A DNA stretch of 54,283 nt from a virus (taxonomy: Duplodnaviria > Caudoviricetes), in the IMG/VR virus record IMGVR_UViG_3300045922_000602, positions 1 to 54,283 of that record; one strand, 5' to 3'. Below are positions 1 to 54,283 of this stretch, in pieces; the stretch's first letter is position 1; the number at the start of each line of letters is the position of its first letter. The notes under the pieces are model-generated. The model made no database searches. It was given only the letters and a program-made list of their open reading frames with translations, and had not been told where the DNA came from. The translations under genes were made by a program, and so were the position numbers.

Positions 1-126
1 CGCAAATTCGGCCATTCCCGTCTACGCCACAGTCCGGAGGATATGTTTATGTTGTTCCTCAATGCTCCAGCAGCAGCTAATGGTCTACTCATCTACGACA
101 AGGATCGTCATCCCTGCGGCAGTCTC
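1..126. repeat. Terminal direct repeat (circular assembly overlap), copy 1
   Basis: Bases 1-126 are identical to 54151-54276, implying a circular or circularly permuted unit of 54150 bp. Confidence 0.95.
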
Positions 127-313
127 CCCCCCCCCCGTCGGCGTGTATGCCCTCCTACCAGCGAATTACCACAGTGTGTGGATTTGCCGTGAACGCCCAA
201 ATACCATCCAACTCGGCTTTCACTATGTCATGTTCTCTTGGGATTACTGTACTTTTGCGCCCGAACGACCTAGATCCCACCGCCGAAAGTCCTCTACGGA
301 GTCACAATGCTGA
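43..313 (+). pseudogene. Small-paralogue array member, frameshifted at a C11 tract
   Basis: GGAGG then ATG at 43 gives MFMLFLNAPAAANGLLIYDKDRHPCGSL. After the C11 run (126-136) homology to 545..796 continues in another frame (GVYALLPANYHSVWICRERPN). Confidence 0.75.
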
Positions 314-543
314 CCATCTTAACCAGCATGTCCCATGGCGAAGTACTTGTAGTGCGTGGCCCAGACCGGCGTAGTTGGGGTGATCTATCCCCGCAGGGTC
401 TCTCGGCTTACGGTTTTGCCAACGGTCGAAGTGGTATGGTCATCTCCCGTTGTGGTGCGGTTGCCTTCTGTGTAAGTCCGCCCTATATCCAAGCACATAC
501 CGACTGTGCGATCATCGAAGTCAAGGGGAATAGGAGGAAATAA
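307..543 (+). CDS. Small hypothetical protein, paralogue array
   Basis: Start overlaps the upstream stop (ATGCTGA); close paralogue of 917..1171. Confidence 0.75.
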   Translation: MLTILTSMSHGEVLVVRGPDRRSWGDLSPQGLSAYGFANGRSGMVISRCGAVAFCVSPPYIQAHTDCAIIEVKGNRRK

Positions 544-544
544 C

Positions 545-796
545 ATGCTATTCCTCCACGCCCCCCAAATGGATGATGGGCTGTTTATCTGCGACAGGAA
601 TCATAATCACTGCGGCAGCTTTACCACCCTCGGTGTGGATGCCGTTCTACCAAAAGGGTATCACAGTGTGGGGTTTTGCCGCGAACGCCCAAATATTATT
701 CAATTCGGCTTCCACCACGTCGCCTTCTCTGAGTATGATTGCACCTTTGTGCCCAAACACTCCCGGTCCAACCGCCGGAAGCCACCACGGAGGTAA
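545..796 (+). CDS. Small hypothetical protein, paralogue array
   Basis: AGGAGG RBS; close paralogue of 43..313 (MLFL...CGS...GV.A.LP..YHSV..CRERPN). Confidence 0.8.
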   Translation: MLFLHAPQMDDGLFICDRNHNHCGSFTTLGVDAVLPKGYHSVGFCRERPNIIQFGFHHVAFSEYDCTFVPKHSRSNRRKPPRR

Positions 797-797
797 A

Positions 798-923
798 ATG
801 CTAACCCTCGCAATTAGTATCTTCAACAGCGGGTCACTTGTAGTGCACGATTCGACATTTGTGGTTCACGATTCAGATCACCATGCGGCACAGTTGCCAC
901 TTGACAAGAGGTACATATGCTAA
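798..923 (+). pseudogene. Truncated paralogue-array member
   Basis: GGAGG RBS. MLTLAISIFNSGSLVVHD matches the N-terminus of 917..1171, has an internal VVHDS duplication, then runs into a copy of the 1151-1175 sequence. Confidence 0.6.
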
Positions 924-1171
924 TCGCAGCTAGTATCTTCAACAGCGAGACACTCGTAGTGCGAGACCCGGATCACCATTCTGTTTGGGGTAGCTTCTCG
1001 CAGAGAGGTATCACGGCCTTCGACCATAGCATCGGTCGGAGTAGTCTGCTCATCACCCGTTTTGGCAGGGTCGAATCCTACGTAAGCTTTCGCTATGCCA
1101 AAGCATATATCGACTGTGCGCTTATCGAAATCGAGGAGGACAGGGATAAATGCGGCGCAGCTGGCACTTGA
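917..1171 (+). CDS. Small hypothetical protein, paralogue array
   Basis: GAGG RBS; paralogue of 307..543. Confidence 0.8.
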   Translation: MLIAASIFNSETLVVRDPDHHSVWGSFSQRGITAFDHSIGRSSLLITRFGRVESYVSFRYAKAYIDCALIEIEEDRDKCGAAGT

Positions 1172-1196
1172 CAAGCAGACCGCAATTTGTTATAGT
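1168..1196 (+). promoter_or_regulatory. Sigma70-type promoter
   Basis: TTGACA-17 bp-TATAGT with a TG extension; the ATG at 1203 follows after 6 nt (leaderless geometry). Confidence 0.75.
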
Positions 1197-1202
1197 GCGC
1201 AT

Positions 1203-1427
1203 ATGCTAATCGTAAAAAACAAACCTGATGAAAGTACTTTGACACTACACAATTTGACTGGGCAAATGTGTGGGTGGATCGACACATCAAGCCTCTGTGC
1301 CCTCTCCCCCCGGAGATTAAAAAGCATATGGGTTTTTCGCTCCTTTGACTGCGTCCGACGTGAGAGGCACTCTGTAATTCATGCAGCGTGGCACTCTTGT
1401 GCCTTCACCACAGAGGACATATGCTGA
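1203..1427 (+). CDS. Small hypothetical protein, paralogue array
   Basis: MLIVKN...CGWIDTSSLCALSP...VFR fits the array consensus. Confidence 0.75.
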   Translation: MLIVKNKPDESTLTLHNLTGQMCGWIDTSSLCALSPRRLKSIWVFRSFDCVRRERHSVIHAAWHSCAFTTEDIC

Positions 1428-1633
1428 TACGAGCTGATGCCGGTCATTTCATCGTAATCTCCAGTCATAATCGCTTTTGCGGGTATATCGACTCGTTCGG
1501 CTTTCGCGCCGTCTGTCCATCACCCAAGTACCTCACTCAGGTCTTCCGCGACTCCACAGAGCCACGCCAAGTATCACGGTTCAAGGGCCATTTCGTTGGT
1601 ACATACAGCAACGTGTGCTTCGTATCATGCTGA
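1421..1633 (+). CDS. Small hypothetical protein, paralogue array
   Basis: GAGGA RBS, ATGCTGA coupling; CGYIDSFGFRAVCP...VFR motif. Confidence 0.75.
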   Translation: MLIRADAGHFIVISSHNRFCGYIDSFGFRAVCPSPKYLTQVFRDSTEPRQVSRFKGHFVGTYSNVCFVSC

Positions 1634-1911
1634 TCGCAAAGGACATATACGGCACTTTGGCCCTTTTCGCAAGGGGTTCCAATTTGCCTGACGAAGACGG
1701 CCTCTGTGGCCACGTGTATGATGACGGTATCGTAGCCTACTTCCCCGGAAAGGGGTTTCACCGCTGTGTCCTTATACGCCGTGTAGATAGCTATGTTTCA
1801 CAACCATTCTTACCATTTGGAGTGAAGGCGTTATGTCACGAGACTCAGTGCTCACTGCCAGGTTCGAGCGCGGGGAGATCCTCTTCTACGCGCGAGCGAA
1901 GAGAGCGTTGA
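1627..1911 (+). CDS. Small hypothetical protein, paralogue array
   Basis: ATGCTGA coupling; CGHVYDDGIVAYFP...LIRR motif. Confidence 0.7.
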   Translation: MLIAKDIYGTLALFARGSNLPDEDGLCGHVYDDGIVAYFPGKGFHRCVLIRRVDSYVSQPFLPFGVKALCHETQCSLPGSSAGRSSSTRERRER

Positions 1912-2063
1912 CTTGTTGTGGTCATCTCAATGACATGGGGTTGACCGCCCTGGTAGACAAATACGCTCTCGGGTGCACTGTCGAGCGCAGTGGGGCGTAC
2001 CAATCGCCTCGTTGCATCATGGTCGCCTCTGTGCGCCCCGACAAAGTAGCATTTCTTGAATAA
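1833..2063 (+). CDS. Small hypothetical protein, paralogue array
   Basis: CGHLNDMGLTAL...VER...PDKVAFL motif; start is ATG 1833 or GTG 1848. Confidence 0.7.
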   Translation: MSRDSVLTARFERGEILFYARAKRALTCCGHLNDMGLTALVDKYALGCTVERSGAYQSPRCIMVASVRPDKVAFLE

Positions 2064-2071
2064 CCCCGCTT

Positions 2072-2305
2072 ATGACCGCGAGAGTAACAGATAACAGCGT
2101 TATCTTCTACGATCATACAAGCCGCTCAATCGGCTTGCTAGGCCCCTACGGCTCTAATATTTGCCTCTACGGCTGGCTGCCGCAGAAGCACCTGGTGGAG
2201 ATCGTATGCCGCGATAGCTGGTCCCCCTTTGATGCTGCTATGCGAAACTTCGTCTCAGCCTCACCCACCTCTGTGTACTATCTCAAGCCCCCCGAAACGT
2301 GTTGA
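2072..2305 (+). CDS. Small hypothetical protein, divergent array member
   Basis: TARV...VIFY N-terminus resembles 1833..2063; IG.LG..G pattern. Confidence 0.65.
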   Translation: MTARVTDNSVIFYDHTSRSIGLLGPYGSNICLYGWLPQKHLVEIVCRDSWSPFDAAMRNFVSASPTSVYYLKPPETC

Positions 2306-2375
2306 TTTTATTAGTGCTTTTTGTTTGTAACAATGCCTCATTTTTTGCCTCCCAACAGTCGAGGAACCAAAAGTC

Positions 2376-2693
2376 GTGATTCACAAGATCCTCACCGCTC
2401 TGCTTTTGTTGGTGGTTACGCCGCTGCTGACCTACTTGGCGCTGCGTGAGACCAGCCACCAAACTCTCGGTATGCCGCCAGCATCCGAAGAGTTCTATCG
2501 CCGCGTGCTGGAGGTTGAGAAGCATTGGGATATCTTCGTCCGTAGGTTGTTCGGCTGTCATCCAGCGCCTGCGGTTACGGGGCCTGACACGTGTAGCCCC
2601 CACCTCGGCGATATCGACTATACAAGTTACAGCAAGTGGACGCGGGCCGCAAAGAAGCTCATGGAGGAAAAAGATGTTCCCTGTGGAAAATGA
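2376..2693 (+). CDS. Hypothetical protein with N-terminal hydrophobic anchor
   Basis: GAGG RBS, GTG start, ILTALLLLVVTPLLTYLAL segment. Confidence 0.65.
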   Translation: MIHKILTALLLLVVTPLLTYLALRETSHQTLGMPPASEEFYRRVLEVEKHWDIFVRRLFGCHPAPAVTGPDTCSPHLGDIDYTSYSKWTRAAKKLMEEKDVPCGK

Positions 2694-2937
2694 AGCTATC
2701 AGGTTCTTGCGCGCCGTGCGGGCCGCCCTGCCGGGCCGTAGAATGCTACACATCGACGAGTTGTATCGTCTCGCACGTACAAGGCATAACAGCTCGTTCG
2801 CGTATGAGATAGTGGCCAATGACCCGGACGACTCGGACGCAATCGAGGCCCTCCGCCGTCGTGCTTCCTCTCTACAAGACGAACCAAGGGTATTGGTAAT
2901 GGTGTGTAAAGACAACCCAGAAGGGATTGACGCGTGA
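2674..2937 (+). CDS. Hypothetical protein
   Basis: GGAGG RBS before ATG 2674; stop overlaps the next GTG start. Confidence 0.7.
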   Translation: MFPVENEAIRFLRAVRAALPGRRMLHIDELYRLARTRHNSSFAYEIVANDPDDSDAIEALRRRASSLQDEPRVLVMVCKDNPEGIDA

Positions 2938-3671
2938 CACTATCATTCAGCCGCCTCTCAGCATTCATGATGTGCCCGTCGTATTTCGCGGCCAAATACC
3001 TATTGGGTGTGCCAGAACAAGAATCACCCGAAATGTATTACGGTAAGGTCGTACACGCACTGCTTGCCGAACAGTTCGGCGGTCCCTCCAGCGTACGCGA
3101 AGAAGATCGCACGCTGCTTGAGCAGGTTGCTCCGGAGATTTTAGCCCGTGCGAAAAACGCCGCCGAGCGTGTAAAGGCCTTTTGGCCAGCAGCGGACGTA
3201 GTCGCGGTTGAGCGGGATTTCGAGTGTCAGCTCCCAAATACCGGTTTCATCATACGAGGCCGATTTGACATGCTCGAACGCAGACCGTCCGGTGTTACGG
3301 TTGTTGATTGGAAGACAGTAGGGTCAAGCCGCTATGCCGTTGAGGCTGCTGCCGCCAGACATGCCATGTCTTTGCAGGGCACAATCTACTATCTCGCGAC
3401 TCGCCAGTTTTTTAAGGACGTCAACCCCCGTGTGCACTTCGTCTCGATCAATGACACAGAAGTCCGCGACGAGGTAGTAGAGATCCACGAAGCCCGCGTG
3501 CACCGCGACATCAACAGCATTGTGTATTATGCGGAATCCCTGCAGCAGCTACTCCAGATGCCGCCGGAGTTATGGCCACTGAATACGACCGCATGCGTGC
3601 AAGGTACACGTCTTTGTCCATATTACGATTTACATAAGGACCCTTTCAATGATGCAACCAAAGAAACTTAG
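2934..3671 (+). CDS. PD-(D/E)XK nuclease (RecB/Cas4-like exonuclease)
   Basis: LSFSRL...CP, G..VH.LL, GRFD and VDWKT motifs; C-terminal C...LCPY. Confidence 0.85.
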   Translation: MTLSFSRLSAFMMCPSYFAAKYLLGVPEQESPEMYYGKVVHALLAEQFGGPSSVREEDRTLLEQVAPEILARAKNAAERVKAFWPAADVVAVERDFECQLPNTGFIIRGRFDMLERRPSGVTVVDWKTVGSSRYAVEAAAARHAMSLQGTIYYLATRQFFKDVNPRVHFVSINDTEVRDEVVEIHEARVHRDINSIVYYAESLQQLLQMPPELWPLNTTACVQGTRLCPYYDLHKDPFNDATKET

Positions 3672-4446
3672 CCAGGTGTTCCAAAATTTGAAGCTGAAAA
3701 TTCTGATTTATGGCTCACCAGGTACTGGCAAGACAACGTGGTGTGGGGGTGCACCACGTCCGCTGTTTGTTGCTTGCGAGACAGGCGTAGCTAACGGCTT
3801 GCTGCCGTTGGTCAGCCGCTCCGATGTGCGCTATGTTGAGGTCAAGTCTCTGAAGGAGTTGGATGACTGCCTCAAATTCGCGGCAACGGATCCGGACAGT
3901 GACACCGTTGTTCTCGACTCCGTGACGGCGATGGTGCAGACATTCATCCGCGCTGCTGCACTCGCCATCCCTCGCCGTTACGGTGACACTGACAAGCGTC
4001 GTGCCGGTATACCTGAGCTGGATGACTATGGTGTGATGGGCGAGTTGCTGAGGAGCCGCATACACCGTTTGTTAGAGATCGACAAGCATATCATCATCAC
4101 CGCATTGTCTAAGTTCCGTGAGCCTGATGTGGAGAAGGGTGTCCCCGCTGCTATGGGTCCCATGCTGCCGGGTCAGGCTTTCGAGGCTATACCGGGGATG
4201 ATGGACCACGTATTCTATCTAGAGTCAAAGCGAGCCGTAAAGAACAGCAAGACAGAGTACTACCGCATCATCCACACGGTCTCGCCTGGAGTGATTTTGG
4301 CCAAGACGCGCATCAGTGGTGCACTTCCGCCACAATTGGCATGGGATGGCACGGACGATAGTCCGGGTAGTTTCCAATCAATTTCGCACGCAATTCGAGA
4401 AAAAATTTCTTCATATAATGAAGAAAAAACTGCACAAGGAGGTTAA
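3649..4446 (+). CDS. AAA_24 / Sak4-like phage nucleotide-binding recombination protein
   Basis: Walker A GSPGTGKTT, Walker B VVLDS; lies between the nuclease and the SSB-like gene. Confidence 0.85.
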   Translation: MMQPKKLSQVFQNLKLKILIYGSPGTGKTTWCGGAPRPLFVACETGVANGLLPLVSRSDVRYVEVKSLKELDDCLKFAATDPDSDTVVLDSVTAMVQTFIRAAALAIPRRYGDTDKRRAGIPELDDYGVMGELLRSRIHRLLEIDKHIIITALSKFREPDVEKGVPAAMGPMLPGQAFEAIPGMMDHVFYLESKRAVKNSKTEYYRIIHTVSPGVILAKTRISGALPPQLAWDGTDDSPGSFQSISHAIREKISSYNEEKTAQGG

Positions 4447-4449
4447 AAA

Positions 4450-4839
4450 ATGTCGTTTATTGACGCAACTTATGGGGACTTGGAACTGTCAAATCTTATC
4501 CCTGAAGGGGAATACACGCTCCAAGTTTATGAAGCTGGGATTAATGAACGTGGTGACGTCGAAATCCACGCCTCTGTGTTAGAGGTTGGCACAAATCGCC
4601 GATTCCGATTTCCAGCCCGGCAAGAATGGGCAAAGCCCGCTTTCTTCCGCTTCTTGCGCGCGTGCGGTGTTACCGGCGATCCCGGTGATACCGTTCCAGT
4701 GCTGCTCGAGCGGATAAGGGAGTTACGTCCCGAGGTGCGTGCTCGAATCGAGCACACCACGGGCAGCAATGGTCGCAGGTACGACAACATCAGTCTCTTT
4801 AGCTTCCAGCCAGTAAATCAAACAGCCGAGGCGGTGTAG
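4450..4839 (+). CDS. Putative single-stranded DNA-binding protein (DUF669-like)
   Basis: LIPEGEY N-terminal motif, acidic composition, synteny with Sak4-like gene; GGAGG RBS. Confidence 0.6.
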   Translation: MSFIDATYGDLELSNLIPEGEYTLQVYEAGINERGDVEIHASVLEVGTNRRFRFPARQEWAKPAFFRFLRACGVTGDPGDTVPVLLERIRELRPEVRARIEHTTGSNGRRYDNISLFSFQPVNQTAEAV

Positions 4840-4848
4840 GCTTAGTGC

Positions 4849-7305
4849 ATGCCCACTCCGGTCTGCAAAGTCAGTGGGTGTAATGGGTGTCCCATGCGGG
4901 ACGCCTATCCAAACAACACATTCGTTGAGCCGAAGCACGGGACCAGGCCAACGCTGTTGATCATCGGCGAGGCCCCCGGGCGCGAGGAAGCTGAGCGTGG
5001 AGAACCATTTGTTGGGGGTGCGGGCCGTTTGCTACGCGGCTCGCGCCCCGAATCTTCCATCGGCTCCGGCGGTCTCCTCGGTCTCGCGGGCATCTTGGAG
5101 AGTGACGTCACAATCCTCAACACGATCCAATGCCGCCCGCCCGATAACGTGTATCCCGCAGATCCTAAGGCTACATATCTAGACGAGCCGCGCCGCATGC
5201 AGGCTGTGCACCACTGCCTCCGCACGTATGTACAGCCTCAGATTGCGATTCGACCATGGAGGGCCATCGTCGCCCTCGGCGCATGGGCCTTTCGCGCTTT
5301 GGTCGATACGGACCTCAAGATCACTGAGGCACGTGGCTTCCGCTTCGATTGTCGGTACAAGTCCGGCACTCCGGTCTATCCAACAATCCATCCGGCGGCG
5401 CTCATGCGCCAGCAGAGTGAAATCCCATCGGTGGTCAACGACCTCGCCAAAGCCGCACGCTGCGAGCCCTATGAGGAGAATCTCAACACACGTCCTAGCG
5501 TAGGCGACGTGCTCGCACTTGCCAATTCGCCAGTCATCGCGGTAGATATCGAGACTGGCGTGGATGGCGCGATCACTCACATCGGCCTCAGCGCCAAGCC
5601 GCACGAGGGCCTCGTGGTGCCCGCGACGAAAACCTATCTGGAAGTTGTGAAGCGCGTGTTGCACAGTACACGGGCGTTGGTGGGGCACAACCTAATTCAT
5701 TTCGACTTGCCTCATTTACAGCGTGCAGGTCTCACGCGCAATTATGAGGAATATTGGGACACTATGCTGATGCATCATTTGCGTCATCCCGATTTGCCTC
5801 ATAGCCTCGAATACGCCGTCTCCACCTACCTCGACGTGCCGCCGTGGAAACAGGCGATGCAGGAAGACATTGAGCTATACTGCGCTCGTGATGTCTGCCG
5901 CACCATGGGGTTGTTCCGGAAGCTTTGGGGGGCATTACGGACCACACGGGGGAGTAGTTTCAACCGCCGTTTAGACATGCGGACACTGCTCGACTTGTAC
6001 AAAGACGCCTCACTGCCATTGGCATTTTTGTGTCAACAGATGTCCGATGTTGGGTTATACGCGGACCCCCTTGCGATGGACGTCATGCGCAAGGAACTGC
6101 TTCGTAGGCGCGACGAACTCGCAGCCCAGCTTCCACCGGAACTCGCCCCGGTGATGCATGAAATCCGCCGCCGCATGCCATCCTCGAAGCCGGGGAAGAA
6201 ATTTGAACTCGTGCCCGATACGGAGATCGTGGCGCCATACCGTTCACCGAAAAGCCTCGCTCGGTATCTCTATGACCGCCTCGGTCTGCCTGCGCAGCGC
6301 AACTTGTCGACCGGTCGCACCTCCGTGGACCGTGTCGCGCTTATGCACCTGCGCAGTCTCGTGAAAGACGCGGACCAGAAGAAGTTACTCGATGTGCTAG
6401 AGGAGATTCGCTCCATTGAGACTCAACTCAGTAACTTCCTTTCTGCAACTCGCGCAGGCCGCCAACACCCACAGTTTCTCGTTCACGGTACCGCCACCGG
6501 CCGACTAAGTAGCAGTAACCCGAATGTGCAGAACATACCCGAGGAATTGCGGAAGGTATATGTACCACGTGATGGGTATGTGTTCGTCGAAATAGACTTC
6601 TCTTCGCTAGAAAACAGACTGACTGCGTGGTACGCCAATGATACAGAGCGCCTAAAGCGCTTCGAGGACCGCTCGTTTAATGAGCATAGGTGGATGGCCT
6701 CGCAGTTATTCGGCGTGCCATATGAGAAGGTTCCGAAGGATAAGTCCCGAGAGTCAATGTACACGCGGGCGAAAATCGTCATTCACGGCAGTAATTACTT
6801 GATGGGTGCGCGCAAAATTGCATGGCAGTATGGATTGCCCGAGCGTGAGGTCAAAGACCTGCTGACGAAACTCTACACCCGCTTCCCGGCGACGAAGCGT
6901 TGGCAGGAGGCCACTGTGAAGAGAGCGCAGCGCGGCCCGTTAGCTAACGCCTACGGGCGGATGCGCTGGTTTTGGACCTCCACGCTCGCCACCGAGGCCG
7001 TAGCGTTCCTCCCACAATCCACCGGTGCGGACGTCTGCTTCGAAACCATGATCCGTCTGATGTGGAACCGCACACCGATGACGGAACAGCGCGCGCGCCA
7101 GCTATGGGGAGACGATATTGAGCCGTTGCCGGACGACGTCTATATTGTCTGCCAGGTCCATGACTCGCTGCTTTTCGAGGTGCCGCGTGAAAAGGCCGAG
7201 GCTGTGTTGGCACGGATCATACACGTTGCAGAGCAACCGCGTAAGCGCCTCCTCGGGCTGGTTTTACCTGTGGAGGGGAAAATTCTGAACAGATGGGGGG
7301 AATAA
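4849..7305 (+). CDS. Family A DNA polymerase with N-terminal family-4 uracil-DNA glycosylase domain and 3'-5' exonuclease
   Basis: UDG motifs GEAPG..E...GEPFVG, CRPP.N, HPAA; exonuclease motifs DIET, HNL..FD, YCARD; polymerase motifs TGRLSS..PN.QNIP, DFSSLE, HDS. Confidence 0.93.
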   Translation: MPTPVCKVSGCNGCPMRDAYPNNTFVEPKHGTRPTLLIIGEAPGREEAERGEPFVGGAGRLLRGSRPESSIGSGGLLGLAGILESDVTILNTIQCRPPDNVYPADPKATYLDEPRRMQAVHHCLRTYVQPQIAIRPWRAIVALGAWAFRALVDTDLKITEARGFRFDCRYKSGTPVYPTIHPAALMRQQSEIPSVVNDLAKAARCEPYEENLNTRPSVGDVLALANSPVIAVDIETGVDGAITHIGLSAKPHEGLVVPATKTYLEVVKRVLHSTRALVGHNLIHFDLPHLQRAGLTRNYEEYWDTMLMHHLRHPDLPHSLEYAVSTYLDVPPWKQAMQEDIELYCARDVCRTMGLFRKLWGALRTTRGSSFNRRLDMRTLLDLYKDASLPLAFLCQQMSDVGLYADPLAMDVMRKELLRRRDELAAQLPPELAPVMHEIRRRMPSSKPGKKFELVPDTEIVAPYRSPKSLARYLYDRLGLPAQRNLSTGRTSVDRVALMHLRSLVKDADQKKLLDVLEEIRSIETQLSNFLSATRAGRQHPQFLVHGTATGRLSSSNPNVQNIPEELRKVYVPRDGYVFVEIDFSSLENRLTAWYANDTERLKRFEDRSFNEHRWMASQLFGVPYEKVPKDKSRESMYTRAKIVIHGSNYLMGARKIAWQYGLPEREVKDLLTKLYTRFPATKRWQEATVKRAQRGPLANAYGRMRWFWTSTLATEAVAFLPQSTGADVCFETMIRLMWNRTPMTEQRARQLWGDDIEPLPDDVYIVCQVHDSLLFEVPREKAEAVLARIIHVAEQPRKRLLGLVLPVEGKILNRWGE

Positions 7306-8057
7306 TGAACCAGTTTTGGGTCGTTGTTTCTGATCTTCACTACCCCGAGCATCATAAACACACGTGGAATGCCGTGATGGATTTCATACGCCGGAACAGA
7401 GAAAGCATCGGCGGCTTCGTGTTTCTCGGGGACCAGTTTCATTTTGAGGCAATTTCCCACCACAACGACAACAAGCCACTCTACCAGCCCCCGGCATCTT
7501 ATTTGCGTGATGTTCGCGCGTTCGAGAAAAACATCCTCTCCAAGTTAGACCCCGCGCTGCCGGAGAAGGCCCCCCGTGTGTGGATGCTGGGTAATCATGA
7601 GCGTTGGGAACGGGACTTCGTTGAGCGGTATCCGGCATTGGAGGGTACACTGGATCACACGCGCTTGCTGCGTTTGGTGGAGCGAGGCTGGCAGGTCATA
7701 TCATACGGCGGTGTGTACAAGATAGGCCGATTACATCTCATTCATGGTGATGGCTTCCGGGGCAAGTATCCGGCGGCTCGCTCTGTGGAAGCCCTCTGCG
7801 CGAATGTGTTGATGGGTCATCACCACTCGCCGCAGCAATTCACAAAGATGGCGTTTCGCACAGAGGACCGCTGGTGCGGGTGGGTCGCTCCGGCAGCTTG
7901 CAATCTACGTCCACGCTATGTCGGCAATTACCCCACCGGCTGGTTGAATGGCTTTGTAGTCGTGGAAATCGCCCCGCCGCGCCGGGACTTCGCGGTTCAC
8001 CAGCTCATCACTTTGAGGGGTCGTGTGCTATTTGGCGGGCAGAGGTACGGGAGTTAG
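7305..8057 (+). CDS. Calcineurin-like metallophosphoesterase
   Basis: SDLH, GD, GNHE, HG and GHHH motifs; TAATG coupling to the polymerase gene. Confidence 0.88.
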   Translation: MNQFWVVVSDLHYPEHHKHTWNAVMDFIRRNRESIGGFVFLGDQFHFEAISHHNDNKPLYQPPASYLRDVRAFEKNILSKLDPALPEKAPRVWMLGNHERWERDFVERYPALEGTLDHTRLLRLVERGWQVISYGGVYKIGRLHLIHGDGFRGKYPAARSVEALCANVLMGHHHSPQQFTKMAFRTEDRWCGWVAPAACNLRPRYVGNYPTGWLNGFVVVEIAPPRRDFAVHQLITLRGRVLFGGQRYGS

Positions 8058-8462
8058 CTATACCACCCGTTGCCCCGTTACAGCTCTTGAGACGATGGAC
8101 ACCGGCGGTTTTGGCAACATTCGACGCGCCCCATTTTTCACAATCTTCTTATACCAGTAGTGGTAAATACGTTCACCGGGGAATGGTAAGTTGAGATAGT
8201 CTTTCTTCTGCGCCCATCTCCAGGCGGAACGCAGTGGCGCTAGGGCTGTGAAATATAGCTTTGAATCATTCCACGAGGCTTCAAACCGCCCGCGTAAGAG
8301 TGCATCACCAATTTCAATTGCGGTCAGGTCTCGGACATCGACATCAGCAAGACCTGTTTGGTGCCAGAAACGGCTACTGTGATTAAGCTGGTTTCGTGAT
8401 TGTGATGACAACCCCGCCACGTGTTCGTAGTAATATTTTGTGAGCAGTTCACCAAGGGTCAT
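8058..8462 (-). CDS. Tyrosine-recombinase core-binding (SAM-like) domain protein without a catalytic domain
   Basis: TLGELL..Y...LS..S, V.DLT..EI...L and L..LRS.W.WA...YL pattern; only 134 aa, no catalytic R-H-R-Y motifs. Confidence 0.55.
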   Translation of the reverse strand: MTLGELLTKYYYEHVAGLSSQSRNQLNHSSRFWHQTGLADVDVRDLTAIEIGDALLRGRFEASWNDSKLYFTALAPLRSAWRWAQKKDYLNLPFPGERIYHYWYKKIVKNGARRMLPKPPVSIVSRAVTGQRVV

Positions 8463-10888
8463 GTTACGGCTCCTGCCTCTTCAGCAGAGGTGACGATTGC
8501 GCCCCCGGCCTTTTTAACTCTTTCGATGGCCCGGCTGATCTGGCCTGAGGCCGCGCCCCAAGCGGAGATACGGCCTGTGAGGAGGTGGTCAATAAGGCGG
8601 GTAGTGTACCGTTCAAAAACTTCATCAACCAGCTCTGGAGGAATCGCCGCCTCGCTGATTCGAGCCGTAGATTCAGCAGCCTTTCGTTCAATAGTCTGCC
8701 GAATGCTGCTTGGAGTTCCTCTCGTTCCGGTGATACGGGCAAGACGTTTGATGGCTTCTTGGGCATTTTTATTCTCCGCGATTGTTTGTAAAACTCCTGT
8801 GTAAGAATTGAGTACTCTTGGGTTTTCCCTCATCATAGCCGCAACATCACGTGCGACTTCTTTGCTTATTAGTTTACCACTTTCTTTAGCATGTTGTGAC
8901 ATGGTCATGGCGACTAATGAGTGTAACGCGCTAGTCGTACTCCAAATGGCAGCTTGTGCTTCCGCTGGTGCCAATTGGGCCGGGATGCCTGCACGCAGGG
9001 CTTCTTGTATCGCACCCTCCATCATGCGTGAGTACGCCGCTAAGTAAGGTACGGATGTAATCTGAGTCCCAAAGTGAGAGATCGATCCACTGGTTATCTC
9101 TCCTTTCATTAGTTCTGATACAAACATCAGGCCGTCAATGGCCCCAGGCCCTTCTTCTTTGATGAGTGAGTTGAGGAAGTCGCGGACCTTTGGACCGGAC
9201 ATGGCCTTCGGGGCGGCCTCCTTCATTAGTACGGAACGCACGAGGTTGGGCAATTGCGATGACAACACACCCCAGCGTGCAGCTGAGCGTGCGATCACTT
9301 GGTGAATCGGCAAGCCACGATTGATTCCGGACAGGATGTCTGTGGTCACATTCAGCGCCATCGGCACTGCTTGTTCCGTTCTCATCCGAGGTGAGAGGGA
9401 GCTATAGACTCGAGCGAAGAGGTCGTAAACCTTCGGTCCGAATATCCCACGTAGTTCTTGGGATTCTTTGTACCAGTGCTGAAACTCTTTGGCCCGCCCC
9501 ATGCCCACAATACGCGTCATCTCTTCACCCGTGGCCGGGATTTCACTGAGCATCTTGTCTACTGCGCGGATCTGTTGCGGGTTCAACGCTTCGATGATTG
9601 CCGGGTCAATGTGTTTGGTCCAGTCGTTGAAGTCGACATATAGGCTGATCGGATAGCCTTCGGTGGGATCAGGGTTGATGTTGCGGCCACGGGGGAAGAT
9701 TATCTTTCCAGATGCGTCTCGTGCGGCATCACCATGCACTGCGTGTCGCGGGGAGACTCGTAGTTTCTTTCCACTCGCGAGTTCAACAAATCCATCATAC
9801 CCGATATGATATGCTTGGTTTCCTTCTTGTGAGAGCGCCAAACCAACTTTTGAGGGCATTCCGGGTACGAATAATGATCTTTCTAAGTTACCTTCAGAAA
9901 ATCCAGTTGCACGCACGAAGGGATAACCCTCGTCGGCTAGTCGGTTCGCCAGCGCCTCATATCGTGACGCCTTGGTTGCGTCATCGAGTGTGTCTAGGTC
10001 GTGAGTAAGTACCTGCCATGGTCTCTCCGTCTGCAGATACTTCACCACACCTTGGCCACTTGTAAGTTCATGCGCGGTGACCGCCTTCGGATTTAGGACT
10101 TCGATGCGTCCTCCTTCGTGCATTACGGCATCGAAGTTATTCCTACGCAGCAGGTCCGCGAATGACTTCTGTGTGGGATCCTCCCCTGGCTTGACTTTCT
10201 TCGCGATTGCCGCCGCGCGTGTCTGCGCCTCTTCGATCAATCCTAACGGATCCGTCGTTGCATCATACACACGGTCGCGGGGGATGGTGCCGAAGAAGAT
10301 TCGTGCGTCCGGGTCTCGTAGGTTTGGTCTCGCGGGTTCGGGCAGCCTTCCTGCTTGATCGGGAACCCAGGCCTCCGCTGCCATGTTTCTTGGCGCTCCC
10401 TTCCCGATTGGGGCGCGGGCTTCCTCACCCTTGGCGAACGCGTAGATTGGTAGCTCCCGCTCAATCGCTGCCTGCCTCCGTGTGATCTGCTGCTCCAGGC
10501 GTTCGATCGCAGGACCATGCTTCTCCAGTTGCTGCGCGGTCCTCTTCGCACTGCTGAGGAACCGCCCAAGCCTTCCCACCGGCACTGCGCCGAGTAGGGC
10601 CGTTTCGCCCGCAGCTCGAGATAGCTCCTCCATGTCTAATGGCTTTGGTGGAAGAGCTCCTACCGCGCCAAAGAATTGCCGCAGCGCCATTGGGATGCCC
10701 ACTCCGGCGGCAGCTCCGACGGCTGAGGTGATGGGGTTGAGTCCACCGGCGAGTCCGCCTACAATAGCCCCCGTGGTCTGCGCTCCCGGCCCCGTGAGGG
10801 CTTCTAGTAACCCTGCTGCACGCGGATACTCTTCGTAGATGGGTTTTTGCGTACCTAAAAGTGTCTGCAATAGAGAAGGATTTGGCAT
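8459..10888 (-). CDS. Large internal virion / ejection protein (polyvalent-like)
   Basis: Last large gene of the virion operon; G/A-rich hydrophobic N-terminus followed by several globular segments. Confidence 0.55.
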   Translation of the reverse strand: MPNPSLLQTLLGTQKPIYEEYPRAAGLLEALTGPGAQTTGAIVGGLAGGLNPITSAVGAAAGVGIPMALRQFFGAVGALPPKPLDMEELSRAAGETALLGAVPVGRLGRFLSSAKRTAQQLEKHGPAIERLEQQITRRQAAIERELPIYAFAKGEEARAPIGKGAPRNMAAEAWVPDQAGRLPEPARPNLRDPDARIFFGTIPRDRVYDATTDPLGLIEEAQTRAAAIAKKVKPGEDPTQKSFADLLRRNNFDAVMHEGGRIEVLNPKAVTAHELTSGQGVVKYLQTERPWQVLTHDLDTLDDATKASRYEALANRLADEGYPFVRATGFSEGNLERSLFVPGMPSKVGLALSQEGNQAYHIGYDGFVELASGKKLRVSPRHAVHGDAARDASGKIIFPRGRNINPDPTEGYPISLYVDFNDWTKHIDPAIIEALNPQQIRAVDKMLSEIPATGEEMTRIVGMGRAKEFQHWYKESQELRGIFGPKVYDLFARVYSSLSPRMRTEQAVPMALNVTTDILSGINRGLPIHQVIARSAARWGVLSSQLPNLVRSVLMKEAAPKAMSGPKVRDFLNSLIKEEGPGAIDGLMFVSELMKGEITSGSISHFGTQITSVPYLAAYSRMMEGAIQEALRAGIPAQLAPAEAQAAIWSTTSALHSLVAMTMSQHAKESGKLISKEVARDVAAMMRENPRVLNSYTGVLQTIAENKNAQEAIKRLARITGTRGTPSSIRQTIERKAAESTARISEAAIPPELVDEVFERYTTRLIDHLLTGRISAWGAASGQISRAIERVKKAGGAIVTSAEEAGAVT

Positions 10889-10892
10889 GGCC

Positions 10893-12677
10893 TCATTGCT
10901 CAGTCATTCCCATTGCGTGTCTAACTGTTGTTGGGGACGTCGAGATAAGTGCTTTGATCAGCGGCTCGATGTTCACGGTTCTAGGCTTCAATTCCGGTGC
11001 GAGATCCCCAGCTTCGGGATAGGCTTCTGCGAGCTTCACCAGTTTCTTGACGTGCTTCCTTCCGTATCTCCCTTCCTTCAATGCGGTCTTTTCAACTTGG
11101 TTCATTATCTGGCCATATAGTTTTGTTTCGAACTTCCCGCCGAGGCGGAAGTTCTTGAATCGATCCGTTAAAGATTCGCTGAGTGGAGGAATGTGCAATT
11201 CTTTGCCCAATGGGACTGCCTGCTTCGGGCGGGTTTTCTGTACTTCTGAGAGCGCCGAATAAATCGTCCATGCCTTGGCGGCTTCAGGGTCGAATTTTGC
11301 AACCCGCTCCGTGACCACTTCGCGGAAAGCTGCTCTGAGTTGAGGGAATCTTTTATCATGGAGGTCTGCCATGATCATGCGCTGCTTCCGCAGATCATTT
11401 GGGTTTGAGATGCCCCTCAGTCGTGTCTCCATGATACGGTTCATCCATGCAGCATCGTCGATTAGGTCTTGGATTTTGACCTGTTTTGCATCACCACGAA
11501 GGCTAGTGTAGATCTGTTCTGCTTCTTCTCTTGTCAGATCTTTTACTTTGTCCATCATTGCCTGAAGGAGGCGTTCTTTGTTTACTGGTTGATGGCCTAT
11601 GAAGCCTCGTTTGATATTGCCAATCACTTCACCAGTTGTGAGCCGCGCAATATCATTCGCTAAGACAAGATCTTTCGGTTGTTGTAGTAGGGGCTGTCCT
11701 TTTCCTGCAAGTCCTATGATTGTTCCTATCTCTTCAATAGGTCGCCCCTCCATGTTGAAGTATCTGTCTCCGAACCGAACCGCTTCAATCGTTTCTCGTG
11801 TTGTCCCACCAAGTGGGGAAGGCCTCTCAATGGTCACTGGAACGCGTTCCATTTGCCTTCCAGCATCTACAGTCATTCGGATACCAATATTTTCGATTGG
11901 GGCCTTCTTCGAGCCGGGAAGGTTACTCATTCCCCCACCATAGGCGAGGTCATAGTGCTCCTTCATCTGTTTCAGGACGGATGGTACTTCCCCCGCGTGT
12001 TCTGTAAATTTCACAGCTCTGGTATCAAACATTCGCGGTTTGTACATCCGACCAGTAACTGGGACTTTAGCAGCATATTTGGGTGCAAACGGCCCTACTA
12101 TAAGGCCACCAAGGGTTTGACCAACTGCAGACGGGGTTTCTGTCATTTGCTTGAAAAAGTCCGATACGCCGGTTTTGGCCTGCTCCCAGGCCGGTCCAAG
12201 GCCTTCGGTTGCGGCAGTTGCGAGGGTGCCGTAAAGGCCCTTAAGGCCACTATAGATCAATGGCACCGCAAGCGCTCCTTGCACAACGGGGCCGCCGACT
12301 GCAGCCGCTGTGCCTATGGCCGCTCCACCTACTAGACCTTTTATCATTTCCTGGTTTGCACGCTGCATGTCCTCTTGCGTCCGAATGTCTTTTACCCATG
12401 GTGCAAAAGGTATATCAACAACTGGTTCTTGTGGTGCGTCAATACGTGCAGGTAACTGTGAACGGAATTTGAGAAACTGCAGATGGGGCTCCGCACCTGC
12501 TATTCTGGCTATATCGTGAATGACGCTTCTCTTCGCTAGGGAAAGACTCTTATCGTCTATTGCGCGAGCGACGGCTTCGTACGGTGTGCGGAACTGCACG
12601 CCAGTTTCTTCACTGTAGGTTTGATGGAACTCATTAAGTAGTTGTTGCGCCTCTTGTGGCGTTAGTGGGGTCGGCAT
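10893..12677 (-). CDS. Putative internal virion / ejection protein
   Basis: G/A-rich membrane-like stretch; position typical of podovirus ejection genes. Confidence 0.5.
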   Translation of the reverse strand: MPTPLTPQEAQQLLNEFHQTYSEETGVQFRTPYEAVARAIDDKSLSLAKRSVIHDIARIAGAEPHLQFLKFRSQLPARIDAPQEPVVDIPFAPWVKDIRTQEDMQRANQEMIKGLVGGAAIGTAAAVGGPVVQGALAVPLIYSGLKGLYGTLATAATEGLGPAWEQAKTGVSDFFKQMTETPSAVGQTLGGLIVGPFAPKYAAKVPVTGRMYKPRMFDTRAVKFTEHAGEVPSVLKQMKEHYDLAYGGGMSNLPGSKKAPIENIGIRMTVDAGRQMERVPVTIERPSPLGGTTRETIEAVRFGDRYFNMEGRPIEEIGTIIGLAGKGQPLLQQPKDLVLANDIARLTTGEVIGNIKRGFIGHQPVNKERLLQAMMDKVKDLTREEAEQIYTSLRGDAKQVKIQDLIDDAAWMNRIMETRLRGISNPNDLRKQRMIMADLHDKRFPQLRAAFREVVTERVAKFDPEAAKAWTIYSALSEVQKTRPKQAVPLGKELHIPPLSESLTDRFKNFRLGGKFETKLYGQIMNQVEKTALKEGRYGRKHVKKLVKLAEAYPEAGDLAPELKPRTVNIEPLIKALISTSPTTVRHAMGMTEQ

Positions 12678-12680
12678 TGC

Positions 12681-14438
12681 TTATTCTTCCACTCCTAACT
12701 TTTTAAAGAAGCTATCGAGTTTGCTCCCTTTTTTCTTTGGCGCAGGTGCCAACGCTTTAGGTGAGGCTGCCCCAGCTGCGGGTGTTTTTGTGGTTGATTG
12801 GGGCACGAGGCTGGGGGCCTGCGGACGTACCGTAAAGGGCTTTACTGGCACCCCCGTTTGCTCGAATGCAGAAGGAATGTATTCGCCTATGTTCTCGATG
12901 TTCTCGAAAGCCCCCACCCCGATTACGGCTGTCTGGAGGCCTTCTTGCAGCTTCTGATTCATGTATGATCTATATTGCCGCAGTAGACTTGGTATGACAC
13001 TGGGAGACCCAATGGCCTTTTCAATAAGGCCCGCATATTCAGCAGCCAATGTGACCGAACCTCGCCCCTGTGTATGCACAAATGCTAATTGTGCGGCAAG
13101 TTGTGGTATGCGCGCTAAAAGCTCTGCATACCCTTTGGTGGTGATTGGCACACCCTTCTTTTGGAGGATGTGGTTGAGCAGACCTCGCACACTTCCAGCG
13201 ACGGCTTGCGACCAGGTCGTAACATCCCTCATATCTTGCGGTGGGTTTGATTTCTGCACCGCCTCCATGATTGCCGTGCGCTCTTCTGGAGTAAATGTGA
13301 TTTGTTTCTCTGGTATCTTCTTGCCGAGGAACTCCTTTTGCACGATGTCATCAATTGCATCGATGACGTGGAGGCCAGTCACAACCGCATTGTGCGTATT
13401 TAGGAGGTTCGAGACCTGCCCGGCCTGGAACAGCGTGCTCATCTTTTTCAAGTTGTAGTATTTATTGGCGAGATCGAGGCGCTGCATCGCCAAGCCGATT
13501 TCTGGGTTGTCCTTAGCGAATTTGTTGAGGGCGCTGACGACGTTATCGAGCTGTTTCATCCTCTTAATCGCCGGAAGTTGCGAGGCATACTCAACCTGAC
13601 CGGCTAAGGCGTTGAGGGCTACTTGGATGGAGGGAGACGGACTCTGCCTCGCAAGGGCTGGAATCGCGGCTCTTAGTGTGCTCTCGAACTCACCCATTGC
13701 TCCCAACATCTGTGTTTGCGTCTCCTGCGCATCAGGGACCTCCGAGACTGCCCCAGTACGTTCGTCGATCACAAGGGGCTGCCCAGTGAATGGGGAGAAG
13801 TAAAGACGGAAATTGGGGATCTTTCCGGCTTCGATCTCGAGTTCTCGCGCTTTCAGCGTGAGACCTTGCCTCGCCACTTCAAGTTGCGTGTGGATCTTTT
13901 CAGGCTCGTATTCAGCCTCAGTGGCTTCTTTTTGGATCCCATAAATATCCTTTGCACGCTCGCGTGCGAATGTATCTAATGCTATGCCGGATTGCAGTGC
14001 ACGTTCCTGCATGCCCCGCAACCCGCCCGCGATGTTTGAGATGGCGAAGCCCGGCCCGGAGACCGGAGGTGGAGGTTGCATCGACGCTACTGTACCGAGC
14101 GCCCCAACGATACCGCTCTGCAGTTGTGGCGAGAGCTTTCCGAGCAGTTTTGTCAGGGGGCCATATCCGAAATGGTGTGTGGGCAGTGCTAAAGGACTCA
14201 CCTGTGTAGGCAGTCCGAGGCCCTCGGCGACGATATTCGCCTCTTGTGGGGGGCGTGGCGCGGAGATCGTTGGAACCAATCCAACCGGAGCGGGGATTGC
14301 TGGAGGCGGCGGTTCCGGTTGCGCGGGAGGAGGGAGAAACGGCGTTTCGGCGAGCGGCGGTACATTCGGCACCACCAGTTGCGGTGCCACCAACGGCACC
14401 TGTTGCTGTAACTGCGGGAAATCTTCCGGATTTGGCAT
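12681..14438 (-). CDS. Putative internal virion / ejection protein
   Basis: Pro-rich N-terminus, helical Q/A-rich body, synteny. Confidence 0.5.
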   Translation of the reverse strand: MPNPEDFPQLQQQVPLVAPQLVVPNVPPLAETPFLPPPAQPEPPPPAIPAPVGLVPTISAPRPPQEANIVAEGLGLPTQVSPLALPTHHFGYGPLTKLLGKLSPQLQSGIVGALGTVASMQPPPPVSGPGFAISNIAGGLRGMQERALQSGIALDTFARERAKDIYGIQKEATEAEYEPEKIHTQLEVARQGLTLKARELEIEAGKIPNFRLYFSPFTGQPLVIDERTGAVSEVPDAQETQTQMLGAMGEFESTLRAAIPALARQSPSPSIQVALNALAGQVEYASQLPAIKRMKQLDNVVSALNKFAKDNPEIGLAMQRLDLANKYYNLKKMSTLFQAGQVSNLLNTHNAVVTGLHVIDAIDDIVQKEFLGKKIPEKQITFTPEERTAIMEAVQKSNPPQDMRDVTTWSQAVAGSVRGLLNHILQKKGVPITTKGYAELLARIPQLAAQLAFVHTQGRGSVTLAAEYAGLIEKAIGSPSVIPSLLRQYRSYMNQKLQEGLQTAVIGVGAFENIENIGEYIPSAFEQTGVPVKPFTVRPQAPSLVPQSTTKTPAAGAASPKALAPAPKKKGSKLDSFFKKLGVEE

Positions 14439-14456
14439 TTTATAACTCCATTGCTC

Positions 14457-15167
14457 TTATGGCCGTTGCTGTGGTTGCGCCTGTTGGCCCCAACCGAACA
14501 GTCGGGTGAGCGGGGCGTTGGGATTTACGCCACCGAAGATCTGGCCGGCGAAACTCGGGCCGCCAAAGCCGAATCCGAGTCCGAGACCGATCAGTTGCGG
14601 CAGCCACGTGCCGAGGCCTGACATCTTTTCGATGGCTTCGCGTGTTGCTTGCGCGGTTTCGTGCGCCCGTTCCGTGCTCGTTCCGGCCAATGCGCCTGCA
14701 ATGTCTCCACCAGCCGCAAGCGGTGTATAGGCCAGAGCCGCGCCCCCGGCTGCACGCTGGAAGGCTGCAGCTTCACGCAGGGCATCGATCAGGGCTTGGG
14801 CCTGCCCGCTTCTGGTATACATGTTTTGTTGCATCAGTTGCTGCATGGCGATGGGTTGGATGACATTGCTCATCATCCCCGATTGTGAGAGGTTCCTCAA
14901 GATTTGCGAGGCAGCCGTTGCCCCTTGCTGCCCGATGAACCGTTGGGCCTGAGCCGCGCCGAGCAGTGACATGGCAGCGTCGCGCGGGTCGGTCAGGTAT
15001 CGTTGTAGCAGGCCCGCACCTCCGGGCAGCAGCTGTTGATATGTACCATAGCTCAGAGGATCAAAGTATGTCCGCTGCTGCTGTGCCTGTAACTGTTGCT
15101 GTGCTGATTCCCGGAACAGATCTTTTACAGACTGCTCCGTGGTCTTGGTTTCCTTCTTCGTCGACAT
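14457..15167 (-). CDS. Putative small ejection (pilot) protein
   Basis: Q/A/G-rich with a hydrophobic Gly-rich C-terminal segment. Confidence 0.5.
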   Translation of the reverse strand: MSTKKETKTTEQSVKDLFRESAQQQLQAQQQRTYFDPLSYGTYQQLLPGGAGLLQRYLTDPRDAAMSLLGAAQAQRFIGQQGATAASQILRNLSQSGMMSNVIQPIAMQQLMQQNMYTRSGQAQALIDALREAAAFQRAAGGAALAYTPLAAGGDIAGALAGTSTERAHETAQATREAIEKMSGLGTWLPQLIGLGLGFGFGGPSFAGQIFGGVNPNAPLTRLFGWGQQAQPQQRP

Positions 15168-15520
15168 TATAGCCTCCGCCGGTATCGGAACTCCGGCCCC
15201 TTCGATGTGTTCTCCGCGCCCATGTGCTCCAAGACCTCTTGGAATTCTTTATCTTCCACGGGTACACGGAAGTAGTACTCGGAGACTCCGGAACCCTTGA
15301 AATAATTCATGGCCGCCAGCTCTGCCATCCACATGTTGCGTGGAGACGCGCCGTTGAAATACCAGGGATCCAGTTCGACGATTTGGCGGGCTACCAATAA
15401 CACAGGCTCCCCGCCAGCGGGTGGATCCCAAGCCAATACGGCGCTGGTTGGTCCGAGGTCTGCTTGTGCGGCAATGGCCTCCCGTTCTTTCTCAGTGGCG
15501 AATCGAATTACACCCTTCAT
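15167..15520 (-). CDS. GNAT-fold-like small protein
   Basis: IR.AT N-terminus and L..MG C-terminal pattern; GNAT-like genes often precede podovirus ejection genes. Confidence 0.4.
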   Translation of the reverse strand: MKGVIRFATEKEREAIAAQADLGPTSAVLAWDPPAGGEPVLLVARQIVELDPWYFNGASPRNMWMAELAAMNYFKGSGVSEYYFRVPVEDKEFQEVLEHMGAENTSKGPEFRYRRRL

Positions 15521-16488
15521 ATGACTTTGATCTTTCCGTCTTTCACTGTTACATTCACTGTTTGGCGGTTGCGTAAACTCATCTGCGCCAGTTGAAACAT
15601 AACTGAGCGCTCCAGTTCATGCTGCATCGCCCTGGCTCCAAGTGAGTTGGCTACATGTCGTATAAGGTACTCTTCGGCATCGTCGTCCAGTCTGAGGACG
15701 ATGAGCAGGCCGGTTTGGAGTAAGCGGCCTTGCATCTTCTCCATCATTTTTGTGATAATTGCACGGAAGGTATCGTCCCCCAATGGGCGGAAGATCACAA
15801 TCTCATCCACACGGGCGAGAAACTCTGGGGAGAAGTGGCGTTTGATGGCCCGCATTGCCTTCTTCTCGATGTCCTCTGTGTGGCCGATATACCCGATGTC
15901 CTGTCCCTCCAGTGTGCGCATGATGTCCCTTGCGCCGAGGTTGGAGGTCATAAAAACGAAGCAGCGGCGGATGCTGAGCGGCGTCTGTGGGCGGTTCTTG
16001 TTGTGCCCAACCCCGGTGTCGATCAGCCCCAGCCATGCTTGAGCAACCTCAGGCGCGGCTTTCTCAATCTCATCGAACAGGATGACGCCCATGTTGTGCG
16101 GATTGCTGGCGCATATGGCCGTAATGCGTTCCTGGCACAGCATTGCTGGTTCATCGGATCGTATGTATCCCGGGGGTGATCCGAAGAGCACAGAACTTTC
16201 ATGTTTGTCACTGACCATCGATCCATCAATAGTCAGTAGGGACGCACCATCGTTTGAGCCACGGATGATTTCGGCCAACGCTTTAGCTGTTTCCGACTTA
16301 CCCACACCCGTAGGACCAGCGAGCATGTACACACCGAGGGGGCGTTCGGGGTCCTGTAGCCCGGCGAAAGCTATGGACATGTGGCGCGCCAAACGCTCCA
16401 ATGCTGCATCTTGGCCGTAAATCCGTGTTGTGAGTGCTTCATACAGGCGTTCGAAGTCCATCTTTACGGGTTTGGTTGCTGCCATCAT
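15517..16488 (-). CDS. ClpA/ClpB-like AAA+ ATPase (second nucleotide-binding domain only)
   Basis: IYGQD, Walker A GPTGVGKSE, pore loop GSPPGYI, Walker B LFDEIEKA, TSNLG, PEFLARVD, GAR sensor 2. Confidence 0.92.
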   Translation of the reverse strand: MMAATKPVKMDFERLYEALTTRIYGQDAALERLARHMSIAFAGLQDPERPLGVYMLAGPTGVGKSETAKALAEIIRGSNDGASLLTIDGSMVSDKHESSVLFGSPPGYIRSDEPAMLCQERITAICASNPHNMGVILFDEIEKAAPEVAQAWLGLIDTGVGHNKNRPQTPLSIRRCFVFMTSNLGARDIMRTLEGQDIGYIGHTEDIEKKAMRAIKRHFSPEFLARVDEIVIFRPLGDDTFRAIITKMMEKMQGRLLQTGLLIVLRLDDDAEEYLIRHVANSLGARAMQHELERSVMFQLAQMSLRNRQTVNVTVKDGKIKVI

Positions 16489-17642
16489 GAAGTTCTCCGC
16501 AAAGTGGTATAAGCCCTAAAGTTCGCAGGCACGGGCGGTTGGGTGACCTTGACAACGACCGATTCCATTGCTGAGATTAGGCCATTATCAAAACTGAAGA
16601 GATTAGTTCCAAGTGCCCCAAATTCTAGAGCGGATATCACCCCCGAATCGGCGGTGGATATCAGCTTGAGCAATGTTGGGTCTTCTACCGCCGAAATCGT
16701 ACCTACATCGGTAACGGTACCGTCAATTTCTCCTGTTGCAGATTCGGCTGCCGAGATTGTTGCGGAATCCGCCACCGTATCGGTAATGAACACAGTGCCG
16801 GATTCTGCGATGGAAATGGCACCGCTGTCGGACGCCGTCAGCAGGTATTCGATGGTGGCAGACTCGGCTGCGCTGATAGTGCCTGCATCAGTAGCGGGAA
16901 TTTCGAAGAGCAGCCCTGCGGATTCGTCTGCGGAGATCGTTGCCGTCTCGGAGACATCCGCTGTGACGAAGATTTCGGCCGATTCTACCGCCGAAATGGT
17001 ACCTGAGTCGGATACGGTGATGAGGACAGTGAGGTCTGCAGACTCGGCGGCGGAGATGACTCCGGAGTCGGAAACGTTGAGATTTGTGGATCCCTCGTCT
17101 CCGAAAAGGGATTGGCCAAATAGATCTTCGCCGAACAGCCCCGGCATCGGTAGGTGTTCTAAGAGCAGCTCGGCGGATTCGGCTACCGAAATTGTTGCCG
17201 TCTCGGAGACATCCGCTGTGACGAAGATTTCGGCCGATTCTACCGCGGAGATCGTTGCCGCTTCGGATACATCCACCGTAGTGAGGACTGCGGCGGATTC
17301 GTCTGTGGAGATCGTTGCTGTCTCGGAGACATCTACTGTGACGAAGATGGTGGCAGACTCGGCTGCGCTGATAGTGCCTGCATCAGTAGCGGGAATTTCG
17401 AAGAGCAGCCCTGCGGATTCGTCTGCGGAGATCGTTGCCGTCTCGGAGACATCCGCTGTGACGAAGATTTCGGCCGATTCTACCGCGGAGATGGTGCCTG
17501 AGTCGGATACGGTAATGAGACTCGTAAGGTCTGCCGACTCGGCGGTTGAGATGGTCCCAGAGTCGGAAACGTTGAGATTTGTGGATCCCCGGTCCCCGAA
17601 AAGGAATCGGCCAAATAGCTTTTTGCCGAACTGCCCCGGCAT
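16485..17642 (-). CDS. Acidic repeat-rich virion or surface protein
   Basis: About 22-aa repeats (V.DSGTISA.ESA) and a duplicated MPG.FG..LFG..LFGD.GSTNL head. Confidence 0.8.
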   Translation of the reverse strand: MPGQFGKKLFGRFLFGDRGSTNLNVSDSGTISTAESADLTSLITVSDSGTISAVESAEIFVTADVSETATISADESAGLLFEIPATDAGTISAAESATIFVTVDVSETATISTDESAAVLTTVDVSEAATISAVESAEIFVTADVSETATISVAESAELLLEHLPMPGLFGEDLFGQSLFGDEGSTNLNVSDSGVISAAESADLTVLITVSDSGTISAVESAEIFVTADVSETATISADESAGLLFEIPATDAGTISAAESATIEYLLTASDSGAISIAESGTVFITDTVADSATISAAESATGEIDGTVTDVGTISAVEDPTLLKLISTADSGVISALEFGALGTNLFSFDNGLISAMESVVVKVTQPPVPANFRAYTTLRRTS

Positions 17643-18076
17643 CAGTTACCCAACGGTTCGTCGATGTCGATGCCAAGACGGTTGCCAATGAACCGTGCAT
17701 AGGCATCAGGGTTGTTCTTGTCCTCAGCTGGGGCGTACCGCGCCATCATTTCACGGAGAGTTGCGCCTGAATCAATATACTGGGAAATCAACACACGAAG
17801 GACTCTCCAACCCTCCATCAGCCCAGCTATGTAAGCGTATTGCTCCGGGGCACCCTGCTGCTTTGCCCAAGTGACAAAATCTACGAAGCCCCCCTGTGTA
17901 GGGTAGTTCTTCCCTTCACGCCTCCAAGTCCGCACATTGCCGGGGTTCGCGTTGCGTTGCGCGCGTGTGGGCCACACAAGGCGCGCCTTCTCGGCGTCTT
18001 CTTTGGTGATGAGGAAGCCCTCATAAGCGGCGATTGCGAGGGCGATATGGTCAATTAGGCTCTTCTTGTTTGTCAT
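17642..18076 (-). CDS. Putative lysozyme-like endolysin
   Basis: E near the N-terminus, RNANPGNVR, and T..E...RYAP..D.NNP.AY motifs; adjacent to the holin. Confidence 0.7.
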   Translation of the reverse strand: MTNKKSLIDHIALAIAAYEGFLITKEDAEKARLVWPTRAQRNANPGNVRTWRREGKNYPTQGGFVDFVTWAKQQGAPEQYAYIAGLMEGWRVLRVLISQYIDSGATLREMMARYAPAEDKNNPDAYARFIGNRLGIDIDEPLGN

Positions 18077-18476
18077 CGATCTTCTCCCGCAACCAGAGAA
18101 GCCGTTTGCGCATGCCGGAGGGGAACGGCACCCCAGCCGTTCCCATATGCTCGATGATACTCAATGCTTCATGTATTAAGTAGTAACAGGCCAATAGCGC
18201 TCCGAGGCTCCACGTTGCCCCCCAGGGCGTTGCAAGGGTAATGCCTAACTGGCGACTAGCCAACTCAGCTGCGAGCACGGCGAGTAGGACCAGAACTTTC
18301 CGCCCGAGGCCACGATACATCTCTCGCGAGGACAGCGTTCCGGCGATCCATGCGGAAATCAGCCCGGCGAGGATGTCAATGGCGGAGGCATAAACGAGGA
18401 GTTGAATCGCCACGGGCAGCCCCAAGAAGAATGTGATTGCGTTTGCTAAAATGGTCCTCAGTAGTTTTGGCAGCAT
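18051..18476 (-). CDS. Phage holin (holin family 4-like)
   Basis: D...G...A...LSS..MYRGL.RK and E.LSIIE...AGVP.P motifs; transmembrane segments. Confidence 0.85.
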   Translation of the reverse strand: MLPKLLRTILANAITFFLGLPVAIQLLVYASAIDILAGLISAWIAGTLSSREMYRGLGRKVLVLLAVLAAELASRQLGITLATPWGATWSLGALLACYYLIHEALSIIEHMGTAGVPFPSGMRKRLLWLREKIDDKQEEPN

Positions 18477-18500
18477 GTTAGTATGGTGGTAATGCTGTTC

Positions 18501-19025
18501 TTACGATGTGTGTAGTTCGGCGATTGTCATCTGATCTGCTGTCTCCTTCGGATACTTTGCGTAGCGCTCGACCAGCAGTCCGACGTTCAGACCCTCGATG
18601 TGGTAGTGCCGTCTGGGGTCGTCTACGTAGTCGATCCGGGAGAAGGGGTTTTCTGGCCGTATTTCGACGATTTCGCCATCTTTCAGTCCGAGTTTGCGCA
18701 GCCGTTCGAGCATGGCTTCGGCTTGCTCCCGTGTCGAGAGATGCGAGGGATTTACAGGCGTTCTTCGGCCTGTCATCGTGTCGATCCAGTGAGCATTAGT
18801 AGGCTTCTGCACCTTCGCCAGCCGCGCATTAAGGAATCCAGCCGGGTCCACTACGTTGCGGAGTTGGTCGGCAGTCAATTCGCCGGTCAGCATTTCCTCA
18901 GTCCACATGTCGTTGGTGATCTGCGGGCCGATTCGGGGATCGTATGGCGGGATTGTTACATAGCGCGTCTTGGTTGGCACTGGGGGCCGGAAGTATTGAG
19001 CAAATCTAGAAAACAGGGAAAACAT
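18501..19025 (-). CDS. Hypothetical protein
   Basis: AAGGAG RBS; lies within the operon. Confidence 0.7.
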   Translation of the reverse strand: MFSLFSRFAQYFRPPVPTKTRYVTIPPYDPRIGPQITNDMWTEEMLTGELTADQLRNVVDPAGFLNARLAKVQKPTNAHWIDTMTGRRTPVNPSHLSTREQAEAMLERLRKLGLKDGEIVEIRPENPFSRIDYVDDPRRHYHIEGLNVGLLVERYAKYPKETADQMTIAELHTS

Positions 19026-19037
19026 TATAGTCTCCTT

Positions 19038-20246
19038 TCAGAAGTTCCTTTCGTAGTACATTCCACCTATATCAATGGTTTTATCCACGGCTGTTAGTGT
19101 CCTTAAGTAGACTACGATAAGTTGTGGTTGATCGGCTGCTGGGAGGGTTGTGGTGTTCGTGCAGACTGTGTTGCCGTCAATACGGAATTGATATGCGCTC
19201 CCAGTCCATTCTACCTCGAACAGATGGAGGTTTGTGTCTGCCGTGACTCCAGAGTCGTTTATAGTGCATGAGGATGCATTGCATGTTAGACATTTATATG
19301 TTGTATCCGAGGCGCTAGTTGAGTACCTGAACCCGGCAACGTGCATACTAGATGGTGTGTCTTGTGACATTATATTAATGTTATTCGACAAACCAATCCA
19401 ACTACGAACAGCTGTAAGCGATCCAATTCGAGCATATATTCTGGATACCTCATCACGGCGGTATCGGCCTATCAAAACTGTTCTAATGCCAGCCTGATTA
19501 TTGGTGGTAGCCCCCGTAGCAAATCGTACGGTTGAGTGAGGGTTGCCAGACAATCCTAAAAAAGTTTGTGAACCAACCACCTCTATAGACATACCCAATG
19601 TTGTTATGTTAAATGGAGGCATGCCTACAAATAAGATTGAGAACATCCGTGGTAAAAATAATGACGGCATGGCTGCCTTGGGTTCCCATTGGGAGCCACC
19701 CCATGCTAGTACATCTCCAGGGGATGGGGTGGAGGGGGAGACCGTGCGGCCACGGATTCTTTCGACTACGGTTGAGTTAAGGTTGCCTGTTACGTCGCCT
19801 GCGGCGGTATGGCCGTGATTGCTAGCCGCGACATTGCTCAGGTTGGCTCCGAGCGCAGTTTCGATCGCTTTGACTTCGGCGGCGAGTTGGTTGTGATGGT
19901 GTGCTGCATGTACACCCTGTACTTCCGCACCAGCGCTGTGAGCCGCCGCCGCCGAGTCATCGAAACCTCGTCCTCCCGTGCAGACTGTGAGCGTGTTGCC
20001 GGAGATGGAGCAGACCTTGATGTACTCGTCGTCAATGGCGACAACGAGCGGCGCAGTGAACTCCGAACCGTCCGCAACGGGGATGGACGTATCCGATGCG
20101 GAGATGCCCGCTGTTAGGGTTGAGCTGGCAAGGTTTTTGGCGACGAGTAGGTCTTGATCGTTTGCTACTGCCGAGGGAAAAACGGGTGAGTTGGGGTTTT
20201 GGGCCAGAAGGACAGCGGGAAGAAGAATGGACCAAAGCCAGCGCAT
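19038..20246 (-). CDS. Tail-fibre/receptor-binding-like protein with signal peptide, paralogue 3
   Basis: Start MRWLWSILLPAVLLA-Q; RGFD..AAAH..GA.V domain, coiled coil, C-terminal lectin-like H.FEVEW...FRIDG region. Confidence 0.7.
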   Translation of the reverse strand: MRWLWSILLPAVLLAQNPNSPVFPSAVANDQDLLVAKNLASSTLTAGISASDTSIPVADGSEFTAPLVVAIDDEYIKVCSISGNTLTVCTGGRGFDDSAAAAHSAGAEVQGVHAAHHHNQLAAEVKAIETALGANLSNVAASNHGHTAAGDVTGNLNSTVVERIRGRTVSPSTPSPGDVLAWGGSQWEPKAAMPSLFLPRMFSILFVGMPPFNITTLGMSIEVVGSQTFLGLSGNPHSTVRFATGATTNNQAGIRTVLIGRYRRDEVSRIYARIGSLTAVRSWIGLSNNINIMSQDTPSSMHVAGFRYSTSASDTTYKCLTCNASSCTINDSGVTADTNLHLFEVEWTGSAYQFRIDGNTVCTNTTTLPAADQPQLIVVYLRTLTAVDKTIDIGGMYYERNF

Positions 20247-20253
20247 AGCGACG

Positions 20254-21462
20254 TTAGAAGTTCCTTTCGTAGTATATTCCACCTACATCAATGGTCTTGT
20301 CTACAGCTTGTAGAGTAGATATTTGGGCCGTGATACCTAGTGGTTGGTTGGCTGCTGGAAGGTTTGTGGTGTTTGTGCAGACCAAGTTGCCGTCAATGCG
20401 GAATTGATACGCGCTTCCGGTCCATTCTACCTCGAACAGGTGCAGGTTTGTGTCTGCCGTGACTCCAGAGTTTGTATTTGTGCATGAGCTCGCGTTGCAT
20501 GTTATACACCGAAATGTGGCGTCTGAAGAAGTCGTCGAATATCGGAATCCAGCAACATGCATATCAGATGGTGTGTCTGTTAATATTATACTCCCTGTGT
20601 CACTCGACAGAGCAATCCAACTACGGATGGCTGTAAGCGGTCCAATTCGAGCATATGCTCTGAATACCTCATCACGGCGGTATCGGCCTATCGAATAATT
20701 CGTTCTAACGCCAGCAATATTATTGGTGGTAGCCCCAGTGGCATATTGCACAGTTAAGTGAGGGTTGTCAGACAATCCTAAAGCAGTTTGTGTGCCATCC
20801 GATGCTAGAAACATACCCCGTGCTTGTAAGGAAGTTTCATTTGCCAGCGCGATTGAGAATATCCGTAACGAAAATAATGAAAGTGTGGCTGCTTTTGGTT
20901 CCCATTGAGAGCCGTTCCATGTTAGTGCGTCTCTGGAGGATGGGTCGGTAGAGGATACCACGCGGCCACGGATCTTTTCGACTACGGTTGAGTTCAAATT
21001 GCCTGTTACATCACCTGCAGCAGTGTGACTGTGGTTGCTAGCTGCGACATTGCCCAAGTTAGCTCCGAGCGCAGTTTCAATTGCTTTGACCTCGGCGGCG
21101 AGTTGGTTGTGATGGTGCGCCGCATGCACACCCTGTACTTCCGCACCAGCGCTGTGAGCAGCTGCTGTCGAGCCGTCGAAACCCCGTCCGCCCGTGCAGA
21201 CTGTGAGTGTGTTGCCGGAAATAGAACAGATCCTAATGTACTCGTCGTCAATGGCGACAACAAGTGGTGCAGTGAACTCCGAACCGTCTACAACGGGAAT
21301 GGACATATCTGACGCTGTGATAGCTGCCGTCAGGGTCGAGCTAGCGAGGTTCTTGGCAACGAGCAAGTCCTGGTCGTTTACCACCGCTGACGGGAAGACG
21401 GGTGAGTTGGGGTTCTGGGCTAGAAGGGCAGTTGGAAGGAGGATAAACCAAAGACGGCGCAT
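20254..21462 (-). CDS. Tail-fibre/receptor-binding-like protein with signal peptide, paralogue 2
   Basis: Start MRRLWFILLPTALLA-Q; near-identical N-half to its neighbours. Confidence 0.7.
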   Translation of the reverse strand: MRRLWFILLPTALLAQNPNSPVFPSAVVNDQDLLVAKNLASSTLTAAITASDMSIPVVDGSEFTAPLVVAIDDEYIRICSISGNTLTVCTGGRGFDGSTAAAHSAGAEVQGVHAAHHHNQLAAEVKAIETALGANLGNVAASNHSHTAAGDVTGNLNSTVVEKIRGRVVSSTDPSSRDALTWNGSQWEPKAATLSLFSLRIFSIALANETSLQARGMFLASDGTQTALGLSDNPHLTVQYATGATTNNIAGVRTNYSIGRYRRDEVFRAYARIGPLTAIRSWIALSSDTGSIILTDTPSDMHVAGFRYSTTSSDATFRCITCNASSCTNTNSGVTADTNLHLFEVEWTGSAYQFRIDGNLVCTNTTNLPAANQPLGITAQISTLQAVDKTIDVGGIYYERNF

Positions 21463-21469
21463 AGCGGCA

Positions 21470-22681
21470 TTAGAAGTTTCTTTCGTAGTACAGTCCGCCA
21501 ATATCAATAGTCTTATCCCCGGACGATAGTTTGAACACGCGGGTTATGATACCTAGTGGTTGGTTGGCTGCTGGAAGGTTTGTGGTGTTTGTGCAGACCA
21601 CATTACCGTCAATACGGAATTGATACGCACTCCCAGTCCATTCTACTTCAAATAGGTGTAGGTTCGTGTCTGCCGTGACCCCGGAGTTGTTTACGGTGCA
21701 TGAGGATGTATTGCATGTTACGCATCGATATGTTGTATCTGAGGCGTTAGTTGAGTATCGAAACCCAGCGACGTGCTTATCAGACGGTGTGTCTTGCTCT
21801 TGTATACTTGGGTCACTAACTAAAGCGATCCAATGACGAATGCTTGTTGTTGACCCAATCCGAATGTATGCCCGGAATACTTCATCGCGACGAAACCGAC
21901 CCAACGGATTTGTCCCAGGGCCAGCGCCAAGGGCGTGATTACTGGAAGTAGATGACCGTAGGAGCAAATGAGGATTGCTACCACTAGACAAGTCTACGGC
22001 AGACCGCGAACCAAAATCATACAGAGTCATACCTAATGTTTCTAGGTTGCTAGTTTCATTTGCCAGCGCGATTGAGTATATCCGTGGTGAAAATAATGAC
22101 GGCGTGGCTGCTTTGGGCTCCCATTGGGAGCCGCTCCATGTTGGTACGTCCCTGGGGGATGGAGCGGCAGAAGATACCACGCGGCCACGGATTCTTTCGA
22201 CTACGGTTGAGTTAAGGTTGCCTGTTACGTCGCCTGCGGCGGTGTGGCTGTGGCTGCTCGCTGCGACGTTTCCTAAGTTAGCCCCGAGGGCGGTTTCGAT
22301 TGCCTTGACTTCGGCGGCGAGTTGGTTGTGGTGGTGCGCTGCATATACGCCCCGCACTTCTGCGCCGGAGCTGTGAGCAGCTGCTGTCGAGCCGTCGAAA
22401 CCCCGTCCGCCCGTGCAGACTGTGAGCGTGTTGCCGGAGATGGAGCAGACCTTGATGTACTCGTTGCCAATGGCGACAACGAGCGGTGCAGTGAACTTCG
22501 AACCATCCGCTACTGGAATGGACGTGGCCGACGCGGAGATGTTTGCTGTCAAGGTTGAGCTGGCGCGGTTTTTGGCGACGAGCAAGTTCTGGTCGTTTGC
22601 TACTGCCGAGGGGAAGACGGGAGAGTTGGGGTTCTGCGCTAGAAGCGCAGCGGGGAGGAGAATGAACCAAAGGCGGCGCAT
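21470..22681 (-). CDS. Tail-fibre/receptor-binding-like protein with signal peptide, paralogue 1
   Basis: Start MRRLWFILLPAALLA-Q; same architecture, ends YYERNF. Confidence 0.7.
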   Translation of the reverse strand: MRRLWFILLPAALLAQNPNSPVFPSAVANDQNLLVAKNRASSTLTANISASATSIPVADGSKFTAPLVVAIGNEYIKVCSISGNTLTVCTGGRGFDGSTAAAHSSGAEVRGVYAAHHHNQLAAEVKAIETALGANLGNVAASSHSHTAAGDVTGNLNSTVVERIRGRVVSSAAPSPRDVPTWSGSQWEPKAATPSLFSPRIYSIALANETSNLETLGMTLYDFGSRSAVDLSSGSNPHLLLRSSTSSNHALGAGPGTNPLGRFRRDEVFRAYIRIGSTTSIRHWIALVSDPSIQEQDTPSDKHVAGFRYSTNASDTTYRCVTCNTSSCTVNNSGVTADTNLHLFEVEWTGSAYQFRIDGNVVCTNTTNLPAANQPLGIITRVFKLSSGDKTIDIGGLYYERNF

Positions 22682-22684
22682 GAC

Positions 22685-23059
22685 TCACACGTTGAGGGTA
22701 ATCTGCACAGTCAGGCGGAAGGTTTGGCTGCTGGTCTTCGTCCCCAGGTTTTGCACAAATCGGTTGAGCATTGTGCCTGCGGATGCGGCGTTGAATACCC
22801 CCCATTCTTGCCACTCGAAGTTCGCCTCCGACGCTCCAAAAGTGGACTGGAACGTCAAAACGTTCCCCGAGCGTGTGGGGTATCCAGCATCCATCCCCTT
22901 GCGGAACTTGTTAGTGCCCTGCAGATCCGTTTGCGAAGCACTGAAGGCGGCGGTTCCGTCGCCGACGCCGATGCGGGCGTTGGCGTTGTTGAATACAGTT
23001 ACCGATTCGCCGATTGTGTTGGCGGCGATGTGGTCACGGTAGGCGTTGGTCAGTCCCAT
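22685..23059 (-). CDS. Virion structural protein (tail/fibre-associated)
   Basis: IGVGDG...QTDL and F...EANF.W.EWG.FNA pattern typical of phage tail-associated proteins. Confidence 0.6.
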   Translation of the reverse strand: MGLTNAYRDHIAANTIGESVTVFNNANARIGVGDGTAAFSASQTDLQGTNKFRKGMDAGYPTRSGNVLTFQSTFGASEANFEWQEWGVFNAASAGTMLNRFVQNLGTKTSSQTFRLTVQITLNV

Positions 23060-23107
23060 AGGTTAGGTACCTCGACGATTTCTTCTCCTTTAATTACTTC
23101 AACAGGT

Positions 23108-23464
23108 TCACCCGTTGGGTCCCCTTCGTTGAATTTCTCCAAGAGAAAACTGATCTTGGCTTTTACCGTTTTCCTCTCCTGCGAAATGCACGGTGGGGCG
23201 GTAGTATTGTCGGATGGATTCATAGATGCTATTAACCTGTTCCCGTAGTTGTTTTACTTCTTCGGGTGCATTTTCGGGATCTTGGGACAGAAGTTGCTCG
23301 ATGTTTACGGCAAGCATCTGTTCCAAGTATGCACCGATGGTTTTGAATTGCGGCTCAATGATGACGGTGCCATCAGGGAGTTGACGGGGTGGTCGTGTAG
23401 TACGCCGCAGAACCTGCTGCAGCTTGTCGGCAACCAAGTCGGGGATTTCGATAGCTATTGTCAT
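23108..23464 (-). CDS. Hypothetical protein
   Basis: AAGGA RBS; lies within the operon. Confidence 0.65.
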   Translation of the reverse strand: MTIAIEIPDLVADKLQQVLRRTTRPPRQLPDGTVIIEPQFKTIGAYLEQMLAVNIEQLLSQDPENAPEEVKQLREQVNSIYESIRQYYRPTVHFAGEENGKSQDQFSLGEIQRRGPNG

Positions 23465-23476
23465 AGTTGTGATCCT

Positions 23477-25906
23477 TTACGAGTAGGAAACCAGCACACC
23501 ACGTCTGAACGAGAGTGTGCCGGTACTTGAATCGGGCTTCAGATAGTTGATGGTGACCGTTTGTCCTTGAAAACTTCCGTCCACTCTTATTCCCATATTG
23601 TTGAGTGTGAGCCATGAGGTACTTCCTCTATCTATATCAATCTGTAATATTCTGCTCAGATCAATAATCTCAACTGAGAAATGGACATTAGCAATATTAG
23701 ATAGGGCGCGGATGATGTGATTTGAACTCCCTTCAATAATGAGGTTCGCACTATATGGCGGTGTAATGGATAGGTAAGCATATGGTGGTGTGGAAGGAGA
23801 GCCCGCATCTGCATAATATCCGGTTCCATAAGGGGGTTTATTGGCGATCCAAGCCCTAGACCCCCCTCCGGTAACCACAAACGGTCCAGTGGCGGATGTT
23901 TGATTGATGTCAACTTGGCTACCAGCGGCGGAGAATACAATCCTTAAATTCCCGCTCGCATCAACTTGGAATGGTGCACTATTATAATCCGTACCTCCGA
24001 TGCGGAGGGTTCTGAACCAACCACCTTGATTGCCAAAAACGTCTGTGCCGATGAAACCTATGAGTTGGCCGCTCGGATTGTAGACGTGGATTCGAGCGGG
24101 CATCTGTGAGCCGAATGAGCTGTTGCCGACGTCGATGCCGGTGGTGACGAGGTGGCGGCTCGCAACGGTTCCCTGCACAATGAGGTCGCCATGGACTGTA
24201 TTGATCTTAAACCTGTTGCTCAGATCCCGTCCAAATTGCGGTTGCCCGGAATAGGTCGACGTCGTATTAAGATCGACCATCGTGAGATCAAGCAGGAATT
24301 GGCCTCCATAAAACACAGATGTGGTTGCATCCGGCACCGTATTCTCGCGCCCGTTTACGTCTACACTGAACGCACCCACAGTTAAGGTGATGGAGCTGCT
24401 GGTTCGCGGGTCAGAGAGTTCGAAGCTTACCGGTGATCGATTGGTCGATACGCGCGTACGCCATGTGAAGCCACCGTCCTCGCTCGTTTTGATGTTCACG
24501 CTGCCCCAACGTGGATCTGATGGAGGGGTGAATGCGGCATCCAAAACGAGGATTCGAGTCCCGTCTGCACGGTCGCGCCGTGATGTTTGTACGAAGAAGG
24601 AACTGACACCGGTTATGTTGACTTGACCCGGCGCGGGAAGGGACACAATGCGGTTGGGGGTTCCGTTCACGCCACCAGTGGTGACGAGTGTGTTGCGGCG
24701 CATGTTCCGGTCCATTGAGACGAACCAAAACGTGACGTTTTGGCTGCTCGTTGGTGGGAAGCGTTCCGTAGCCCATGTAATCGTGTTGGATTGCGCGCCA
24801 GTAATGGCAACTTCGTAGCGCTGCCCATCGAACCAGTCAGCAACGACGACGACGCCACCATAGCGAATGTCTGACGGGTTAGTCCAGTTGAATCGCAGAT
24901 TCAACACTCGCTGACCGTCGGCGTTTGTCGTATAGCCGAGCACCTCTACTGCGTTTGGGCCGAGTGTAACGAATTCGGCATATTCACGCCCGGTGGGTCC
25001 CGTCGTTCGAGCGACAGTTACCTGGATGCTAGGGCTGTTGGCGATGGGCAGAGTGGTTTCGTCACCGAAAATACTGACGGCGTAGATGGTAACGGTTGCC
25101 GGTGTGTCGGGAATGGGGTATTCGGCGCTAGTGAAGGATGTATCGCCCTCTTTTGTCTCCCCAAGGATGATGTCGTCACCGGGGCGAAGGCCCCTGACAA
25201 CGATGCGCACGGATTTGTAGCGCGGTACGGGCGGATTGGACCACGAAACGACGAAGCGAAATACCTGATCACCGGATTCGGAAAAGTATTGCTGGATCGA
25301 CGCGCTAAGGCCCAACACAGTATCTGCACGCGGAAGTGTTTGCAGATTCACGCGGGGGCCCAACGGGACGCCGCTGGCATCCTTCACGATGACACCATCC
25401 GGGTTGGCGCTGGCGGCTATGAACGTCCACGTTTCAGGTATAGAGGGGACCGATTCGAGACCGATTTGGATGGTCTCGCGATACCAACGGCCATCCTCGC
25501 TTTCGTGAAATTGCTCCGGAGGGGCAATGCCAGTAGCCGGTACGGTTTGCGTCGGGGTCTTGATCCAGAACTGCACGCCGCCCCAATTGGTCTCTGAGGG
25601 AGGGGCAAAGACAAAGTTGTCAATCAGCATCGTGCGGCGCTGATCATCCCAATACATCGTCTGCGCCCAGTTGCCCGGTGAGTATTCTTGCCCGGCCAAG
25701 TAGAAGTTGATTAGGGGTACCGTGTTTGGGCTTTTGGCATCAGGGCGTTGTGGTATGGCGGATCTGGTCGCGCGGCGCTGTTGACCGGAGGCATCAGCCA
25801 AAGACCCAATGGCATTCGCGGTCTCTTGGATGAAGGTGTTTAGCAGTGGCAGGTCGCTTTCCGTATTCGCGATCCGTGGAGCAAGTGGAATCTTTGGGCG
25901 GCTCAT
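23477..25906 (-). CDS. Tail protein with Ig/FN3-like repeats (host specificity)
   Basis: Repeated beta-rich modules (W.NP...RY..V...V.S.D); follows the nozzle gene. Confidence 0.65.
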   Translation of the reverse strand: MSRPKIPLAPRIANTESDLPLLNTFIQETANAIGSLADASGQQRRATRSAIPQRPDAKSPNTVPLINFYLAGQEYSPGNWAQTMYWDDQRRTMLIDNFVFAPPSETNWGGVQFWIKTPTQTVPATGIAPPEQFHESEDGRWYRETIQIGLESVPSIPETWTFIAASANPDGVIVKDASGVPLGPRVNLQTLPRADTVLGLSASIQQYFSESGDQVFRFVVSWSNPPVPRYKSVRIVVRGLRPGDDIILGETKEGDTSFTSAEYPIPDTPATVTIYAVSIFGDETTLPIANSPSIQVTVARTTGPTGREYAEFVTLGPNAVEVLGYTTNADGQRVLNLRFNWTNPSDIRYGGVVVVADWFDGQRYEVAITGAQSNTITWATERFPPTSSQNVTFWFVSMDRNMRRNTLVTTGGVNGTPNRIVSLPAPGQVNITGVSSFFVQTSRRDRADGTRILVLDAAFTPPSDPRWGSVNIKTSEDGGFTWRTRVSTNRSPVSFELSDPRTSSSITLTVGAFSVDVNGRENTVPDATTSVFYGGQFLLDLTMVDLNTTSTYSGQPQFGRDLSNRFKINTVHGDLIVQGTVASRHLVTTGIDVGNSSFGSQMPARIHVYNPSGQLIGFIGTDVFGNQGGWFRTLRIGGTDYNSAPFQVDASGNLRIVFSAAGSQVDINQTSATGPFVVTGGGSRAWIANKPPYGTGYYADAGSPSTPPYAYLSITPPYSANLIIEGSSNHIIRALSNIANVHFSVEIIDLSRILQIDIDRGSTSWLTLNNMGIRVDGSFQGQTVTINYLKPDSSTGTLSFRRGVLVSYS

Positions 25907-27864
25907 ACTCGATTGATTGGGACGACTTCAAAGCGGATTGCACGCAGTACGGGGGAGCCAGTGTTGGATACGATGCGATAGCGATAAAATTGATCCCGCA
26001 TTGTGCTAGCCGCCAGGAAGACCTTATAAGTACCCAATGGTCCTAATACCGGGATCTTGTTAGTTACGATCGGGTGGATTACACTGAAGCCATCTTTGAG
26101 GGAGGCTCCCTCAAGCGTGAACTGCAATGAAGGGTCATTCGTTGTGAATTCGACTTCGTTGAAGATTTTGCGAAGTGTAGAGTCGCCGAAGTCGAGCCAT
26201 GCACTCTCCAACGTAACTTGAATGGGGGAACCTATATCCGTTGTGGAGGAGGGATCGAAGGATATTAGTGAGCTGCCATGAGCTACCAGCAACTTGGGAT
26301 CACCCCCCGTAGTGATACCATAACCAATAGCATTTACATTGACATTGGTAGGCAGTTGCCACTCCAGCCATTTGTGATTGCGTAAGTCGAAGACGAGTTG
26401 GCGGTTATTGCCGAGGTTGATGATACACACATCGTATGGACCTCGGCCAAAGTAGGACACGGTGAACTGGTTCTTATTGGCTTCAGCGAGCTTTAATTCA
26501 TTGAAAATTGGCTTTCCAATCTCGGTGTAAGTGTTGAAGTTCGACAGCAGGACGCGGAGGTCGGGAGTGATCCAAATGTATCCAATTGGTTGACCTTGAA
26601 TGAATACAGGAGCGATGGCTTCCTGACTGAGGATGCCCGCGTCCTGAAACACGAGTTGTGGAGCTGTAAAGTTGGATGGGTTGTTGCCGAGAATGGCGTA
26701 GATACGCTGCCGTGTGCCGATATACAGCACACCGTTGTAGGAGATCAGCGCGCGGATGATGTCTCCGCCCGTGCTGATATCAATTGTGTTAGCAGGGGGC
26801 CATGCTGCCTCCCATGCTGAGGTGATGTTTCCACTGCCGGTTACGACTTCGTCGATGCTCTTCGAATAATGCAGCAGTGTGTCTTTGGCACCCCAAATGC
26901 GGCCATTGTGTTGAATGATTAGATTCAGCCCCGCTGGTGGTGGGAAGTTGAACAGAATCCCGTGTGGATTTCCCACTGTGTCGAATTCAATGACAACAGG
27001 TTTGGTTAAGAGTTCCTCATCAGGAGTGTTATCGGTATATACGAGGGTACCGGACTGACCTGGGTATACATAGCCCTTTTCCGGTGTCAGTTCCGCCAGT
27101 AGGTACATCGTGGTGGGGTCGTTGCCATCGGCGGTTGCGAGGAGCCATCGGCCAATATGATCACTCTGTGTACCGGCTGTGTCGAGTGGGGGGATGGGAG
27201 GAATCGTGACGTCTACCTTTTCGTTGTCAAGTGGCCCCGTCGAAGGGGAGAGCGGCGAAATGTGGGAAACCGTATTTGTCAGCGTTTCAACCACGGCAAC
27301 GGCGTAGGTTCGGCCAATCTGCAGCTTGATGTTACCAGCTCCGGAAGCTAATGGAGTGGGAGGGCTGTCGGGTTCTGGCAGGCCCCACACTACGGGGCCG
27401 ACTGTTGAATCACCTATCCAATGGTAGCCCTTAGGTGAATTGGGGTGCCCGTCTGTAACGAGTAATCTGCCACGGGAAACGGCCCAACGCATATATTTGC
27501 CAGATGCGCCGGTAAGTGTGGCTTGAATGGAACCATTCCCATCCAGCAAGACAACAGCGTTGGTGGCCGAAACAATCCAATACTGCTTCGCTTGTACTGG
27601 GTCGAGGTACTGCGTGATCGCACGGGCGGATACGCCGATATTTGCGAAGTTCACCCAGCCCCAACGGCGCTCTAATGTCCCGGTAACCGGAGGTAGTACG
27701 TTTACAAGTTTTGTGAACGCAGTTTGGGGCTGCGCCGGGGGTTGTGTGAATGTGTCGAGACCTGCATTGAAGAAGGCACCACGATAGTAATACTGATACC
27801 AGTCCGTGACACCAGGAGCGATCATCAGTTCGTTTCGATGAACTTCAGGTTCTGGTGTGGGCAT
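25903..27864 (-). CDS. Tail nozzle / packaged-DNA stabilisation protein
   Basis: 653-aa beta-propeller-like sequence (G.LERR.G, HNGRIW); position after the adaptor genes. Confidence 0.6.
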   Translation of the reverse strand: MPTPEPEVHRNELMIAPGVTDWYQYYYRGAFFNAGLDTFTQPPAQPQTAFTKLVNVLPPVTGTLERRWGWVNFANIGVSARAITQYLDPVQAKQYWIVSATNAVVLLDGNGSIQATLTGASGKYMRWAVSRGRLLVTDGHPNSPKGYHWIGDSTVGPVVWGLPEPDSPPTPLASGAGNIKLQIGRTYAVAVVETLTNTVSHISPLSPSTGPLDNEKVDVTIPPIPPLDTAGTQSDHIGRWLLATADGNDPTTMYLLAELTPEKGYVYPGQSGTLVYTDNTPDEELLTKPVVIEFDTVGNPHGILFNFPPPAGLNLIIQHNGRIWGAKDTLLHYSKSIDEVVTGSGNITSAWEAAWPPANTIDISTGGDIIRALISYNGVLYIGTRQRIYAILGNNPSNFTAPQLVFQDAGILSQEAIAPVFIQGQPIGYIWITPDLRVLLSNFNTYTEIGKPIFNELKLAEANKNQFTVSYFGRGPYDVCIINLGNNRQLVFDLRNHKWLEWQLPTNVNVNAIGYGITTGGDPKLLVAHGSSLISFDPSSTTDIGSPIQVTLESAWLDFGDSTLRKIFNEVEFTTNDPSLQFTLEGASLKDGFSVIHPIVTNKIPVLGPLGTYKVFLAASTMRDQFYRYRIVSNTGSPVLRAIRFEVVPINRV

Positions 27865-27867
27865 GGG

Positions 27868-28938
27868 TTATGCGATCAAAGTACCCGCAGGGTCTGGATG
27901 CACGAAACGTGGACCGGTTGGCATGAGATTCCAATCACGTATCAATGCCACACGACCTTCCATGTATTCGTGGTGAAACCGCTCCGCCTCGGTCTCGTAG
28001 TTCAACGAACGCGCCAGATACCACGCGGTTCCGGCTGCGATCACAGGCAGGAATGTATCAGGGAAGGGAATTACATCCGTCTTGTTGACAACATCCACCA
28101 ACGTACGGAAGTAACGGAAGCCGATCAGATAGCCGCCAAGGGGTGCAATAGTATCATTGATGGGTAGAGGTGAACCGGAAATTAGGCCAGTAGTGGGTTC
28201 AAGCCAATTGCTGCCAAATGGCACGGGGGAAGTGTTTTGCTTCGTGAGGGATTGCTCCGATAGGCCAGCATATGCGTTGAATCCGGTGTATGAGACATTT
28301 TCGTGGTTGCGCGTGATGGGAAGGACGAATGATGGATACACGCGAAGGAGTGTGTTCGCCGGTAAGACAAACTTGCGAATTGTGGATGGCAGGCTCTCAC
28401 CACCCTGACTGTCAACGTATGTGGCTGCAACGTAATAAGTGCGGTTCGGCAATGATCCACCAGATGAAGATTCGAGCGGCACGTAGCTCGGCTTCGGACG
28501 ATATGTGTTCTGGTTGTCCGGTGACGGGAAGATGCGCAGTAAACTGAGATTCTGCGGATCGAACAAGAATTGCTGCGGGCGGCCAGGGCGGTAAGTGGAA
28601 TCAGGAAGGCTGTGAGGACGGGACAACAGTGGTGCGGTCGCAGGGCCCAACTTCCGGACGTTCGAAAAGTCGTACACAGAGGTGGGGTCAATACGGTAAA
28701 TATCGGAGACAGCCAGTCCCGTGTTCACGGTGCCCGCAGGTGCCGGGCCCGATCCAATCCAGTAGTCTGTTACCCCAGGTTGTGTAAGGAAGAATTGATA
28801 GGGACTGCGCAGGAGTTTCCAGCGAGACCACTTGGCAAGATCCTGCAGCGTGCGGTTGATGTACGGAATGATGATAGCCGTTTGCGGCGTGGTCTGAATA
28901 CTGGAATAGACTTGATTGATTACGTCCTGCGCGGTCAT
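27868..28938 (-). CDS. Head-tail adaptor-like protein with inserted beta domain
   Basis: MTAQDV start, GRP..F...L.IFPSPD, and P.PD.F..VI..G.A C-terminus; paralogous to 28935..29570. Confidence 0.6.
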   Translation of the reverse strand: MTAQDVINQVYSSIQTTPQTAIIIPYINRTLQDLAKWSRWKLLRSPYQFFLTQPGVTDYWIGSGPAPAGTVNTGLAVSDIYRIDPTSVYDFSNVRKLGPATAPLLSRPHSLPDSTYRPGRPQQFLFDPQNLSLLRIFPSPDNQNTYRPKPSYVPLESSSGGSLPNRTYYVAATYVDSQGGESLPSTIRKFVLPANTLLRVYPSFVLPITRNHENVSYTGFNAYAGLSEQSLTKQNTSPVPFGSNWLEPTTGLISGSPLPINDTIAPLGGYLIGFRYFRTLVDVVNKTDVIPFPDTFLPVIAAGTAWYLARSLNYETEAERFHHEYMEGRVALIRDWNLMPTGPRFVHPDPAGTLIA

Positions 28939-29570
28939 TTAAGCGCCGAACCCCCGATGAGTTTCTGATAGACGGATGCCCAATAAGTGGCCTCATCGTT
29001 GCGTTTGAGATACATTGAGGCCAACATGTTGACACCGGCAACGATAACGTCACGGGCGTCATCAATCAACGTCAATACGTTGGATAGGGATGTAAGGTTA
29101 GGTACGGCTTTCTCGTAGGTTACTTCAATGGTCGTAGCGCCAACTTTCGGGGCAGGATAGATGAACAACAGATTCGGCCAGACGCGTTGATAATACAAAG
29201 GCAGAGGACCCCAAGTTTGCCAAGAAACCTGCCGGGAGTCGGGGCTGGGAGGGGCACCGATGGCGGGTGAAGAGCGCTCCATCTCTGCGGCTGGGGAAAC
29301 TATACCTTCAAGAGGGATCAGAAGCTGGTCGAAGCTGCGGTGATACACAGTGCGGATTCGTCGTGTGTCACTGGCGAGGTTGTAGGAGGACTGATTCGAC
29401 GCTGTAGTGATTTGATGCACGCTAATGTTTTGCGCGCTATAAAGCGAGCTGTGGAGAATCTCCTTTTGGATGCGGTCGATCCAGCTTAACATTACGGGGC
29501 CATTGTCCACCGGGTCGATGAGTCCGCGCATGTCGCGGGAGACATCATTGGCAACATCTTGCGCCGTCAT
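28935..29570 (-). CDS. Head-tail adaptor-like protein
   Basis: MTAQDV start, G.P.YY...L.IYPAP...I.V.Y motif. Confidence 0.6.
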   Translation of the reverse strand: MTAQDVANDVSRDMRGLIDPVDNGPVMLSWIDRIQKEILHSSLYSAQNISVHQITTASNQSSYNLASDTRRIRTVYHRSFDQLLIPLEGIVSPAAEMERSSPAIGAPPSPDSRQVSWQTWGPLPLYYQRVWPNLLFIYPAPKVGATTIEVTYEKAVPNLTSLSNVLTLIDDARDVIVAGVNMLASMYLKRNDEATYWASVYQKLIGGSALK

Positions 29571-29581
29571 GAGACATTACC

Positions 29582-29902
29582 TCATAACAATGCGCCAGAT
29601 GGTTCGAGCAAGCCGACCACTACCTGTGCCCCACCAGCGTTCGTTGTTCCAATTCGGAACTGTGATGGACGAATCTCATTTGGGTAGCCGAGATTCAGGA
29701 TGAATGGCTGCGTTGTAGTGGCGATACCCAATACCCCCGAAATCGGTGATAATGTCATTGCACTATTGCCGATGTAGACGAGGTTGTTTTCGGTTTGAAT
29801 GATCAAGACACTGGCGCGTAAGTCGGTGTTTGTCGTGATTTGTGTGACAGCATTTTGAGTCAGAGTGAAGCGTCCGAGCGGACGAGGGACGTTGAGTTGC
29901 AT
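29582..29902 (-). CDS. Small virion protein (decoration-like)
   Basis: AGGAG RBS; beta-rich VYIG motif; downstream of the capsid genes. Confidence 0.55.
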   Translation of the reverse strand: MQLNVPRPLGRFTLTQNAVTQITTNTDLRASVLIIQTENNLVYIGNSAMTLSPISGVLGIATTTQPFILNLGYPNEIRPSQFRIGTTNAGGAQVVVGLLEPSGALL

Positions 29903-29917
29903 GTATCGCTCCTGAGC

Positions 29918-29946
29918 AAGAAGGGGGCCGCACAGAGCGGCCCCTC
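29918..29946 (-). terminator. Possible intrinsic terminator after the capsid cluster
   Basis: GGGGCCGC-5 nt-GCGGCCCC stem followed by CTTCTT on the minus strand. Confidence 0.45.
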
Positions 29947-29949
29947 GAT

Positions 29950-30249
29950 TTATTGGCCGCTATCGCTACCAATCCCGGCCCAATAGCCACGGGAGCGTTG
30001 GATGTCTGCCAATGCTTTCAAGTCGACTTTGCCGCGCAGTAAGCGCAGAGAGCCGTCCATGTGATTGGCAATGAGACGATCCAACTCCTTGGCCACTTCG
30101 GAAGAGACGGTATATGAACCGCCGGGTTCGAAAACCTGCCCATTGATCCAACAGCCGGGGAAGCGCTCGCCCAATGGGTCCTTTTCCGGGATGTTAACAA
30201 TCACGGAGTCGTGTTTTGTGTGTTTGGTCTCAGTTGCTTCCTTTGCCAT
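29950..30249 (-). CDS. Hypothetical protein
   Basis: In operon, just downstream of the major capsid gene cluster. Confidence 0.7.
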   Translation of the reverse strand: MAKEATETKHTKHDSVIVNIPEKDPLGERFPGCWINGQVFEPGGSYTVSSEVAKELDRLIANHMDGSLRLLRGKVDLKALADIQRSRGYWAGIGSDSGQ

Positions 30250-30252
30250 AGA

Positions 30253-30555
30253 TCAGTCTTTCTTGCCGTACCCGGTCTGCGGGGACGGAGTGATGCCCAG
30301 CTTGCGGTCATCATCGTCGAAGGTCGCCGACAACAGCTTACTCTCAACCTCACGAAAAGTTGAGTGAATATTGCTGCCAGTGGACAGCTCCCTGCCCATC
30401 AGTGAGCGGCCTTCCATGTCGATGCGAGGATGGTGCATCCCCACACCCCCAGGCATCTCGTCCCACATGAAGATTTCAGCTCGGACGTCTTTAACTTTCT
30501 TCATTTTTTCTCCTTCAAACTCTTGTAGGCGGAGCCGGTTACCCGGCCCCGCCAT
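30253..30555 (-). CDS. Hypothetical protein
   Basis: In operon; an internal GAAGGAG RBS suggests the true start may be MKKVKD. Confidence 0.6.
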   Translation of the reverse strand: MAGPGNRLRLQEFEGEKMKKVKDVRAEIFMWDEMPGGVGMHHPRIDMEGRSLMGRELSTGSNIHSTFREVESKLLSATFDDDDRKLGITPSPQTGYGKKD

Positions 30556-30565
30556 CAGTTAGTTG

Positions 30566-31534
30566 TTATGGGTTGTTCCGGTTGTAGTTAGCCTCGTTGG
30601 CACCCAGCGACCGTACGTTGATCAGCCACTTCGTATTGGTGATCACGGCCTTGAAGGCGAACTTCCAGCCGATCTTGTAGTTTTGATACAGCGGGTCCGC
30701 CTGGCCGCCAGGAGCGACGACATATGCACGAAGATTCTGAAGGTCAGTCACCTGGTAGGCGAACCGACCAATCGCGAATCCCCCATACACATTCTTGCCA
30801 CCGCTATTCGTACCGATCGCCGCAAACGCGGGTGCGTTCGAACGAACGATGCGGAAGCCAGCCAACTCGGCGACTTCACCCTTCCAGATGCGTTCCGGGG
30901 CCTTGAATTGTGCAGCACGGATGAAATCGGGGTCGAGCTGCAACGCGCTGTACTGTGCCGGTGCGATCACAAGGACGAAATCGCCATCCGTGAAGGGTCG
31001 AGCACCGTTGACGCTCAGAAGCGAGTCGAGATTGACAAGGTCTGCATAGGCCAACGAAGATGTAAGGCCGCTATCGCTTGTCGCCGTACCGGGGCGGTAG
31101 ACGTTCGTGGTCGTACCCAACGTATTATAGATGAGCTGATCGTACACCTCGGCAGCCTGCAGGCCAAGGATGTACACAGTACGGGCTACGAGCGGATGAC
31201 GGGCAGTCAGTACAGCGAGGTCCGACAAGCGAACCACATTGCCATACTGCTCGACCGTCGCCTCGATCTGATTTAAGGTCAGGCCCACAGCGTCGGGCGG
31301 GACGCCCTCCGTCAATTGCGTTGGGGTTGCTGGAACCTGCAGCTTCTCCTCGCGGACGAAGCGTATTGTCTTGCCAACATGAGGTGGAAGCGGGCGCTTC
31401 TCGCCGAAGTCCCGCAATACTGTATGAAGTTCTGCCACTTCGAGCAACTGCGCGGACAAGTAGGATACCAACTCTGCGGCGGTACTCCCTGCAGTTCCGG
31501 CGGTGCCCGTTGTGACGGTAATAACGTCTGGCAT
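30566..31534 (-). CDS. Major capsid protein (N4-gp56 family-like)
   Basis: P...GKTIRF, LTEGV.P, QYG...SD, GE...AG.R.V and DPL.Q...GWK motifs; follows the scaffold gene. Confidence 0.9.
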   Translation of the reverse strand: MPDVITVTTGTAGTAGSTAAELVSYLSAQLLEVAELHTVLRDFGEKRPLPPHVGKTIRFVREEKLQVPATPTQLTEGVPPDAVGLTLNQIEATVEQYGNVVRLSDLAVLTARHPLVARTVYILGLQAAEVYDQLIYNTLGTTTNVYRPGTATSDSGLTSSLAYADLVNLDSLLSVNGARPFTDGDFVLVIAPAQYSALQLDPDFIRAAQFKAPERIWKGEVAELAGFRIVRSNAPAFAAIGTNSGGKNVYGGFAIGRFAYQVTDLQNLRAYVVAPGGQADPLYQNYKIGWKFAFKAVITNTKWLINVRSLGANEANYNRNNP

Positions 31535-31554
31535 TTGTTACTAACTCTCCTGTG

Positions 31555-32505
31555 TTAGATTTTTACATCGGTCACCCCCCTGCTTTCGAGCCAACGCATG
31601 TAGGCCTTGCGCTTCTCTGGATCGGCTAGATTATCATCCAGGTTGTTCGGATCAAACGCCTCTCCGCGTGCGGTTGTGGCCTGCACGGGAGGCATCGTCC
31701 CCGGGCGCAGCGTCGGGCGAGGGGGTGGAGAGGCAGATTGGACTGGTTGTTGCTGTTGCTTCACAAGTTCGGGGAGGCGCTTTCCGCGAGCCGCGTAGTA
31801 CGCGGTCTCGTACAAATCAGGTAAGTGCTGGTATAACTCTGGAGACTGCTCGGCGGCCCGAATCAACTGCATGAGAGTGGGATTCTCTTGCAGTATGCTC
31901 GGGAGTTCACGCTGAGCAAATTCGTCAAAGTCTTTGATCCGCGTGCGTACACGCTCCATAGCAGCCGTGCGCGCTACATCTTGCAGCACGGTGACATAGG
32001 GTCGTACGACGGATTGCACGAACCGTTGATGGGCTTGGACGAAACGTTCACCGTCGCCACGTTCAATTGCTGCGTTGAGGTCTTGAACGAACTTGGTTGG
32101 ATTGGCCAAGTAGTCCTCTTCCGCTGGTGAAGGAACTTGTGGTGGTGGCGGTGGTTGCTGCACAGTGGGGCGTGGAGTGCCTACCGGCTTGCCCGTAATG
32201 GGATCGATGCCGGTCACTTGTACGTACTGCTGGCGCAATTGGTCGATGAGTTCGTCCTTTTGGTCAATGCCCTTGACGGCCTCTTCTGGTGTCTTGTAGA
32301 CAGTCTTTTTACCACGTAAGAAGAACTCCTCCTGCTGCGGCTGTTCGGGCTGTTGTGCACCCGTAGGCACGGCGTCGGAGTTGGGGCCGAAGACGTTGGA
32401 AAGCTCGACATCCCCGAGCGGAGCGTTGGCAAGCCAATCATCCGCCTGGGTTAGACTTTCGGGGACTGCTGGTTGGTTGGGATCCGGTTGTCCGGTGCTA
32501 TTCAT
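31555..32505 (-). CDS. Capsid scaffolding protein
   Basis: Acidic, P/Q-rich and helical; immediately upstream of the capsid gene. Confidence 0.7.
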   Translation of the reverse strand: MNSTGQPDPNQPAVPESLTQADDWLANAPLGDVELSNVFGPNSDAVPTGAQQPEQPQQEEFFLRGKKTVYKTPEEAVKGIDQKDELIDQLRQQYVQVTGIDPITGKPVGTPRPTVQQPPPPPQVPSPAEEDYLANPTKFVQDLNAAIERGDGERFVQAHQRFVQSVVRPYVTVLQDVARTAAMERVRTRIKDFDEFAQRELPSILQENPTLMQLIRAAEQSPELYQHLPDLYETAYYAARGKRLPELVKQQQQPVQSASPPPRPTLRPGTMPPVQATTARGEAFDPNNLDDNLADPEKRKAYMRWLESRGVTDVKI

Positions 32506-32810
32506 TTACTTTCTCCTTGTGGGGTGCCAACGCGCGTTACTGAAGCCCGGAATTGTTTCAAGAACTTCTCCGGATTGTCGTAACTGCCAGCGTTGGATTG
32601 GCGTGGGGTCTCCACGCGGTGGGTAAATTCGGAGCGCAGCCAAGTACACGCTTGTAGCGCACCTTGGATGCGGAATAAACTCTCTACGTCGGAGGCTTCC
32701 TGGAACTGGCGGATCAGGTCGTCACGCAAGATGTCAAAGAGCATCTTGAGTGAGTGCCAGCCGGGGTGAGAAGCGAGCGATCTTACAGATTCGCTGTTAT
32801 ACTGCACCAC
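32502..32810 (-). CDS. Hypothetical head-assembly protein
   Basis: L..HPGW...QG pattern; lies between portal and scaffold. Confidence 0.65.
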   Translation of the reverse strand: MVQYNSESVRSLASHPGWHSLKMLFDILRDDLIRQFQEASDVESLFRIQGALQACTWLRSEFTHRVETPRQSNAGSYDNPEKFLKQFRASVTRVGTPQGESK

Positions 32811-34833
32811 CTTCGCCTCCTTCCTTCATGATTTTTCCGAGACCCGAGAGACCTAATGCGTTTGCACCCAGGTTTTGACCAAGTGTACGGTTGATAGTCT
32901 CTTCTGGTGAGCCGGGAATGGAACCCTCAAATTGAACTTTGGGTGGCCGACCGCCACGGTCGATTGCGTCTTTGGGTTCGCGACCGGTTTTGGCGAGAAT
33001 CTCTGCCTCGGCTTTCTCGCGGAAGATGGTCTCGATTTGGGCCATTTTGGCTTGTTGCTCGGCCTGCTGCATTTGGGCGACCTGCTCCGGTGTGTAGAGG
33101 ATACGGTCGAGGTTGCGGATCTCAAACAGACGCCCAATTTCACGCAGGGCCTCGTAGATGTTGATGTAGGGATTGCCGCCAAGGATGTTCATTAGCGCCA
33201 TAAGGTTTCGCTGGCGCACAACCTTGTTTTGCATGTAATTGGCGGCAAAAATCTTGAATTCGAAACCGCCTGCTAGCTGCTCCGGGGTTACACTTGGGTA
33301 ACGAGGGATTGCGGCCTCCTCGCCGGTGATGACAACCTCGTAGGGTGCCTTTAGGTACTGTTGATTGAGGCTTGCGCACATCTGCAGGAGAGGTTGAATG
33401 ATGTCAACCTCGAGGTTGCGGAGGAACTTCTTAAAACGTGGTGAAGCATCAACGGCGGATAAAGCCACACCGGTGGGGGTCTTTGCGGAAATCTGTGCGT
33501 CGATGTCGGTGAAGCCGGTTGCGAGCTTCACCATTTGCTGGAAGAGTGGGAGGATTGCATAATCGCCTTGAGAGGGAGTGAAAGATGGCAGTGGCAGAAT
33601 GGCTTTGTTCACGTCACCGTGTACGGCAACGCGGCCACCTGGGACGTTGGCGAAGTCGAGAGACTCCTCGTCAATCTGGGCCTCAATGTCGTAGACATAG
33701 CGGCGATTGATGCCCAAATTCCAGTTATCCACGATCATGTTCACTGTGCGGTTGATCGCCTCATACACGCTTTGGGCGGCTTCGACCAGACCGTAGCCGT
33801 AAATCTGGTTCGGCAGCTTGATGAAGCTGGTCCACACAATGGGGGCCCGCATGTGCCAGAATGGATTGGGACCGTGGAATAGAACGATGTCTTGGCCGCC
33901 GTAGATGCGGCGCTTGAAGGCTGAATAACTGGCGGCACGGAAGGAGTAGAGATAGTCCTTCCATCCCAAAGCGTCTGTGTCATCGTGCACAGTGACCAAA
34001 GTTACTGTGTTGTCGACGGTGTTCCAGACCTCGGCGATTCGCACGATGACGTCGTTGGGGTTCGGCTCTCGTTCGACGGCGTCGGCGAGTTGAACGAAGG
34101 CATCCTCAAAGTACAGATCCGGGTTCGCTTCGAACTCCTTCTTCATCGTTCCCCAATCGCGCTCGGTAAGGTGAGCGACGATCTTGCCGTCGGGGTCGAC
34201 TAGAAAGTCAAAAACGTCAATGGCGGTAAAGACGGGGCGGTTGCGGGGCACGCGGACGGGCTTTTGCTGCTGGCCGATGATCACCGGTTGGTTGGTGTTG
34301 GGATCGATGACAGGTTGGCCGGTGGTGGGGTCCACAAGTGGGATGGGCTCGGGGATGACGATGGTATCGTAGCTCCAATCCCAGTCAACTTTCATCGCGC
34401 CGTGGCCGAAGATGCAGATGTTCCGCACGAGGATTTCAAACTGGTCGAGGAAATTACTGCGGGGCAGCTGTGAGAGTAGCACAGACTGCATAGCGTCTGC
34501 GGAGGTGGAGTCACTTTGTGTACGGCCAATTGTCTCGAACCATGGCCAGAAACCGAAGAAGGCCTCCATTACCTGTGAGACGGTTTGCTCGACGACTGCG
34601 TGCGGATAGGGAACGAAGATGTTTGAGCGGGGGGTAACTTGGTCGGGGAATTTCTGCGCCGTCCGAACGCCGAGATACTGCTGATACCAGCCAGCACGCT
34701 GTTGATCATATTGGCGGCGAAAGTGGAGCATGCGCGTGAGGTGCGCGCGGATATTTGCCGAAAGTTCGGAGCGCTCCTCTTCGCTCATGCCGGATTGCTG
34801 CCGTTGTTGCTGTTCTGGTTCTTGGAGCGTCAT
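32797..34833 (-). CDS. Portal protein
   Basis: 678 aa; FG.G.MKV.W, DF.VDP and YG.G motifs, Q-rich C-terminal barrel; downstream of the terminase. Confidence 0.88.
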   Translation of the reverse strand: MTLQEPEQQQRQQSGMSEEERSELSANIRAHLTRMLHFRRQYDQQRAGWYQQYLGVRTAQKFPDQVTPRSNIFVPYPHAVVEQTVSQVMEAFFGFWPWFETIGRTQSDSTSADAMQSVLLSQLPRSNFLDQFEILVRNICIFGHGAMKVDWDWSYDTIVIPEPIPLVDPTTGQPVIDPNTNQPVIIGQQQKPVRVPRNRPVFTAIDVFDFLVDPDGKIVAHLTERDWGTMKKEFEANPDLYFEDAFVQLADAVEREPNPNDVIVRIAEVWNTVDNTVTLVTVHDDTDALGWKDYLYSFRAASYSAFKRRIYGGQDIVLFHGPNPFWHMRAPIVWTSFIKLPNQIYGYGLVEAAQSVYEAINRTVNMIVDNWNLGINRRYVYDIEAQIDEESLDFANVPGGRVAVHGDVNKAILPLPSFTPSQGDYAILPLFQQMVKLATGFTDIDAQISAKTPTGVALSAVDASPRFKKFLRNLEVDIIQPLLQMCASLNQQYLKAPYEVVITGEEAAIPRYPSVTPEQLAGGFEFKIFAANYMQNKVVRQRNLMALMNILGGNPYINIYEALREIGRLFEIRNLDRILYTPEQVAQMQQAEQQAKMAQIETIFREKAEAEILAKTGREPKDAIDRGGRPPKVQFEGSIPGSPEETINRTLGQNLGANALGLSGLGKIMKEGGEGGAV

Positions 34834-35141
34834 GCTTTCGCGATTTCGATCTTTGGACGCCGATATAGTTGCACGGCGTGGGGGTTCTCAATCAGCCGAT
34901 GGACGAGTTCTTCCAGGCGCTCGATAACTTCCCTCTGTTGGCTCGGGGGGAACTGCGCGAGGATGTGGGCAAAATAGACGAACCAACAATCGGGGCAGCC
35001 CTCGATGGGTGGCCGACGGATTTGTGTGATTGTATAGTTGTGCCGACCGCACACAAGGAGGACACGATTCGGGTCGAGAACATTGCGGAGCAGTTCTTCC
35101 CGCTCGCGCTCACTAAGTTTGTTGACCTGAATTTCTTGCAT
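34830..35141 (-). CDS. Hypothetical protein, possible Zn-binding
   Basis: C..H and CPDC motifs; coupled to its neighbours. Confidence 0.65.
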   Translation of the reverse strand: MQEIQVNKLSEREREELLRNVLDPNRVLLVCGRHNYTITQIRRPPIEGCPDCWFVYFAHILAQFPPSQQREVIERLEELVHRLIENPHAVQLYRRPKIEIAKA

Positions 35142-35470
35142 TAGTCCTCTGCGTGCAGGAGGTCTTCGCCGGTGTCAGTAATGCGACCGCCGGGGTCACG
35201 GAAATTGTACTGTAGGTTTAAGTGGGTTTCTTCGTCGTGGACGCCCTCACCATAAGTATTGACATAAGCGTCATTGAAGCGGGCGTAGCATTCCGGAAGG
35301 CTCAATGGCTCGAAGTCGTTCTTGCCTTTGCGAGATGGTAGCCCCTTTTCGGGGGTGCTCGCAAATTTGCGAAGTTCTTCTTTGTCCATGCCTTTGAAGG
35401 CATCAGTTTGGGCTTGGTTCTTAAGCACGAGGGCGGCCAATCGGCGTTGCGCTTTTGACACTGCGGGCAT
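35141..35470 (-). CDS. DUF3008-like protein
   Basis: MPAVSKAQRR...M...EL.KFAST..KGLP motif. Confidence 0.6.
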   Translation of the reverse strand: MPAVSKAQRRLAALVLKNQAQTDAFKGMDKEELRKFASTPEKGLPSRKGKNDFEPLSLPECYARFNDAYVNTYGEGVHDEETHLNLQYNFRDPGGRITDTGEDLLHAED

Positions 35471-35856
35471 TAGTCTTTCTCCTCTTCTTTCATCTTTTGT
35501 GTGATCGGCTCCCAAGCGTTGCAGCACATACGGGCCGATACAGTGGTATCAAGTTCATGGCACCATCCACGGGAAGAATCACCCGCGCGTGCAAAATAGA
35601 AGCAGTTAGCGCATTGCGACGGAGCGGTATTTTCCACATAGCCTGCCTCTTCGTCGGAGAGTGAGGCTACTTTATGATCCACGATTGGATCACCCCAGAT
35701 GAAGAAGCCACACACTCCTGTTTTCATAGATACACGCTCACGAGTAAGGATCGCGCAGGCATTCTCATCTTCCAGGCGGAAGATGCATAGGCCACACGCG
35801 GCGCCTTTGCTGGGCATGTTGGTGGCTTCAAATAGAAGTGCGTCGTCGCGTTTCAT
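35470..35856 (-). CDS. Tandem HiPIP-like four-cysteine domain protein
   Basis: Two C..C.F...C...VS....C..[FW] units. Confidence 0.55.
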   Translation of the reverse strand: MKRDDALLFEATNMPSKGAACGLCIFRLEDENACAILTRERVSMKTGVCGFFIWGDPIVDHKVASLSDEEAGYVENTAPSQCANCFYFARAGDSSRGWCHELDTTVSARMCCNAWEPITQKMKEEEKD

Positions 35857-35862
35857 GCCACC

Positions 35863-37383
35863 CTACGTGTATGATCGGAAGGAGGCTTCTTTGGCAAGAC
35901 GCTCATGGGAGATGGGGGCCTTCTGCGCGCGAGGGGGGAGCGTGGCGAGCAGGTATTGTAGAGCGTTGACCAGGTCGTCATTGCCCTTGCGCGGGCGTTG
36001 TTTGCTCATACCCGCCAACGGGCCTCGTTGGAACGAGTCCCAAACGTAGTTCTCGAGCTGATCCGACAGTTTTGACAGTGTGTTAAAGAGAAACAGGCGC
36101 GGGTGGCGAGAACTGGGCTGCGTTGTGGCGAGCATGTATTCTATTGAGCGACCGAGGCCATAGTCGAGGTCGATGCGGGCGAGGCGTACAGGGATGCCAC
36201 ATTCGCGGTATAGTTGCGCGCCGGTCTTGTGTGTCTCGGCGTTGCGTTGCGCGCCCCACTTCGGATCGATGAGCCAAAAGTCGATGCTCTCACCTGCCGA
36301 TAAGGAGATGATTTCCTTGGCGTGTTCTGAGACCGTCCGGTTGCTGCCTACGTATTCGCGGTAGACGTAGACGTCCCCACTGTGTGGGTCTACAGCGGCC
36401 CAGATTGCGGCGGTGGGGCCAGTGGCGGCGGGGTCGATTGAACACCAACGCCGCCAGTGCATCGGGATGTGGTATGGTGCGATGCAGTGTGTGGCACGCG
36501 AGAACATCGGATACACGCGGCCTGTGCGCTGGATGAAGTTGCCGTAGAGGCGGGCGCTCTCTTCTGGATGTCCTGCCCAGCGCTCGCGGAGACGTGCCTT
36601 TTCGACGGCGGGGAGATAGGGGTTGTCGAAGACACTGAGCTGCACGACCCCGATGTCTGGGGCCCCACTCCTCGCCGCAACATAGAGGTCGTACAGCCAA
36701 GGGCGCTGTGCTTGGGCACCAATATCTGCCAGTGGGGTAGCAGTCACGATGATGCGGCCACCGCGGTCGATGGTTCGCTGGTAACATTCATCGTAGATGT
36801 CGCCCTCGCATTCTTCATCGATCCAAATGAGGTCGAGAGAAGCGCCCTGAAATTTTGGGCGACCGGACTCGGCTGACTTGCACGTCAGCAGTTGATTGGA
36901 GGTGCCGTGAATCTGAAATTCACGTTCGAGGATGCGAGCAACATTGGGGTTGTGAGGGGAGATGAAAGGAGGATGCGCCGCTCCGCCTACTAAATGCTCG
37001 CGCCAAATGACGTCGCGGACTGTGGGAAAGTCGAGGCCGACCGCCCAAATCGTACCCCCGTTCTCCGGAATGGGCAAATCTTGGATCAGAGACTCAACGG
37101 GGGAATCTTTGAAGTAGTTCTTGCCAAAGAACCAGCATGCGGCGAGCCAGCTACCAAGGCTTGTCTTGCCAGCGCGGTTGCCGCCGAGGATGATAACGAC
37201 TTTCTTGCCTTGAGCAAGCAGCTGGATCGCTTGGAGTTGGCTGCCATACGGCGTAAAATACCGAGCGTAGTGGGTTTCTCGGTTCTGCTTCTCAATGCGG
37301 TCTACGAGTTCTTGCGCAGTGCGATAGTCTCCTGCGCGGTCGACGAGAAACTTAGCTAGCCGATTGACATCGGTCTGCGCCAA
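35863..37383 (-). CDS. terL: Terminase large subunit
   Basis: Walker A GGNRAGKT, Walker B WIDEE, nuclease motifs IDP and DD...AL.Y. Confidence 0.92.
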   Translation of the reverse strand: MAQTDVNRLAKFLVDRAGDYRTAQELVDRIEKQNRETHYARYFTPYGSQLQAIQLLAQGKKVVIILGGNRAGKTSLGSWLAACWFFGKNYFKDSPVESLIQDLPIPENGGTIWAVGLDFPTVRDVIWREHLVGGAAHPPFISPHNPNVARILEREFQIHGTSNQLLTCKSAESGRPKFQGASLDLIWIDEECEGDIYDECYQRTIDRGGRIIVTATPLADIGAQAQRPWLYDLYVAARSGAPDIGVVQLSVFDNPYLPAVEKARLRERWAGHPEESARLYGNFIQRTGRVYPMFSRATHCIAPYHIPMHWRRWCSIDPAATGPTAAIWAAVDPHSGDVYVYREYVGSNRTVSEHAKEIISLSAGESIDFWLIDPKWGAQRNAETHKTGAQLYRECGIPVRLARIDLDYGLGRSIEYMLATTQPSSRHPRLFLFNTLSKLSDQLENYVWDSFQRGPLAGMSKQRPRKGNDDLVNALQYLLATLPPRAQKAPISHERLAKEASFRSYT

Positions 37384-37390
37384 GGCCAGA

Positions 37391-37597
37391 TTACTTGTCC
37401 TCCCTCACATACGGCTCCGAAACTGGAGTGCCGTCGGGATTAGCGAAATGCGCCAACACGGCGGTGGCACCCTGCACGGCGGAGAGGGCGACCAAAGCCC
37501 AGAACTTAGCACGCGGGGGCAGGACATCATAGCTAGCATTGATGCCTTGCGCGACGAGCGCGAGACTCTGAACAATCATGTTGGCGGAAAATTTCAT
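37391..37597 (-). CDS. Small membrane protein (holin-like)
   Basis: GAGG RBS; two hydrophobic segments. Confidence 0.55.
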   Translation of the reverse strand: MKFSANMIVQSLALVAQGINASYDVLPPRAKFWALVALSAVQGATAVLAHFANPDGTPVSEPYVREDK

Positions 37598-37645
37598 TCG
37601 AAATACCTCTGGATTAGTTCGGAAATGGACCGGATGTGGAAATTA

Positions 37646-38110
37646 TCATTGCACCATATCGGGCGGTAGGGGCTGTAGATCGCCACGAGGACCTTTGCCC
37701 ACACGGGAGGCGATGGACTTGCGGAGTTCTTCGATCTGTGCGGGTGTAAGCCCAGCGATTTGGTCCGTGGTGGATTCGATGTCATCCCCGCGTGCTACAC
37801 GGGCTAGCTTGGCGACGCCGTCGAGGGCTTTGTCGTATTGACCGGCGGAGATGAGTTGGTCGATCAGGTACTGCATTTGGCCGATTAGGCCCTCGCGGCC
37901 TCGGTACGTCGATGCGCCGAGTTGAGCATAGTACTCGAACCTCTCCCGCTGGTATATCTCAAGGAACGCGGCACGCCGCGCGTGTTTCTCTGCTTCTTCG
38001 GGCGTTAGTACTATGCCGCACTCGGCAGCAGCGGCACGAAACGGGAGGTTCTGACGTAGCATGACTCGAGCAACTTCTCGATACCAGTTCTTTGGCCTCT
38101 TCCGCTTCAT
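37646..38110 (-). CDS. Putative terminase small subunit
   Basis: First gene of the late operon; helical, N-terminal HTH-like region, LT..QIEEL C-terminus. Confidence 0.55.
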   Translation of the reverse strand: MKRKRPKNWYREVARVMLRQNLPFRAAAAECGIVLTPEEAEKHARRAAFLEIYQRERFEYYAQLGASTYRGREGLIGQMQYLIDQLISAGQYDKALDGVAKLARVARGDDIESTTDQIAGLTPAQIEELRKSIASRVGKGPRGDLQPLPPDMVQ

Positions 38111-38569
38111 CCCGGTGCGTTGTAAATCGGGCCTAAAATGCTAAGGCCCCTATAGTATAGGTGCGTGTAGGTGGGGTTGCGTGTGTCTGAGGTGAGACAG
38201 TGATTGATATGATTGGGGTTGGGCTGGATTTAGGGGGTGAATTTTGTATAGATAATCCAGCCATTTTTGGGTATCCCGCATATCAAAATTCTGTCTGCCG
38301 TCAATGGGGACCCCTAGGACTAGAGCGGGTGGGGGGAACTAAGCCAAAACCTATATACACCTCTGACTCCAACAGCCCCACTCTCAACCCACTGATCAAT
38401 CAGATATTTAGGACCTTCAGATCTTTAATACTAATGATCCGAAATTCCGATTCCAACTTCCGGTTTCGGAGTTTGGGATCCGAATATCTGATATATGCGG
38501 CGGCACCCGCAAACGACAAGTAAAAGCCCGCTAAGAAGCCGAAGGAATGGCGAAAGCGGTAGTTGTACT

Positions 38570-38598
38570 GTGTCCGATAATACCCTATTATGTCAACT
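38570..38598 (+). other. dif-like XerCD recombination site
   Basis: GTGTCCGATAA-TACCCTA-TTATGTCAACT. The right arm matches the E. coli XerD arm TTATGTTAAAT at 9/11; the central region is 7 bp rather than 6. Confidence 0.6.
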
Positions 38599-38922
38599 TT
38601 TGCCTTACGGTAAGTTGTTGAATTTAAACGATTGGGGATTTTCGGATCTGGATGCCCGAAATTACAACGGGATTTCGGAGTTTCGGATCTTATTGTCTGG
38701 ATTGGGGTTGAATCTATACTTTTTAGTAAAGATTAGGCCCCTAGTAGGGCGGTAGGGACCGGGTCTGGAGGCCTGCCACGGCGGGAGAGCGGGGAGGCGC
38801 GGGGCAGGTGCCGCCGCTCCAACCTATATATATATGATACATGGGGCAAAAAATTAATTTTTCATAATGTACTTGCTATGCTGTGTCCATGTGTAGTAAG
38901 CTGGGGTCAAAGAAGGAGCAAA

Positions 38923-39144
38923 ATGCGGAACGAACTGATTCTGACTCTAGCGAAGGTGATAGCCCTGACCAGAACGGCAACCAACACGAACGAGAGCCTC
39001 CATTGGGAGGCCCGCCAGTGGGAATTGGAGCGTCGACTCGGCCCGCTCACCCGGGCCGAAGAGGCCTATATTGCCCGCGAGGTAGCGCGGGCGATGGCAT
39101 CTAGAAAGGAGTACCATGAAACCAAAACCCAGGATGATCTTTAA
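38923..39144 (+). CDS. Early hypothetical protein
   Basis: AAGGAG RBS after the first early promoter. Confidence 0.75.
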   Translation: MRNELILTLAKVIALTRTATNTNESLHWEARQWELERRLGPLTRAEEAYIAREVARAMASRKEYHETKTQDDL

Positions 39145-39409
39145 CAGACAATTGGAGCTGGTTTACCGATCCGACCCGGAAACCCCCCAAACAATAGGAC
39201 ACTACCGTGCACAGGCGCGGCGTATCTTCGCGAAGTACCCCCACATGGAGCGTATGGTCGTAGTCTGGCGGCCATGTACACCCCGCGTGCGGTATAAGCC
39301 GGAGCCTGGGGAGGCACTGTACGTCCCCAGTACCGGGGGACGGTATGGCAAGAGCTGTATGGTCCGCGTCGGTGGCGAGCGGGGCGTACTTGCGCGCGCC
39401 GAAGGCTGA
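39116..39409 (+). CDS. Early hypothetical protein
   Basis: AAGGAG RBS; followed by a terminator. Confidence 0.75.
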   Translation: MKPKPRMIFNRQLELVYRSDPETPQTIGHYRAQARRIFAKYPHMERMVVVWRPCTPRVRYKPEPGEALYVPSTGGRYGKSCMVRVGGERGVLARAEG

Positions 39410-39432
39410 CTCTGTCTCGACCCCCCCCCCCC

Positions 39433-39467
39433 GCCGTACTGCCCCGTGCAGTACGGCATTTTTTTTT
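39433..39467 (+). terminator. Intrinsic terminator
   Basis: GCCGTACTGC-loop-GCAGTACGGC, then A and a T9 run. Confidence 0.88.
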
Positions 39468-39592
39468 GCCCCATTTTCGGAGTTTCGGATCTTATTGTCT
39501 GATTTTGGCCCGGGCACCGCCGCTAAAATTAATTTTCCATAATGTGGTTGACACACTGCATCAATATGATAGATTGGGATAAGGAGCTACAC

Positions 39593-40630
39593 ATGACCAC
39601 TACCCCTCTGGAAACGAAATTAGCATCCACCCCCGAAGGCCGTCGCGCTCTCTATTACTATGAGCGCGGATGGATCTTACCATCGGATGGGGCCGAGATG
39701 GAGGCATGGAATAATGCCTACATCGAGGCCATGGAAGCGGCGAGTACAAATGACGAAATCATGTTTTTACTCGCCGCCGGGCCTATGACGCAGAAAAGGC
39801 ACCATAATGCACTCGCCTATACGCCCTTGTACAGGCAAGCGTATGAGGCGCAACTGAAGGGCCTCAAGCGCCTTCCGCGTGCATACGTGCGATGCCTACG
39901 CGATGACCTACGATATGCGGCCTACCGCGCGCACACGCCGCTGCAGGAGCAGAAGGTCGAAGGGGGGCCGCCCTGGGTCCGTCTTGTACGACCAGAGTGG
40001 GATGACCACTCTAGTCTCCGCGATCAGTGGTTCCTCGAGGTGCCGCGCCGCACCATCGAAGCCATTGGCGAGCGGACTTACGAGGAAGCAGTCCGTCACC
40101 CCATATACTTGCGTGCTGGCCACCTAGTGGCCAGCAAACTGACGGTGAAAACAGCAGCATGGCCAACCGCCGAAGGGGGCCATGTACTATCGGTACTGGT
40201 CCAAACAGCACGCGGCGGCGCGTTCGCGTGCGAGGTCGTATTCCGGCACGGGCGTGAGCGTTTCTCCGCATGGCGCAAGTTGGGCGGCGGCGACATCCAT
40301 GATGCACTGCTGCCCCATATCGGGCGCGCGGTGCGACTGGGGGATGTCGTCATCCGTGCCACCGCGCGTTCGTCCGCACCGTATGGGTCCCTCCCATGCG
40401 AGCGACCGCATTACCTGGAGCGGGTGGAATTCCCGGCTGGGGAATTCCTCACAGCCCCTGATGGGGTCTTCTTCCAGTTAGAAAACCCCACCTACCCCAC
40501 CCACTCACTGAGACTGTCGCACCCCGACCACTACACCGTCGAGGTGCACTTGGACGTTGGCCAAATACTACACATCATGCAAGTGCCGGGGCGGACACAA
40601 TACCTCCCGCGCTGGGATCAGGGGGACTGA
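39593..40630 (+). CDS. Early hypothetical protein (345 aa)
   Basis: TAAGGAG RBS; has its own promoter and terminator. Confidence 0.8.
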   Translation: MTTTPLETKLASTPEGRRALYYYERGWILPSDGAEMEAWNNAYIEAMEAASTNDEIMFLLAAGPMTQKRHHNALAYTPLYRQAYEAQLKGLKRLPRAYVRCLRDDLRYAAYRAHTPLQEQKVEGGPPWVRLVRPEWDDHSSLRDQWFLEVPRRTIEAIGERTYEEAVRHPIYLRAGHLVASKLTVKTAAWPTAEGGHVLSVLVQTARGGAFACEVVFRHGRERFSAWRKLGGGDIHDALLPHIGRAVRLGDVVIRATARSSAPYGSLPCERPHYLERVEFPAGEFLTAPDGVFFQLENPTYPTHSLRLSHPDHYTVEVHLDVGQILHIMQVPGRTQYLPRWDQGD

Positions 40631-40652
40631 TCGACACGTAGCGTGGCCCTCC

Positions 40653-40688
40653 TGCCGTACTGCACCCCCTGCAGTACGGCATTTTTTT
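40653..40688 (+). terminator. Intrinsic terminator
   Basis: TGCCGTACTGCA-loop-TGCAGTACGGCA followed by T7. Confidence 0.88.
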
Positions 40689-40949
40689 GGCCCATTTCGT
40701 AGTTTCGGATCTTATTGTCCGAATGGAACGCCCCTCGCGAATAGGTCAGGTCAGTCGACCCTATTGCCATTTCCCCTTCGCTCATGCTATACTGGCGGTG
40801 GCTCGGGGACTGCCCCCATTTTCAGAGTTTCAGATCTTATTGTCTGATTTGTGGCCTATGAAAAACCGCCGCTCTATGAAAAACCGCCGCCAAAATTAAT
40901 TTTTCATAATGCACTTGACACCGCCCTGCCTATGTAATAGACTGGGGGC

Positions 40950-41234
40950 ATGATACGACACAACCTTGATGGACCTCTCACCGAGGTCCTATCCAAACTC
41001 TGCCCATACAGTGGCTGGTATGGCTTCGGGCGCGGCACGACCGAAGCCATGAGATTTCTTCGTGAACGCCTCATCCGCGAGGGATGGACGCCATGGACTT
41101 TCGGCGGCACCATCCCGCCCGGTCTGGACGTAATCCACGGCCCCACCGGCACATACCGCCGAGGCGGGCCACAGTCCAGGACGAAATTCTACGCGGGCCG
41201 CTGGGTGCGCCCGCGCCCGGAGGCGCAATCATGA
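40950..41234 (+). CDS. Early hypothetical protein, paralogue of 46233..46547
   Basis: Leaderless start; shared GWY..G.G...E, VI.GPTG.Y and G.W.R motifs. Confidence 0.75.
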   Translation: MIRHNLDGPLTEVLSKLCPYSGWYGFGRGTTEAMRFLRERLIREGWTPWTFGGTIPPGLDVIHGPTGTYRRGGPQSRTKFYAGRWVRPRPEAQS

Positions 41235-41812
41235 CTCTGGACAACGTGACCGCGTCATTGCCCCTGCGGGGCGCGTTGGCCCTGGCCAAAAGGGCTGGGG
41301 CCTGCCGAGAGGCCCTGGACGCCATCGGTCAAATGGCGGACTGGGGCGAATTCTTCGCCCACCCCAAAGCCCCGTCCTGGTCGTACTGGTACGCCCGCCA
41401 TGTCATCGGCGGCCGATGGCCGGAGGCCGAACCGGTAATCGTCCGTGACCCCAAGGCGGCCTACGAGTACGCGCGCCATGTCATCGGCGGCCGATGGCCG
41501 GAGGCCGAACCGGTAATCGTCCGTGACCCGGAAACAGCCTGCATATACGCCGACTACATCCTACGAGGCCGATGGCCCGAGGCCGAGGCCGTCATCGCCT
41601 CCCATCCCAAATGGGGGTTCGAGTATGCCCTTGTGATCTTGCGGCGGCGATGGCCGGAGGCTGAGGCCGCCATCGCCCGCGACCCCGCCGAAGCGTACAA
41701 TTACGCCCTTCATGTCCTACGCGGACGGTGGCCCGAGGCCGAGGCTACCATCGCCCGCTCGGCGACCTACTGGGACCTCTACGAGCGGGGCGTACTTGCG
41801 CGCGCCGGCTGA
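41231..41812 (+). CDS. RWPEAE-repeat protein (5 repeats)
   Basis: GGAGG RBS; AGAC.EAL head followed by 26-aa repeats. Confidence 0.85.
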   Translation: MTLDNVTASLPLRGALALAKRAGACREALDAIGQMADWGEFFAHPKAPSWSYWYARHVIGGRWPEAEPVIVRDPKAAYEYARHVIGGRWPEAEPVIVRDPETACIYADYILRGRWPEAEAVIASHPKWGFEYALVILRRRWPEAEAAIARDPAEAYNYALHVLRGRWPEAEATIARSATYWDLYERGVLARAG

Positions 41813-41826
41813 TCCTGCCGACCCCG

Positions 41827-41860
41827 TGCCGTGCTACCCTGTAGCACGGCATTTTTTTTT
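41827..41860 (+). terminator. Intrinsic terminator
   Basis: TGCCGTGCTAC-loop-GTAGCACGGCA followed by T9. Confidence 0.88.
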
Positions 41861-41935
41861 GTTGCCCCAATTTCGGAGTTTCAGACCTTGTTGTCTGAAT
41901 TTGACACGCCGCATCAAATATGATAGACTGAGGGC

Positions 41936-42091
41936 ATGACAACACTACTCACCCCCACCAAAGCATATTGGTACGCTACCCACGTAGTGGGTGGCCGCTG
42001 GCCCGAGGCCGAACCCACCATTCGCAGGTCATCATTCGACTACGACTACTTAGAGCGCGTTTTGCGCGCCGGATGGGCTGGCCGCATCTGA
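41936..42091 (+). CDS. Single-repeat RWPEAE mini-protein (51 aa, not in the ORF track)
   Basis: ATG 6 nt after TAGACT; MTTLLTPTKAYWYATHVVGGRWPEAEPTIRR... Confidence 0.7.
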   Translation: MTTLLTPTKAYWYATHVVGGRWPEAEPTIRRSSFDYDYLERVLRAGWAGRI

Positions 42092-42125
42092 GAGGATTAA
42101 TTTCACTTATGAAAGGAGATAAACT

Positions 42126-42353
42126 ATGAAACTAACAAAAAAAGAGCGCGCCCTAGCGCGCAAGTTCGGCCTGTCGCCGGAGGTCGCCGTAGATCTCTGC
42201 GATGCGTTCGACGACGTCTCCATCGATGAGATTGAGACACTGGAGTACGAGTACGACGACGACCCAAACATCGCCGTCACAATCACATGGACATCATCAC
42301 GTACTGGCGATAGCTATACGGAGACATACTATCGCGGTATTGGATGGTGCTGA
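42126..42353 (+). CDS. Small acidic early protein
   Basis: AAAGGAG RBS; D/E-rich centre. Confidence 0.75.
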   Translation: MKLTKKERALARKFGLSPEVAVDLCDAFDDVSIDEIETLEYEYDDDPNIAVTITWTSSRTGDSYTETYYRGIGWC

Positions 42354-42371
42354 TATAAGGAGGTGGATGAT

Positions 42372-42405
42372 GCCGTGCTGCAGCTCCTGCGGCACGGCTT
42401 TTTTT
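42372..42405 (+). terminator. Intrinsic terminator
   Basis: GCCGTGCTGCAG-loop-CTGCGGCACGGC followed by T7. Confidence 0.85.
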
Positions 42406-42487
42406 GTTGCCCCTATTTTTGGAGTTCCGGATCTTATTGTCTGAATTGGGGCTAACACCCCTACGCCCTTGGCACTCGCTGCACAAT

Positions 42488-42503
42488 GGTTCCACGTGGA
42501 ACG
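42488..42503. promoter_or_regulatory. parS-like site
   Basis: gGTTCCACGTGGAACg: a perfect 14-bp palindrome matching the chromosomal parS consensus TGTTNCACGTGNAACA core. Confidence 0.7.
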
Positions 42504-42605
42504 CCACACACCTATGAAAAACCGCCGCTATGAAATTAATTTTTCATAATGTGCTTGACACGCTGCATCAATATGATAGATTGAGATTAGGAGACACACA
42601 ATACA

Positions 42606-43154
42606 ATGACACTCACCGAAGCACTCGAGCAAACCAAAGCCGCCGGGGCCTGTCGAGAGGCCCTGGAAGAAATCAGCCAACTGTCAGACTGGAATGAATT
42701 CTTCGCCCACCCCAAAGCCCCGTCCTGGTCGTACTGGTACGCCCGCCATGTCATTGGTGGCCGCTGGCCCGAGGCCGAACCCGTCATCGCGCGAGACCCC
42801 GAGGCGGCCTATGAGTACGCCCGCCATGTCATTGGTGGCCGCTGGCCCGAGGCCGAACCCACCATCGCCACCCATCCGAGGGCAGCATTTCTGTACGCCC
42901 ACTGGGTGCTTGGCTGCCGCTGGCCGGAGGCCGAACCGGCCATCGCCACCTCCCCAGAATACGCGTGCTATTACGCATATTGCATCCTTGGCTGCCGCTG
43001 GCCGGAGGCCGAACCGGCCATCGCCACCTCCCCAGAATACGCGTGCTATTACGCAGTGCGCGTACTCCGTAGGCGATGGCCGGAAGCCGAACCGGTCATC
43101 CTCGGATCGCCATTCTGGTGGGAGGACTACGTACGGGCCTCCCTCGCCGACTGA
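42606..43154 (+). CDS. RWPEAE-repeat protein (5 repeats)
   Basis: AGGAG RBS; AGAC.EAL head followed by 26-aa repeats. Confidence 0.85.
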   Translation: MTLTEALEQTKAAGACREALEEISQLSDWNEFFAHPKAPSWSYWYARHVIGGRWPEAEPVIARDPEAAYEYARHVIGGRWPEAEPTIATHPRAAFLYAHWVLGCRWPEAEPAIATSPEYACYYAYCILGCRWPEAEPAIATSPEYACYYAVRVLRRRWPEAEPVILGSPFWWEDYVRASLAD

Positions 43155-43168
43155 TCCCCCCCCCTCCC

Positions 43169-43204
43169 GCCGTACTGCCCCGCGCAGTACGGCATTTTTT
43201 TTTT
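43169..43204 (+). terminator. Intrinsic terminator
   Basis: GCCGTACTGC-loop-GCAGTACGGC, then A and a T10 run. Confidence 0.88.
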
Positions 43205-43256
43205 GCCCCATTTTCGGAGTTTCGGATCTTATTGTCTGATTTGTAGCGGCGCGGAT

Positions 43257-43272
43257 TGTTCCACATGGAACG
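43257..43272. promoter_or_regulatory. parS-like site (one core mismatch)
   Basis: TGTTCCACATGGAACG, at the equivalent position of the next cassette. Confidence 0.55.
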
Positions 43273-43438
43273 CGCTAAGCACGACAGCTCCGCCACACCT
43301 CACACTCGCCACACGGCGTGCTACGGCAGCTCATGCTACGCGCCCCTATGAAAAACCGCCGCTATATGAAAAACCGCCATCAAAATTAATTTTTCATAAT
43401 GTGCTTGACATACCGCATCAATATGGTAGACTGAGGAC

Positions 43439-44239
43439 ATGAAGGCACACCGCACACTGCTGAAGCAACACCCTGGGATAGTCCGCCGCCTGAGCGGCGA
43501 GCTGTTAGTGAGTAAGTCAATGATATATAAGGTGCTACGCTGTGAGAGTAAGTCACAGCGAGTAGCACACGCCCTCTACCTCGCCGCCCCAAAGTCCTTG
43601 GGGGTGGCGCTCATCCGGGCTAAGGCCGCTGGAGCCTGCCAAGAGGCCCTGGACGCCATTAGTCAGTTATCTGACTGGGATGAGTTCTTCGCCCACCCCC
43701 AATCTCCGTCCTGGGCGTACTGGTACGCCCGAAATGTCATTGGCGGGCGCTGGCCCGAAGGCGAACCCGCCATCGCCCGCAACCCCGAAACAGCCTGCTA
43801 CTACATATACTACTTCATACGGGGTAGGTGGCCGGAAGCCGAACCCACTATCGCCACTCATCCTGAATGGGCGTACTACTACGCCCGCTATTTCATCGAG
43901 GGCCGGTTTCCGGAAGCCGAACCGGCCATCGCCGCCAACCCAAAAGTAGCCTACCGCTATGCCCGATACATTATTCGGGGTCGATGGCCCGAAGCCGAAC
44001 CGGCCATCATCAAAAACCCCGGATTGGCCTGCGGATACGCCAACCATGTCCTTCGTGGTCGGTGGCCCGAGGCCGAAGCCACCATAGCCCAAGACCCCGA
44101 ATGGGCATTCGAGTACGCATGGTGTGTGATACGGGGCCGATGGCCCGAGGCCGAGACGACCATTGTCCGCGATCCCATATGGGCCGAGGAATACAATCGG
44201 CTCCTTACCTGTATGGTCCGCGTTGGTGAAAGTCGGTAG
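43439..44239 (+). CDS. HTH-like domain fused to RWPEAE repeats (6 repeats)
   Basis: N-terminal RRLSGELLVSKSMIYKVLR helix-turn-helix pattern; leaderless start. Confidence 0.8.
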   Translation: MKAHRTLLKQHPGIVRRLSGELLVSKSMIYKVLRCESKSQRVAHALYLAAPKSLGVALIRAKAAGACQEALDAISQLSDWDEFFAHPQSPSWAYWYARNVIGGRWPEGEPAIARNPETACYYIYYFIRGRWPEAEPTIATHPEWAYYYARYFIEGRFPEAEPAIAANPKVAYRYARYIIRGRWPEAEPAIIKNPGLACGYANHVLRGRWPEAEATIAQDPEWAFEYAWCVIRGRWPEAETTIVRDPIWAEEYNRLLTCMVRVGESR

Positions 44240-44253
44240 GACCATCTGCATAA

Positions 44254-44288
44254 AGGCCGTCGGGCGGGAGCTGCCCGGCGGCCTTTCT
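44254..44288 (+). terminator. Probable terminator hairpin
   Basis: GGCCGTCGGGCG-loop-TGCCCGGCGGCC followed by TTTCT. Confidence 0.55.
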
Positions 44289-44312
44289 ACACTGCAATGG
44301 TAGATTCGAGAT

Positions 44313-44651
44313 ATGATGACAACAATGACACTCACCGAAGCACTAGCCCGAGCCGAAGCCGCCGGAGCCTGCCAAGAGGCCCTGGACGCCATCGGTCAAA
44401 TGGCAGACTGGGATGAATTCTTCCGACACCCCAACGCCCCGTTCTGGGCATATTGGTTCTCCCACCACGTTATCCGGGGCCGATGGGTGGAGGCCGAAGC
44501 GGCCATTGCCACCGACGCCATGTCAGCGTACTACTACGCCCGCGACGTCCTAGAGAGCCGCTGGCCCGAGGCCGAGGCCGTCATCAGCGCGAACACCATG
44601 TGGGCGCACCGCTACGCCCGCGACGTCATGTGGGACCCCACACAGAAGTAA
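44313..44651 (+). CDS. RWPEAE-repeat protein (2 repeats)
   Basis: AGAC.EAL head followed by repeats; ATG 6 nt after TAGATT. Confidence 0.8.
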   Translation: MMTTMTLTEALARAEAAGACQEALDAIGQMADWDEFFRHPNAPFWAYWFSHHVIRGRWVEAEAAIATDAMSAYYYARDVLESRWPEAEAVISANTMWAHRYARDVMWDPTQK

Positions 44652-44678
44652 CTCGCCGCACAGCGTGCTATTTGTGCG

Positions 44679-45110
44679 ATGAAACTGCGAGCCAAAAGAC
44701 TACATCTGGACGCGCGTTTGCCGCGTTACGCTCATGGGCCGGCTGAGGATGCCGGGATGGACGTGCGCGCCGTTGAAGAAGTGGTGCTTCAGCCGGGCGT
44801 GCCGTTCGCCGTACCGACCGGCCTGGCCATCGAAGTACCCAGTGGCTACGAGGTACAGGTGCGACCGCGCAGTGGTCTGGCACTGAAGCATGGCATTACC
44901 ATTCCCAACTCCCCCGGAACGATCGATCCAGGCTACCGGGGAGAACTGAGGGTCATCATGCTCAATCTAGGGACGGAACCGTTTGTCGTCCGGAAAGGCG
45001 ACCGCATCGCCCAGCTCATTGTGGCGCGCTACGAGGCCGTCGAATGGGAAGAAGCGGAGCTGAGTCAATCATTGCGAGGTGACGGCGGCTTCGGATCAAG
45101 TGGCCGATGA
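44679..45110 (+). CDS. dut: dUTPase (trimeric type)
   Basis: AGMD, RSGLA, GTIDPGYRGE, RIAQL and RG.GGFGSSG motifs. Confidence 0.97.
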   Translation: MKLRAKRLHLDARLPRYAHGPAEDAGMDVRAVEEVVLQPGVPFAVPTGLAIEVPSGYEVQVRPRSGLALKHGITIPNSPGTIDPGYRGELRVIMLNLGTEPFVVRKGDRIAQLIVARYEAVEWEEAELSQSLRGDGGFGSSGR

Positions 45111-45167
45111 CGGGACGGAGCACCATTGACACACAGGAGATCTTTGTGATACATATAAGGTGACTCT

Positions 45168-45926
45168 ATGAAAAACCGCCGCAACGGGGGGAAATCCTCA
45201 TCGGGACATCGAGCCTGGCTACGGCGAAACCGCGACCTAATCCCCCGACTATGCCAGCAACTCGGAGTCAGCCGATCGCTGCTACTGGCAGTCCTACGTG
45301 GCGCACAGCACTCATCCCCCAAATCGGAGCTAGTAGCACACGCCCTCCGTACCGCCGGGGCACCCATACCTCCAGTACCCCTATCAGCCGTCCTAACCAA
45401 AGCTCTGGCCGTAGCTAAATCTGCCACCCACCAAGAAATCCTAACAGAAATGTCGCGGGTGTCAAATTGGGATGAGTTCTGGTCCCGCCCGCAGCTAGCC
45501 GTGTGGTACGCTCGACACGTCATTCGGGGCCGGTGGCCAGAAGCCGAACCGAAAGTCGCCACCCATCCAGTAGCAGCCTACGAGTACGCCCGTCATATCA
45601 TCCGTAGCCGTTGGCCAGAGGCCGAACCCACCATTTCCGCCCATACACCGCCAGCATACTGGTATGCGTCCTACGTCATCCGAGGCCGCTGGCCAGAAGC
45701 CGAATTAGCCATCGCCGCCGATCCAAAGTGTGCCTACGGCTATGCCCTGCACATCATCCGAGGCCGATGGCCCGAGGCCGAGACGACCATTGCCAAAAAC
45801 CCCGAATGGGCCTACCACTATGCTCTGAACATCATTTGTGGTAAATGGCCCGAAGCGGAACCAATAATCATGCAGCATCCATGTTGGGCCTACTACTACA
45901 CCCGAGACGTCGAAGCTCTCCTGTAG
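45168..45926 (+). CDS. HTH-like domain fused to RWPEAE repeats (5 repeats)
   Basis: RLCQQLGVSRSLLLAVLRG HTH pattern, homologous to the N-terminus of 43439..44239. Confidence 0.8.
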   Translation: MKNRRNGGKSSSGHRAWLRRNRDLIPRLCQQLGVSRSLLLAVLRGAQHSSPKSELVAHALRTAGAPIPPVPLSAVLTKALAVAKSATHQEILTEMSRVSNWDEFWSRPQLAVWYARHVIRGRWPEAEPKVATHPVAAYEYARHIIRSRWPEAEPTISAHTPPAYWYASYVIRGRWPEAELAIAADPKCAYGYALHIIRGRWPEAETTIAKNPEWAYHYALNIICGKWPEAEPIIMQHPCWAYYYTRDVEALL

Positions 45927-46041
45927 TAGCACAGAAGGCTATGAAAAACCGCCGCAGTCGAAAATTAATTTTTCGCAATGTGCTTGACGAAAAGATGGAT
46001 TCATGATAGAATGTAATCATGAAAACTAGGAGACTAAAGCC

Positions 46042-46236
46042 ATGACAGAAATTCTATCTCTTGTAATACTCATCATATTGGCCCTTTATTTTTGGCCAAT
46101 TATTTTGGCAATTTTAGTACTTTACGGGCTGTACCGACTCGTACGTGGGGCCACCCTCCTTTTTTTACTTGGGCTTAACTATATCTTCATCATGCCCATA
46201 CAGCGGGTCTGCCGCCTGCTCGGTCTACGCCAATGA
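46042..46236 (+). CDS. Small membrane protein
   Basis: AGGAG RBS; almost entirely hydrophobic. Confidence 0.7.
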   Translation: MTEILSLVILIILALYFWPIILAILVLYGLYRLVRGATLLFLLGLNYIFIMPIQRVCRLLGLRQ

Positions 46237-46547
46237 AAAACTACTGCTCACACTGTGGTTATCCCTACACGCCTTGCGATGAATGCCACAACCTCAATGA
46301 TATCGCTCGTGTGTGGCCCCAACGCGGCGGGTGGTACATCAAAGGATACGGCTGGCTAGCCGAGATGCAGCGCACCATAGACTACCTCCGCTATGTGGGC
46401 TTCACACTATTAGGTGATCGCCCCGTACCCAAGGATGCACAGGTTATTTATGGCCCTACAGGTGAATATGCCGCCCTAAATAACCGAAGAAAAAGATATC
46501 GTATCGGAAAATGGATCCGAATTAATCACAAAATGAAAGGAGAATAA
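46233..46547 (+). CDS. Hypothetical protein with N-terminal Zn ribbon, paralogue of 40950..41234
   Basis: CSHC...CDEC followed by the shared motifs. Confidence 0.75.
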   Translation: MKNYCSHCGYPYTPCDECHNLNDIARVWPQRGGWYIKGYGWLAEMQRTIDYLRYVGFTLLGDRPVPKDAQVIYGPTGEYAALNNRRKRYRIGKWIRINHKMKGE

Positions 46548-46548
46548 A

Positions 46549-46761
46549 ATGTGTCAATGCACCGTAACAACTGACGACCGCGTTCGTCTCCGCGACGCAG
46601 AGTATGAGTTTATAAAAGAGACGAAACATCTCGAAAAATACGCAGCGTTACTCCCCTATAAAACATGGGGGCTTTGCCCGGAACATGATGGACGGCTGCG
46701 CGGACTGGCGATTGGTTGGGTCCAAGAAAGGAGAAAACAAAATGCCGCGAAGGAGGAATGA
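46549..46761 (+). CDS. Hypothetical protein
   Basis: AAGGAG RBS; C.C and CPEH motifs. Confidence 0.7.
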   Translation: MCQCTVTTDDRVRLRDAEYEFIKETKHLEKYAALLPYKTWGLCPEHDGRLRGLAIGWVQERRKQNAAKEE

Positions 46762-47875
46762 ACCCAACACGTCTGAACCCAACACAAGGGTGGAAGCCCC
46801 GGCAATCCCGGTTGATGAGGTACTCGCGGGATTGCTGGAATACAAACCGAAAAGTGGCCAAAAACTATGGCCATGGCTGGTAGGACCCACGGGTTCGGGG
46901 AAAACAACCCGCGTGCACGAATATGCGCGGCGGCGTGGTCTGCCAGTGATCGCTGTACACCTGCACAGCATGCTCACCGAAGAGATACTCGGTATCCCAG
47001 AGATCCGGGACAACCGGACAATCTGGACCCTGCCTGATTGGGCTACTGATCGGCCCGCAATCATCTTCTTCGATGAGGTCGACAAAGCGCCAATGGAGCG
47101 CCTGGGCGTGGTCATGACCACACTCGCCGAACTCCGCGTGCGCAACCGCCCTCTCCACCCCGACACGCTGATGATCCTCGCATCCCAACCGGTGGATCCG
47201 GGCTGGGTGGAGGATGAGACGGGTGCGGCCATCCGAGCACGTACGGTTCCACTGGCAGTGTCGTATGACTGGCAGCGGCTGGAGCAAATGTTCCCCCCAA
47301 TCAACCTTGGCTTCTTGCCCGCCGACGTACCCCAAATACCGGCACTGCCGAAACCATCGGCACGGCAGGTAGAATACTGTCTTGGCGTACTCTACGGCCC
47401 CTTTTCCGAAGAGCACGCGAAGCTCATCACACATTCCGTATTGGGAACGACTTGGGCAGAGAGACTCCTTCAACAAATGGAGCAGGTCATCAATCCCGAA
47501 AATGTAGTAAAGGGATTGCTGCAACGACCGGAACGCACGAAGACTATGCCCACAGCCGTGTTATCAAAGATTATGGACAAAGTCCTGATTCACGGCAACG
47601 GGCAGCTTCTACACGACACATTCGTCCGTGTGATTGCTGAATCGTCGCCGGACGCCGCGCAGGAAGCGATCAAACAAATGCTGTCACGAGCGCGGGACGC
47701 CGTTCTCGCCGCCGGTGGCGAAATGCAATTCCTGCAAGGCGAACCGGATTTCGATCAGGATAAGTGGCTAAACTTAGTCAACAGCATCGCCGCCGAACTG
47801 GGTTCCCGCTGGTCGGGTCAGCCGATCCAACCACGCAAACTGAAGAGCGCCAGCACACAAGAGGGGCATCCATGA
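46742..47875 (+). CDS. MoxR-like AAA+ ATPase
   Basis: Walker A GPTGSGKTT, Walker B FFDEVDKA; paired with the VWA gene; AAGGAG RBS. Confidence 0.82.
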   Translation: MPRRRNEPNTSEPNTRVEAPAIPVDEVLAGLLEYKPKSGQKLWPWLVGPTGSGKTTRVHEYARRRGLPVIAVHLHSMLTEEILGIPEIRDNRTIWTLPDWATDRPAIIFFDEVDKAPMERLGVVMTTLAELRVRNRPLHPDTLMILASQPVDPGWVEDETGAAIRARTVPLAVSYDWQRLEQMFPPINLGFLPADVPQIPALPKPSARQVEYCLGVLYGPFSEEHAKLITHSVLGTTWAERLLQQMEQVINPENVVKGLLQRPERTKTMPTAVLSKIMDKVLIHGNGQLLHDTFVRVIAESSPDAAQEAIKQMLSRARDAVLAAGGEMQFLQGEPDFDQDKWLNLVNSIAAELGSRWSGQPIQPRKLKSASTQEGHP

Positions 47876-49035
47876 CAAGACTGGAAATGGAAATGCTCCT
47901 GCTCAACACGGGCATTCAGATTGAAAAGCTCAAGTCCTGTGCACACCGTGCACGCACAGTCCTCGAAAACGGGAGATTTGTCATCCACCTTCACGAAGAT
48001 TGGTGGAACAAACTCCCGGAAGTCTACCAAGTAGAGGTATTGTGCCACGAACTCCTGCACATCCTACGCGGCGACTTCCTGCGACTCCCCCACATAAAAG
48101 ATGAGGAGGACCGAATATACTACAAATATGCTGCCGACGCTCTAATCAACCAGAACCTCCCGATCATCCGGATGTATGAGCCGGATGCTTGGGTTTACGA
48201 GCGTCTCTATCACACGCATGGCGATGACTCATGGCCCTCGCCAGAGCGCCTTCCCAGCACGCAGTGGCTGATGAAGAAACTCCGCGAATTAGAGCAAAAC
48301 CAAACCAAATGTGAGGACGGATGTTGTGATACAATGCGGCATCCTCCGCAGTCCACGCCCGGTGACATCGACGCGGCCACAGCAGAAGCTCTCGGGCGAG
48401 CGGTGGAGCAACTGCGCGAACAGTTTGCAAACGACCCGCTCGCCAAACGAATCCTGCAAGCAAGCACCAGCTTTGCTGCGGGCCGCGAATCATTACATGA
48501 GGTACTGACTGTCGAGCCATCCTGGATCGACACCGCGCTCCTCGAACGCATTCTGCAGCGTATGTTACGAAGCGCCCCACACGCACCGGGGGCGAAAGTC
48601 AAACGGCGAAGCTACCGTCGCCGCCATGGCATCTTCCCGATCAGTATACCGATGCCGACAGCGTCCTGTATTCTCGCGGTGGACGTATCGGGGTCGATGC
48701 ACAACTATTACCCACAGCTCCAGTGGTTGAAATCACGACTTGCACGTGAATTCCAGGCTGAGATCTGGCACTGGAGTGATAACGCCATACGGGTGAAGAA
48801 CCTCCACACCGCGCCCTGGTTCGGGGGCACGGACATCCGCCCATTGCTCCAGAAAATCCCTAAACGTGGCCCAGCTGCGCTCGTCGTCGCAACAGACGGC
48901 TACATCTCACCGCCCCCCAAGGCAGAATGGTTACCTACTTACCCCGTGGTATGGTATATGATTACAGACAAAAAAGTACCAATTCGACCCAATGACTTAC
49001 TCCTGAGGGTAAGACCATGCATGAAGAACAATTGA
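47872..49035 (+). CDS. Metallopeptidase-like plus VWA domain protein (DUF2201-like)
   Basis: HELLH...AAD..IN motif; MIDAS DVSGSM, GGTD and TDG. Confidence 0.85.
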   Translation: MTRLEMEMLLLNTGIQIEKLKSCAHRARTVLENGRFVIHLHEDWWNKLPEVYQVEVLCHELLHILRGDFLRLPHIKDEEDRIYYKYAADALINQNLPIIRMYEPDAWVYERLYHTHGDDSWPSPERLPSTQWLMKKLRELEQNQTKCEDGCCDTMRHPPQSTPGDIDAATAEALGRAVEQLREQFANDPLAKRILQASTSFAAGRESLHEVLTVEPSWIDTALLERILQRMLRSAPHAPGAKVKRRSYRRRHGIFPISIPMPTASCILAVDVSGSMHNYYPQLQWLKSRLAREFQAEIWHWSDNAIRVKNLHTAPWFGGTDIRPLLQKIPKRGPAALVVATDGYISPPPKAEWLPTYPVVWYMITDKKVPIRPNDLLLRVRPCMKNN

Positions 49036-49508
49036 TTAATAAATGTTTAAACGGTGAGCAGGCTGCATACTATGACTTGGTGCGTTACCTACAACCCGTA
49101 GCGGCCCGTATCGTACACAGTCGACTGCCGGCAGAGGCGGACCGTCAGGACGCCATACAAGAAACCTTAGTACGTGCTTGTCTACACCTCAATTGCTTTC
49201 GGGGCAAATCCCTCAAAGCTTGGGTGGCAGCAATTGCACGTAACTATTGTTGTGAGTATTATCGACGAAGACATGACACTATCACTTACGTGGACGAATT
49301 GCCTGACCTACCTGATAACAGTATGTTGCGGGCAGCTCACGCGAACTGGGAACTGTCCGCGTTGCAGCAGCTCGCTGGCGATGACTGGGCTGTCCTCAAG
49401 GCCTACGCCGAACACGGCCCTAAAGTGGCGGAGGCACTAGGCATACCACACAAAACAATCAGGGTGAGAATATGCCGAATTCGCACACGACTCCGAAATG
49501 GGAGGTGA
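49017..49508 (+). CDS. ECF-type RNA polymerase sigma factor
   Basis: Region 2 D..QE...F.G.S..AW...IARN; region 4 VAEALGI...TIRVRI.R.R..LR. Confidence 0.85.
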   Translation: MHEEQLINKCLNGEQAAYYDLVRYLQPVAARIVHSRLPAEADRQDAIQETLVRACLHLNCFRGKSLKAWVAAIARNYCCEYYRRRHDTITYVDELPDLPDNSMLRAAHANWELSALQQLAGDDWAVLKAYAEHGPKVAEALGIPHKTIRVRICRIRTRLRNGR

Positions 49509-49509
49509 C

Positions 49510-49782
49510 ATGCTCAAGAAGATACAAAAACAAGTGTCCGAATATGGTTGGTCTGAAGAGACTCTGCGTTCCTTCGCGGCGCACTTGCACACAATCGCCT
49601 CCGGATTGTGCCAAGACACGGCACTAGCGAAGGAGGCGGTAGAGGACCTAACCAGTACACTGGCCCTATCATTGATACGGATGCACAATCCATCGGCAGT
49701 GTGCAGGGCCGCGCTGCGACGGCGTATCGCGCATTTGCGTGCACGCCGTAACAAGATAGTCAACTTGGAGGACGAGCGGTGA
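49510..49782 (+). CDS. Small protein resembling sigma region 2
   Basis: GGAGG RBS; A.EAVEDL...L...R.RI...R.R helical pattern. Confidence 0.45.
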   Translation: MLKKIQKQVSEYGWSEETLRSFAAHLHTIASGLCQDTALAKEAVEDLTSTLALSLIRMHNPSAVCRAALRRRIAHLRARRNKIVNLEDER

Positions 49783-50135
49783 ATCCGAAAGACAAAATTG
49801 GACGACAGAAACCACAACTACACTTACTACCTCCACGCGCACTAGTCGACTGTGCAAGGGCGCTTGAAGATGGCGCGCGGAAGTATGGCGAATGGAACTG
49901 GCGCAGCACACGGGTTGCCGCGACAGTCTACCTATCAGCCGCGATGCGCCACATGATGGCATATCTGGATGGCGAATTCTATGACCCCGATTCGGGCCAC
50001 CCGCACCTAGGGCATGCCATGGCCTCGATGGCCATCCTGCTCGATGCACACGCAGGGGGATGGATTATTGATGACCGCCCTCGGGTCAAAGGAACAGGCC
50101 CAAAGGCGATCCGAGAAAGGAGAAAGAAGAAATGA
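49779..50135 (+). CDS. dATP/dGTP diphosphohydrolase-like protein (DUF5664)
   Basis: K...LLP...GA.KYG.WNW...Y.SA..RH...GE..D.DSG..HL.HA motif. Confidence 0.85.
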   Translation: MNPKDKIGRQKPQLHLLPPRALVDCARALEDGARKYGEWNWRSTRVAATVYLSAAMRHMMAYLDGEFYDPDSGHPHLGHAMASMAILLDAHAGGWIIDDRPRVKGTGPKAIRERRKKK

Positions 50136-50656
50136 AGTTACTCCCATTACTGCTATCACTTACAACACCCGCCTTGGGTGCGGATAAGATGATCGCGGCG
50201 AATTTTGCTGCGGACCTCAAGGGCGATCCAGACACGCGAGAAGGAACATGGGGGCGTGCGGCAGCCCACATTTGGCGGATGGAATTTCGCAACGTACCAC
50301 CGGGAAAGCGCGTGCGGATCAAACGTGTGTATGGTGACTTCGTTGCCTGGGCCAGGGGCAACCCTCCGCCGAATTCACACGCGGGGGTCCTGTTCGGCCT
50401 GCAGCGGACGGACGTTGGAGGGTCACCGGACGTATGGCCCGCCGCTGAAGGTTGCGTGCTGTACCTACAGCACGCTGTTGTAGGGAGCCAAGTCGCGCGC
50501 CTCGACTTCGACTATCGTGACCTCAGCTTCGTCCTCGCTGATGACCACATCCTCGAAGTTAAGGTGGCCGTGTGGCTCAATGACACAGAAGAGGAAATCC
50601 ATATGGAACCCACCTTCGTGCTATACTATGACTATATCGACGCGGGGGACAAATGA
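50132..50656 (+). CDS. Secreted hypothetical protein
   Basis: MKLLPLLLSLTTPALG-A signal-peptide-like start; beta-rich body. Confidence 0.65.
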   Translation: MKLLPLLLSLTTPALGADKMIAANFAADLKGDPDTREGTWGRAAAHIWRMEFRNVPPGKRVRIKRVYGDFVAWARGNPPPNSHAGVLFGLQRTDVGGSPDVWPAAEGCVLYLQHAVVGSQVARLDFDYRDLSFVLADDHILEVKVAVWLNDTEEEIHMEPTFVLYYDYIDAGDK

Positions 50657-51090
50657 AAGCCCATGAGAGATTCTACCGCCTCCTCGTCCAATTTCTCAAG
50701 CCGATCATAGCGCCAGAATACGACATCGATATTGCAGAAGCGACCGCAGAAGACGGACTCGATGAGAGTCTTGATGCGGTCGTTTCTGTTAATACCACCT
50801 ATCTTTTCGCCAATATCAGAATGCACCCGAATCTACAAAAACAATTTCGCGCGGGAATGTATCGCTACATCGGTGAGGTCGTGGTGCACGAAATGGCGCA
50901 CATCCTAACATGGGAACTCCTCGAAACAAGCGAGCAACTCGCACGCGATGACCAAGCACAGCAGCACACGCAAAACATATATGAGCGGACAACACAGCGT
51001 ATCACCAACTCATTGATGCGGCTCTTGGGCGATGGGTGGGCGGACAAAATCGCCGCCGAAGCAAAAACACGAAGGAGGTTGAAAGTATGA
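50653..51090 (+). CDS. HExxH metallopeptidase-like protein
   Basis: VVHEMAH motif with a downstream E. Confidence 0.6.
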   Translation: MKAHERFYRLLVQFLKPIIAPEYDIDIAEATAEDGLDESLDAVVSVNTTYLFANIRMHPNLQKQFRAGMYRYIGEVVVHEMAHILTWELLETSEQLARDDQAQQHTQNIYERTTQRITNSLMRLLGDGWADKIAAEAKTRRRLKV

Positions 51091-53192
51091 TGGTAAATGA
51101 AAAGAATATTCCAGAGCGCTTGAAGCAGGAAAAGCGCTGGGTGCTGTGGAAACCAGAGGTTCGTAGCGAGAAGCCGACCAAGGTACCCGTCGCGCCGAAC
51201 GGCTGCTACATCAACGCTACAGATTCGACTAATTGGCTTACGTTTGACGATGCCGTACGATATGCACGCGAACGTGGATGGGGCGTCGGTTTCGCCCTCG
51301 GTGACGGCTACGTTGGCATCGACATCGATAGGTGCTACGTCGATGATGAACGCGGTCACAAGGTGTTGACGCCACTAGCGGATCATGTCGCGCGCAGCCT
51401 GCAGAGCTACACGGAGAGGTCTCCGAGCGGCGAGGGTATCCACATAATCGTATGGGCCGGGCGTGATATTGCCATCAACCGTGTGGGGCCCGTTGAGGTC
51501 TACACGCGGGGGAGGTTCTTCACTATCACGGGTGATGCGGCGACCGGATCTGGAGTCAATGATGCCACGCAGGGACTCGCGTGGCTCGAACATCAACTGA
51601 CACAATGGAGGATGATTCTGCAACACGTCCGGCGGAAGCGTAGGGAGTTCATTGATGCGGCGGATCCATACTCGCGGTACAGCAGCCCAAGCGAAGCTGA
51701 TATGGCGCTCGCCGGTGAGGTAGTCCGCAAGCTAGCCGATCTGGGCGCTCCTCATCAAACGATAGAGGCCGAAGCAATGATGGCAATGTGGTTATTCCCA
51801 AAGATGTGTCGGGGGAAGTGGTTGCGTACGGACTACCTGCGCGACACGATCAAAAAGGCCATCGAGGGCCTCGAAGAACAGAAGAAGGAACACAACACAG
51901 AGAAGAAGAAGAAGCTGATTGGGGCCGACATACTGGAACTGCTGCGCTCCGACGACTTCCCTGTCGACGTCCGGACCAACATCTTGGGGCGAATCGGCGA
52001 GTGTTATCTGGACGGGTCCTGGATGCAAGACGCATGGGAGAGGGCTTCTGTTGAAATAGAGAACCAGTTGCGGAAACGCGGCTTTCAGTCCACATACCAG
52101 GCTATTGAGAAAGCGATCGGTGCCCGCGTTGAGGAGAACGTGTACAACCCGATGAAGGAATGGCTCGAGGGCTTGAGCTGGGACGGAACGCCGCGTATGG
52201 AGAGGTGGCTGATTGATTTCTTCGGCGTGGAGGACACGCTGCTGGCACGGGAGGCCGCCAAACGGTTCTTGATCGGGGCTGTTGCACGCGCATTGGAGCC
52301 TGGCTGCCAAATGGATTGGATGTTAGTGCTGTATGGGCCCCAAGGCATTGGGAAGTCCTCCGGAATCAGAACGCTATTCGGCAAAGAATGGACGACCAGT
52401 TGGTCTTTCGACAGTGGAGCAAGTAAGAGGGATAATTTGCTGGCCCTTTACACCGGCTGGTGCGCCGAAGTCGCGGAGTTGGCCGGTATGGATAAGAGAG
52501 ACAGCAAAGAGATGAGGGACCTCATTTCCGCGCTAGAAGACCCGCTCCGAAGACCATACGGGCGCGGAAGCAGCAAGTATCCCCGCCACACCGTATTAAT
52601 TGGTACGACCAATGACAGTGAGATCCTCCGCGACGAGACCGGCAACCGCCGATTCATAATTATGGCATGTGGTGCACCCCAAGTAGACCTCAGCAAGATG
52701 CAAGCTGCACGCGAACAGCTTTGGGCCGAGGCCCTGCACGCATACCGGCGCGAGTGGAAATGGTGGTGGGATCTAGACGATCTCACGGACCTGCGCAGAC
52801 AGATTGCGGAGATGCACCGCCGGTTCGAAAGGCCGCTACACAAGGAGGAGGCAATTAGGTCGTTCTGCATGAACCCTGCTGCATACGCACTATACGCGGC
52901 GGGGACCCGGATTGAGGAAACGGCGAAGAGGTGCGTTCCGGGGTTCGTGAACACAGGAGTAATCGCCGACATCGAGCGTATGTCGCGGTACGAGGTCGCG
53001 AGGGTATTGCGGAAAATGGGCTACGAGCAAACACGTATCAACAATGAGCGCTTCTGGTACGATCCCGCTGTGTACCTCCACCTGAAGGACAGCTATTCGA
53101 GCTGGGACCAACTTTTGGAGGATCGCGCCAAATCAGTCAATAAACTACAGTTAACACCGCCGGATGAACTACAGTCGGAGGAACTAAAGTGA
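51087..53192 (+). CDS. Primase (AEP/prim-pol) fused to VapE/VirE-type helicase
   Basis: W..W...K.P, GIDID, E.SPSG.G.H and E.Y...RF.T.TG; SEAD.AL; WDG..R, Walker A GPQGIGKS, RRPYGR, GTTN...L.DETGNRRF. Confidence 0.92.
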   Translation: MMVNEKNIPERLKQEKRWVLWKPEVRSEKPTKVPVAPNGCYINATDSTNWLTFDDAVRYARERGWGVGFALGDGYVGIDIDRCYVDDERGHKVLTPLADHVARSLQSYTERSPSGEGIHIIVWAGRDIAINRVGPVEVYTRGRFFTITGDAATGSGVNDATQGLAWLEHQLTQWRMILQHVRRKRREFIDAADPYSRYSSPSEADMALAGEVVRKLADLGAPHQTIEAEAMMAMWLFPKMCRGKWLRTDYLRDTIKKAIEGLEEQKKEHNTEKKKKLIGADILELLRSDDFPVDVRTNILGRIGECYLDGSWMQDAWERASVEIENQLRKRGFQSTYQAIEKAIGARVEENVYNPMKEWLEGLSWDGTPRMERWLIDFFGVEDTLLAREAAKRFLIGAVARALEPGCQMDWMLVLYGPQGIGKSSGIRTLFGKEWTTSWSFDSGASKRDNLLALYTGWCAEVAELAGMDKRDSKEMRDLISALEDPLRRPYGRGSSKYPRHTVLIGTTNDSEILRDETGNRRFIIMACGAPQVDLSKMQAAREQLWAEALHAYRREWKWWWDLDDLTDLRRQIAEMHRRFERPLHKEEAIRSFCMNPAAYALYAAGTRIEETAKRCVPGFVNTGVIADIERMSRYEVARVLRKMGYEQTRINNERFWYDPAVYLHLKDSYSSWDQLLEDRAKSVNKLQLTPPDELQSEELK

Positions 53193-53194
53193 AA

Positions 53195-53415
53195 TTCTGC
53201 CATCTCAGCCAAGCGCATTTCAAAAAGTTCGGCAGAGCTAAGTATCTTATTTCTTATATCTATATACTACTCTGCCATACTTTCCATACATTTACATATA
53301 TAAAATAGAAGGAATAGGAGAATATAGGAAGGATGGTATATATATATGTATAGGTAGGGGAAATATATATATATATAGCGCGTATAGTGAATTCGTTGGC
53401 GGAGCCTGGCAGAGC
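53195..53415. other. Candidate replication origin
   Basis: AT/TA-dinucleotide-rich non-coding tract right after the primase-helicase, flanked by TCTGCCA / TGGCAGA-type inverted repeats. Confidence 0.45.
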
Positions 53416-53472
53416 GGAAGGCCGCGAGGTTTCCCCTTGCGTGCAACCCCAACCGCAGAAAGGAGGCCAAAC

Positions 53473-53778
53473 GTGCTATTTTTAAAGGCAGACCCCGTCC
53501 GTCCAGACATACTCTTTACCGTCCACAAGATACTGTGCCACCGTAACGGAGGTGGGCGCACATATACCAGAACAAAATACATCGGCCAAATAGACGAATG
53601 GGGCCTATATGCCAACATCCCCTTCAGTGTCAGTGTGTTACGCATCCCCCGCAGCGAACCAGGGGCCATCTACCGCCAGAAAAGTACGGGATTTGTAACG
53701 GCCCATTTTGATCGTTGCTTCTTCCTTGGTGAACGCGACCGCCCCCGCGTGCAACCCCCGACTGCAGAAAGGAACTGA
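53473..53778 (+). CDS. Small hypothetical protein, paralogue array
   Basis: AAGGAGG RBS, GTG start; IGQIDEWGLYA.IP...RSEP...DRC. Confidence 0.8.
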   Translation: MLFLKADPVRPDILFTVHKILCHRNGGGRTYTRTKYIGQIDEWGLYANIPFSVSVLRIPRSEPGAIYRQKSTGFVTAHFDRCFFLGERDRPRVQPPTAERN

Positions 53779-53780
53779 AC

Positions 53781-54038
53781 ATGCTCTTTCTAAAAATAGC
53801 TCCTGACTGGCGAGAAGTACTCTTTACCGCCAACAAAACACAATACATCGGCCAAGTAGATGAGCGAGGCCTGTACGCCTTCATCCCCCACCCTCTCAGC
53901 CCCTATGTGTTATCGATCCTCCGCAGCGAACCCGAAGGCATCAGCCACCAGAAAAGTATGGGGTTGGTAATGGCCCGTCCTGATCGCTGCTACATTCTCA
54001 ACATTCGTGGAGAGCCTCCTGATGGTACTGCCAGCTAA
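53781..54038 (+). CDS. Small hypothetical protein, paralogue array
   Basis: Tandem duplicate of 53473..53778 with a duplicated upstream leader (GCGTGCAACCCC...GCAGAAAGGA). Confidence 0.8.
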   Translation: MLFLKIAPDWREVLFTANKTQYIGQVDERGLYAFIPHPLSPYVLSILRSEPEGISHQKSMGLVMARPDRCYILNIRGEPPDGTAS

Positions 54039-54067
54039 AAAGTACCAAATGGTCACTACGGGCCCAA

Positions 54068-54146
54068 ATTTGCCCTATAACGCGTTTTCAGCAGTGGGTC
54101 GCTACCAGGTATTACCCACCACCCTCCGACGCGTCCTAGGGCAAAT
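54068..54146. other. Long intergenic stem-loop
   Basis: ATTTGCCCTA/TAGGGCAAAT, ACGCGT/ACGCGT and GTGGGT/ACCCAC nested stems. Confidence 0.55.
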
Positions 54147-54150
54147 ATGG

Positions 54151-54276
54151 CGCAAATTCGGCCATTCCCGTCTACGCCACAGTCCGGAGGATATGTTTAT
54201 GTTGTTCCTCAATGCTCCAGCAGCAGCTAATGGTCTACTCATCTACGACAAGGATCGTCATCCCTGCGGCAGTCTC
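54151..54276. repeat. Terminal direct repeat, copy 2
   Basis: Identical to 1-126; the last 7 bases of the window diverge from 127-133. Confidence 0.95.
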
Positions 54277-54283
54277 GCCCGGC

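Follow-up and report, generated by a model that had tools for sequence, protein, structure and literature searches.

Why should a tailed phage that encodes no partition system of its own carry two copies of a word that bacterial chromosomes use for their segregation? The question is raised by the window studied here (the whole stretch of viral DNA that was analysed, one IMG/VR virus record of 54,283 bases), in which the initial annotation had placed two 16-mers of the chromosomal parS type at 42488 and 43257. Both words are present at these coordinates (Table 1) and lie 769 bases apart. When the general parS consensus TGTTNCACGTGNAACA was searched with at most 2 mismatches, sites 1 and 2 were the sole matches of the window against 0.15 expected, and two matches were reached in 1 of 100 shuffles. 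With the sequence TGTTCCACGTGGAACA and at most 3 mismatches, three matches were obtained against 0.28 expected, a number reached by none of 100 shuffles; the third of these matches, at 2675, is poor. The 14-nt parS core with at most one mismatch matches only sites 1 and 2, against 0.01 expected. Palindromy alone is unremarkable, the window containing 8 perfect 14-nt palindromes vs 3.9 +/- 1.9 in 60 simulations. The unusual features are which palindrome is present, and its occurring twice.

The half-words are of another kind. The 7-mers TGGAACG and GTTCCAC are both at chance level in the window, the former with 9 occurrences vs 8.4 expected, and the TGGAACG at 40724, described as a remnant of the same palindrome, has therefore, taken alone, no statistical weight. 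Nor is it an exact half of parS; what remains of the description is its position next to the box of a third cassette, paralogous to those of sites 1 and 2, and a flank, ATGGAACGC, that is also present at site 2. A hairpin or RNA element at the three sites was considered and rejected, their folding being no better than that of shuffled sequences (z = 0.30, -0.71 and -0.33).

The attribution of the palindromes to the chromosomal parS type is borne out by the published sites, since the same words are listed as validated parS in PMC4368675 and PMC7022226. The near-universal chromosomal parS consensus is given as TGTTNCACGTGAAACA and the consensus of Myxococcus xanthus as TGTTCCACGTGGAACG (PMC7022226, the latter in its Table 1), and ten parS sites are described in Pseudomonas aeruginosa, with the perfect form TGTTCCACGTGGAACA (PMC4368675). 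The form of the sites in Pseudomonas and Myxococcus is TGTTCCACGTGGAAC(A/G) (PMC7022226 Table 1; PMC4368675), and Pseudomonas putida is listed with TGTTCCACGTGGAACA (PMC7022226 Table 1). Each phage half-site is found in a validated parS, on one hand as GTGGAACC/GGTTCCAC in parS1/4 of P. aeruginosa and, on the other hand, as TGTTCCACGTGGAACG in M. xanthus. ParB is reported to bind GTTCCAC half-sites in some species (PMC7022226), and the functional, high-affinity sites parS1/4 of P. aeruginosa end in C (PMC4368675). Taking as definition a 16-bp inverted repeat with CACGTG intact, site 1 is a full member of the parS class and site 2 a partial one. From its letters, site 1 is predicted to have a core of full strength, its two outer changes being tolerated, and site 2 is expected to bind ParB more weakly than site 1. 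The intact CACGTG is reported as important in PMC4368675, where the weakest P. aeruginosa site has a CATG centre. Site 2 breaks this CACGTG core, an observation that counts against its being a working site.

Table 1. Coordinates of the parS-like sites and of the surrounding features in the window
Feature	Position	Strand	Remarks
TGGAACG "remnant"	40724..40730	+	1 nt after the box of the third paralogous cassette; not an exact half-parS
Intrinsic terminator of the upstream unit	42372..42398	+	12-bp stem and T run
41-nt box	42404..42444	+	conserved; site 1 starts 43 nt after
parS-like site 1, GGTTCCACGTGGAACG	42488..42503		perfect 14-bp core (14/14), both outer bases non-canonical
TATGAAAAACCGCC motif	42513..42526	+	one of 7 exact copies, just 5' of the promoter
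Early sigma70-type promoter	42555..42582	+	TTGACA-16-TAGATT, TG extension
Gene for a 182-aa protein of 26-aa repeats	42606..43154	+	single transcription unit between sites 1 and 2
Intrinsic terminator of the 42606..43154 unit	43169..43193	+	
41-nt box	43199..43239	+	conserved; site 2 starts 17 nt after
parS-like site 2, TGTTCCACATGGAACG	43257..43272		core 13/14, centre CACATG for CACGTG, one outer base off
Two TATGAAAAACCGCC motifs	43347..43378	+	
Next early promoter	43405..43432	+	TTGACA-16-TAGACT
dUTPase gene	44679..45110	+	only host clue
Small sigma factor	49017..49508		ECF-type by NCBIfam: TIGR02937, 54 bits vs cut-off 42.9

The first 126 bases of the window are repeated exactly at its far end, where the sequence then diverges at a poly-C tract. 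This end overlap indicates a circular assembly, and the genome is thus probably essentially complete; the completeness estimated by CheckV is 83%. The Pfam scan covered the 67 ORFs of the window and revealed a tailed-phage gene set composed of a capsid protein, a portal and adaptor of the SU10 type, a large terminase of the T4 type, a primase-helicase of the VapE type, a holin, a PD-(D/E)XK nuclease, the dUTPase, the small sigma factor and a DNA polymerase of family A to which a uracil-DNA glycosylase is fused. No tRNA and no Rfam family was found in the window. Among GenBank phages, no match to the window was detected at the DNA level and none to the 26-aa-repeat protein; the distant matches of the portal (21-24% identity) are two cyanophages and one uncultured Caudoviricetes record. 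Two public sequencing runs contain the sequence, labelled hot springs and microbial mat metagenome, and both are possibly the source sample. Concerning the lifestyle, the six-frame search of the window with Phage_integrase gave nothing at E <= 1, with positive controls, and no recombinase or repressor family was recognised by Pfam among the 67 ORFs. Without a recognisable integrase or repressor the phage looks virulent, the absence of recognisable genes being no proof of it. Partition is of no obvious need to a virulent phage, and this too counts against working sites.

The statement that no parAB is evident in this genome was confirmed in two ways. No ParA or ParB was found among the 67 ORFs by Pfam, and six-frame searches of the window with ParB_N, AAA_31 and CbiA returned nothing at E <= 1, the controls being positive. 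Since two host-type parS words are present in a genome without partition genes, the phage probably uses the ParB of its host. A dif site had also been proposed; one search of the window with a dif core motif, a weak test, found nothing.

Which host could provide this ParB is suggested by the dUTPase gene. Over its full length, the dUTPase of the phage shares 65-76% identity with chromosomal dUTPases, and its viral relatives reach only 48-50%. Among the best 80 of 180 dUTPase loci found in 185,579 species genomes, 76 are from Acidobacteriota (49 of them Bryobacterales by title) and 4 are non-acidobacterial; many of the best loci are located on contigs of 0.2-6.7 Mb. At the DNA level, 74 of 401 sampled acidobacterial genomes (72 of 399 without the unpublished genomes G034 and G162) match the dUTPase gene at 65-75%, and nearly all the DNA-level matches of the window in acidobacterial genomes are at this gene. 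A quick dUTPase tree is poorly resolved, with the phage in no supported clade and a MAG of the Acidimicrobiia among the nearest rows. Judging from this one gene, the host probably belongs to the Acidobacteriota.

The other proteins and the short DNA matches do not narrow this placement. No relative of the holin was found in 301 acidobacterial genomes; its homologues are 3 proteins, none with an organism name. Four of the short DNA matches outside the dUTPase gene were inspected, none of them being beside a CRISPR-like repeat array, and no CRISPR-type link to a host was obtained. The ClpB-like protein is 27-39% identical to the matches listed, which are ClpB-type proteins of many phyla and for this reason do not discriminate between hosts. 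The repeat-protein family is viral, and its sole organism-named members are located on two short contigs of a Kapaibacterium MAG. A host among the Bacillota had been considered from the promoter style and the holin family and was dropped; a strong Shine-Dalgarno core is present in only 16 of 53 genes.

The parS words of the Acidobacteriota can be compared with those of the phage. The exact core of site 1 is present in 84 of 151 evenly drawn acidobacterial genomes (83 of 150 without G034), vs 1 of 151 for the reversed control, usually in 1-5 copies, with distances of tens to thousands of bases between them. Within the order that gives the best dUTPase matches, 26 of 81 genomes have this core (control 2 of 81). 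ParB_N is present in the five acidobacterial genomes tested (5/5), at 1-1.5 kb from three sites with the site-1 core in G007, at 8.6 kb in G027 and at 51-190 kb in the other three. The flanks were surveyed in 20 chosen regions of 18 genomes, with a preference for clusters, giving 45 sites: 24 are the canonical 16-mer and two are letter-for-letter phage site 1, each beside a second site. The outer base of the 90 natural half-sites is T in 68 cases, C in 16, G in 6 and A in none; the outer G of site 1 thus has a frequency of only 6/90, which also counts against working sites. The exact 16-mer of site 1 is found within chromosomal parS clusters of three acidobacterial genomes (G021, G151 and G011).

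The core of site 2 is rarer, being found exactly in 9 of the 151 genomes (control 0), and in 8 of these 9 a perfect site lies at a distance of 34 bp to 12 kb. In G011, GGTTCCACGTGGAACG is followed 34 bp further on by GGTTCCACATGGAACG, which is almost the phage pair. The fit is not a neat one, as the genomes with the site-2 variant have a G+C content of 67-71% vs 55% in the phage, and the three Bryobacterales genomes first examined use GTTTCACGTGAAAC and not the phage variant. The comparison with the parS of the host, which had been proposed as a check, is favourable for the sites, both cores being natural in parS clusters of Acidobacteriota, for a host that is itself inferred only from the dUTPase.

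The sites are located in a region of peculiar organisation. From about 38.4 to 46 kb, the + strand displays a row of small early transcription units with regular punctuation, where the cassette elements follow the order terminator hairpin, 41-nt box, variable spacer, TATGAAAAACCGCC motif and near-identical sigma70-type promoter. There are 5 copies of strong hairpin terminators with a T run, 8 copies of the 41-nt box (directly after the terminator) and 7 exact copies of TATGAAAAACCGCC against 0.33 expected, one or two per cassette. The promoter is near-invariant and A+T-rich, TTGACA-16/17-TAGAnT, mostly with a TG extension, and gives 7 strong matches on the + strand. Most genes within the punctuated units are paralogues built of 26-residue repeats. 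Sites 1 and 2 are each included in the variable, non-transcribed spacer, after a terminator and before the next early promoter, and they exactly bracket one transcription unit (promoter at 42555, gene 42606-43154, terminator at 43169). The equivalent intergenic positions claimed in the initial annotation hold in kind, both sites being in the same cassette spacer, but not in distance: the box is followed by site 1 after 43 nt and by site 2 after 17 nt, and the centres of the sites are about 93 nt (site 1) and 174 nt (site 2) upstream of the inferred transcription starts.

This variable geometry, with respect to both the box and the promoter, speaks against a classical operator or activator site. 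The palindromes might belong to some other dimeric DNA-binding protein, either an early phage protein or a host regulator, their likeness to parS being then a coincidence. Such an operator would fit with a conserved island within regulatory DNA, with early proteins that are mostly without family and with cassettes dense in other conserved motifs that must bind something. However, the probability that a 14-bp palindromic operator of random sequence matches the parS core is of the order of 4^-7, the distances to the promoter (about -93 and -174) are not those of a fixed element, the site accompanies only 2 of the 7 strong + strand promoters, and no DNA-binding family was recognised by Pfam or PHROGs among the early proteins near the sites. 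We consider this explanation quite improbable.

An even less probable explanation, to which we give very little credit, concerns the TGGAACG half only. GGAAC is a -35 motif of ECF sigma factors, and TGGAACG could be a -35 element of this type for the sigma factor of the phage itself, which is ECF-type (TIGR02937); the sequence TGGAACGC is common to all three cassettes. A GGAAC followed by CGT/GTC at 15-17 nt is found only at 40725, and at neither palindrome on either strand; this reading of the palindromes was rejected since the -10 partner is absent at both. Moreover, TGGAACG is not enriched, and the conserved left half of the palindromes would be left unexplained.

The distribution of the sites was examined in the relatives of the phage. 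The TerL, the 362-aa and 423-aa proteins, the repeat proteins, the box and TATGAAAAACCGCC were searched in viral, metagenome and genome collections. A single close relative was found there, the 17.5-kb contig L007 (TerL 93%), and no further one in the collections searched. L007 is collinear with the window from about 27.0 to 38.6 kb, and its early region is organised differently, with one promoter and a string of small genes. By our reading, this contig ends just after a homologue of the gene 40950-41234, short of the parS region, and its 17.5 kb contain no parS-like site. About 30 distant relatives (TerL 40-60% identical) are present in viral and metagenome collections, and 5 records of distant relatives were searched whole for parS. 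The near-complete genome G002 (64 kb, TerL about 49%) has no parS match, and G003 (54 kb, near-complete, TerL about 49%) has one unconvincing near-match within a gene. One match with 2 mismatches is present in G005, and an intergenic near-match in L030 was rejected as not parS-like. As near-complete distant relatives have no convincing site, the trait is not clade-wide.

Outside of these relatives, the 16-nt word led to six other loci, which do not resemble the window at the protein level. An exact-core scan of IMG/VR gave at least 120 loci. The flanks were analysed for 81 sites in 80 of these loci, any contigs with ParB or host DNA being included. In this set, 32 of 81 sites display both canonical outer bases T..A vs 1 in 16 by chance, 68 of 81 have at least one of them vs 44% by chance, only 3 of 81 have the flank type of site 1, another point against working sites, and long open frames contain 55 of the 81. 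Viral contigs thus commonly carry complete parS words of the chromosomal type.

Constraint on the two sites was estimated from the spacers IG6 and IG7, located 5' of the paralogous genes 42606 and 43439. These spacers share a single 19-nt block, ATNGTTCCACNTGGAACGC, identical at 17 of 19 positions, with a score reached in 1 of 2000 shuffles. When the palindromes are masked, the best alignment of the two spacers is at chance (769 of 2000 shuffles). The terminators, boxes and promoters next to the palindrome block display the same kind of conservation. MAFFT left the two palindromes unaligned, because their flanks differ so much. The flanks common to both copies are non-palindromic, which indicates that sites 1 and 2 descend from one ancestor; coming from one ancestral cassette, they are not independent. 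The third cassette retains only ATGGAACGC, abutting its box. The block has been retained while the surrounding spacer DNA was randomised or replaced, which argues for a constraint and a function, and we read this retention as evidence of function, with n = 2.

The same data must be weighed against a word without function, of chance or host-DNA scrap origin, that was copied with the early-gene cassette and has not yet decayed. This explanation is somewhat unlikely in our opinion, and it is the most probable of the alternatives. The cassettes being paralogous, a single origin suffices for both copies; a genome of such a size is expected to contain about 0.15 matches by chance, and the initial annotation had been looking for motifs already known. 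Common descent, and not convergence, is indicated by the non-palindromic flanks (AT.. and ..GC) that both copies have, the third cassette (40724) has only half of the word, and the distant relatives lack such sites. However, a neutral block should decay like the rest of the spacer, which is randomised (769/2000) around a block kept at 17/19 (1/2000), and each of the two variants is found in nature as a member of parS clusters, in one and the same phylum.

We therefore come back to the reading in which the palindromes are parS sites. With regard to the chromosomal parS clusters, the phage sites have the same 14-bp core, their outer bases and their central change also occur in natural variants, and the two sites are within 1 kb, as in acidobacterial clusters. 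They differ in that they are not beside oriC or parAB, no partition genes being present in cis, and in that the canonical T..A outer bases are missing at 3 of the 4 ends of the phage sites. The plasmid-prophages P1 and N15 have their own ParA and ParB and their own centromere sequences. The phage studied here resembles them in having, on its genome, a centromere by which it could be inherited stably without integrating, but the parA-parB operon that lies beside the centromere in P1 and N15 is not encoded here. An unstable plasmid was stabilised by a single parS together with parAB (PMC4368675).

The nearest precedent is found in the virulent Bacillus phages phi29 and Nf, whose parS sites are bound by the host Spo0J (ParB), which helps the trapping of the phage in spores; phi29 has five parS sites, and Spo0J is involved in the segregation of its genome into the prespore (PMC2731898). 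An orphan host parS on a phage is not new in principle, given this precedent with Spo0J. Our literature search recovered no native phage case beyond phi29 and Nf, the other phage papers using parS/ParB as an engineered label. Here as in phi29, a lytic-type podophage without ParA or ParB carries several copies of a host-type chromosomal parS, and the reader is, or in our case is proposed to be, the host's own ParB. There are two sites here instead of five, the role in phi29 is tied to sporulation together with Spo0A boxes, and binding was shown for phi29, being predicted for the present sites. Spo0A boxes like those of phi29 were looked for and rejected, the 0A-box word not being enriched in the window (6 vs 7.2 expected). 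As the Acidobacteriota, the phylum proposed for the host, are not known to make spores, any benefit here would be other than spore entrapment.

Taking all these data together, we think it probable that the two palindromes are working loading sites for the host ParB, as in phi29. From established ParB biology, the following course may be inferred. After entry of the phage DNA, host ParB dimers would load at the sites as CTP-dependent clamps. From there, these clamps would extend into the adjacent early region and assemble a partition complex on the phage genome, through which the host ParA/ParB system, possibly with SMC, would position the phage DNA or carry it along. The most likely benefit would be that a phage genome which has not integrated is retained in dividing cells or in dormant, slow-growing ones, that is to say a carrier state, analogous to the Spo0J-dependent trapping of phi29 DNA in spores. 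As secondary possibilities, the spreading of ParB may damp early transcription, or the sites may titrate ParB. The persistence of the phage as a "mini-chromosome" and the titration of ParB, both suggested in the initial annotation, can at most be conjectured.

If the sites work, 16 bp of DNA would plug a phage without lysogeny or partition genes into the chromosome segregation of its host, and the use of host ParB by phages would be a device not tied to sporulation. A wider reading, which is speculative and on the whole unlikely, is that orphan host-type parS is a general phage device found across phyla, and that it would here allow an otherwise virulent phage, by loading the ParB clamp beside the genes that it expresses first, to persist as a silent episome in non-sporulating, slow-growing hot-spring Acidobacteriota by means of the host ParABS system. 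If this were true, the phage would have a dormancy needing no integrase, no repressor and no partition gene, and infection would resume upon changed growth conditions. Working sites would also bear on the persistence of "virulent" phages in slow-growing communities, and the parS variant of the host would be a cheap sequence marker for linking phages to their hosts. Lifestyle predictors that use genes only can miss such persistence strategies.

The early region of the phage (38400-46050) is punctuated by near-identical modules, namely five strong terminators, eight copies of a 41-nt box that contains TTTCGGA words (two direct and one inverted), seven exact copies of the TATGAAAAACCGCC word and seven strong promoters on the + strand. 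Its layout resembles a series of expression cassettes that can be exchanged. The extra promoter found in the intergenic cassette IG4 is directed into a second copy of the 41-nt box, and its -10 region is still recognisable, in decayed form (GCTCATGCTA), in the spacer that carries the second parS-like palindrome. The word ATGAAAAACCGCCGC, present between positions 40857 and 45953, can be read as the beginning of tiny basic ORFs (MKNRR...) and represents the true start of gene 45168. In L007, the only close relative of the phage, this word occurs twice on the reverse strand (about 830 and 1500), in both cases intergenic and in a small hairpin. Such words might encode leader peptides, be left over from former gene starts or act as sites for a protein.

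Six early proteins are built from a repeat unit of 26 residues (..YA..V(I/L).GRWPEAEP.I..), with a total of 22 units. No Pfam or PHROGs model was found for this family, which has at least 1351 homologues and is included in the ESM Atlas in clusters composed of viruses only. Its predicted fold is confident (pLDDT 0.91).

Positions of the phage features (window coordinates)
Feature	Position	Strand	Characteristics
Family A DNA polymerase	4849-7305		N-terminal uracil-DNA glycosylase domain; single 818-aa frame
ClpB/ClpA-like protein	15517-16488	-	323 aa
Three tandem paralogous genes	19038-22681	-	403-417 aa
Extra promoter	40764-40793		sigma70-type, TTGCCA-18-TATACT; long spacer of cassette IG4
Repeat-protein gene	41231-41812
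Repeat-protein gene	41936-42091
Repeat-protein gene	42606-43154
Repeat-protein gene	43439-44239
Repeat-protein gene	44313-44651
dUTPase gene	44679-45110
Repeat-protein gene	45168-45926
Phage-encoded sigma factor	49017-49508		ECF-type; TIGR02937, 54 bits

Promoters of the ECF-type sigma factor were not found. The motif GGAAC-N15-17-CGT/GTC is present once in the early region, at 40725, where its GGAAC belongs to a TGGAACG word described as a remnant in the initial annotation, and six times within late genes. A sequence located in a late gene, TGGAACGCGTTCCA (11838-11851), is a perfect 14-nt palindrome where the parS half-words are oppositely arranged, and it is probably due to chance. Concerning the bacterial chromosomes, the variant GCAG(G/A)CGTTCCACATGGAACAC is kept in six acidobacterial genomes of 3.0-3.3 Mb and 67-70% G+C (G101, G160, G137, G076, G046 and G062), and in the first four it lies approximately 11.5 kb from a perfect parS. 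In these six genomes, the variant appears to be a weak site of the ori domain that has been conserved.

Among the other genes, the ClpB/ClpA-like protein corresponds to the second AAA+ module and the D2-small domain of ClpB/ClpA, displays 27-39% identity with the listed ClpB-type matches, which come from many phyla, and is encoded among the structural and lysis genes. The tandem paralogues, repeated with a period of 1216-1219 nt and 78-88% identical in DNA, were assigned to no family and may be receptor-binding or decoration proteins. The ends of the window (1-130 and 54151-54283) share an exact overlap of 126 nt, beyond which they differ, starting at a poly-C tract; the assembly is probably circular and its homopolymer uncertain, although the record is classed as linear in IMG/VR.

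The phage dUTPase shares 65-76% identity with chromosomal dUTPases of Acidobacteriota, a phylum that provides 76 of the 80 best loci. These values suggest that the gene was captured fairly recently from the host, and on this basis the phage may be a phage of Acidobacteriota.
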